64,000 nt of DNA from an uncultured Candidatus Babeliaceae bacterium. GTDB lineage: Bacteria; Babelota; Babeliae; Babelales; Babelaceae. The number at the start of each line of letters is the position of its first letter. The stretch's first letter is position 1. Position numbers and translations under genes: made by a program. Location: NCBI GenBank assembly GCA_963704655.1, contig OY969927.1, forward strand, positions 32,001 to 96,000, given 5' to 3'. Below are positions 1 to 64,000 of the stretch, in pieces. Under the pieces are notes generated by a model that did no database searches, was not told the DNA's origin, and worked only from the letters and a program-made list of their open reading frames with translations.

Positions 1-1
1 C

Positions 2-151
2 TCTTATAATCATGCTTTGGTATGGTACAATGAGCATTCAACACTGGTACGGGTATTAGCAGTTTTAGGTGTAAGTTATTATGTATATAAAAAGTATTGC
101 CCTGTGGCAAGCCGTTGTAAAGAATGTTTGCAAGATTCAAAAAATATATAA
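2..151 (+). CDS. 3' end of hypothetical protein (truncated by window start)
   Basis: Frame open from base 2 to TAA at 149-151 (SYNHALVW...LQDSKNI*), hydrophobic stretch. Confidence 0.55.
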   Translation, partial: SYNHALVWYNEHSTLVRVLAVLGVSYYVYKKYCPVASRCKECLQDSKNI

Positions 152-172
152 AAAAAGATATGGAGTAAAAAT

Positions 173-1108
173 ATGAAAAAATTAATTATAATAGGCATCT
201 TGGCTGTTACTATGTTGACAGCATCTGAAGCTAATTGGATGATTGTGGTTGATGGGAAAGCCAGACCAGAAGATGAGTTTCTGAATTCATTATTACGTAG
301 TTCTATGGTGCATCCAGACCACAATGCATTCCGTTTTGAGCTTCAAGCTGTTAAGAACAGATATGGTATAAGTGTTACATTCCCTAGGGGTTCGCTGTCA
401 CAATTGCACAGTAGGTATGTACAAGAAAAAAAACCTCATAAAGTTATTCAAAAAGATACAGACCCGGAAATTCCATTTAACATTGATGTTGAAGATAATA
501 TGGTTTATCCAGCTGAAAGTTCAGAAAGAAGAAAACATCTTAGGGATACAGCTGTATATTTTCTTAATCCAGAAAAGGGTTGTTTTAGGCCGTTTACGCA
601 AGCAGAGCATATGCATTGTAAACGTGCAGCTCAGCAATTGAATCTTAGTGTAGGTAAAGTTGAAAATATGTGCACCGCTATAATGCTAGCGCGTCATACA
701 ACAGCGGCTGAAGCTAGCAATTATTTAAGTGAAAAATTATCGCCGGTAGCGCTAAGGGCATTAGCCGCAAGAACTGAAAATGAACGGTTTCATGTACTTG
801 GGGTTGATAAAGCGCGCATGAAGAAAGATAAGTTGAAACAACAAGCATTACATTTAACAGATTTGCGTGATGATGTTTCAGTTCAGCCACGCAAGGGCTT
901 TAAGCCAAGGTATTCTTTAGAAGAAATCCTTGAGCAAGAAGAAGAGCATGATCGTGAAATACGTGAAGAAGAAAATTTAAAATCTGATCTCTCCCAGAGA
1001 ATGGCACTGGCATCAGCTTTCATGCAAGGGGAAATTGGGATCTCTGATGAAACTACACAAATATTAGCACTTATCCAAGCAGGAGAATTAGGTGATTGTG
1101 TAGTGTAA
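173..1108 (+). CDS. Secreted hypothetical protein
   Basis: 311 aa ORF, GGAG RBS, MKK + hydrophobic signal peptide, acidic coiled C-terminus. Confidence 0.8.
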   Translation: MKKLIIIGILAVTMLTASEANWMIVVDGKARPEDEFLNSLLRSSMVHPDHNAFRFELQAVKNRYGISVTFPRGSLSQLHSRYVQEKKPHKVIQKDTDPEIPFNIDVEDNMVYPAESSERRKHLRDTAVYFLNPEKGCFRPFTQAEHMHCKRAAQQLNLSVGKVENMCTAIMLARHTTAAEASNYLSEKLSPVALRALAARTENERFHVLGVDKARMKKDKLKQQALHLTDLRDDVSVQPRKGFKPRYSLEEILEQEEEHDREIREEENLKSDLSQRMALASAFMQGEIGISDETTQILALIQAGELGDCVV

Positions 1109-1124
1109 AGATCTTGGTAGAAAA

Positions 1125-2759
1125 TCAAATTACTTTATCATGAATCAGCGTCTTTTGTGCGATTCGTTCAAATAACGGCGCAGCAACAGACGATGCATAA
1201 AGATCATGGCGTGCAGCCTCTTTAACAAAGGTGACTATAACTCGTTTATAGTCACCTTTTTCTATAATGCCGGTAAACGTGTATATATTTTTGAGTGGGG
1301 AATAGTGGCCAGTTTCATCAAGCAGGCGCGCTGTCCCTGTTTTGCCTAAAACGTTAACCCCCGGAATCACTGCAGCATGTGCGGTGCCCTGGTTACACGT
1401 TTTTTCTAAGATAGTGCGCATTTTTTGTATAGTATCCGGGCTATATAAAAGAGGGTGCCCCATTTCGCAAAAGTTTGGCACAATCAGTTTAGGTGTGGGT
1501 AAATAGCCCCCATTTGCAAAGATACTAAATGCTCGAGCAAGTTGTAACAATGTTGCTCGAATTTCATAACCAAAAGATAGTGAATTAAGTGATGCCTTGG
1601 ACCAGGTTGATGGGTGAGTAACATGGCCGCGCTGTTGGCCGGGAAAGTTAAGTCCGGTAAGTTGCCCAAATCCACAACGTCGGTAATGGTCATAAAGTTT
1701 TGTTCCAACTTTTTGAGCTACTTTTGCCGTACCGATATTATTTGAATATTCGATTACTTGTGAAAAGGTTAGTTCCCCGTGTTCTTTCCAGGTGCTAAAT
1801 TTCATGCCATTAACATACCCAATTTTTCTATTTTCGCAGTCAATAATATCTTCCGGTTCAAATAGTTTTTCTTCAAGGGCAGACAGCGCTAAAAATGTTT
1901 TCATAACAGAACCAAGCTCGTACGTTTCAGTTACAACACGATTTTTTAGAAGACTCAGATCCAGAACCTCTTTACTGTTAGGGTCAATATCAGGAATAGA
2001 CGCCATGGCATAAATATAGCCCGTGTTTGGGTCCATAATAATTACTGCGCCTTCTTGTGCGTCAAACTTTTCTATTGTTTCTTGCAGTTCTTGATATGCA
2101 AGAAATTGTAATGTGCTATCAATGGTTACGGTCAGTGGGCTGCCTGTTGCCCCTTGTGTGATAGTTTTTTTATTAAAATAGTATCTGCCAGAACGTGCAT
2201 CTTTTTCTATCTGTACCGTAGTTGGTGTTCCAGCAAGCTGTTCGTTATAGAGCAACTCGAGTCCGCTGATGCCTTGGTTGTCGATATCAGTTTTGCCTAG
2301 TATTGTTCCTAAGCAGTTTATGGGGTAATAGCGCCCGGGCTCTTCAAGAATGTGGATATCTTCTATAGGGTTTTGAGTGAGTCGCTCGAGTTCTTCAGCA
2401 GAGATATTACGTGCAACATAGATAAAATGTGCATCAGGGTTTTTGGTTAGTCGTGCAAGTGCTGCTGGATAATTGTGTGATAAAAATGTTATGACCGCAG
2501 TTTTATTTTTAAGATTATTGGGTGTGGTAAAAATACTAATAATTGAGTTTTCTGTTGCGATAAGTTTGTTTTTAACATCATAAATTGCTGCGCGAATCGG
2601 GGTTATTTTGGTAGTAAGATGATATTGTTGCTGCCCTAGGGATGAAAAAAATGAGTTTTTTCTTATTTGTAAGAAATATAAATGCGCTAAAATTGCTATA
2701 AAGAGCGATAAAAAAACAAAGGCTATTGTGGTGAGTCGCAATTTAAAGATAGTATTCAT
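1125..2759 (-). CDS. ftsI: Penicillin-binding protein 3-like transpeptidase
   Basis: N-terminal TM; SxxK (GSVMK), SxN (SNN), KTG motifs; GxDNxGxxGLE; downstream of ftsL-like gene. Confidence 0.9.
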   Translation of the reverse strand: MNTIFKLRLTTIAFVFLSLFIAILAHLYFLQIRKNSFFSSLGQQQYHLTTKITPIRAAIYDVKNKLIATENSIISIFTTPNNLKNKTAVITFLSHNYPAALARLTKNPDAHFIYVARNISAEELERLTQNPIEDIHILEEPGRYYPINCLGTILGKTDIDNQGISGLELLYNEQLAGTPTTVQIEKDARSGRYYFNKKTITQGATGSPLTVTIDSTLQFLAYQELQETIEKFDAQEGAVIIMDPNTGYIYAMASIPDIDPNSKEVLDLSLLKNRVVTETYELGSVMKTFLALSALEEKLFEPEDIIDCENRKIGYVNGMKFSTWKEHGELTFSQVIEYSNNIGTAKVAQKVGTKLYDHYRRCGFGQLTGLNFPGQQRGHVTHPSTWSKASLNSLSFGYEIRATLLQLARAFSIFANGGYLPTPKLIVPNFCEMGHPLLYSPDTIQKMRTILEKTCNQGTAHAAVIPGVNVLGKTGTARLLDETGHYSPLKNIYTFTGIIEKGDYKRVIVTFVKEAARHDLYASSVAAPLFERIAQKTLIHDKVI

Positions 2760-2793
2760 AATGAGCCGCCATGGATGGTGCGAAACGCACTGT

Positions 2794-2923
2794 TTTGACG
2801 CAGTTTATCCTGAGCGAAGTCGAAGGGCTCACCACGAGCGGCCCTAAATACGCTCATTCTGATGCTTCGACTAACGTTCAGCAGTAAATGCTCGCTCATC
2901 CTGAGCTCGTCGAAGGGTTAGCG
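2794..2923. repeat. Nested cluster of family-A palindromic repeats (CGCTCATCCTGAGNNNGTCGAAGGGTTAGCG)
   Basis: Copies at 2803-2827 and 2893-2923; 2860-2923 resembles 30783-30844. Confidence 0.85.
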
Positions 2924-3189
2924 ATTGGTAATTCTTTGATATCAGAAATACGGGCCTTTTTCATCTGTAATTCTTGTGTAGCATATGTTTTTAATTTCTG
3001 GGCCTCTTGAGCTTGAAGAAGTTCATGCGTAAGATCTTTTTTTCTTTTTTGTAATTCTTGAAAGGTACGTTCAGAATCTTGAAAAGCGTACGTTGATTTA
3101 ATAATGATGCTTTGGGTATAGATATAAAAAAATATCAGCAATAGCTGTATTGTTACAAAGCCAGAGATAACTAATTTTTTTGAAAACAT
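2896..3189 (-). CDS. ftsL: FtsL-like cell division protein
   Basis: 97 aa, single TM then coiled coil, upstream of ftsI; C-terminus supplied by repeat. Confidence 0.65.
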   Translation of the reverse strand: MFSKKLVISGFVTIQLLLIFFYIYTQSIIIKSTYAFQDSERTFQELQKRKKDLTHELLQAQEAQKLKTYATQELQMKKARISDIKELPIANPSTSSG

Positions 3190-3254
3190 GAAATGCCCTT
3201 ATCTTTTCATAAACGAGCTTATCATGAATATTTTTTTGAAAGCAAATGTTTTAT

Positions 3255-3575
3255 TTACTTAAGCGGCTTCTTAAGTTTTTTCGCTTCAATTTGTAATGCT
3301 TGAATAATTTGTTCAGCATAACGCTTTTCTTGCTCTAGCAAGTCGGCTTTGTTTCTATGAACAGATATATGTTCACCATATTCACTAGCTAGCATAGTAT
3401 ATAAACGCTTATTATCATGTGCGCGGATAAGTGAGGCGACTATGGTGCCGTCATCTTTTGTAATTTTTAGTTTAACTTCTTCCAATTTTTCGGTAGCTGT
3501 TTCTTCTTGCGCTATTCCTGTAGAAAGGATAATGTGTGTTGCAAAAAATATGATTGATAAGAGTATTTTTTTCAT
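3255..3575 (-). CDS. Secreted hypothetical protein
   Basis: MKK signal peptide, 106 aa. Confidence 0.7.
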   Translation of the reverse strand: MKKILLSIIFFATHIILSTGIAQEETATEKLEEVKLKITKDDGTIVASLIRAHDNKRLYTMLASEYGEHISVHRNKADLLEQEKRYAEQIIQALQIEAKKLKKPLK

Positions 3576-3671
3576 AAAGTCCCACTTTTTTTGGTTTCAA
3601 AATATAATTATATATAATTTTATATAATTATGAAACAAGGCCAGTTTTTTTATAACATATGGCTAAAATCG

Positions 3672-6158
3672 CTAAAATTCTTGGTTCATACCAAAATGGA
3701 TACGTGATGCAGGTTCGCCTGAGCGTTTACGACGGTCAAGCTTGAAGCCAACGTCAACACGAACCGGTGTAGGCTGCGTAACACGTATACCAAAGCCGAT
3801 TGCGTGTCTGAAATCGAACTTATTGTTGGTAAGATACGGTTCTGCAATTGCCGGATTTGGGGTGTCCCACCCAGCGCCGCCATCATAAAAGAGTACGCCT
3901 TTAATCGATTGGTCAGCTGTAACGGGAAATAAAAGTTCTGCGTTAACCACAAATGCCTTTTTACCGCCTAATGAGTTGCCAAAAATTTGTGGTCCAATTT
4001 GGCCAAATTCAAAGCCACGTACCGTTGCAGGGCCACCGATATGGAATAGTTCTTTATACGGAACCGTGCAGCCCTGGAAGATATGTGTTAAACCTAAAAA
4101 GCCATGTAATTTTAAAATAAGATCATATTCATTGATGAGCGGTGTGAGCCACTGTGCATCAACTTCAAGTTTAACAAAGCCAAAATCATTTCTATGGTGT
4201 GGAATACCAAAGCGTGTTGAAGCGAGCCATTGGTAACCCCGTGATGGAAATACCGGGTTGTTTCTAAAGTCTTGCGTTAATGACATATTGAGCCAAACAA
4301 GGTTGCCAGAAACAAAAAGATTATCTAACACATTTTGAAAGACTTGATTTGCATTTGGGCCGCCGCCAAGAATTGCTGATTGAATATGGTTATAACGTAT
4401 TTTTTGACCGCCGGCCTCTATTTGTGCGTTAGTATAATTAAGCTGCGGAATTAAAAAGCGCATTATACCAGAACCGCCAAAGATCGATTCAGTAGGTTTT
4501 TGGGTTACTTGTCTAAATTCATCATAGGTTAATTTACGTAACACGATATTTGATCCTACGCCGATGGGTCTATTAAAGATCCAGGGGCTGAAAAGATCAA
4601 AGTTGAACGAGCTATCTTGTGCAGAGTAGTTGAGTGAGAAGTTATAAGAAACACCGGTGCCCAGAGCATTTATATCTGCCAAGTTAATACCAACGTTAAA
4701 TGATGTTGTTGGCGATTGAATGTTGGTATCTGAACCACCAAAGCCGATTTGTGCATTAAATCTACCTGTTGGACGTTCTTTTAAGAGTAAATTAATATCA
4801 GCTTTGTCTTCATCTAACCGCACAATTTTCCAATTAACGCCATTTTTTGGGTCAAAATATCCGGTACCTTCAGCAGCATTTTTTGCAAACTCTAATTTTG
4901 AGCTGGTAAGTAATTCACCTTCATTAAAGCGTATTAGGCGGCGCAAGACATAGTCTCGTGTCTTTTTGTTGCCTTGAATATTAATACGGTTAACAAATAC
5001 TTGGTCACCTAATGAACTAAAAAATTCGATCTCAACGGTTTTATCTTCTAAATTTGGCACAACACTCGGCTCTATTTCTGCATAGATATACCCTTTTTCT
5101 CCCCAGAGTATGCGCAAGGTTTCCATAGTGTTACGAATTTTTTCTTTTGAATAAAGATCACCCACATGTATTGGGATAACGCGTAAGAGCTCTTCTTCAG
5201 TGAAAACATCGTTGCCAGGAGCTTTTACCGATGAAACACGGTATAAATCGCCTTCATCAATAACAAAGGTAACATTAACGTCATTTGATTTTGGGTCAGG
5301 ATCTTTTTCTGTGAGAATATCAGTTACACTTGCTGCAAGAAAGCCGTTACTTTGGTAATAATTTTCGATAGTGTATTTGTCAAAATCAAGAGCTTCTTTT
5401 TGGTAGCTGCCTGCTTTATCTAAAAAGCCTAAAACCCAATCTTCTCGCGTAAAGGTTAATGAGCGTAATAGACTTTCGCTGACCGCGCAATTACCTTTAA
5501 AAAATACTCGTTTAACATGTGTTTTTTTGCCTTCATCAATGGTGATATAGGCACGAACCGTATGTTTATCGACATCTTCTAAACGCTTTTGCATGGTGAC
5601 ATTATGGTAATCTTTTTCGCCATAGAGCTTTTCTATCTGGAAGGCCAAGTTTTCAAGGGCCTGTTCATCGATTGCTATTATTTCAGAAATTTTTAATTTC
5701 TTTTCGATCTCTTCATACGAAAGATGTTTATTTTTTTCTAAAACAACTTTCTCTAAGCGCTTTTTTTCCTCTACAACAATAAGAAGATTAACCTCAGTTT
5801 CAGAACGCTCTTCCATGAAAAGCTGGATATTGGTGAAATATCCTAGATCAAAAAGAAGTTTTATCATTTCGGCGCTTTTGTAGGCATGAAATGTGTCGCC
5901 TATGCTGTAGGGCACTTTTGATAAGATTGTCTCTTTTGAAACAAGGTGGTTTCCCTGTATGGTGATCGAACTAATAGTATGTTCTTGATATGCTGGCAAT
6001 GGAGGCAATTGAAATTGTTGCTCTTGTTGGCCAAGCGCTTCAAGATCTGGACTCAATATAAGATCTTGTCCTACTACTGGTGGTAATACGATCACACATA
6101 GTACTATGAGATTGCGTAAAATAGGTGATAAGCTTACGCTTAGTATGCGTGATAGCAT
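3672..6158 (-). CDS. bamA: Outer membrane protein assembly factor BamA
   Basis: POTRA repeats (GNxKTRDYVLRR), VRGF motif, beta-barrel ending in Phe. Confidence 0.95.
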   Translation of the reverse strand: MLSRILSVSLSPILRNLIVLCVIVLPPVVGQDLILSPDLEALGQQEQQFQLPPLPAYQEHTISSITIQGNHLVSKETILSKVPYSIGDTFHAYKSAEMIKLLFDLGYFTNIQLFMEERSETEVNLLIVVEEKKRLEKVVLEKNKHLSYEEIEKKLKISEIIAIDEQALENLAFQIEKLYGEKDYHNVTMQKRLEDVDKHTVRAYITIDEGKKTHVKRVFFKGNCAVSESLLRSLTFTREDWVLGFLDKAGSYQKEALDFDKYTIENYYQSNGFLAASVTDILTEKDPDPKSNDVNVTFVIDEGDLYRVSSVKAPGNDVFTEEELLRVIPIHVGDLYSKEKIRNTMETLRILWGEKGYIYAEIEPSVVPNLEDKTVEIEFFSSLGDQVFVNRINIQGNKKTRDYVLRRLIRFNEGELLTSSKLEFAKNAAEGTGYFDPKNGVNWKIVRLDEDKADINLLLKERPTGRFNAQIGFGGSDTNIQSPTTSFNVGINLADINALGTGVSYNFSLNYSAQDSSFNFDLFSPWIFNRPIGVGSNIVLRKLTYDEFRQVTQKPTESIFGGSGIMRFLIPQLNYTNAQIEAGGQKIRYNHIQSAILGGGPNANQVFQNVLDNLFVSGNLVWLNMSLTQDFRNNPVFPSRGYQWLASTRFGIPHHRNDFGFVKLEVDAQWLTPLINEYDLILKLHGFLGLTHIFQGCTVPYKELFHIGGPATVRGFEFGQIGPQIFGNSLGGKKAFVVNAELLFPVTADQSIKGVLFYDGGAGWDTPNPAIAEPYLTNNKFDFRHAIGFGIRVTQPTPVRVDVGFKLDRRKRSGEPASRIHFGMNQEF

Positions 6159-6273
6159 GTACTTTGCTCCTAAATTTTTTAATATGCGCTCACATAATGA
6201 TACTATTTCTGGTAAAATTGACTAGACGCTCTTATAAAATAAATTTTTCATAAATTTTTTTAAGGAAAAAAAT

Positions 6274-7647
6274 ATGACGCATGTTCGCTTAACAAACTCT
6301 ATGTCTAAAGAAAAACAGCCGCTTGGTGTAAGTGATATTCAGGATCAACCTATTAAACTATATGTTTGCGGAATTACGCCCTATGACGCCCCCCATATAG
6401 GCCATGGCAGATGCTATGTAACATTTGATTTACTCTACCGTTTGCTTGAATTTTTAGGTTATAAAGTTATCTATTGCAGAAATTTTACTGATATTGATGA
6501 TAAGCTTCTTGCAAAGTCAGAAAAAGAATTTGGCACACCATTTAAATTTGCAGAGGTTGCCCAACGATATATCGATATATTCGATCGTGATATGCAATTA
6601 CTTAATTGCAAAAAGCCGACATTTGAACCACGTGTTACACAAACTATTCCAGAAATTATTGCTTTTGTGCAGTCGCTTATCGATGCGGGCAAAGCGTATG
6701 TGGTTGATGGTGATGTTTATTTTAGCATTGACGCATACCCAGAATATGGCGCACTATCTCACCGCAATTTAGAAGATCTTCAGGCAGGCGCGCGTGTTGC
6801 AGTTTCTGAAATTAAGCGTAATCCGCTTGATTTTGCCCTTTGGAAATCAGAGCCGGATGGTGACTATTATAAAAGTCCATGGGGATATGGAAGACCGGGT
6901 TGGCACATTGAATGCTCTGCTATGTCTAAAAAGTTTTTAGGTAACACTATTGATATACATGGCGGCGGCATGGATTTGATCTTCCCCCACCATGAAAACG
7001 AGTTGGCTCAATCACAATCTATTCAAAAAGAGCCTTTTGTAAAATGCTGGGCACATAACGCCTTTGTGCAGATTAATAAAGAGAAGATGTCTAAATCATT
7101 GGGCAACTTTTTTACCTTAGATGACATTTTTAAGCAGTTTGATGCTCAGGCTGTCCGTTTTTACTTTTTGCAGCATCAATACCGCAACCCGCTTGATTTT
7201 TCGGTACATGATCTTGAAGTTGCCCAAAACTCGTATAAAAAGCTTGCAAAACAATTTGAGCATATTACACCTGTTTCCCTGCATTTTACCAATACCGCTC
7301 ATCCTGAGTCTGTCGAAGGGTTAGCGGGACGCAATATTATTTCCCATATGCTCGATTTTCTGAAAGATGATCTTAATACCCCTGGCATGCTGGGTGTATT
7401 TTACAAGCACTATGATGAAATTTTTGCAGACCCAGTTCTGGCAGGCCAAGTAAAAACGCTGTTTCAAGATATTTTAGGGTTAACATTAGTGCCGCTTGCT
7501 GAAAAGGCACAGGAAATAACCCCAGAGATACAAAAACTTCTTGAGGCCCGTGCGGCAGCCCGTGCAGCAAAAGACTGGAAAAAATCTGACGAACTGCGCG
7601 ATGAGCTTAAACTGCTTGGTTACGAAGTGCAAGATAAAAAAGCTTAA
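6274..7647 (+). CDS. cysS: Cysteine--tRNA ligase
   Basis: CGITPY, HIGH, GRPGWHIECS, KMSKS, DDLNTP motifs. Confidence 0.98.
   Translation: MTHVRLTNSMSKEKQPLGVSDIQDQPIKLYVCGITPYDAPHIGHGRCYVTFDLLYRLLEFLGYKVIYCRNFTDIDDKLLAKSEKEFGTPFKFAEVAQRYIDIFDRDMQLLNCKKPTFEPRVTQTIPEIIAFVQSLIDAGKAYVVDGDVYFSIDAYPEYGALSHRNLEDLQAGARVAVSEIKRNPLDFALWKSEPDGDYYKSPWGYGRPGWHIECSAMSKKFLGNTIDIHGGGMDLIFPHHENELAQSQSIQKEPFVKCWAHNAFVQINKEKMSKSLGNFFTLDDIFKQFDAQAVRFYFLQHQYRNPLDFSVHDLEVAQNSYKKLAKQFEHITPVSLHFTNTAHPESVEGLAGRNIISHMLDFLKDDLNTPGMLGVFYKHYDEIFADPVLAGQVKTLFQDILGLTLVPLAEKAQEITPEIQKLLEARAAARAAKDWKKSDELRDELKLLGYEVQDKKA
7295..7327. repeat. Family-A palindromic repeat inserted in frame inside cysS
   Basis: CCGCTCATCCTGAGTCTGTCGAAGGGTTAGCGG, 33 bp, matches intergenic copies. 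Confidence 0.9.
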
Positions 7648-7679
7648 TTAATTTTATTTTTTTTAACGAAAGGTATACT

Positions 7680-8126
7680 TTGAAAAAAACTCTTTATGCA
7701 TTATTGTTGCTTGCTACATGTGCTGCAACTTCATCTTTAAATGCTTTTGATTTCAGTTCAAAATTTGCATTACCTGCTTGGATACAGCCTGCTTGGAGAC
7801 AGAATGGCAATTGGAAGAAATTTGTTCCAACATCAGCCTCGATAAACGCTCGCTATAAAGAAGCTACCTGCCCTGATGGTCAGAAAGCTTTTAAAGCTGT
7901 TTATGGCAAAGTTTGTGAAAGCATTTCACAACATCCTATCGCATCTGAATTTGCTATTTTGGGTATTGTGTTTGCATGCGTTGCATTTTCAAATTCCCCA
8001 GAACCCTCTAGCAGAGAACTTACTACTGATGAGTTTTATGATGCTATGGATTTGTACGCAACCAACGAGCGGCAAAAAGTGCTTGTTAAAGAATTTCGTG
8101 CAGAAAGCAAAAGTAAAAAGAAATAA
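7680..8126 (+). CDS. Secreted/membrane hypothetical protein
   Basis: TTG start after GAAAGG, signal peptide, one TM. Confidence 0.7.
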   Translation: MKKTLYALLLLATCAATSSLNAFDFSSKFALPAWIQPAWRQNGNWKKFVPTSASINARYKEATCPDGQKAFKAVYGKVCESISQHPIASEFAILGIVFACVAFSNSPEPSSRELTTDEFYDAMDLYATNERQKVLVKEFRAESKSKKK

Positions 8127-8213
8127 AAAACGTGGTGCTCTATTCAATAGAAAGACTTAGGGCATAAAAAACTTTACCATTTAATAGCTTTATGCCCTTA
8201 AAGTAGCCTAATC

Positions 8214-8503
8214 GTGTTTCTATATCCTTTTCTTGCCGAGTGTGTTGATAAGGGATCTAAGGACGTTAAAGATTATATACAAGTTATACTTTGTAATATT
8301 AGAAGAATTGAAGAAAAAAAGATAACTTGGAAGCGGCTAGGCAAGATTTTGAAAATAAAAATGTTTTGTGGCGTAGAGTTGAAGAACGTAAACTTGGAGT
8401 GGAACTCGGTCACATTAAAGATACTCAAGATCAGTTCAGAAGCGCGTTCATGAGCCCCTTTTTTGACTGCTTTGAAGCAATAAACATTTTAAAAAACTAT
8501 TAA
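8214..8503 (+). pseudogene. Possible gene fragment with -1 frameshift at A7 run
   Basis: Two overlapping protein-like frames joined at A-AAA-AAG (8315-8321); weak start. Confidence 0.3.
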
Positions 8504-8578
8504 AAAAAGAGCTATTTTAGAATCCGCTAACCCTTCGACATGCTCAGGATGAGCGGGATTCTTATAGCTCTTTTTTTT
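8502..8578. terminator. Bidirectional terminator with a family-A repeat (8524-8556) in its loop
   Basis: AAAAAAAGAGCTAT...ATAGCTCTTTTTTT inverted repeat enclosing the repeat. Confidence 0.75.
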
Positions 8579-8594
8579 GCAAAATTAAAAGAAA

Positions 8595-8909
8595 TTAACC
8601 AAAAATTTCTTTGATCTTATCAACAAAATCTTCTTTAGACATAGCGCCTGTCTCTTTTGCCTTAATAGCGCCATCTTTTATGAAGATAAAAGTAGGGACG
8701 GAGCTAATGCCATATTGAATTGCAACTTCGCGTGCGTCATCAACATTAAGTTCTGCAAAGAGATACTTATCAGCATGTTCTTTTGAAAGTTCTTCAAAAA
8801 TAGGTTTCATGTACATACATGGGCCGCACCATGATGCATAGGCATCAATGATAACCGGTTTGGTAGATGCCTGAATTTGTGGCAATGTGTCTTTAGTGAT
8901 GATAAGCAT
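8595..8909 (-). CDS. trxA: Thioredoxin
   Basis: WCGPC active site, 104 aa. Confidence 0.95.
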   Translation of the reverse strand: MLIITKDTLPQIQASTKPVIIDAYASWCGPCMYMKPIFEELSKEHADKYLFAELNVDDAREVAIQYGISSVPTFIFIKDGAIKAKETGAMSKEDFVDKIKEIFG

Positions 8910-9007
8910 AAAAGATCCTTACTTATGAGATATTTTTATAAAAAATAGTATAACGCCTTAGTAAAAAAAGAAAAAGAGCTTTTTATTATTTTTAAGCTAC
9001 TTTTGCA

Positions 9008-9039
9008 CGCTAACCCTTCGACAGGCTCAGGATGAGCGG
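9008..9039. repeat. Family-A palindromic repeat
   Basis: CGCTAACCCTTCGACAGGCTCAGGATGAGCGG. Confidence 0.9.
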
Positions 9040-9058
9040 CGGGGATTATTTCTTTTTT

Positions 9059-9595
9059 TTACTTTTTGCATTCCGTTTCGCGTGGTTGAATTTGGTTATA
9101 CTGACGTTCTGTTCTGCCGGTTATAGTAAGTTTTTTTATAGCATTAAAGGTAAGCTCTTTTTCTAATGGGCCGGCACCGGTGATTTCATCGCACTTAATT
9201 TTTTGTGACGCTTCAATCAGATAATGTTTTTCTGTCTTTGCCGAATCGTTTAAGGTGACAATTACTTCCGTATACTGTTTGCTTTTAAAATGGTGGTTGG
9301 TGTCACATTTTCCTTTTGGTGCAGGCTCTAGGGAATAAACCTGTTCTAGGTCAAGCGCGGTAATGTTTTCAGCTGGGTCACGTGATGCGTCAAACGGCTT
9401 TTCATACATTTTTATTGAACGAAGCTTCCCAGAGATCGAAATATTATCAACTTTATAGATCTTGCCCTTTAAGTCTGTAATTTCTCCATGATAATTAAGG
9501 TGGTGTTTTTGTGGTGCTTCATCTTTTGATGATTGTCCGAATCCAGTACATAAAAATACCATTACAGTACTGAGCAATAAGCGAAAATGTTTCAT
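9059..9595 (-). CDS. Secreted hypothetical protein
   Basis: AGGAG RBS, signal peptide, 178 aa. Confidence 0.8.
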   Translation of the reverse strand: MKHFRLLLSTVMVFLCTGFGQSSKDEAPQKHHLNYHGEITDLKGKIYKVDNISISGKLRSIKMYEKPFDASRDPAENITALDLEQVYSLEPAPKGKCDTNHHFKSKQYTEVIVTLNDSAKTEKHYLIEASQKIKCDEITGAGPLEKELTFNAIKKLTITGRTERQYNQIQPRETECKK

Positions 9596-9770
9596 TAATT
9601 CTCCTAAAATAGATAGAGGTGGTTAAGCAAAGCTCATTATTCTATTTACCAGAAAGCTTGATATCTACACAACAAATCTTTGTAAGTCTTGCGAGTTACT
9701 CTTGCGTGAACAGCAAGATTTTTTTTAAAGTTAATGGTGCAAAGATTTTATTTTTTAAATGGGAGAACTC

Positions 9771-10466
9771 ATGAATAGCTATAATCGGGTTTCTGATTCC
9801 GTACAGACCTTTTTTGCGAACGTTTTTGGTTGGATGAGTGCTGGTTTGGGTTTAACTGCAACTACTGCATGGTATATCTTTTACCAAAAACCTCAAATAT
9901 TAGCTTATCTTACGCAATCGCCAATTTTGCTGATGGCACTTTTTATTTTTCAGTTGGTGCTTGTTTTTTGGTTTTCTTCGTCCGTGCTTAGAATGTCATT
10001 TAGTATGGCGCTTTCTATTTTCTTACTCTATGCAATGCTTAATGGCGTTATTTTTTCAGGAATTTTTTTTACGTACACCCAAGAAAGTATCGCCTTAACA
10101 TTTGGCATAGCTGCCGCAACATTTTTTGTAATGGCTCTTTTTGGATACATTACACGTGTTGACTTAACCCCAATTGGTGTTTTTGGGCTCATGGCACTTA
10201 TTGGCCTTATTATCTCTATGCTTGTTAATTTGTATTTTCAAAGCAGCATGTTTGAGATGATTATATCTGCCATAGGGGTAATTCTTTTTTCTGCCTTTAC
10301 AGCCTATGATATGCAACAGTTGCGTTTATTTGCTACACAATTACAAAATGGTCGCGGGCAGGAAGTGATGTATCAAGTTGCACTTATGGGAGCATTAAAG
10401 CTTTATTTAGATTTTATTAATTTATTTGTAATGTTGTTATCATTTACCGGCAAGCGCCGCGATTAA
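9771..10466 (+). CDS. Bax inhibitor-1/YccA family membrane protein
   Basis: 7 TM; VFGWMSAGL, TAYDMQ, ALKLYLDFINLF motifs. Confidence 0.92.
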   Translation: MNSYNRVSDSVQTFFANVFGWMSAGLGLTATTAWYIFYQKPQILAYLTQSPILLMALFIFQLVLVFWFSSSVLRMSFSMALSIFLLYAMLNGVIFSGIFFTYTQESIALTFGIAAATFFVMALFGYITRVDLTPIGVFGLMALIGLIISMLVNLYFQSSMFEMIISAIGVILFSAFTAYDMQQLRLFATQLQNGRGQEVMYQVALMGALKLYLDFINLFVMLLSFTGKRRD

Positions 10467-10479
10467 GAAAGGTTTATCT

Positions 10480-12117
10480 ATGAACTTTAAAAATTATATA
10501 AGTGCTTTTTTACTGATAGTACTTGCTTCATATTTGATTGCTCGGGAAGTTCCAAAGTCCCTTGAGGAACAAGGTGCGCAAGATTCTACTTTATTGGAAG
10601 ATAAGCAGATCCAGGTAAAATCTGAGCAAGCAAAAAAATTAGTATTAGATGGCGTTGAACAGATAAAAAAACAGGGTATTGGTCCTTCGTGCAAAGCGTT
10701 TATGGGTGACCCTACATGGCGCTATGGCGAAATGTATCTATTTGTCTTTGATGTTCAGGGTAACTGTTACTGCCATGGCTATGAAAAGGATTGTTTGTGG
10801 AAAAACTATGTTGATGATTCGGATGATTTTATAAAACGCATGGCAGAAGCAAGCAAAGTCGGCGGCTATTTAGATTATAAGTGGAACAACGGCTATTCAC
10901 GTGCTTATGTAAAAAATGTCACTGTAGGGAATAAGACATTTATTGTAGGTACAGGTTTTTATCCAACATCACCGGTATATATCGTTCAAGAGCTTATTAA
11001 CTCTGCAATAGTTTATCTTAAAAAGACATCATTTACTGAGCTTAAAGAGCGAGTTAATAACCCAACCGGTATCTTTGTGCGTGGGGATATTCACTTGGAA
11101 ATGTACTCATTCGATGGAATTTGTGTGGCAAATGGTGAGCAATTGGCATTTGTTGGCCAAAATTTACTTGATGCAATTACTGCTGATGGGAAGTATCTTG
11201 TGCGTGATATTATCGAAATTGCCAAAACTAAAGGTGAGGGTTGGTACTCATTTAGAGGACAAAGTGGTGATGAGCCTGCGCGAACCTATGTTAAAAAAAT
11301 TGTTGACCCTAAAGATAATAAACCGTATGTTTTGACGGCTGGTTATTATACAGAAATAACAGATCAAACGGTAGTAAGTTTAGTTAAAAAGGGAGCTAAT
11401 TTTTTAAAGGCAAATGGTCGTGAGGTTGCGTTTAGAGAATTTAGCACCCAAAATGACAAGTTTGTAAAGGGTAACGTCAACATCTTTGTTTATGACATAA
11501 AAGGGAACATGGTTGCGGACAGTAAAAATCCAGCATTTGTGGGCCTTAATCTTATTAACACGCGTGATGCTGAAGGGCGCCCTGTTACCCGTCAAATATT
11601 AGATATGGCAAATAAATATGGCAAAGGTTGGGTGACTAACTCTCTCAGTAATAGTTATCAAGTTTGTTACTGTGAAAAAGTAAAAGTACCAGATGGTGAT
11701 TTTGTAATCGGTGCCGCTTATTTCCCTGTTTCAAAAGAGAACTTTGTCCGCTTTATGATCGATGATGCAGTATTATATTTAGAAAATCATTCGCTTGAAG
11801 AGTCATTGCGGAAATTTACTACTAAAAGTTCAGACTACTTGCGTGGGGATATTAATGTCTTTGTTTATACCATTGATGGTATTTGTCTTGCAGATGGCAT
11901 TAATCTTGATAAAATCTGGTCAAATGATATCGAAGCAAAAGATGAGAATGGTATTAAAGTTATTGATAAAATGATCGCTGTTGCAAAAACAGGCGGTGGT
12001 TGGTTAAAATTCAATCTTAATAATACGGTATGTAATATTTATGTTAAAACAGTAGATAAGGCTGGTAAAAAAGCGCCACAAGAACTATATATCGTTGGTT
12101 CTGGGTACTATGAATAA
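10480..12117 (+). CDS. Exported protein of four tandem sCache_2-like domains
   Basis: Four repeats of FVYDxxG...GxN...D..G...A..G.GW; signal peptide; no C-terminal TM. Confidence 0.85.
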   Translation: MNFKNYISAFLLIVLASYLIAREVPKSLEEQGAQDSTLLEDKQIQVKSEQAKKLVLDGVEQIKKQGIGPSCKAFMGDPTWRYGEMYLFVFDVQGNCYCHGYEKDCLWKNYVDDSDDFIKRMAEASKVGGYLDYKWNNGYSRAYVKNVTVGNKTFIVGTGFYPTSPVYIVQELINSAIVYLKKTSFTELKERVNNPTGIFVRGDIHLEMYSFDGICVANGEQLAFVGQNLLDAITADGKYLVRDIIEIAKTKGEGWYSFRGQSGDEPARTYVKKIVDPKDNKPYVLTAGYYTEITDQTVVSLVKKGANFLKANGREVAFREFSTQNDKFVKGNVNIFVYDIKGNMVADSKNPAFVGLNLINTRDAEGRPVTRQILDMANKYGKGWVTNSLSNSYQVCYCEKVKVPDGDFVIGAAYFPVSKENFVRFMIDDAVLYLENHSLEESLRKFTTKSSDYLRGDINVFVYTIDGICLADGINLDKIWSNDIEAKDENGIKVIDKMIAVAKTGGGWLKFNLNNTVCNIYVKTVDKAGKKAPQELYIVGSGYYE

Positions 12118-12199
12118 AAAGGTGAGGAAGTATACGATGTAAATTTTTTATGTGCGATATATATGATATTATGTGTTTTTAATTTTTTTAAGGAAAATT

Positions 12200-12877
12200 A
12201 TGATGAATTCTAAAATTAATTTTTTATTTCTTGCATGTTGCGTAGTTAGCTTAGTGTCTGTTTCTGCTAGCGAAGAGGCTGCTGATACAAAAAGTGGCAA
12301 CAAGACTTATAAATGCTTAACAGTAAAAAACCAACTTAATGTCTGCGGCAATGCGAATATCGCTGGGTCATTAAATGTTGGTGGTGTAAATATTGCACCA
12401 TTAGTTGCACTAATTTCAGCAAACTCATTATCTTATGGCTCTGTTTATAATACGAGTGCAATCACATCACTTGCAAATGGTGGCTTTGTAACTTTTGGTA
12501 ATTCTGCGCCTTCTGCTGGCGGAGTGTTACCGCTTATGAATGGTTCTGCATCTGATGATACTGCAATTACCGTAAATAATGCTGGTGTATATGTTATTCA
12601 ATTTTCAGTACGTGGTACTGTTGGTTTAATTGATACTTCGCTGCTTTTCCAGATAACCTCTGGCAGTATAGCAAGTCCTGTGACTGTTGCCCAATTTGCA
12701 AGCAATACTTCTCACTTGAGCGATCTAGATGTTTTAGTAGTTAATGGCTCGGTAATCGTTTCATTAGCAGCAGGCACTGTTTTACGTTTACAAAACATAA
12801 GTGGTGCAGCAGTTGCAATACCAAGCATTAACGGTACGGCAACTAATGCTGAATTTTCAGTACAACGTATTGCGTAA
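12200..12877 (+). CDS. Secreted protein with BclA-C/C1q-TNF-like domain
   Basis: Signal peptide; ITVNNAGVYVIQFSV and IVSLAAGTVLRLQN beta strands. Confidence 0.7.
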   Translation: MMNSKINFLFLACCVVSLVSVSASEEAADTKSGNKTYKCLTVKNQLNVCGNANIAGSLNVGGVNIAPLVALISANSLSYGSVYNTSAITSLANGGFVTFGNSAPSAGGVLPLMNGSASDDTAITVNNAGVYVIQFSVRGTVGLIDTSLLFQITSGSIASPVTVAQFASNTSHLSDLDVLVVNGSVIVSLAAGTVLRLQNISGAAVAIPSINGTATNAEFSVQRIA

Positions 12878-12900
12878 TACAGCGTGTAGTTTTGATTATA

Positions 12901-12927
12901 AAAAAAAGGGGGCAGAAATGCCCCCTT
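12901..12927. terminator. Rho-independent terminator (twin at 13845)
   Basis: A7-GGGGGCA-GAAA-TGCCCCC-TT. Confidence 0.8.
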
Positions 12928-12945
12928 GTAAGTTAAGAACTTAGT

Positions 12946-13833
12946 ATGAAACAAAAAGTAATTATAGATACAGATCCAGGGTGTGATGATGCTTTGGCTT
13001 TAATATTAGCATGCTTAAGCGATAAGTTTGATATTAAGGCTATAACAACAGTCGCTGGAAATGCACCTATCGAATTAACAACCTGCAACGCTTGGTATAT
13101 GTTAAATTTAGTGCATGCTAACAATATCCCACTTTATTCTGGTGCTAAAAAACCTCTTAATCGTGCCTATAAAACAGACAATTTTTTTGGCAAATCTGGA
13201 CTTGGCGGAATTACTGCACCTACTCAAGCGACTTTAACCAATAATGCTTGCCAAAAAATAGTAGAGATTGTTAAAAAATATCCGCATGAAATTACTCTTA
13301 TTACGCTTGGCCCCTTAACGAATATCGCACAGGCATTTATGAACGATGAAGAAACTATGAATCTTGCAAAAGAGATTATTATGGCAGGTGGCATTATTGA
13401 GTCTGCTGGAAATATTACCGCTACTGCAGAGTTTAATTTTTATAGTGATCCAGAAGCTGTTTCTATAGTTTTAAAATCCCGCGTAAAAAAAACAATACTT
13501 CCTTTGGATTTAAGAGATAAAGTACATTTTTTTTGGCAAGACGTGCTGAGTACAAAAAACTTAATTATAGCGCCGATAATTACTAAAATGCTTGAGCCAT
13601 TTGTTGAAAAATATCCAAATCCAGCTGCCGTTTTATTTGATCCATTTGCAATTTATTATGCATTGCATTGCGATATTCCAACGTATCTATGTTTTATGGC
13701 GTTAGAACATCAAACACAGCGTATTTTATGTACGCCTATTACAGATTTAGGGGATAATGCTCATAAGGTTCAAGTTGTTAAAGATATATCGAGCAATGAT
13801 TTTAAAAAATTCCTTAAAGATACTCTTGCTTAA
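12946..13833 (+). CDS. Inosine/uridine-preferring nucleoside hydrolase
   Basis: DTDPGCDDA, LGPLTN, AEFNFYSDPEA. Confidence 0.93.
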   Translation: MKQKVIIDTDPGCDDALALILACLSDKFDIKAITTVAGNAPIELTTCNAWYMLNLVHANNIPLYSGAKKPLNRAYKTDNFFGKSGLGGITAPTQATLTNNACQKIVEIVKKYPHEITLITLGPLTNIAQAFMNDEETMNLAKEIIMAGGIIESAGNITATAEFNFYSDPEAVSIVLKSRVKKTILPLDLRDKVHFFWQDVLSTKNLIIAPIITKMLEPFVEKYPNPAAVLFDPFAIYYALHCDIPTYLCFMALEHQTQRILCTPITDLGDNAHKVQVVKDISSNDFKKFLKDTLA

Positions 13834-13844
13834 AAATAGATAAT

Positions 13845-13871
13845 AAAAAGGGGCAGAAATGCCCCCTTTTT
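13845..13871. terminator. Bidirectional terminator
   Basis: AAAAA-GGGGCA-GAAA-TGCCCC-CTTTTT. Confidence 0.8.
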
Positions 13872-13873
13872 AT

Positions 13874-14413
13874 TTACTTGCTTACGTCGATAAGTTCAAC
13901 GTCAAAAATTAAATCAGCGTTTGGTGGAATAACAGCACCCGCGCCGCGAGCGCCATAACCAAGGTTTGCTGGAATATAAAGACGGCGTTTTTCGCCAACT
14001 TTCATTCCCATGACACCTTCATCCCAGCCGCGGATAACCGTACCAACTCCAATTTTAAATTGGAACGGCTTTTTGCGGTCGACGCTACTATCAAATTGTG
14101 TGCCATCATATTTATTAAATTCAAAAACTTCTTCCAGATTGTCATTTTTTAGCCAACCAGTGTAATGTACCGTAACTGTTGCGCCAGGTTTTGGCGTTAT
14201 GGTACTTTCTGCTGGTTTTAAAATTGTATATTCAAGACCAGATGCTGTTTTTGTTTTTTTTCCTGTTTCCATGGGTGCCTTCATAAATTTCTTTGCATTT
14301 TCTGAGGTTGACGTTACACATTCCTGTTTCCGTTTTGTGCCGCAGCACGAGGCATCTGCATGCGCAGCGTTATACGCACAGAGCATGCTTGTTAAGATAA
14401 CCATCTTTTTCAT
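13874..14413 (-). CDS. FKBP-type peptidyl-prolyl isomerase, exported (Mip/FkpA-like)
   Basis: VHYTG, FDSS, VIRGWDEG, IPANLGYG, LIFDVEL; start after AAAGGAG. Confidence 0.93.
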   Translation of the reverse strand: MKKMVILTSMLCAYNAAHADASCCGTKRKQECVTSTSENAKKFMKAPMETGKKTKTASGLEYTILKPAESTITPKPGATVTVHYTGWLKNDNLEEVFEFNKYDGTQFDSSVDRKKPFQFKIGVGTVIRGWDEGVMGMKVGEKRRLYIPANLGYGARGAGAVIPPNADLIFDVELIDVSK

Positions 14414-14455
14414 ATAAACTCCTTTGTTTAAAACAGTGCGCATGACGCACAACTG

Positions 14456-15046
14456 CTACCAGTTTACAATAAGCGATGCAAATTGACTACCCAGGTAGCT
14501 GCAAAAGAGTATCGTTGGTAATGCACCAACAATTGTTGATAGAATAAATGTTTTTGTATTGATATGCGTAAAGCCAGCAGCAAGATTAACGATAAAAAAG
14601 GGAATAACTGGAATTGCTCTTACGAGTATAAGATAATAAAAACCATATTTTTTAAAATTGTTATTGAATTTTTTTAATTCGTGAGAATATTTTTCTTGTA
14701 CATAATAACCAAACATTTTTTTCGAGAGCTTAAAGACACAGATGCTACTTGCAGTAAGTGCAATAAGTGTATACAAACTCCCTGTGATAGTGCCAAAAAG
14801 AAAACCACCAATTGTTATCATAACCAGCGTTATGGGTAATGCTGATATGGCTAAAATGAAAAAAATAAGCGTATACAGGGCGCCAGAAAATAGCGGGCTT
14901 CTTGTGGTATGCCAAAGTAAAAATTGTTGGTTATCTTTGATCGTTGTTAGATTTGCGTAAGCTTTTAAGTTGCCGAAGTGCCATAAACAAGCAACCAAAA
15001 TAAAAAAAAGACACAAAAAGATAAGATTACGGTACACTGGTTTCAT
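14456..15046 (-). CDS. TVP38/TMEM64 (DedA/VTT) membrane protein
   Basis: GGFLFG and RAIPVIPFFIVNLAAG motifs. Confidence 0.88.
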   Translation of the reverse strand: MKPVYRNLIFLCLFFILVACLWHFGNLKAYANLTTIKDNQQFLLWHTTRSPLFSGALYTLIFFILAISALPITLVMITIGGFLFGTITGSLYTLIALTASSICVFKLSKKMFGYYVQEKYSHELKKFNNNFKKYGFYYLILVRAIPVIPFFIVNLAAGFTHINTKTFILSTIVGALPTILFCSYLGSQFASLIVNW

Positions 15047-15090
15047 ATAGCAGGTAGTTTAAACCAATTTTTAAGAAATAGAAACAGACT

Positions 15091-15975
15091 ATGGAACGTT
15101 TACTTATATTACTCATGAATGCACTTTTTGCAGCAACTTTTCCTATTGGAAAAATAGCGCTGCAGTATGCTGGCCCGGTATTTTTAACCGCAACGCGTAT
15201 GCTTTTAGCCGGCAGTATATTATTTTTATATAGTTATTTTAAAGAGAGTAAGAAAATAAAAGTTCACCGTAAAGACTGGTGGCTCTTTGTAAAAACTTCA
15301 TTCTTTTATATATTTTTGGCCTTTGTGCCAGAATTCTGGGCATTAAACTACTTAACATCGATTAAAACTAATCTTTTGTGGTCCGCGCAACCTTTTTTGG
15401 CCGCGATATTAGGTTTTTTTATTCTTTCAGAAAAGCTGAACTATAAAAAACTGTTTGCTTTACTTATTGGCTTTTTGGGCATGTTGCCGATTATTTTTAC
15501 CGCTGATCAAGGTGAACAAGGCTTAGCCCATATTTTTGCAATTTCACTTCCCGAGTTTGCCCTTTTTGTTGCCGTCTTTTCAACGATTTATGGCTGGTTT
15601 TTAATTAAGCAGCTGCTTGATAAAGGTTACAGCTTGAGCCTTATTAACGGCATCACTATGTCACTCGGTGGGCTTTTGTGCTTGGTTACTTCATTTGGGG
15701 AGCAACTTTTTTACCATCAGGAACTATACAATAACTTCGGCGCGGTTATGGGCTATAGCTTCTTGCTGGTGCTTATCTCAAATGTGCTTGCCTATGGCAT
15801 TTATGGCTATTTATTATCTCGTTATTCGATTACGTTTCTCTCATTTTCTGGCTTTACGTGTCCGTTATTTGGCTTTCTTTTTAGTTACCTTATGGGCGAG
15901 ACTATTCCGTTTTCATATATCTATGGCTGTGCATTAATTATCGTGGGCCTGTATATATTTTATCTTGAAGAGTAA
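15091..15975 (+). CDS. DMT/EamA family transporter
   Basis: About 10 TM in two EamA-like halves. Confidence 0.88.
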   Translation: MERLLILLMNALFAATFPIGKIALQYAGPVFLTATRMLLAGSILFLYSYFKESKKIKVHRKDWWLFVKTSFFYIFLAFVPEFWALNYLTSIKTNLLWSAQPFLAAILGFFILSEKLNYKKLFALLIGFLGMLPIIFTADQGEQGLAHIFAISLPEFALFVAVFSTIYGWFLIKQLLDKGYSLSLINGITMSLGGLLCLVTSFGEQLFYHQELYNNFGAVMGYSFLLVLISNVLAYGIYGYLLSRYSITFLSFSGFTCPLFGFLFSYLMGETIPFSYIYGCALIIVGLYIFYLEE

Positions 15976-16069
15976 TTCTTATTTGTAATTATTAATAATA
16001 AGTAGTTGACTATTTTGTTTAACTAAATTAGCGTTATATACTATAATTAAAGAGTTAAATGTCTTAATA

Positions 16070-16843
16070 TTGGGGGCGCTTGTGAAAAGGTTTTTATTGT
16101 TGTTTGTTTCTTTGTCTGCAGTATCATTACTGGGCGCTAAAAAGGTCACTATAGATGCTGCCGCATTGATAAACAGAGTTGTTTATAATTGTTCTGATGC
16201 GGGTGCGAATTTTTCAGATTTTGCTGTAAGAGGAGTTGTTTCAGATTTTGTAACAGCTGGTAATGTTGTAGGTTTAAAAAATACGTTAGTGCAATTAAGC
16301 CAGTGCAAAGAGGCTATCAATGCAAAATTGCAGGATTATTCTTGTTATGAACATTTTTTAAGTCGAAATTTTTCTTCAGATGATGCCATTCTTACAACGG
16401 GCGCTATTGCTTTCAGCACATTCCTTGGTGCATGTGTGTATGCATTTTTTAGAGATTTGGTGAGAGATTTTAGTGATGTTAATTTTGTGAGGGATTATCC
16501 ACAGAGTAGCGATTTGGAAAATCTATCGCATGAAAAATTGCTCTCTTTATGCAAAGCTGCTCACAAGGCTTCTGGGGATAATTATTCTGCAATGGTTGTA
16601 TCAGGCACTTTTTTTGGGGTTTCGCTATCTACTGCTTATTTTGCATACTATTTATATTCAAAGTATGGAAAAGACTGGTCAAAGCAATTTATTTTTGATG
16701 ATGAATACACTCCGTCAAAAGTATCAATGGAAAGAGATGGCGATATTTTTAAATTAGAAAAAAATTTAAAAAAAGTAGATGATCTCATTGAGCATCTTAA
16801 CTTGCAAATTGCGATTTTAGAAACGCAGCAGTCTGTACCGTAA
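16070..16843 (+). CDS. Secreted/membrane hypothetical protein
   Basis: Signal peptide (likely GTG start at 16082), two TM, coiled C-terminus. Confidence 0.75.
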   Translation: MGALVKRFLLLFVSLSAVSLLGAKKVTIDAAALINRVVYNCSDAGANFSDFAVRGVVSDFVTAGNVVGLKNTLVQLSQCKEAINAKLQDYSCYEHFLSRNFSSDDAILTTGAIAFSTFLGACVYAFFRDLVRDFSDVNFVRDYPQSSDLENLSHEKLLSLCKAAHKASGDNYSAMVVSGTFFGVSLSTAYFAYYLYSKYGKDWSKQFIFDDEYTPSKVSMERDGDIFKLEKNLKKVDDLIEHLNLQIAILETQQSVP

Positions 16844-16865
16844 TCAAGTAATAATTAAAATATTC

Positions 16866-16899
16866 AAAAGGGCGGCTCTATAAAAAGAGTCGCTTTTTT
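16866..16899. terminator. Terminator (related to 17553)
   Basis: GCGGCTCT-ATAAA-AGAGTCGC hairpin plus T run. Confidence 0.75.
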
Positions 16900-16926
16900 G
16901 AATATTTGTTAAATATTTAAAAAAAA

Positions 16927-17526
16927 TTGAAAGTAATAATGTCGCTAGAAATATTAAAAGATAAAATTCGTTGTTTTGGCAATGGCACAGGCAAAGAGTT
17001 TTATGCAGAATATCATGATACCCAATGGGGTATGCCGGTGCATGATGATAATCTTTTGTTTGAGATGCTTATTTTAGAAGGCGCACAAGCAGGGTTGAGC
17101 TGGGAGACGATTCTAAAGCGCCGTAGCGGTTACCGTAAGGTTTTTTATGATTTTGATCCGTGCAAGGTTGCTGCCATGTCTGATAGTGAGCTTGAAACGC
17201 TGCTTTCTAACCCTGAGATTATCCGTAACCGCCTTAAGGTTTTTGGTACACGCCAGAATGCGCAGGCATTTTTAAAAGTTCAGCAAGATTTTGGTTCTTT
17301 TAATAACTACCTGTGGCATTTTGTTTTTAACAAGCCGATTATTAATAACTGGAAATCACTTAAAGATATTCCGCCTAAAACGCCAGAAAGTGATGCCCTA
17401 TCTAAAGATCTTAAAAAGCGCTACTTTACCTTTGTAGGGACAACTATAATATATGCCTTTATGCAGGCTATTGGTATGGTCGATGACCATATTGTCACCT
17501 GCTGGAAGCGTTTAGACAACCAATAG
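16927..17526 (+). CDS. tag: DNA-3-methyladenine glycosylase I
   Basis: YHDTQWG, LEGAQAGLSW, IIRNRLK, FVGTT, DH..C. Confidence 0.95.
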   Translation: MKVIMSLEILKDKIRCFGNGTGKEFYAEYHDTQWGMPVHDDNLLFEMLILEGAQAGLSWETILKRRSGYRKVFYDFDPCKVAAMSDSELETLLSNPEIIRNRLKVFGTRQNAQAFLKVQQDFGSFNNYLWHFVFNKPIINNWKSLKDIPPKTPESDALSKDLKKRYFTFVGTTIIYAFMQAIGMVDDHIVTCWKRLDNQ

Positions 17527-17552
17527 TAGCTGGTCTTATAATTTTGATATAT

Positions 17553-17591
17553 AAAAAGCGACGACTCTTTAAAAAGAGTCGTCGCTTTTTT
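17553..17591. terminator. Bidirectional terminator
   Basis: AAAAAGCGACGACTCTTT/AAAGAGTCGTCGCTTTTT. Confidence 0.85.
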
Positions 17592-17604
17592 GTGGTTTTT
17601 AAAA

Positions 17605-18840
17605 TCAATCAACATCTAATTCAGGCACTTCAGGTGTAGCTTGAGGCTTTAACATCTGTTGTCTAATACCCTGTATAGATTGCAATTGCTTAGATAGTTT
17701 CCAAAGAGCATCCGTTGCTTGCGCGATAATAGTTGCATCAACAGGATTTCCTTTTTGCTGCTGCTCTTGTGCTTCTTTAAGAATTTCGCGATAAAGCATT
17801 TCTGCGGTCTTTTTGTTTTTAAGTTTAATATTATTGTTATTAGCCATGTTTGCCAATGCAAGTTTTGATTTAAAATAGTAGGCATCAAACCATTGAAGGC
17901 GAATAATTTCATTATATAATCTTGCAGCTTCTTTAAAATCAGGCTTTTTGTTCGGTTGGCCAAGCCCCATGCGTGCCATTTCAGCTAAATTAAATCGTGC
18001 AAAATCTAAACTTTCGTATTTTTTATTAAATAAATCACGGTCTTTGATTTGTAGCGCTTCTGAGACAATTTCATTACAGAGTTTTATTGCCTCTGGATAA
18101 TTTGGCTGGTTATTTGGTTGTCCCCATCCATGCATGAGCATAATAACCAGCTGCATTTTGGCAGGACTTATTACTTCCCATATTATTGTATCATGCGCAA
18201 TTTCATGATAAAGTTTAAAAATTTCAGCACTATGTTCGCCATAATCTTTTTTGCTTTCTGGGTTTAAAAATTTTATGAGTTCTAACCTTTTTATATTTAT
18301 TTGATTACGTATCTCTTCTGTTTGTTGTGCTTGAGGTAGGCTTTCTAGTCGCTCAATTTCCTTTTTTGTTAATCCAATAAGATCTATTGTTTTATAGATA
18401 CGAGTAAATTCATCTTTGATTTGCTCTTGGTTAATAGTTTTTACAAAATCAAATGGGAACTCTTTGTCGGCAGACTGGGGATTATATCTATATAAAAAAA
18501 TCTTGTCTATTATTTGCCGTGTTAAAGGGCTTTCAATTTTATTATTTGTAATAAAAACATTTGCAAGTCCAGGGGCATCAAAAAAATGAAATTGGTTCTT
18601 TTCTAAAGGTATAACAGCCAAGAAGAATTGCTTTTTTTCATTTTGGGCTGTATTTGCAATCTCTTTAAAACTTTCAAGATTTAATGAGTCAATTTGATCC
18701 ATGCCGTCCAAAGCAATGAAGCTTTTTTTAATGTTGTCTTTAATTTCTTGCGTAGGTTCAGCCATGCCCGATAGTGGCATTGAAGACATTCCCCACATTA
18801 TAGCAAAAAGTATGGTAAGAAGATTTTTTCCGTTTTTCAT
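17605..18840 (-). CDS. Secreted protein with U-box-like N-domain and Sel1-like repeats
   Basis: Signal peptide; HFFD...SPLTRQ; repeats AxxxLAxM..xGxGQPN..PxYxEA. Confidence 0.7.
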   Translation of the reverse strand: MKNGKNLLTILFAIMWGMSSMPLSGMAEPTQEIKDNIKKSFIALDGMDQIDSLNLESFKEIANTAQNEKKQFFLAVIPLEKNQFHFFDAPGLANVFITNNKIESPLTRQIIDKIFLYRYNPQSADKEFPFDFVKTINQEQIKDEFTRIYKTIDLIGLTKKEIERLESLPQAQQTEEIRNQINIKRLELIKFLNPESKKDYGEHSAEIFKLYHEIAHDTIIWEVISPAKMQLVIMLMHGWGQPNNQPNYPEAIKLCNEIVSEALQIKDRDLFNKKYESLDFARFNLAEMARMGLGQPNKKPDFKEAARLYNEIIRLQWFDAYYFKSKLALANMANNNNIKLKNKKTAEMLYREILKEAQEQQQKGNPVDATIIAQATDALWKLSKQLQSIQGIRQQMLKPQATPEVPELDVD

Positions 18841-18999
18841 TAATTACCCCTTTGATATTAATTACCCCTTTGATAAAGTTTCTATCTATATATAAGTATA
18901 AATAGCATAAGTTTAATTTGTAAACATATTGCATATTTGTATTTTGATGTGATACCATAAATATATGGAAATAATTTTTAAAATTCTAGGGGGAGTAAG

Positions 19000-19428
19000 A
19001 TGAAAAAAATTCTTTTTTGTGCAAGTTTGCTCATTATAAGCTCTATTTTTGCCGATGAACCAAGTAAAGCGTCTGATATAGCCGTTGAAACTCCGGTTGC
19101 GCCAAAGCCTATGCCGCCATTAATGATACCAGAGCCAACAGTGGTTGGTTCACGTTCCCCGGCGCAAATGGTTGGGATACAAAAGAGAGAAGAACCGCAA
19201 TATAAGCCAATGCCGCCTTTAGCATTTCCTGTAAATGTGGGAGATGAGGATGTTATAACTGATTTTGGATCAATGCCTACTGTGCCGGCTAAACACCCAG
19301 AGATTCCTCAGAATGTAAAGTCTACCGCGCCTCAAAAAATTTCTTATGTAAGAAAAGCGCCACGCATAGCATTACCAAGCAAAACGCCAGAAGAAATTAA
19401 AAAACAAGATGTTGTTTCTGTTGGATAA
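19000..19428 (+). CDS. Secreted proline-rich protein
   Basis: GGGGAG RBS, signal peptide, KPMPPL twice. Confidence 0.8.
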   Translation: MKKILFCASLLIISSIFADEPSKASDIAVETPVAPKPMPPLMIPEPTVVGSRSPAQMVGIQKREEPQYKPMPPLAFPVNVGDEDVITDFGSMPTVPAKHPEIPQNVKSTAPQKISYVRKAPRIALPSKTPEEIKKQDVVSVG

Positions 19429-19450
19429 AGATAGAGACCAGTACACGGCT

Positions 19451-19488
19451 GGCCTTCCATCTGTGGCTCCGAAAGGAGCGAAAGATGG
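19451..19488 (-). repeat. Family-B hairpin fused to tRNA-Ser CCA end
   Basis: tRNA sense CCATCT...AGATGG-AAGGCC. Confidence 0.8.
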
Positions 19489-19577
19489 AGGAGAGAGTGG
19501 GATTCGAACCCACGATCCCGATCACTCGGGATAACGGTTTTCAAGACCGCCGCTTTCGACCGCTCAGCCATCTCTCC
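19486..19577 (-). tRNA. tRNA-Ser(TGA)
   Basis: Cloverleaf, anticodon arm GCGGT-CT-TGA-AA-ACCGT, long variable arm, CCA. Confidence 0.97.
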
Positions 19578-19652
19578 GCTGGATCGTAAAGTATTATTCT
19601 ATTTTAAGGCTTTTGATATAAAAATCAATAGAATAATAAGCTATTTTTGCGC

Positions 19653-20051
19653 TTAAAGAACTTTATTGAGCTCGTGAATTGATTTGCCAAGCTGTTTATA
19701 GGCCAAAATTCCGGCAAATAGGGCAAATGTCCCTGCGATAATCTCGCGCCAGAAGACTCTAGGTACCTTGCTGAGCATTTGATTAACCGCCCAAAAGTGC
19801 TTTTCTGCAGGCGTCATGATAAATTCATACTCTAGGTTTTCTAATTCGAGCAAATAGTGTAAATACTCTTTTTTAAGTTCATAATAGCCATGGCCACAAT
19901 CGAGTAACGTTTCGCCGGCGCTATAGACTGCAACAGCAAGTAATGCTGAACCAATGGCGCCGTTTACTACCCCATTTTTTAGGTGATTATAAGAGACAGG
20001 GTGGGTATTTAAAGATACGCACGCTACAAGAGTTAAAACAATTTTTTTCAT
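19653..20051 (-). CDS. Secreted/membrane hypothetical protein
   Basis: MKK signal peptide, two hydrophobic segments; TAATG overlap with upstream gene. Confidence 0.75.
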   Translation of the reverse strand: MKKIVLTLVACVSLNTHPVSYNHLKNGVVNGAIGSALLAVAVYSAGETLLDCGHGYYELKKEYLHYLLELENLEYEFIMTPAEKHFWAVNQMLSKVPRVFWREIIAGTFALFAGILAYKQLGKSIHELNKVL

Positions 20052-20647
20052 TAATTTCGACCTCCTAATAAAGCTCGAATTTTAGGGTTTTGAGTTAGAT
20101 CTGAGGCTCTTCTGCCCCCGCCATCTCGAATTTCTGGGTCTATACCTGTTTCTAAAAGCAATTGTATAGTAATACGTGTTAGATTTTCATTTAGTGCTGC
20201 GGCATGAAGAAGGGTCCTGAGAGTTACTTGATTGCGAGCATTCTTAATAACGGCGTTAGGGAAATAGCTTATAAGTGCACGGGCTGGGGCGTCTTGAACT
20301 AAGTTGAAAAAATTTATAAGAAGATGCGCTGTTTCGTGAATATCTGTAAATCCTGAGTGTAAAATCAGTGCCTCTTCTAAGTTTATAGTGTCTATAGAAC
20401 CCGCAACATCACGATGAATTCCATTGGCTATATCAGCAGAAGTAAATCCAAATTGATAGTCCCAGGTTTGGGTAGGTTTTTCTAAGCCCCTTCTATAAGT
20501 GGGTTCAGAATTTGTGCCCTGAACAACAGTTAAATATTCTATAACTTTCACAAGACCTCTTGAGTGTTTAGAAATTGCATCTTCTGCAGCAGAAATTGAT
20601 AATGATATTAATGAAATTGTAAGACAAAGAAGATTTATTTTTTGCAT
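20051..20647 (-). CDS. Secreted ankyrin-repeat protein
   Basis: Signal peptide from MQKINLL; TLLHAAA...LLLETGIDPEIRDGGGRRASDL. Confidence 0.8.
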   Translation of the reverse strand: MQKINLLCLTISLISLSISAAEDAISKHSRGLVKVIEYLTVVQGTNSEPTYRRGLEKPTQTWDYQFGFTSADIANGIHRDVAGSIDTINLEEALILHSGFTDIHETAHLLINFFNLVQDAPARALISYFPNAVIKNARNQVTLRTLLHAAALNENLTRITIQLLLETGIDPEIRDGGGRRASDLTQNPKIRALLGGRN

Positions 20648-20757
20648 AAGCGATTCCTTAAAGATACTTAAAGAGCTTTTATAAGCCATTATAGAATAAT
20701 ATTTTTTGGTGAAATGATAAAGGAAGTTATAGAGAGATATCTTGTTAGGCTAAGAGA

Positions 20758-20810
20758 GGCCCGCCATCTGAAGTTTGCCGAGCGGGTACGCCCGGATAAA
20801 CGCAAGATGG
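20758..20810 (-). repeat. Family-B hairpin fused to tRNA-Arg CCA end
   Basis: tRNA sense CCATCT...AGATGG-CGGGCC. Confidence 0.8.
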
Positions 20811-20884
20811 TGCGCCCAGAAGGAGTCGAACCCTCAACCTTCAGATCCGTAGTCTGACGCTCTGTCCAATTGAGCTATGGGCGC
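20808..20884 (-). tRNA. tRNA-Arg(ACG)
   Basis: TCAGA-CT-ACG-GA-TCTGA, CCA end. Confidence 0.97.
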
Positions 20885-20950
20885 ATGATATTTAGAATAT
20901 ACATTTTATAAAAAATGTCTTTATTTTCAAAGTTATAAGCGAAATTTACT

Positions 20951-20991
20951 CCCTCGATACGTTCACTTACGTGAACACTCAGGGTGAGCGG
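20951..20991. repeat. Family-A repeat variant with expanded loop
   Basis: CCCTCGATAC-[GTTCAC..GTGAAC]-ACTCAGGGTGAGCGG. Confidence 0.7.
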
Positions 20992-21030
20992 GATGGACTG
21001 GCCGAGTCAGGCATCTCTTTCAGGAAGGAT

Positions 21031-21083
21031 GGCCTGCCATCTGAAGCTTGCCAAGCCAGTAGACGTGGATAAGCGAAAGATGG
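21031..21083 (-). repeat. Family-B hairpin fused to tRNA-Ser CCA end
   Basis: tRNA sense CCATCT...AGATGG-CAGGCC. Confidence 0.8.
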
Positions 21084-21171
21084 TGGAGAGAGAGGGATTC
21101 GAACCCTCGCGCCCCGTTACCGGAGCTCTTGCTTAGCAGGCAAGCGCTTTAGACCGCTCAGCCATCTCTCC
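21081..21171 (-). tRNA. tRNA-Ser(GCT)
   Basis: CTTGC-CT-GCT-AA-GCAAG, long variable arm, CCA. Confidence 0.97.
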
Positions 21172-21272
21172 TAACTGTATCAAAGATAATGAGTTATACT
21201 CATCATCGCAAAATAATTGTACAGTATTTTTTGGATTGAGTATATTCAAAAGCATAAAGATTTTAAGATTTT

Positions 21273-21575
21273 ATGCAAGTTGTTTTTATGTCAATTATTC
21301 TTGATATTAAGGTTATCCCACGCGCACGTAAGCAGTTATTGAAGGCCGATACTGTTTATGCTTTGCGTTGTTACGTGAATAGTCCTCCAGAAGACAATAA
21401 AGCAAATCAGGAGGTTATTGAGTGTCTTGCCAAGGCTCTTAAGGTCTCAAAAAGCTCGATAACTATTATAGCTGGCGCTACTGCGCGTATTAAGCGTGTT
21501 GCTATAGAAGGTTTTGATTCTAAAGAGGCTATCTATAAGAAATTGAATCTAGAGGTACAACATGCCCTATTTTAA
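21273..21575 (+). CDS. DUF167/YggU family protein
   Basis: KVIPRA, PPEDNKAN, AGATARIK motifs. Confidence 0.88.
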   Translation: MQVVFMSIILDIKVIPRARKQLLKADTVYALRCYVNSPPEDNKANQEVIECLAKALKVSKSSITIIAGATARIKRVAIEGFDSKEAIYKKLNLEVQHALF

Positions 21576-22755
21576 ATGGTTCGGGTATGATGCCCAGCAG
21601 AACCCGCATATGGGCAATATCGCCTGTGCACAGCACATTGATGTAGTTATGCTTCTGCAAGAGCGCGGTATCACAGCTATGCATGTGAGTGAGATTCGGT
21701 ATAGGCTTTTTAAGCCCTGTACCTTTTCTGAGCGCCAAGCTGTTCTACACGAATTGAGCCAATTGCTTGATGCCCAGGTGCGTCTTTCTCAGGCGCTGGA
21801 GATTATAAGTTCATTAGTAAAAAAAGAGTATATTCGACAGGTCCTGCTTGATTGCACACGTTCTGTTGATCAGGGAAAGTCATTTGCGGATGTTGCAGAG
21901 CGTTACCCAGAGATTTTTGATCCATTAACGATTTACGCGCTTAAAGCGGGGCATGATTCTGGGCTTTTGGCCAATGCATGTTCTGACCGTTCTAAGCAAC
22001 TAACGCAAATTGCTGAAATACGTGCAAAAATAACTGCTGTCATTGCTATGCCTTTAATAACCGCTATATTTTTTATAGGGATACTTATATTTTTAATGGC
22101 CGTAATTTTGCCGCAGTTTAAAAGAATATTTACGATGCTCAAAACAGCACTTCCTGCAAGTACTCAGTTTTTGTTCAAGCTTTCAGATGCTCTTACTTTT
22201 TCTACTATAGTAATTGCAGGGTCTTCTTTTTTTATGTGCACGCTCCTTTGTGTAGCTCTGGGTAAAACTAGAATTGGCAGAAAAATTTATGATAATTTTT
22301 TATTATATTTTCCTGGAGTAAGCTTCATTTATCAAGATTTCGCTCGTGCGCAGTGCCTGCAATCACTTGCTCTTTTGCTGCGGTCTGGCAGAACACTTGC
22401 TGATGCATTGGGGCATGTGGCAGAAAGTTTTAATAATAGTGTTGTTTGCGAGCAGCTGACGCATGTTCGCCAACAGGTGCAGACGGGTAAGCCCTTTACG
22501 CATGCTATACAGGCATGTCCGCTACTTGCTATTCCTGAAATTAAAAACTGTCTTGCCATTGCGCATGAAACAGCTGAGCTTGAGGTGATTTTGCAGCAGT
22601 TGAGTATTGTTTCACGTACTCGAGCTTTAAAAAAGCTTGATCGTTTAACGCTCTTAATTCAGCCCGCGTTACTTATACTTTTGGGTGCTGCTATTGGAGG
22701 TGTGCTTTTGGCGCTTTACTTACCATTGTTACAAATACCGCAGATGGTATCATAA
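21562..22755 (+). CDS. Type II secretion/type IV pilus platform protein (GspF/PilC family)
   Basis: Two T2SSF-like domains, three TM, C-terminal LIQP...ALYLP. Confidence 0.88.
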   Translation: MPYFKWFGYDAQQNPHMGNIACAQHIDVVMLLQERGITAMHVSEIRYRLFKPCTFSERQAVLHELSQLLDAQVRLSQALEIISSLVKKEYIRQVLLDCTRSVDQGKSFADVAERYPEIFDPLTIYALKAGHDSGLLANACSDRSKQLTQIAEIRAKITAVIAMPLITAIFFIGILIFLMAVILPQFKRIFTMLKTALPASTQFLFKLSDALTFSTIVIAGSSFFMCTLLCVALGKTRIGRKIYDNFLLYFPGVSFIYQDFARAQCLQSLALLLRSGRTLADALGHVAESFNNSVVCEQLTHVRQQVQTGKPFTHAIQACPLLAIPEIKNCLAIAHETAELEVILQQLSIVSRTRALKKLDRLTLLIQPALLILLGAAIGGVLLALYLPLLQIPQMVS

Positions 22756-22811
22756 AATACGAAAAAAAACTGTTCAAAATTATCGATTTTGGTATACTAT
22801 AAAGACATTTC

Positions 22812-22901
22812 TTAATAAGCCGGAGTGGCCCTTCGACTGGCGCTCAGGATGAACTTCACCACTTAAGGTGAAGAAAGTTTATATTAATAAGCCGGAGTGG
22901 C
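22812..22901 (+). repeat. 18-bp direct repeat TTAATAAGCCGGAGTGGC (22812-22829, 22884-22901) flanking a family-A repeat
   Basis: Direct repeat includes first 11 nt of tRNA-Leu; family-A copy at 22829-22854. Confidence 0.85.
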
Positions 22902-22976
22902 GAAATGGTAGACGCACGGGACTCAAAATCCCGCGGTGGCAACACTGTGTCGGTTCGAGTCCGACCTCCGGCACCA
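22891..22976 (+). tRNA. tRNA-Leu(CAA)
   Basis: CGGGA-CT-CAA-AA-TCCCG, variable arm, CCA. Confidence 0.97.
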
Positions 22977-23041
22977 TCCTGCGCTCCAGTGGCAAGCCCG
23001 CCATAGCCTTGGCGACGGCTGTGAGCTCCGGATGGCAGGCC
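22974..23041 (+). repeat. Family-B hairpin fused to tRNA-Leu CCA end, with nested GCCATAGCCTTGGCGACGGC
   Basis: CCATCC...GGATGG-CAGGCC. Confidence 0.8.
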
Positions 23042-23054
23042 AGTCTTTAATAAT

Positions 23055-23939
23055 TTATTTTAATTTTTCTTGTAAAAACTTTGGCAATACAAAACTTGCA
23101 GCATGTATCTCTGCCGTATAATAGTGCAAATTTTGTGGTACGGCTCGATTATGGGTGAATGCTGTAACGTGTGGATATTTTTTTGCGCAATAAGTAAAGC
23201 CAATAACACCGCTTGGATATGTTGGCACTAAAGCGTAATAATATGCTGCGTGAGTAAAAAGCTCTTTATTGCGAGTGTGCCATTCTTTGATAAGATCGGT
23301 ATGAAAAAAGGGGGATTCTGCTTGGGCAACAATAATGCCATCATCAGTAAGCGCGTCATATAAGTCTTGATAAAATTCGCGTGAATATAATACGCATGCA
23401 GGCCCTTCTGGGTCAGAGGCGTCAACAAGTATAACATCAAAATAGTCGGTAAAGTTTTTAATAAATTCTGCACCATCACGAATAATCACGGTAACACGTG
23501 GGTCAGAAAAGCTTTCGGCAAATTCAGGGAAGTACTTTTGTGATAATTTCACTACATACTCATCGATATCACACAGCACTATTTCTGTGATATTAGAATG
23601 TTTAAGAACCTCAGTAAGTGCGCCACCATCACCACCGCCAATAATAAGTACCCGTTTTGGGTTTGGATGTGTCATCAGCGGCACATGGGCTATCATTTCA
23701 TGGTAGGCAGAATTATCCCATTGCGTAAGTTGAATCGCGTCATCAAGAACAAGCATGGTGCCGCACTGGGCTGTTTGATAAATATCAAGTTTTTCAAAGG
23801 GCGATTGTATTGATTCAACATGGCCCGTTATCTCTACGCCTATTTTAACTGGGTAGCTATTGTTTTGTTCAAAAAAGAATTTTTTTTCTTGAATCGCTGA
23901 AAGTTCAGAGAATATACAGCTTAGCGCTATTAAAAACAT
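23055..23939 (-). CDS. speE: Spermidine synthase with hydrophobic N-terminal extension
   Basis: LVLDDAIQ, YHEMIAH, VLIIGGGDGG, DVILVDASDP, PTYPSG. Confidence 0.95.
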   Translation of the reverse strand: MFLIALSCIFSELSAIQEKKFFFEQNNSYPVKIGVEITGHVESIQSPFEKLDIYQTAQCGTMLVLDDAIQLTQWDNSAYHEMIAHVPLMTHPNPKRVLIIGGGDGGALTEVLKHSNITEIVLCDIDEYVVKLSQKYFPEFAESFSDPRVTVIIRDGAEFIKNFTDYFDVILVDASDPEGPACVLYSREFYQDLYDALTDDGIIVAQAESPFFHTDLIKEWHTRNKELFTHAAYYYALVPTYPSGVIGFTYCAKKYPHVTAFTHNRAVPQNLHYYTAEIHAASFVLPKFLQEKLK

Positions 23940-24056
23940 GAGGTGCCCTTTTATGTGTTTAGATCATAAGATACGTAAGTGTAGTATAAATCTATACCGT
24001 TGTCATGGGTGATTTGGGTATACTGATATCAGGGAATATTTTTTTTAGGGGATGCT

Positions 24057-24962
24057 ATGAGTATAAAAAAAAATAATTATGGTACATGGTTAATGGTTGC
24101 AGCAAGTGTAATAATTGTTATTTCTTTTTCTAGCGCAATCTATATAGAAAAAATTTTTAGTAAGCGCATAAAGTATAAAAAAATTGATTTTATTCTTTCT
24201 GAACGAAAGAAAATGGTAGAAGAATATGGCGCACAAGCAATAACACTAACAACTGGTGATAACAAAAAAATTGCCGCTTTATATGTTAAACGGCCTGGCG
24301 CACAGAAGATTTTTCTGATTTGTCATGGTTTTAAGCATTCAAAAGAGTATATGGCAGGGTTTTTAGAACTTTTTCCTCAAGATAGTCTGTTTTTTATAGA
24401 CTTTAGAGGGCATGGTCAGAGTGAAGGTGACCGTGTATCTTTAGGGCTTAATGAGTATTTTGATGTGGTCAGCGCAGTTGATTATATTAAGAAAAACTTA
24501 TCCTCAACATTGCCACTTTTTGGTCTTGGTATTTCAATGGGTGGGTCTGCCGTATTACGTGCAGCAGCAGCCGGCACCCCTTTTGATGGCATTATCTCAG
24601 ATTCTGCGCCAAGCTCTTTTAAAGACACCATTATGTGTATTTTGCAAAAAACGCGAAACGTTCCATATCCTATTGGTTGGTTAGCCTTAACGTGGTATGA
24701 GCTTATTATGGAAAGATCATTATCAGGAAGCTGCTATAAAAATTACGCGCATTTAATCTCTTGCCCCGTTTTAATTATGCATGATGAGTTTGACCATCTT
24801 ATAGATTATCGACATGCCCAAAACCTTTTTGACTCTTTGGGTAGTAAGTGCAAACTCCTGTGGAATGTTACCGGAACGCGTCATGGTAAGATGTTTAAAC
24901 AGATCCCTAGCGAGTACAAAAAGATGATTGAGGGCTTTATTGATGCCTGTTCTGCAAGATGA
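24057..24962 (+). CDS. Membrane-anchored alpha/beta hydrolase
   Basis: HG, DFRGHGQSEG, GISMGG nucleophile, D and H of triad. Confidence 0.9.
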   Translation: MSIKKNNYGTWLMVAASVIIVISFSSAIYIEKIFSKRIKYKKIDFILSERKKMVEEYGAQAITLTTGDNKKIAALYVKRPGAQKIFLICHGFKHSKEYMAGFLELFPQDSLFFIDFRGHGQSEGDRVSLGLNEYFDVVSAVDYIKKNLSSTLPLFGLGISMGGSAVLRAAAAGTPFDGIISDSAPSSFKDTIMCILQKTRNVPYPIGWLALTWYELIMERSLSGSCYKNYAHLISCPVLIMHDEFDHLIDYRHAQNLFDSLGSKCKLLWNVTGTRHGKMFKQIPSEYKKMIEGFIDACSAR

Positions 24963-25008
24963 TTGTGATTATTACGTAGTTTGATAAACTAAAATTGACT
25001 TCAATATC

Positions 25009-25064
25009 CCGTGCACCCTGAGTGTTCTACAAGCATTAACGTAGTAGAATGTATCGAAGGGTGA
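25009..25064. repeat. Family-A repeat variant with expanded loop
   Basis: CACCCTGAGTG-TTCTAC...GTAGAA-TGTATCGAAGGGTG. Confidence 0.7.
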
Positions 25065-25108
25065 AGAGTAGATTTAAGTGGGTTTGACTATGTTAGGATT
25101 ATCAATAT

Positions 25109-25441
25109 ATGGAATGCGTTTTTTGCAAAATTATTCATGGTGAAATGGCAACTAAAAAGATTGCTGAAAATGATACTCTTATCGTGATTCAGGATATTTT
25201 CCCTAAGGCGCCTATTCACTATCTCATTATTCCAAAAAAACATACACAGGATGTCCAAACCCTTGCGCAACAAGATTTGGGTGTTGCTACTGATATCTTT
25301 GCTATGGCGCAGCAGTTAAGTCAAACAGTTGAAGGCGCACATGACTTTAAATTGCATGTGAACAGCGGCAAAAATGCTGGGCAGATTGTTATGCATCTGC
25401 ATGTACATTTTACTGCAGGAAAACTGACCGGGATATTATAG
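25109..25441 (+). CDS. HIT family nucleotide-binding protein (HinT-like)
   Basis: CVFC, PKAPIHYLIIPKKH, GQIVMHLHVH. Confidence 0.93.
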   Translation: MECVFCKIIHGEMATKKIAENDTLIVIQDIFPKAPIHYLIIPKKHTQDVQTLAQQDLGVATDIFAMAQQLSQTVEGAHDFKLHVNSGKNAGQIVMHLHVHFTAGKLTGIL

Positions 25442-25444
25442 CCC

Positions 25445-25523
25445 GTGTCATCCCGGACTGGATCCGGGATCTTATACGTTAACAAAGAGACCCTAAAGAC
25501 CCGCTCAGGATAAACTCCGTCGA
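25445..25523. repeat. Palindrome GTCATCCCGGACTGGATCCGGGATC plus degenerate family-A copy
   Basis: ATCCCGGA/TCCGGGAT hairpin; GCTCAGGATAAACTCCGTCGAA nearly matches reverse complement of 2794-2815. Confidence 0.65.
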
Positions 25524-25572
25524 ATCCATGCGGGCGCAGCAAGTTGGCGAAATAATAAAATTGATAAATGTA

Positions 25573-25659
25573 GCCGAGGTGGCGAAATTGGCAGACGCGC
25601 AGGTCTCAGAAGCCTGAGGTGGAAACACTGTGCCGGTTCGAGTCCGGTCCTCGGCACCA
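25573..25659 (+). tRNA. tRNA-Leu(CAG)
   Basis: CAGGT-CT-CAG-AA-GCCTG, variable arm, CCA. Confidence 0.97.
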
Positions 25660-25772
25660 TCCTATTTTATCTGCATTTAACGAAAAAAAACTATCGCTTA
25701 TTTTTATATGGAATATTTAAAAAATAAACGATAGTTTTCAATAAATGACAATCATCTTTAAAAGATTACAAG

Positions 25773-26252
25773 TTATTGAGGTCTTGAAAAAATCTCTTCC
25801 TTTTTTTGTTCAAATGGTCGAGCATCGTAAAAGAGTTCATAGCCTATAATGAGATCATTCTTGAATGTCAGAAGAACGGCGCCTCGAACAATCCCGAAGG
25901 GTGTGGGGCAGTCCAAATCATAGGCTAACATTACTTGGTCCCCTGAACCACATGCTGCTCGTACGGTAAGAGTTTTAAAAATGGTCATAAACCCCTTGAC
26001 AGCTTTAAGGACAGATTCTTTTCCTGCCATCTCTGCCAATGGTCCGACAAAGTGAACCTGTGGATCTAGATATTTTTCTACCTCAACTAAATTTTTATTA
26101 CCTATTGCTTGATAATAAGCCTTTGCAGAAATTATATTTTTCTCTGTCATAGAAGAGACCTCATGCTTTTGGGTTTTTAAATTCATAGTTATAAGTAAAT
26201 ATAGGAATATGCATGACAATGTTATCATGATAAAAAGGTTAACGTATTTCAT
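25773..26252 (-). CDS. SnoaL/NTF2-like protein with N-terminal hydrophobic segment
   Basis: YYQAIGNKNL, LDPQVHFVGP, ELFYDARPF. Confidence 0.8.
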   Translation of the reverse strand: MKYVNLFIMITLSCIFLYLLITMNLKTQKHEVSSMTEKNIISAKAYYQAIGNKNLVEVEKYLDPQVHFVGPLAEMAGKESVLKAVKGFMTIFKTLTVRAACGSGDQVMLAYDLDCPTPFGIVRGAVLLTFKNDLIIGYELFYDARPFEQKKEEIFSRPQ

Positions 26253-26292
26253 AAATTTACCTCTAGCGTTTTAAGGTTTTTTCCTGTAATAT

Positions 26293-26349
26293 ATTAATTA
26301 TAGTATTCTATATTGAATATATAATTAAATGTAGCATGCTATATCCAAT
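26293..26349. promoter_or_regulatory. Two tandem quasi-palindromic 26-bp boxes, putative TetR operators
   Basis: ATTAATTATAGTATTCTATATTGAAT and ATTAAATGTAGCATGCTATATCCAAT (20/26 identical) between divergent genes. Confidence 0.6.
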
Positions 26350-26381
26350 GTGTCAAGTTTGCCAGAAGGGACGAAGTATTA

Positions 26382-27014
26382 ATGCCAAAAAGAGCCTATA
26401 ATTCAGAGAAGCGACAGGCGCGAGCTCAAAAAGGAAAAGAGAGAATTTTAGCTTCAGCAAAGGAACTTTTTGAATCTAAAGGATTTGAGAATGTAACCAT
26501 CGAGGAAATAGCGATGAGGGCAGAAGTATCTGCACCTACCGTTTACTCTATTTTTCAATCAAAAAGCGGCGTTTTAAGGGCTTTAATCGACGTTGCGATT
26601 CCTCCTGAGCAACATGAATCGATCGTTCAAAAAATTGAAATGGAAAAATCTGTATCTAAGCGTCTTGAGCTAACTGCTATGCTTTCGCGTCAAATTTATG
26701 ATGCCGAGAAGGCGCAATTTGGATTATTTCGTGATGCATCAATTTTAAATCCAGAATTCAAGAAGCAAGAAATTGAACGAGAAAGAAGACGCTATAAACG
26801 GCAGGAAGGGTCTTTCAAAAGATTAGCTAAAAAACAAGCACCATCAGAAGGTCTAGATGCACCAAAGGCGAGAGATATTCTATGGGCATTGACAGGTAGA
26901 GATATTTACAGAATGCTCGTAATTGAGCGAGGTTGGTCCTCTGATGAGTATGAAAAATGGCTGGGACATGTACTAGTACAGATTTTACTTAAGTCGAAAA
27001 ATACTGAACATTAG
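26382..27014 (+). CDS. TetR/AcrR family transcriptional regulator
   Basis: ILASAKELFESKGFENVTIEEIAMRAEVSAPTVYSIFQSK HTH. Confidence 0.95.
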   Translation: MPKRAYNSEKRQARAQKGKERILASAKELFESKGFENVTIEEIAMRAEVSAPTVYSIFQSKSGVLRALIDVAIPPEQHESIVQKIEMEKSVSKRLELTAMLSRQIYDAEKAQFGLFRDASILNPEFKKQEIERERRRYKRQEGSFKRLAKKQAPSEGLDAPKARDILWALTGRDIYRMLVIERGWSSDEYEKWLGHVLVQILLKSKNTEH

Positions 27015-27040
27015 GGAAAATTAAATAGTTGAGGTAAATT

Positions 27041-27475
27041 ATGAACTATGAAGAAATATCAAAAGATGTAGTGTCAAGCTTGTACAAAAGCTATGATGAC
27101 TTAAAAGCATCCCCATTAGATCAAAGCTTACGCATTCTAATTGAATTACGCGTATCACAATTAAATGGGTGTACCTATTGTTGCACGCTACATACCCAAG
27201 AGGCTGAAAAATCTGGCATAGAATTCTCAAAAATAAAAAATTTACCACAATGGAAAACATCGGATCTTTTTTCAGCAGCAGAAAAAGCTGCATTGGCGTG
27301 GAGCGAATCATTAACAAAACTCGACAAATGCCATGCTCCTATAAAAGAAGAGCTACACTTATATTTTAGCGAACGTGAAATAGTTGATATGACATTAAGT
27401 ATTTCAATTATGAACGCATTCAATAGAATGGAGATTAGTCTAAAAAATAGTAAACCCTGCACAATTAATTCTTAA
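27041..27475 (+). CDS. AhpD/carboxymuconolactone decarboxylase family protein
   Basis: LRVSQLNGCTYC..H, EKAALAWSESLT, NAFNR. Confidence 0.92.
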   Translation: MNYEEISKDVVSSLYKSYDDLKASPLDQSLRILIELRVSQLNGCTYCCTLHTQEAEKSGIEFSKIKNLPQWKTSDLFSAAEKAALAWSESLTKLDKCHAPIKEELHLYFSEREIVDMTLSISIMNAFNRMEISLKNSKPCTINS

Positions 27476-27571
27476 CCGCGCTTATCCGGGCAGGGTCTGC
27501 TTGCATTATCAAAATATTTTTTCTATAGTATCCACGTTTTAACTTAAATATTTTTACAGATAAGGGTTCTT

Positions 27572-27937
27572 ATGAACAAAAAAGTGTTGGTTGTACTCCT
27601 GTTGCTTGGTAACTTTTCTCTTATTAAGGCCATGGGAAATGAAAGTACATCAAATGGACAAGCGGGATTAGGATTGCCGCGTGTTATTAATGAGCAGCCT
27701 GTTAATGATAAAAATATAGTGAGGTACGTCTTTGATGAAGCTAGCAATATGTTAGATTGTAATGTTTTTACTGCTTTATTCACTGGTGGATCTTCTGTTT
27801 TGGCTGCCAGATATATTGTGAATGAGGATCCTACTGATACGTGTGCTTTGGCCACAATAGGGTGTTCAGTTCCTGTGCTTGTATGGTCGATGCGTAATAT
27901 CTATAATATCCTTAATGATAAAGATAAGCGGGATTAG
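27572..27937 (+). CDS. Secreted hypothetical protein
   Basis: Signal peptide ending IKA-M, two hydrophobic segments. Confidence 0.7.
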   Translation: MNKKVLVVLLLLGNFSLIKAMGNESTSNGQAGLGLPRVINEQPVNDKNIVRYVFDEASNMLDCNVFTALFTGGSSVLAARYIVNEDPTDTCALATIGCSVPVLVWSMRNIYNILNDKDKRD

Positions 27938-28126
27938 TTTTTAGATTTGTTAAAATTGGAGCAGATTTTTGTGATAAATTATTTGTTATCAATAATCTGC
28001 TCTAAAATAGTTATTTAGCGGTCAAGATAGAATATTTCTTCTGCTTCTTTTTTCTCTTGAAACTCAGAAAATAATTTTTTATAGTAACAAAGATTAATTT
28101 TTTGATCTTAACAAAGTGTCTTTTTT

Positions 28127-28462
28127 ATGAAAAAAATTACTATTATTTTTTACTTAATGGCTTTTAGCTCATGTTATGCAAATGACAAAGACGAACTTAT
28201 TTCTTCTACGAGTAATGAAGAGCGTCGTCAATTATTCGTGGAACAATGTTTAAGAGCTCGTGATTGTTGCGTAGGTTGCATGAGCACGCTTGGGAGTTAT
28301 TGGGCTGCAAACTCTGCGAATTCTGCCGCGCAGAATGATCGGTCAATGTTTGCGGCGGGCTCTGTTGTTTTTGCAGTTATTTCTGGCGTGATGATAAATA
28401 GAATTAATAGCAGAAATGAAGCAATTGCACGTCTAAAGGGAAAGAAAGAAAAGACTGAGTAA
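28127..28462 (+). CDS. Secreted hypothetical protein
   Basis: MKK signal peptide, hydrophobic hairpin, basic tail. Confidence 0.7.
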   Translation: MKKITIIFYLMAFSSCYANDKDELISSTSNEERRQLFVEQCLRARDCCVGCMSTLGSYWAANSANSAAQNDRSMFAAGSVVFAVISGVMINRINSRNEAIARLKGKKEKTE

Positions 28463-52320: not shown

Positions 52321-52793
52321 GATCCTTTTCCTTCACAATTACATCCACACATTTGTTCGCATCCACACATTTGGGCAACCCAAAGAGTGAATGCTGTTAT
52401 TATACCACAAATAAAAATTCCCCATGCAATATCATAACCAACAATTTCTGTAGGCCAATTTGGTAAAACTGCGTAGTTTGTTAATTCGTAGGTGCCATAA
52501 ACAATAAGGCCGTAAATACCGCCTTTAACCAATGCGCATAGATATGAACCATGGGTGCGTGGCAGTACAAAAAGAATAATACCTTTAACGATAAGAGCCC
52601 AAACAGCTAATGCCGCAAGACATTTTACATCAAAGATCCCCATCCCGCCCATATGCGAAACTACTGCAAGTTTATCTTTATACATATCTTTCATAAGAAA
52701 GAATATCCATAAGCAGTCTAATGCGATATACGCAACTAATGAGATGACAAACAACTTGATTGTGTGCCAATTAAAACAGTGGAACATATACAC
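52311..52793 (-). CDS. DUF2177 family membrane protein
   Basis: LDCLWI, YGTYELTNYA..WP...DIAWG. Confidence 0.85.
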   Translation of the reverse strand: MYMFHCFNWHTIKLFVISLVAYIALDCLWIFFLMKDMYKDKLAVVSHMGGMGIFDVKCLAALAVWALIVKGIILFVLPRTHGSYLCALVKGGIYGLIVYGTYELTNYAVLPNWPTEIVGYDIAWGIFICGIITAFTLWVAQMCGCEQMCGCNCEGKGSCR

Positions 52794-52800
52794 TCCTTTT

Positions 52801-53151
52801 TTAAGTGTTGTGGGTTTTAAGATATTTCTCTAGTACTACTGCCTCATTATGTTTTTCATCATGGGCAGCATACATTAGTGTAACCGTTTCTTTGTGGGCA
52901 TATTCAAGAATTTGTTGAATATGGGCATCTTGTTTTTTTAATTCAGCTTTATATCGTTTTTCAAATTCTATCCATTTTTCTGGATCATGGTTAAACCATT
53001 TTCGTAATTCAGTTGATGGAGCAATCTCTTTAAGCCATAAATCTATATGTGCTTTTTCTTTGCTCATGCCGCGAGGCCAGAGTCTATCTACCAAAATTCT
53101 AAAGCCGTCATTTTTATCGTATGGTTCATAAATCCTTTTAATCGTAATCAT
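52801..53151 (-). CDS. DUF488/YeaO family protein
   Basis: [37 protein letters not shown]. Confidence 0.92.
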
Positions 53152-53789
53152 ACTTTTGAGGGTTTAAAAGGTGAAACAAATGGATTATCTTTTATAAAAA
53201 AACGCCACAAGTGATGCTGTGCTTTGTTTATTCCTATTCTGGGGCTCTGCAAAATGGTTTGTAAAGTATCTGGTCGTAAAATATTTTCTGTAACAAAAAG
53301 TTCTGTGGATGTTACGAGATTAAGATGGTTATATTTTTTGTTTATATCAAAGGCTTGGGTAAGTTTACCGGGCCCATTAGTAAGATTTTTAATTTCTTTG
53401 GGGCTTATTTGAAGTTTTCTGTTTTTTTTCATGATTTCGATACCTTTAAGTGGCTCTACTGCTCGAATTAAAACACCGCCGGCTGGATAATCTTTGCTTC
53501 GCGCAACTATGTTAAATCCATAATGTAACCCATGGCTCAAATACACATAGGCATGTCCTATGGGGCCAAACATGGCACTATTCCGTTCAGTTTTACCAAT
53601 AAAAGCATGACTTGCTGCATCATCAGACCGATAACTTTCTGTTTCTACAATCATACCAACAAGAAGATTATTGTTATGGTGCATAACTAAAAGTTTCCCT
53701 AAAAGTTCCTGGGCAACAAGAGTTGTTTCTTGGTTAAAGAAACTTTTTTTTAAACGGGCTTTTAATAATTTTTTTATGAGTAAATCCAT
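53148..53789 (-). CDS. AAG/MPG-type 3-methyladenine DNA glycosylase
   Basis: [36 protein letters not shown]. Confidence 0.93.
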
Positions 53790-53932
53790 AAGTGGAGCAT
53801 AGATAACTTTTTAAACTTCTACAATACTATTTTTTACCTACCCCCAAAGATGGTACAGTAATAACTAGGGACATTAAAAATTGTACGCCTTTGCGTATCA
53901 AAAAAGTGCTATGCACAAAAAAAGGGGGGGTT

Positions 53933-54867
53933 ATGAAAATATCAGTAAAGATATTTCTGTCAGTATTAATTGTATTGTTTAGTAGGTTGCATACTCGTGC
54001 GCTTAATGAGTTTCTTGCGCAGTATCAAAGGCCAATTACGGTATTAGAAATAACTGATCAGCAGGAGTTTTATACATTAGCCTTTGCACAGCGGCAACAA
54101 AAAGGTGTTTTTGTTTGCTTATCTATGGCAGACAAAGTTGATTCGATAAAAAAAGGGTTCAAGATTATAACAATGCCGTGTTAGTTCATCCTAAAGAATT
54201 TTCAACCTCATCACTTGTTGATTTGGCTTCATGTGAGCATTTTGATGTAACTTTGGTGCATGATTGGGCAATGTTACAAAAAAACCCTTACATAGTAAGT
54301 GCATTACTTGAATTAGGGGATTATTTAATTATCGATGTATCAAATACGTTTGTTGATAAATTTTTATCTGAGGATCAAAAAAGTTATATTATATGGAAAC
54401 AAGACTTGCCTTATGGTAAGCAAAGAGTTTGTTTAAAAAAACTAAAGACTTCTTTGGGCAAGGCCCGATGGGTTATGAGCGCATTGGCTCAATCACGTCA
54501 GCCGTCATATACTATTTTAAGTACCTTTACAGAAAAAAAATTGGTAAAAGGGGCTCACAAAAAAACTTCAGATTGGGTGCCCGGCATAAATTTAGTAACA
54601 GCTATTATGCTTAATGTTAAATTCCCAACTAACGAAATTTTGCGCGAAAATATTAAACAATTTATGGACATTGATCATAATGACCCGGTGATTGGTAATA
54701 TGATTGTTCAGGGTAAAAAAGTTAAATTGATAGATTTTGCCGATTCGCGCAGAAATGCCGACCAAGAAAAGTGCCTTAAGGCAGCATTAAAGCTTTTTAC
54801 CTGGATCCATAGACCAAAGAATCCTTATGCAGCTATTCAGAAATATTCTGAGTATGTAAATAACTAA
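53933..54867 (+). pseudogene. Frameshifted gene: signal peptide, degenerate methyltransferase-like part and kinase-like C-terminus
   Basis: ORFs 53933-54184 and 54142-54867 join by -1 shift at A7 (54148-54154); HND....N and LIDF motifs. Confidence 0.6.
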
Positions 54868-54869
54868 AC

Positions 54870-54908
54870 AAAAAAGCCCTACTTAACTTTACGCTAAGTA
54901 GGGCTTTT
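54870..54908. terminator. Bidirectional terminator
   Basis: AAAAGCCCTACTTA/TAAGTAGGGCTTTT. Confidence 0.85.
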
Positions 54909-54948
54909 AAATTTCTAAGCTAATGCGTTAGAAACTCAAATCACTAAA

Positions 54949-55386
54949 CTAGTAGCGATCTTTGTTTCCACGGAATCCGCCGGTAGAAGAACCTGAACGG
55001 AAACCAGTACCAGGGGTACGTTCGCGTGAAGCACCGAAGCCGCCTTGTGAGCCGCCGCCGTTGCTGCTTCTGTAACCGCCTTGTGAGCTGCCGCCGCTTC
55101 TAAAGCCGCCGCCTTGACCAGGTGTGCGAGGTTGTGGTGGACGTGCAGTGTTAACACGGATTCTTTGACCTTCAAGATCAGAGTTGTCAAGTGCATTAAT
55201 AGCTTGTTGAGCTTGCTCTTCGTCTTCCATTGTCAAGAATGCAAAACCACGTGGCTCTCCAGTAAACTTGTCGGTCATGATTTTAACTGACGAGACTGCG
55301 CCAAATGCTTCGAAAAGCTTACGTAACGCGTCTTCAGTAACTGTGCGGGAGAGGTTCCCAACGTAAATATTCATAAAAAAACTCAC
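54949..55386 (-). CDS. RRM RNA-binding protein with Gly-rich tail
   Basis: RNP2 IYVGNL, RNP1 RGFAFLTM; likely start MNIYVG. Confidence 0.93.
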   Translation of the reverse strand: MSFFMNIYVGNLSRTVTEDALRKLFEAFGAVSSVKIMTDKFTGEPRGFAFLTMEDEEQAQQAINALDNSDLEGQRIRVNTARPPQPRTPGQGGGFRSGGSSQGGYRSSNGGGSQGGFGASRERTPGTGFRSGSSTGGFRGNKDRY

Positions 55387-55558
55387 TTAAAAAAAATAAA
55401 ACAATTAGACTTGAACAAATCTTGAAGATTTTTCAGAGCCTTTTCAAGCATAACACAATTTACGGTTTTTACAATATAGTGTAAACTTACCCAAGTGCTC
55501 ACTAATATTAATGTACCTTATAAAGGGTACAGGTAACTATATAACTCAAAGCGTATTT

Positions 55559-56734
55559 ATGAAACAATCATTCGTTCAATCATCTATTCTGTCTGTCGCA
55601 TTGGCTATATTTGCTATGCTTTTTGGCTCTGGTAACATTGTCTACCCGCTTGGTCTTGGCCGAGATATGGGCGATATGGCTCTCTACGCTATGATTGGCT
55701 TTTCTGTAACTGCCGTGCTTGTCCCTTTACTTGGTATTATTGTCATGACGCTTTACGATGGTAGTTATGAGTCCTTTTTTGCCACTATTGGCAAAGTTCC
55801 AGGGAAAATCGTTATTTTTTGCTGTATGCTCTTGGTTGGCCCATTTTGTATAATTCCTCGTTCAATTTCTTTAGCTCATGGTTCATTGAGCTGGATATTT
55901 CCGCAACTACAAATTTTTGCTTTTAGTTTGATCGCAACGATAATTCTTTATGCGCTTACAAGCCGTCAATCAGGACTTTTAAATATTTTGGGTAAGATTC
56001 TTGGGCCCTTAAAGCTCTTTTTATTAAGTGCTATTATTGTTAAAGGTTTTTTTGTCGCTGCAAATCCTGTCAATTGTGGTCTATCTGTAGGTTCAGTTCT
56101 TACTCATGGCGCATTTGTAGGGTATGGCACGTTAGATCTTATAGCAGCATTTTTCTTTACGAATATAATTCTTGTTGGGCTTAAACGAAAAACAGGTGAC
56201 CAACAGCTGAGCAATAAACAGGTTTTATCTATGACATTACAAGGCGGTTTACTTGGAAGCTTGCTTTTAGGCGCCGTTTACGCTGGATTTGTTATAGTTT
56301 CTTCGTTTCAGTCAATGGTCTGCCAAGGTATTGATGAAAAGAAATTATTAAGCGAATTGGCGTTTCAGCTGCTTGGGCAAGCTGGTGGCGTTCTTGCTAG
56401 TGTTACTATTGCTGTAGCGTGTTTAACCACAGCTGTAGCCTTAACTACTGTTTTTGCAGATTATCTTTCAAAAGATTTTTTTAAAAAAACGATTTCATAT
56501 CATATCGCGCTATATATAACATTATTTATAACATTAATTTTTTCTAACTACGGTTTTGCAACTATTATGAAGTTCGCATTACCCGTTGTTAGTATTTTAT
56601 ATCCAGCATTGATTGCATTAGCTCTTGCAAATATTGCCCGTAAGCTTCTTGATATAAACTTTAGTAAAGTAGCTTTTTATGGTGTACTAGCATTAACACT
56701 TTTTATTAACTATATCCCCTTATTATTCAGGTAA
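55559..56734 (+). CDS. brnQ: Branched-chain amino acid transport system II carrier
   Basis: FAMLFGSGN, IPR, GYGTLD, ACLTTA, YP. Confidence 0.9.
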   Translation: MKQSFVQSSILSVALAIFAMLFGSGNIVYPLGLGRDMGDMALYAMIGFSVTAVLVPLLGIIVMTLYDGSYESFFATIGKVPGKIVIFCCMLLVGPFCIIPRSISLAHGSLSWIFPQLQIFAFSLIATIILYALTSRQSGLLNILGKILGPLKLFLLSAIIVKGFFVAANPVNCGLSVGSVLTHGAFVGYGTLDLIAAFFFTNIILVGLKRKTGDQQLSNKQVLSMTLQGGLLGSLLLGAVYAGFVIVSSFQSMVCQGIDEKKLLSELAFQLLGQAGGVLASVTIAVACLTTAVALTTVFADYLSKDFFKKTISYHIALYITLFITLIFSNYGFATIMKFALPVVSILYPALIALALANIARKLLDINFSKVAFYGVLALTLFINYIPLLFR

Positions 56735-56739
56735 TAAAT

Positions 56740-58017
56740 ATGCATTCTGAATTTCTTGTTCTTGAAAAATCACCGGCTTTGCAGGGCGTTTCAGATTTAG
56801 GTGGCGCAAAAAATGCCGTTTTAGTCATTATGGCCTCCCTCATTTTAACATCAGGAAAAAGCACTCTTCATAATGTACCCTTTTCTCATGACGTTTTTCA
56901 GATGATTTCACTGCTAGAGTCTCTTGGCGCCTATGTATATATCGATGGCGATACCCATACGCTTATTATCGATACGACAAATATTTCTAATTGTGCCGTA
57001 AGTGCCGATATCATGAAAAAGATGCGTGCGTCTATTTTGGTCATGGGGCCACTTTTGGCCCGTTTTGGCAAAGCGGCCATAGCACTTCCTGGTGGCTGTC
57101 TTATTGGTGATCGCCCTGTTGATATGCACTTAAATGCGTTTGCGCGCATGGGGGCAGAAATTTCTCTTGATGGCTCCTATTTGTACGCCCAGGCAAGCCA
57201 CTTGAAAGCGCAGAAATTTATCTTGGCCTATCCAAGCGTAGGCGCTACTGAAAATATTATGATGGCTGCGACCCTTACGCATGGTAAAACCACCATTGTT
57301 AATGCGGCATTAGAGCCTGAAGTTTTTGATTTGGTTGCCATTTTAAAGCAGATGGGTGCTCAGGTAAACCTATTGCCTGCTGGAATTATTGAAGTTATTG
57401 GGGTGCAAGAACTTAAACCTGTAATTCATACTATTATTATGGACCGTCTAGAGGCTGGTACGCTTTTACTTGCAGCAGCAGTTACCGGGGGTGAAATTAC
57501 TTTGCCTCAAGGTCCGGGCCATTCACTAGAAGTCTTTTTAGAAAAACTTTGCGAAATGGGCCATTCTGTTGATATTGGCATCGATGGTGTTGGTATCTAT
57601 CTTAAAGCGACAAAAACGCCACGAGCAGTATCATTTAAGACTATGCCTTACCCAGGCTTTCCAACCGATTTGCAAGCGCCTATGATGGTTGCGCAATGCC
57701 TTGCTGATGGCACCAGTATTATTACTGAAACTGTTTTTGAAAATCGCATGTTGCATGTGCGTGAATTACAAAAAATGGGCGCGCATATTGAACTTGAGGG
57801 CATGGTTGCAAAAATCAAAGGCGTTGACACCCTTTACGGTGCGCAATTAATTGCGCCCGATATTCGTGCATCAGCTGCATTGGTTATTGCAGGGATCGCT
57901 GCACAGGGGACATCAACTATGTCCGGTATTCACCATCTCTTGCGCGGATATCAGGACCTTTGTGGAACATTACAAAAACTCGGCGCACGTATTACCGTAA
58001 AATCAGAAGTTATTTAA
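56740..58017 (+). CDS. murA: UDP-N-acetylglucosamine 1-carboxyvinyltransferase
   Basis: AKNA, MRAS, LPGGCLIGDRP, PGFPTDLQ, FENR. Confidence 0.97.
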   Translation: MHSEFLVLEKSPALQGVSDLGGAKNAVLVIMASLILTSGKSTLHNVPFSHDVFQMISLLESLGAYVYIDGDTHTLIIDTTNISNCAVSADIMKKMRASILVMGPLLARFGKAAIALPGGCLIGDRPVDMHLNAFARMGAEISLDGSYLYAQASHLKAQKFILAYPSVGATENIMMAATLTHGKTTIVNAALEPEVFDLVAILKQMGAQVNLLPAGIIEVIGVQELKPVIHTIIMDRLEAGTLLLAAAVTGGEITLPQGPGHSLEVFLEKLCEMGHSVDIGIDGVGIYLKATKTPRAVSFKTMPYPGFPTDLQAPMMVAQCLADGTSIITETVFENRMLHVRELQKMGAHIELEGMVAKIKGVDTLYGAQLIAPDIRASAALVIAGIAAQGTSTMSGIHHLLRGYQDLCGTLQKLGARITVKSEVI

Positions 58018-58020
58018 TTC

Positions 58021-58108
58021 CCGCTCACCCTGACACTTCGTCAAGCTCAGCGCTAAAGACAAGTTGCCTGCCCACCGAAGCTTTATGCGTAGGTCGGGTC
58101 GAAGGGTT
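58021..58108. repeat. Family-A repeat with nested A- and B-like elements in its loop
   Basis: CCGCTCACCCTGA-[insert]-GTCGAAGGGTT. Confidence 0.7.
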
Positions 58109-58127
58109 GGAGATATCAAAGATCTTC

Positions 58128-59399
58128 TTATTTAGGTGCCCGCTTTACCACCTGTAACGCTTTAACTGCAGCTTGAGTTGCTTGTGCTGCTGTTGGTCGT
58201 ATCGGTTGCGCGCTTGTGTTAACTATTTTGCCAGGCAGGTTAATGTTGGTCATTTGATTTAGCCGTGGTTTTATTTCTAATCCTAAAATATTCCTCATGA
58301 CAGGGTGTTTTTCTGTGGGGTTCAAGGTGCCATATTTTTTAAAATAGGGCTCATAAATTAATGGATATAAGGTATTGCCAAATTGTTTAAAGCTTTGGTT
58401 TGTTGGTAGGTTTTTTAAATAATTAATGCGATATAAACTTGAAGGATGGGTAAAATTGTGGGGCTCAAAAGGGTTTGTTATGTTAGCCAGTCCTTCAGTT
58501 CCTCTTAGATATTTACCAAAGTAGTTAGAGATACCTGGTCCAAAACCGTATGTTGCTGCAAAAAGATCAGCGCGATATTCTTTAAAATAGTTATAATTGA
58601 GGTTCTTTTCTGGGGTTAATTTAGGGGCAAACATTGCACAACGCTCTTGATCGTTATAATAATGGTGCCCCAGTTCATGGAGAATTACGCCTTTTATGCT
58701 ATCCTCATCATAATTTTTGAAAAGTGAGGTACTTAAAATGATTACTGGTTGTTCTAGCGACAATGATTTTAATTTTAAATTAAAGAAGCTTGCTTCATCA
58801 TCTTGAGTTATATAAATTTTTGGAGTAGTTAGATTATTTGCCTTACTAATTTTTTCGATAAAATTATTGAGGTTTTTGTAGTTTTTACCTATTTGTAGAC
58901 AAAAATCACTGCAACTTTTTAATAGTTTTCTTTCGGTTGTTACTTTTAGAAATAATCTTCGTTGATTGCTGAAAATATTAATTACTTTTTCTCTATCTGT
59001 ATTGTTTGTGAAAGGGTAATTTGAAAGAATTCCTCTGGCGCTAAATAGAAATTTTAAAATCTCCTCGCTAATTTTTTCATAATTTTGCTCTAACGTTACA
59101 TGATCAAGTTTATTCCCAAGCATTTGGGGAATTACAAAAAATCCTGAGGGGGTATTAAGAAGCTGTTGTAATTTGCTATCTTGGATAGCCATAATCTTTT
59201 CCTTAATTCTTAATACATCGTCTAAAAGTTTTTTTGAATTATAATATGGCTGCATTGATGCAAAAAAGCTATCTCCCTCATTGCGCATAAAAGTTTTAAA
59301 TTCATCTTTTATGGAACTTTCGGCGGCTTCTTGAGCGCTCAGTAAACAAACTGGTATTAAAAACAGAACATTTAGTCTTTTAAAATATAATAAAGTCAC
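58128..59399 (-). CDS. Secreted M48-like zinc metallopeptidase
   Basis: HELGH, EYRAD, THPS..RI; signal peptide. Confidence 0.8.
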   Translation of the reverse strand: MTLLYFKRLNVLFLIPVCLLSAQEAAESSIKDEFKTFMRNEGDSFFASMQPYYNSKKLLDDVLRIKEKIMAIQDSKLQQLLNTPSGFFVIPQMLGNKLDHVTLEQNYEKISEEILKFLFSARGILSNYPFTNNTDREKVINIFSNQRRLFLKVTTERKLLKSCSDFCLQIGKNYKNLNNFIEKISKANNLTTPKIYITQDDEASFFNLKLKSLSLEQPVIILSTSLFKNYDEDSIKGVILHELGHHYYNDQERCAMFAPKLTPEKNLNYNYFKEYRADLFAATYGFGPGISNYFGKYLRGTEGLANITNPFEPHNFTHPSSLYRINYLKNLPTNQSFKQFGNTLYPLIYEPYFKKYGTLNPTEKHPVMRNILGLEIKPRLNQMTNINLPGKIVNTSAQPIRPTAAQATQAAVKALQVVKRAPK

Positions 59400-59478
59400 T
59401 GTTTCCCCCTTTTAGCGCACTTTATTCTATTATAAAATAATTATGGGTTCGTTTACTAGATTTGATCGTTTTTTGAAG

Positions 59479-59940
59479 TTAACTACAAAGAATTTTAATT
59501 ATGTGCAAAATAGAGACAAGTGAATTAAAATGAGGTTTGGGTGCTTGAAGCTTTGGCCGTTCTTCAACTACCCATTTTACATAGCCTTCATCAAGAAGGT
59601 CATCGGTTTTAACATGACAAAGGTACAATGTATCTTCGGGTAATTCAAAGGTGCCCTTATGTGATATCGTAATTTTATCCTGCACGTTCAGCTCTGTAAT
59701 AATTCGATAATTCTCTTGTATTGGAGCATGTGAGGGTAATACTATCTGTGCGTGCCAGTTGTCATGGGTTTGATTTAAAAGATCTTCTAAGACCCCGCGT
59801 GTTTCTTCAATGTTGCTACTATGAATAATAATATTGACTCGTGGGCCTGTTGGCACTCGCGGTGCTGGCAAAATGCATAAAAGATTGTGCGTTATTAAGC
59901 TTATTACGATTGTTATAGATAGAAAAGCTGTGCGCTTCAT
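59479..59940 (-). CDS. Secreted protein with degenerate GT2-like motifs
   Basis: VNIII..N, LLNQTHDNW, YL...TDDLL. Confidence 0.55.
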   Translation of the reverse strand: MKRTAFLSITIVISLITHNLLCILPAPRVPTGPRVNIIIHSSNIEETRGVLEDLLNQTHDNWHAQIVLPSHAPIQENYRIITELNVQDKITISHKGTFELPEDTLYLCHVKTDDLLDEGYVKWVVEERPKLQAPKPHFNSLVSILHIIKILCS

Positions 59941-59946
59941 GCTTTC

Positions 59947-60762
59947 TCACTTATCTAGTAATGAGCTTGAAAGTTCAGTAAGCTCTTTAGTGACTTTTGC
60001 TTGCCGAAGTTTATTGTATTCAAGTTTCATTTCAGTAAGCAAGTTTTTTGCGTTACGTGTAGAATTGTCCATAGAAAGCGCGCGGGCACTGTTTTCCGCC
60101 CGTAGTGACTCAAGTAATAGCTGAAAAAGCTGATTTTTCAAAGTTAAATTACCAATATATTCTGCTATTTCTGTTACCGGCTGTTCTGTTTTAAAAGCTG
60201 GTTCTGCTGCCCCATTTTGATACACGTAGTTTAAGGACAAAACGGTTTTTTGCGGGCGCTGCAGAAAGATAGACGCATTATAGTTGCTCACAACTACAAT
60301 CGAGTCATACTCAGTTTTAAGTTTCATGAACAAATTAAATATAGTATCGGCTTTTTCAGATAGTGTTGTAAGCGAGTAGGTTAGTTTATCATTAAGAATA
60401 TCCATCTTTGCAGATGCGCAAAAGTCATAGGCATAGGGCCCCAAAGCAATGCAACTAAATTGCGCCGCGCGGTCTTTTTGCAGCTCTTTTATAAAATTAA
60501 AAAGCGTTATATTAAAACTTCCGCAAAACCCCTTTTGTGAGCCGATAATAAGATACACAGGTTTTTGTGCCGATCCAGATTTAAAGCCTAATCCCAACTC
60601 TTTGGTAAGGTTCTCTAGCTGCTGAGTATAAAGCTGTAAAGCTTTTTTCTTGCTCCCCACTCGTGAAAGGGTAGACATAGAAATAAGTTGCATAGCATGC
60701 GCTGTCTTGCGTATATTAGTAATAACTTTAATGCGTTCAGCAATAGTAATAAGTTGAGACAT
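59947..60762 (-). CDS. atpG: F0F1 ATP synthase gamma subunit
   Basis: KGFCGSFN, AENSARALSMDNSTRNA, YNKLRQAKVTKEL. Confidence 0.93.
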   Translation of the reverse strand: MSQLITIAERIKVITNIRKTAHAMQLISMSTLSRVGSKKKALQLYTQQLENLTKELGLGFKSGSAQKPVYLIIGSQKGFCGSFNITLFNFIKELQKDRAAQFSCIALGPYAYDFCASAKMDILNDKLTYSLTTLSEKADTIFNLFMKLKTEYDSIVVVSNYNASIFLQRPQKTVLSLNYVYQNGAAEPAFKTEQPVTEIAEYIGNLTLKNQLFQLLLESLRAENSARALSMDNSTRNAKNLLTEMKLEYNKLRQAKVTKELTELSSSLLDK

Positions 60763-60829
60763 TCGCTAACCTTTAGGTTAAGCAGGTTAAGAAACTAAGC
60801 TTTATTGAGTATACTAAAAAGTAGTTAAG

Positions 60830-61405
60830 ATGAATATATTTATTGATGCCTATAACCTTTTAAAACAACTTCATGCCGTTACGCAAGTAACTGCTGCCCA
60901 GAAGAATCTCTTTATGGATCAGCTCAAGCGCTTTGCCCGCAGCAAGGGGCACCATATCTATCTGGTGTATGATGGCGGTGAATCCTCGCGTCCAGAATCT
61001 GAACATTCAGGGCCGGTAACTATTATTCATTCTGGCTATAAACTGAGCGCTGACGATGTGATCAAACAAAAAATATCACATTATGCCCATGAGCATACTA
61101 TTTTAGTCTCAGATGACCGGCAGCTTTGCGACCATGTTGCCATGGCTGGTTACGCTGCGTTAGGGACAGCAAACTTTTATAAACTTATGAAATCTGATAT
61201 TCAAAAAGAACAGGCGGCTTTTATTAAACGGGGCGTTGCCCATAAAAATCCTGGATATGCCAGTACGCCTGAGCTTGACCAGCTGATGCAGCAAGCAGGC
61301 TCTGAAGGGTATTATAAAGATGAAGAAGCCCTTTCAGAATTTTCCCATCCACAACAGTTATCAAAAAAAGAAAAAAAATTAAAAAAGTTAGTAAAAAAAT
61401 TATGA
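60830..61405 (+). CDS. NYN/YacP-like RNase domain protein
   Basis: IDAYNL, VYDG, SADDVI, VSDDR. Confidence 0.85.
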   Translation: MNIFIDAYNLLKQLHAVTQVTAAQKNLFMDQLKRFARSKGHHIYLVYDGGESSRPESEHSGPVTIIHSGYKLSADDVIKQKISHYAHEHTILVSDDRQLCDHVAMAGYAALGTANFYKLMKSDIQKEQAAFIKRGVAHKNPGYASTPELDQLMQQAGSEGYYKDEEALSEFSHPQQLSKKEKKLKKLVKKL

Positions 61406-61827
61406 ATAAAACAATAACGTATAATCTTAATGATCTGCCAAAAATAGTAGCTGAGCTTAAAACGCTCATGGAAACGCATCGTATCTTTGCATTTACTGGT
61501 TCGCTTGGCGCCGGCAAGACCACCCTTATTCGCAGTTTGCTGCAAGCATGCGGCGTAACGGGCGTTATTTCAAGCCCTACATTCACCTATGTAAATATAT
61601 ATTCAAACAATGTAAATCAAAAATTTTACCATTTTGATCTGTATCGTATAGTGCATCCGCAAGAATTTATTGATGCCGGTTTTGATGAATATCTTAATGA
61701 CCCACAGGCTTATGTCTTTATCGAATGGCCAGAAATTATTAAGCCATTATTAAAAAATAATGTATGCTTTATTTTGCTAGAATATGTAGCAGAAGATCAA
61801 AGATCTATCACAATACAGCGTGTTTAA
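61402..61827 (+). CDS. tsaE: tRNA threonylcarbamoyladenosine biosynthesis ATPase
   Basis: GSLGAGKTT, SPTF, HFDLYR, IEW. Confidence 0.95.
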   Translation: MNKTITYNLNDLPKIVAELKTLMETHRIFAFTGSLGAGKTTLIRSLLQACGVTGVISSPTFTYVNIYSNNVNQKFYHFDLYRIVHPQEFIDAGFDEYLNDPQAYVFIEWPEIIKPLLKNNVCFILLEYVAEDQRSITIQRV

Positions 61828-61844
61828 ACGGAAGGATTTATCAT

Positions 61845-62585
61845 ATGAAAAAATGTTTTTTTATACTTGTATTACTTATAACTTTAGATATATGCGCAAT
61901 GGAGCCAAAATGTCGATTAGATAGATTGTCTTCTTTGCAGCAATTAGCTCCTGAAGTACAGGCTGCAGTAATTCGTGATGCTGTTGTTAAAGTAATGCCA
62001 GATTTTAATAAAAAATTTAGTCAATATTTTTGGGATGAAGCTGGGAAATTTTGGTTAACTTCAATAGAGCCTCTAATGCCTACTTTCGCGGCGGGTATTT
62101 TTTTGAATGGCGCTCTAAAGAATGCTTCGGGCCAAGCTATCAAATCGGATAAAGATGCGTCATTGTCGGATCAATTTAAAGCAGATAATATTGCTCAACT
62201 TAGCGTGAATCCTATCGAGCGTATAATTATTATTGGTGATACAAAAATACATCAATCAATTCAGAGTCATCGTTATTATAGCATGCAGTGCTTAAGAACC
62301 CTTCTTACATTGCAAAAACTGTACAATCGTGTGGATGAGGTAATGCAAAAATTGAAAGCTAATCCGAATGATCCTTACATTGGTAATCGTTACGTTGATG
62401 TTGATAATGCTGGTTATGGTGTTGTATGGACCGCTCAACAATTGTCAGACAAGAATGATCGTCAGCTTATTGATGATGCATTGGGATCATTAAATACGCG
62501 TATGGTCCAAAAGTTTACTTCAGACTTTAGGCCGATTTCTTACTCTAACTTGATGAGTAAGGATCTGACAGTCATAAATCAATAA
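61845..62585 (+). CDS. Secreted hypothetical protein
   Basis: MKK...CA-ME signal peptide after GAAGGA. Confidence 0.78.
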   Translation: MKKCFFILVLLITLDICAMEPKCRLDRLSSLQQLAPEVQAAVIRDAVVKVMPDFNKKFSQYFWDEAGKFWLTSIEPLMPTFAAGIFLNGALKNASGQAIKSDKDASLSDQFKADNIAQLSVNPIERIIIIGDTKIHQSIQSHRYYSMQCLRTLLTLQKLYNRVDEVMQKLKANPNDPYIGNRYVDVDNAGYGVVWTAQQLSDKNDRQLIDDALGSLNTRMVQKFTSDFRPISYSNLMSKDLTVINQ

Positions 62586-62692
62586 CAATAGCAGATAATT
62601 AACGGTGAAAAAAAAGTTTTTAGTTCTCTAGATAATCTCCCAGAGCCACTATTTTTATCGTTTAGCAATCTTTTAAAACAGAAGAATGTTTT

Positions 62693-63307
62693 GTGAAAAT
62701 GTTACTTTTTGATTTTGATGGCACGTTAGCAGACTCTCTATATGCACTTTTAGAGTGTGTTAATGATAATGCTGATTATTATGGCTATAAAAAAATTACT
62801 GCTGCCGAATCTTTGAGAAATAAAGATGCGCTTTCGATTATTAAAGAGCTTGGGATCTCTGTCTTTAAGCTCCCATTTGTAGTAAGCACCATTCGTAAGC
62901 AAATGAACACAAAAATTAGCGCCATCGAGCCATTTCCAGGTATCCCTGATGTTCTCAAGCAGCTGCATGAAAACGGTGTCGTTTTGGGAATAATAACCAG
63001 CAATTCGCAAGAAAATGTTAAGATCTTTCTACAAAACAATAATATAAACTTTTTTACCTATATAATTGGTCAAAACAGTATATTTGGTAAAGGCAGAGCA
63101 ATTAAAAAATTCTTGCATAATAATGGCATAAACCCAGCAGACGTTATATATATAGGCGATGAAGTGCGCGATATCCAGGCTGCAAAGCAAAATGGTATCA
63201 AATCAGCTGCCATTACGTGGGGATTTAATGATCTTGCAGCATTGCAAGCGCAAAAACCAGATTTTATTATTAATAAACCAGAAGATCTACGTGAATTACT
63301 TTCTTAA
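62693..63307 (+). CDS. HAD hydrolase (phosphoglycolate phosphatase-like)
   Basis: FDFDGTLAD, ITSN, YIGDEVRD, WGF. Confidence 0.92.
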   Translation: MKMLLFDFDGTLADSLYALLECVNDNADYYGYKKITAAESLRNKDALSIIKELGISVFKLPFVVSTIRKQMNTKISAIEPFPGIPDVLKQLHENGVVLGIITSNSQENVKIFLQNNNINFFTYIIGQNSIFGKGRAIKKFLHNNGINPADVIYIGDEVRDIQAAKQNGIKSAAITWGFNDLAALQAQKPDFIINKPEDLRELLS

Positions 63308-63335
63308 AAAATACTCTTTTTTTTCAAGAAACTTA

Positions 63336-64000
63336 TTAAACTTTATTTATTTCATAGGCGGTTTTATAAGCTTCTCGGTGTTCGGTATCAGCAATCTCTT
63401 CAAAAGTTGGGTTTCCCTGTAAATCAACTTTATAGCTTGTTGGCTTGCTAATTCCGGTACTTTTTATTGCATCGCCGTGCCAATGGTGCGCATGTTCTGG
63501 ATGTTTAATTTCACTCCATTCTTGGGCACCGGTAAAATTCTCACCTAAATTTTGCCAGTGTAATGCCTGTTCTAAAAATGGTATGTTAAAACAATCGCAA
63601 AACATCCGCACTGTTTCTTGTGGATTGTTATACAGGTCTTCCGTAAATATAATTACTGGTTTATTAACGGCAACATCTTTAACTTTTTCAAAAATCTCAT
63701 AACTTGATTGGTAACCAATTAAATCGTTAAGTTTTTTATCAAGACGATGCATTTTTTTATAAAATGAGATAGTTGTGTCATGCGGCTTTCTGAGTAAAAA
63801 GACAAAATGGACATTCGGGTTATTCATAAACTCAGTATCTTCCAGTAAGAAATCTTTAACCGCAAAGCCCATCTCTTTGACAAATACCGGTGACTGCTCT
63901 GCAGCAGAAATAATCTGAGCTTGAACTTCTTGGTAGGATGCTGGGCTGTATTATAGTTTTGTTGTGCAGATAAGCCATGATCTGCAAGATTACGCACAGC
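63336..64000 (-). CDS. Sulfotransferase-like protein, truncated by window end, apparent frameshift near 63944
   Basis: PVFVKEM, FLLRKP..T..S, EDL..NP, WH..A..STG; in-frame stop upstream, adjacent frame open to window end. Confidence 0.65.

Follow-up and report, generated by a model that had tools for sequence, protein, structure and literature searches.

Hairpin modules behind four tRNA genes

The DNA analysed here (64 kb, referred to as the window) belongs to a 1.3-Mb genome of the Babeliales/Dependentiae kind and carries four intact tRNA genes with encoded CCA ends, each of which runs directly into a hairpin module (Table 1). On the tRNA strand the trailers read CCA-TCT..AGATGG-AAGGCC for Ser(TGA), CCA-TCT..AGATGG-CGGGCC for Arg(ACG), CCA-TCT..AGATGG-CAGGCC for Ser(GCT) and CCA-TCC..GGATGG-CAGGCC for Leu(CAA). 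The module uses the CCA of the tRNA as its start without disrupting the tRNA, and has the layout CCA, variable triplet (N3), T-W/G-C internal loop, variable inner stem-loop, T-W-C, N3 complement and TGG; after TGG comes a 3' box, C-NN(N)-GCC, usually with an additional A. With the final GCCA a new CCA arises, and further units are stacked onto it, as behind tRNA-Ser(GCT) and, elsewhere in the genome, in a similar tandem read behind tRNA-Ser(GGA). The Arg(ACG) module is without a new CCA because its box is followed by T. An eroded unit in inverted orientation is nested in the loop of the Leu(CAA) hairpin, and its reverse complement is ..ACA-GCC-GTC-GCC-AA-GGC-TAT-GGC-GGG-CTTGCCA.

The pattern RGATGGNNGGCC has four matches in the window (0.04 expected), all at these four trailers, and none of 100 shuffled windows had four matches. 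Folded as DNA, all four trailers hold the CCA within the outer 6-bp stem, with z-scores between -3.15 and -0.40. The stability of a single copy is unremarkable, and the real evidence for the stem is covariation (see below). Sequence, pattern count and folds agree with the sequence-only reading, according to which the encoded CCA opens a 6-bp stem and the trailers end in MRGGCC. Its observation that none of the four has a U-tail was confirmed by the sequence, with no U-run or T-run directly after the stem at any of them, and by a terminator scan, which gave four terminator-like sites against 3.7 expected and none of the CCA hairpins among them. We rejected intrinsic terminators as the identity of the modules since a G+C-rich stem with an immediate U-run is absent at all four. 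The scan also found one small hairpin just behind the Ser(TGA) module.

Table 1. tRNA genes, hairpin modules and related units located in the window
Feature	Position	Strand	Basis	Remarks
tRNA-Ser(TGA), intact, CCA encoded	19486-19577	-	ARAGORN	
tRNA-Arg(ACG), intact, CCA encoded	20808-20884	-	ARAGORN	
tRNA-Ser(GCT), intact, CCA encoded	21081-21171	-	ARAGORN	
tRNA-Leu(CAA), intact, CCA encoded	22891-22976	+	ARAGORN	
Short hairpin module, Ser(TGA) trailer	19450-19488	-	DNA fold, -7.9 kcal/mol, z -3.15	CCA-TCT-TTC-GCTCC-TTTC-GGAGC-CAC-AGA-TGG, then AAGGCC-A; tRNA's CCA at 19486-19488; new CCA at module end
47-nt hairpin module and CGGGCC box, Arg(ACG) trailer	20758-20810	-	DNA fold, z -2.22	tRNA's CCA at 20808-20810
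47-nt hairpin module and CAGGCC-A, Ser(GCT) trailer	21030-21083	-	Sequence and DNA fold, z -1.16	tRNA's CCA at 21081-21083; new CCA at 21032-21030
Eroded second unit, starting at the new CCA of the Ser(GCT) module	20999-21032	-	Sequence reading	CCA followed by TCCTTCCTGAAAGAGATGCCTGACTCGGCCA
Hairpin module, Leu(CAA) trailer	22974-23042	+	Outer stem kept in DNA fold, z -0.40	Outer stem CCATCC/GGATGG, box CAGGCC-A; tRNA's CCA at 22974-22976
Eroded unit, inverted, nested in Leu(CAA) hairpin loop	22990-23023	-	Sequence reading against the tRNA-Ser(GCT) trailer of relative L014	
Copy away from any tRNA	34687-34740	-	Sequence	CCA-GCC-TTC-GCTTATCC..GGCAAGC-TAT-GGC-GGA-CAGGCCA

Copies and covariation across the genome

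Copies were counted with a strict, non-circular test, in which the 3' box was located first and the triplets were compared only afterwards. The box is present at 23 of the 40 tRNA/tmRNA ends of this genome, and N3 is fully complementary at 17 of these and matches in two of three positions at five; pairing to the CCA accordingly extends genome-wide, to 17/40 ends on the strict test. Among 35,346 genomic CCA sites 29 pass, the 17 tRNA/tmRNA ends and 12 sites elsewhere. With a looser definition 24 of the 40 ends carry a hairpin and 16 do not. TCT is the dominant triplet (14 of 17 strict copies). Hairpin-bearing tRNA genes are co-oriented with replication in 17 of 24 cases versus 12 of 16 for the other tRNA genes, so the hairpins show no more strand bias with respect to replication than tRNA genes as such.

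N3 is completely complementary at 17 of 23 boxes in this genome, at 11 of 18 in the loci of relatives and at 52 of 55 in nuclease loci (see below), and a new CCA follows the box in 14/17, 11/11 and 38/52 cases across the three data sets. Over these sets the covarying stem has 13 types of post-CCA triplet, and the compensatory change proposed from the sequence alone, CCATCT/AGATGG versus CCATCC/GGATGG, is borne out with both forms seen. Moreover, 14 distinct 47-nt copies have two Watson-Crick types at 10 of 16 stem pairs and only 6 unpaired cells out of 224. Where the outer stem is mismatched, the opposed bases are T.T or T.C and not G.U.

Two elements away from tRNAs had been reported in the window as related to the trailers. 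The first (34687-34740) is a real copy, which opens ..GATCCA-GCC, has an eroded 3' arm and sits between two direct copies of a sequence of approximately 60 nt. The other (58020-58110) turned out to be a composite of another repeat family, in which a degenerate copy is held.

Relatives at the same tRNAs

In genomes of the same genus the orthologous Ser(GCT)/Arg(ACG)/Ser(TGA) cluster carries modules of the TCT, GCC, TAC or GTC type, or nothing, and in several members of the family these tRNAs abut. The hairpins thus appear not to be inherited with the tRNA. Among 27 informative relatives, nine have both hairpin and nuclease, two the hairpin only, five the nuclease only and 11 neither (Fisher p 0.018, which is overstated given that the relatives are kin); this table is based on one to five tRNAs per genome and on the strict box, which misses variants. 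Even within a genus the presence of the nuclease is patchy, and there are pseudogenised copies with internal stops. For this genome, comparison with the same-genus genome G003 gave no truly empty site with alignable flanks, because the intergenic flanks are too diverged.

These data bear on whether the hairpins are RNA signals kept by the host in the tRNA precursor, setting the direction or timing of 3' cutting, protecting the CCA or stopping transcription. The copies lie directly after the mature 3' end, hence they are transcribed with the tRNA, their stems covary, and eight T in a row come after the tmRNA copy. A precedent is the terminator hairpin just after the CCA of Escherichia coli proline tRNAs, which RNase E removes (PMC5291269). 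Both are stem-loops right after the CCA that must be cut off, but the proline-tRNA trailers are intrinsic terminators with a U-run and leave the CCA unpaired, while the hairpins here have the CCA inside the stem, are mostly without a U-run and form a nuclease-tied repeat family. Since in relatives these three tRNAs have modules with other triplets or none at all, the hairpins are probably not a conserved tRNA processing signal. Triplet types vary at the same tRNA within one genus, some copies lie away from tRNAs, and 16 of the 40 ends in this genome do without; the outer-stem mismatches are not of the G.U kind, there is neither a U-run behind the four stems nor a match to an Rfam family, and a nuclease link across phyla (see below) would be left unaccounted for. 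We consider an RNA signal of this kind quite improbable. The proposal in the sequence-only reading that the trailers are a processing signal masking the CCA is likewise not supported as the reason for their existence, considering the 11 relatives with neither hairpin nor nuclease, and such masking may be a side effect. With copies lying in transcribed trailers an effect at the RNA level is possible.

A GIY-YIG nuclease cassette behind tRNA and tmRNA genes

In other genomes a nuclease cassette has this same hairpin as its leader. The full cassette carries a gene for an 80-residue GIY-YIG nuclease (PF01541 over residues 1-72, 65.8 bits); no other domain scored above cut-off in this protein except an overlapping T5orf172 match, and NCBIfam has no family for it. 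Among solved structures it is closest to UPF0213 BH0048 (E 2.6e-9) and to the catalytic domain of SLX1. The catalytic residues are kept, with Y5, Y17, R27, H31, N32 and E63 invariant in 17 nuclease sequences, and Dependentiae and Alphaproteobacteria nucleases are 60-80% identical.

Loci with homologues of this nuclease have a same-strand tRNA or tmRNA end at most 400 nt upstream in 65 of 80 cases, distributed over many phyla and representing at least 22 tRNA species plus the tmRNA; by our own arithmetic, chance adjacency of tRNA and nuclease would be approximately 0.6%. The CCA-paired arm is present in 58 of these 65 loci, and seven of the other 15 have an upstream CCA hairpin, some of them after tRNA- or tmRNA-like 3' ends. 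In this genome there are two full nuclease genes, 175 nt behind tRNA-Arg(CCT) and 55 nt behind tRNA-Glu, each preceded by a CCA hairpin; these cassettes are of the GGC and GTC type, and the TCT type has no nuclease-linked copy. It had been suggested to look for nuclease genes next to the trailers: none lies within the window, and it is the full cassettes elsewhere in the genome that carry one. As read in this genome's cassettes and, in full, in one Bradyrhizobium cassette, hairpins lie upstream of the nuclease gene only and the cassette ends approximately 12 nt past the stop codon. No homologue was detected on 72,556 plasmids or 50,697 phages (E <= 1e-10), and therefore no vehicle is known that would carry it from one phylum to another.

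Such trailers could also be attachment sites left behind at these tRNA genes by integrase-driven islands or prophages, and some copies do have partial duplicates of tRNA or tmRNA ends nearby, namely a duplicate of the tmRNA 3' end in the genome and an 18-nt duplicate of the tRNA-Leu(CAA) 5' end in the window. However, no integrase or transposase domain is found in the eight largest of 13 ORFs at 17.6-25.0 kb of the window (four have ordinary domains and four no domain at all), the trailers share no tRNA sequence beyond CCA, and the 3' segments of the four tRNAs are not repeated in the stretch read. The same architecture recurs behind the many tRNA species and phyla listed above, unlike island-specific att sites, and we regard this origin as very remote.

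Turnover of cassettes at one site

At one Bradyrhizobium tRNA-Ala(GGC) site there are a full CGC-type cassette and full GCC-type cassettes with a variant nuclease, as well as a deletion inside the gene, a remnant of the leader and solo hairpins, one of which corresponds to the first 24 bases of hairpin 1 in the full cassette. Solo hairpins, deletion remnants and full cassettes accordingly share one site in one genus. Spacers were read at 8 sites (of 30 loci) and all 8 have at least a remnant.

The nuclease and its hairpins might also be a domesticated host system, for example with the hairpins as marks at tRNA genes through which a single-strand nuclease controls incoming or recombining DNA, or which keep integrating elements from using tRNA ends. 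Common integration sites are found at tRNA 3' ends, the nuclease is strongly conserved with its catalytic residues intact, and it is missing from the plasmid and phage records searched. In Neisseria, SsnA and its NTS hairpins modulate transformation, and domestication is discussed (PMC11893778). The patchy presence within a genus, the pseudogenised copies, the decay of cassettes to remnants at one site and the eroded, stacked and nested units in the window speak against such a role, and look like the turnover of dispensable DNA. We judge domestication to be unlikely.

Discussion

We suggest that the four trailers are gene-less first hairpins of a nuclease cassette located at tRNA and tmRNA ends, which is found in many bacterial phyla and is likely to be selfish DNA that maintains itself and spreads as such, with a predicted recognition of hairpins in single-stranded DNA. 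The nuclease is predicted to recognise the hairpin in this form, and the TGG:CCA pairing likely marks the fit of the module to its target. Solo hairpins such as these four may be left after loss of the nuclease part, or a nuclease from another locus may help to copy them. Joining DNA is beyond a GIY-YIG nuclease on its own, and we can only infer how the module moves. More tentatively, and with a good deal of doubt, we propose a transposase-less selfish family that is spread across phyla and docks at the CCA of tRNAs and tmRNAs: the target would be read in single-stranded DNA through TGG:CCA, the 80-residue GIY-YIG nuclease would serve the family, the tRNA would stay intact and a new CCA would allow stacking. 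The mini-element aimed at tRNA 3' ends that was suggested by the sequence-only reading is supported by the patchiness in relatives, the replacement of types at the same tRNA, the role as leader of a nuclease cassette, and the regeneration of CCA with tandem stacking.

If this is correct, a tiny nuclease-borne element uses CCA, the most conserved three bases in biology, as its landing pad and has been overlooked in the trailers of tRNAs from Dependentiae to rhizobia, and this would represent a new mode of site-specific insertion or mobility without transposase or integrase. It would also extend the Ssn nucleases to a clade with a natural, defined target beside the hairpin, which would be useful for tools that cut single-stranded DNA, and explain G+C-rich "structured trailers" in the annotation of tRNA genes of A+T-rich genomes. 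A question raised is how tRNAs with their CCA locked in a stem are matured.

We could not find any description of the module, and it is apparently undescribed. With Rfam, the window gave only rRNA and tRNA matches at gathering scores, and eight cassette loci only tRNA, tmRNA and sub-threshold plastid models on the tRNAs (E <= 0.1). Likewise, the module matches no REP family and has no blastn similarity to E. coli genomes. The published SRM pattern has four matches in the genome (1-6 in five shuffles) and none at tRNA trailers.

The closest published system is Ssn/NTS, comprising single-strand-specific GIY-YIG nucleases with NTS/SRM hairpin repeats (Chenal et al. 2025, PMC11893778), which in Neisseria is proposed to control incoming or recombining DNA. 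Both systems have a tiny single-domain GIY-YIG protein, oriented hairpin repeats beside the gene and many gene-less copies; the key residues Y6, Y17 and E64 of the 94-aa SsnA (PMC11893778) have their counterparts in Y5, Y17 and E63, and both are widely but patchily distributed, the Ssn authors noting an IS-like look of theirs. Here, in contrast, the consensus of the hairpins is another one, their first bases are the CCA of a tRNA or tmRNA gene, and they lie upstream only in the loci read, whereas those of Ssn flank the gene on both sides. The main text of PMC11893778 does not use the words tRNA, tmRNA or CCA; its supplement scores Bradyrhizobium genomes with a cd10448 homologue, the gene not being specified, and its Discussion mentions REP/BIME with RAYT as well as IS200/IS605.

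Like our module, REP/BIME-RAYT (Y1/HUH) and IS200/IS605 involve short hairpins that act in single-stranded DNA, have many copies without a gene for each nuclease gene, and insert beside a short fixed target that is not disrupted. In IS200/IS605 the foot of the hairpin base-pairs with the target and so reads it, and the TGG:CCA pairing is reminiscent of this. The linked enzyme differs, however, in being a GIY-YIG nuclease, and such nucleases form no covalent intermediate with DNA; the Y1 transposase PF01797 has no match in this single-contig, 96%-complete genome, with a control search positive in 6 of 14 known genomes. REPs are dispersed between genes in hundreds, compared to 29 strict copies here that are mostly (17) at tRNA ends.

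Homing endonucleases of the Seg type cut double-stranded DNA and combine their catalytic domain with a DNA-binding part, whereas the protein described here is a bare 80-aa catalytic domain without a DNA-binding extension, is accompanied by a conserved hairpin leader and is encoded on the chromosomes of many phyla; phage records gave no match to it. The likeness is to phage T4 SegB, a free-standing GIY-YIG homing endonuclease whose gene lies in a tRNA gene cluster (PMC2330249): in both cases a GIY-YIG gene sits among tRNA genes and favours the inheritance of its own neighbourhood.

Hairpins at four tRNA ends in the window

Four of the seven tRNA genes that ARAGORN predicts in the window have trailers which, on the tRNA strand, start CCA-TCT or CCA-TCC and carry AGATGG or GGATGG some 26-56 bases further on, followed by AAGGCC, CGGGCC or CAGGCC. 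The 64 kb contain four occurrences of the pattern RGATGGNNGGCC, all at these trailers, against 0.04 expected. Folding as single-stranded DNA places the CCA within an outer 6-bp stem in 4/4 trailers, in agreement with the sequence-only reading, which had claimed a stem starting from the encoded CCA; the AGATGG and GGATGG variants that it described were both recovered. It had also noted the lack of a U-tail, and indeed none of the four stems is directly followed by a run of T. In Escherichia coli, RNase E is described as freeing terminator-bearing proline tRNAs (PMC5291269). The fold z-scores are modest (-3.15, -2.22, -1.16 and -0.40), and thermodynamic stability was rejected as evidence, with two of the four hairpins folding no better than many shuffles; the case therefore rests on recurrence and covariation. 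Contigs from four metagenome runs cover mainly the tRNAs, and no joint removing a hairpin was seen in them.

Features at the four tRNA ends, in window coordinates
Feature	Position	Strand	Basis
tRNA-Ser(TGA)	19486-19577	-	ARAGORN, CCA encoded
tRNA-Arg(ACG)	20808-20884	-	ARAGORN, CCA encoded
Eroded second unit, stacked behind the Ser(GCT) module	20999-21032	-	own reading of sequence
tRNA-Ser(GCT)	21081-21171	-	ARAGORN, CCA encoded
tRNA-Leu(CAA)	22891-22976	+	ARAGORN, CCA encoded
Eroded inverted unit in the loop of the Leu(CAA) hairpin	22990-23023	inverted	own reading of sequence

Genome-wide recurrence and anatomy

The genome holding the window is a single contig of 1,298,077 bp (38% G+C), the closest named relatives of its proteins belong to Candidatus Babeliales, Dependentiae and TM6, and its 39 tRNA genes and tmRNA gene all encode the CCA. 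To avoid circularity, the box TGGC-N2-3-GCC was located first, 12-110 nt downstream of each CCA, and only then were the three bases following the CCA (N3) compared with the three preceding TGG, for which full complementarity has a chance of 1 in 64 per box. The pairing proposed from the four trailers holds up genome-wide: among the 40 tRNA and tmRNA ends, 23 have a box, with N3 fully complementary in 17 and at two of three positions in five, while the 35,346 CCA sites on both strands give 409 boxes and 29 fully complementary triplets, 17 of them at these same ends. A slightly looser box finds a hairpin at 24 of the 40 ends; the strict box loses Ser(TGA), because its box reads AAGGCC, and Leu(CAA), because a nested unit gives an earlier box. 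Replication-strand bias of the hairpins is absent beyond that of the tRNA genes.

The commonest form of this module is 47 nt long, CCA-N3-T(T/G/A)C-inner stem-loop-inner stem-T(T/A)C-N3'-TGG, and is followed by C-NN(N)-GCC, usually then A; short forms (Ser(TGA), Phe and tmRNA) have GCTCC-TTTC-GGAGC in place of the long inner stem. For covariation we compared 14 distinct 47-nt copies: 11 come from tRNA ends of this genome and three from relatives. Two Watson-Crick types occur at 10 of the 16 consensus pairs, only 6 of 224 cells are non-Watson-Crick, and the three CCA:TGG pairs are invariant; the CCA belongs to a stem that covaries. The target is the base after the CCA, the tRNA is left intact, and the module usually makes a new CCA through the A after the box (14/17, 11/11 and 38/52 copies in three data sets), on which additional units follow behind Tyr, Ser(GCT) and Ser(GGA). 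Target fitting by guide pairing is a property of IS200/IS605 elements and, by analogy, the TGG:CCA pairing may reflect the same kind of fitting.

Several further copies deserve mention. The trailer of tRNA-Leu(CAG), TCCTATTTTATCTGCATTTAACG (window 25660-25685), resembles the 5' half of the TCC-type hairpin that follows tRNA-Leu(GAG), eroded towards A+T, and those of Leu(TAG) and Asp elsewhere begin like broken hairpin copies. A non-tRNA copy (window 34687-34740) lies between two direct copies of about 60 bases (34612-34676 and 34741-34800) that contain ..GGGAGTTTTTGCGGCGAGTGCA(C/T)TATTTATG... The tmRNA gene has a short hairpin and then a run of eight T, and about 170 nt downstream (contig positions 971266-971330, minus strand) there is a second copy of the last ~28 tmRNA bases with its own 47-nt-type hairpin. 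Finally, the Gln-tRNA hairpin and its downstream flank are repeated in inverted orientation 4.2 kb apart (contig positions 435737-435767 and 439944-439974), so the bracketed segment could invert.

Patchiness among relatives

Trailers in the Ser(GCT)/Arg(ACG)/Ser(TGA) cluster were compared with those of 30 relatives. Same-genus genomes differ: all three tRNAs carry GTC-type hairpins in one, GCC and TAC types occur in another and TCT and GCC types in a further one, and a fourth lacks the hairpin on two of the tRNAs and has an A+T-rich remnant on the remaining one. Several genomes from the family and order have these tRNAs only 6-20 bases apart. In alignments with one same-genus relative (G003) a gap takes the place of the hairpin in the Arg(ACG) and Ser(TGA) trailers, with A+T-rich flanks too diverged to fix the borders. 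Judging from these trailers, the hairpin is not a conserved feature of the three tRNAs. Hairpin types are mostly shared within a genome and tend to differ from one genome to the next, which fits spread or homogenisation inside genomes and not vertical inheritance.

A linked minimal GIY-YIG nuclease

Neighbouring nuclease genes had been suggested as a check. The window holds no match to PF01541; two of the ten matches in the whole genome are full genes of 80 and 83 residues, one beginning 175 nt past tRNA-Arg(CCT) and the other 55 nt past tRNA-Glu, in both cases after a CCA hairpin. A third match is a fragment, and the others include a 55-residue fragment and UvrC. The nucleases are of the GGC and GTC type; the TCT-type solo hairpins (copies without a gene) of this genome may be served by them or may be fossils.

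Close homologues of the 80-residue protein number 280, with identities of up to 60-80% in Dependentiae and Alphaproteobacteria, and six residues (Y5, Y17, R27, H31, N32 and E63) do not vary across 17 sequences. NCBIfam gave no family for it, its cluster members bear generic names only, and no homologues were detected on plasmids or phages at E <= 1e-10. Scanning one genome per species gave at least 569 homologues, of which the best 80 loci were kept; these come from Babeliales, Bradyrhizobium, Rhizobium and other Alphaproteobacteria, Bdellovibrio-like bacteria, Verrucomicrobiota, Acidobacteria, Bacteroidetes, Ignavibacteria, Patescibacteria and others. Of these 80, 65 have a tRNA or tmRNA on the same strand whose end lies at most 400 nt upstream, at least 22 tRNA species and tmRNA being represented, and 58 of the 65 have a CCA-paired arm; with the stricter box test N3 is fully complementary in 52/55, representing nine triplet types. 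Among the 15 loci without a detected tRNA, a CCA hairpin is present upstream in seven, some after tRNA- or tmRNA-like 3' ends, and was not found in eight, four of which have less than 500 nt of upstream sequence. The hairpin is linked to a conserved minimal GIY-YIG nuclease.

Sixteen of 31 genomes, including the one holding the window, have the nuclease (at least 100 bits, no stops). Among 27 informative genomes, hairpin and nuclease were both found in nine and neither in 11, with a hairpin only in two and a nuclease only in five (odds ratio 9.9, Fisher p 0.018; the genomes are kin and so not independent, each contributes few tRNAs, and variants escape the strict box).

Upstream of tRNA-Arg(CCT) and its cassette, i.e. 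hairpin leader plus nuclease gene (contig positions 229290-231170, partly in locus L001), there are three units ending ..CCCGATAG(A/G)(G/T)(T/A)GCACCA and then a CCA hairpin; behind two of the units lie small ORFs whose starts resemble signal peptides. The arrangement has the look of a pseudo-target array, or of cassettes stacked beside the tRNA.

Cassette turnover and leader structure

A search of 41 Bradyrhizobium-group genomes provided 30 loci at tRNA-Ala(GGC), and the spacer (from the CCA to the conserved end of the next gene) was read in eight. Full cassettes account for four of these, one of CGC type and three of GCC type with a divergent nuclease. The others hold a cassette with an internal gene deletion, a remnant of the leader (64 nt) and two solo hairpins, one ACC-type of 49 nt and one CGC-type of 32 nt; in the latter, the first 24 bases equal hairpin 1 of the full cassette. 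Cassettes thus turn over and decay: losing the remainder of a cassette can leave a solo hairpin like those in the window, and the mixture of types indicates that different lineages replace one another at one site. At this site L144, L147 and L135 combine the divergent nuclease (MKYVYILESLDSEHFYVG..) with GCC-type hairpins, and other genomes combine an MWYVYIIRS.. nuclease with CGC-type hairpins, a hint that triplet type and nuclease lineage may go together.

Aligned leaders (n=55, each 200 nt or less) have the order hairpin 1, distal segment GCGAA-N3'-TG and second hairpin, G(T/C)CCGGCGTAGCCC..GGGCGAAGACGG(A/G)C. The distal segment is the inverse of the module start, CA-N3-TTCGC, which therefore has two possible partners. 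Among the leaders listed, this segment changes with N3 for GCT, GCC, TTC, GTC, GAC, GGC, TGC and most CGC types, and a few of the CGC leaders listed do not fit. By our own reading the second hairpin is similar to hairpin 1 taken from the opposite strand, a layout that fits DNA better than RNA.

Relation to known systems

Rfam, consulted as a possible refutation, has no family matching either the trailers or the leaders of the cassettes. A supposed resemblance between the inner stem and E. coli REP was dismissed, as blastn of the 53-nt module gave no match in 5,426 E. coli genomes. The genome has no Y1 transposase gene. Around the four tRNAs lie 13 ORFs, and the eight largest contain no integrase or transposase domain (DUF167, T2SS F, spermidine synthase and hydrolase domains; no Pfam match in four).

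The nearest published system, as presented in the main text of Chenal et al. (PMC11893778), is that of the single-strand GIY-YIG nucleases (Ssn) with their hairpin repeats (NTS/SRM). That main text contains no occurrence of tRNA, tmRNA or CCA, and the supplement files that were searched list genomes, not genes. The published SRM pattern occurs at four places in our genome, as in shuffles, none of them at a trailer. SsnA is reported there to cut single-stranded DNA only, a few bases upstream of its hairpin, and by analogy the CCA hairpin may act in single-stranded DNA and be bound or cut by its nuclease. We see the finding as belonging to an established theme, small GIY-YIG nucleases paired with their hairpins, the CCA-docked form of which is apparently undescribed; in the full-text literature, subscription-only papers being outside its scope, no description of such a hairpin or its nuclease cassette was found.

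Three near-identical hairpins (TGTCATCCCGGACTCGATCCGGGATC..) that fit the SRM pattern (contig positions 358035, minus; 423939, plus; 959079, minus) look like true NTS-type repeats, and neither a tRNA nor a PF01541-matching GIY-YIG gene is near them.

A second repeat family and other observations

Five other GIY-YIG proteins (~70-117 residues, one truncated) are flanked by a different repeat, CTCATCCTGAGC..GTCGAAGGG. This hairpin family and its variants occur in the window (20949-20998, 22830-22855 and 58020-58110), near contig positions 375531, 474580, 482659, 488366 and 767552, and inserted inside the CCA hairpins of His, Pro, Asn and Met. Together with the larger GIY-YIG genes it would be a separate nuclease-repeat pair. 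At window 22812-22901 the 18 bases TTAATAAGCCGGAGTGGC (seven upstream and the first 11 of tRNA-Leu(CAA)) are present twice and bracket a 54-base insert holding a second-family copy (..CCTTCGACTGGCGCTCAGGATGAAC..). This has the look of an insertion into the 5' portion of the tRNA gene, with a replacement copy either brought along or left behind. Moreover, two 5S rRNA genes follow the single rRNA operon (window 45288-45402, 71.6 bits; 46138-46252, 68.5 bits).
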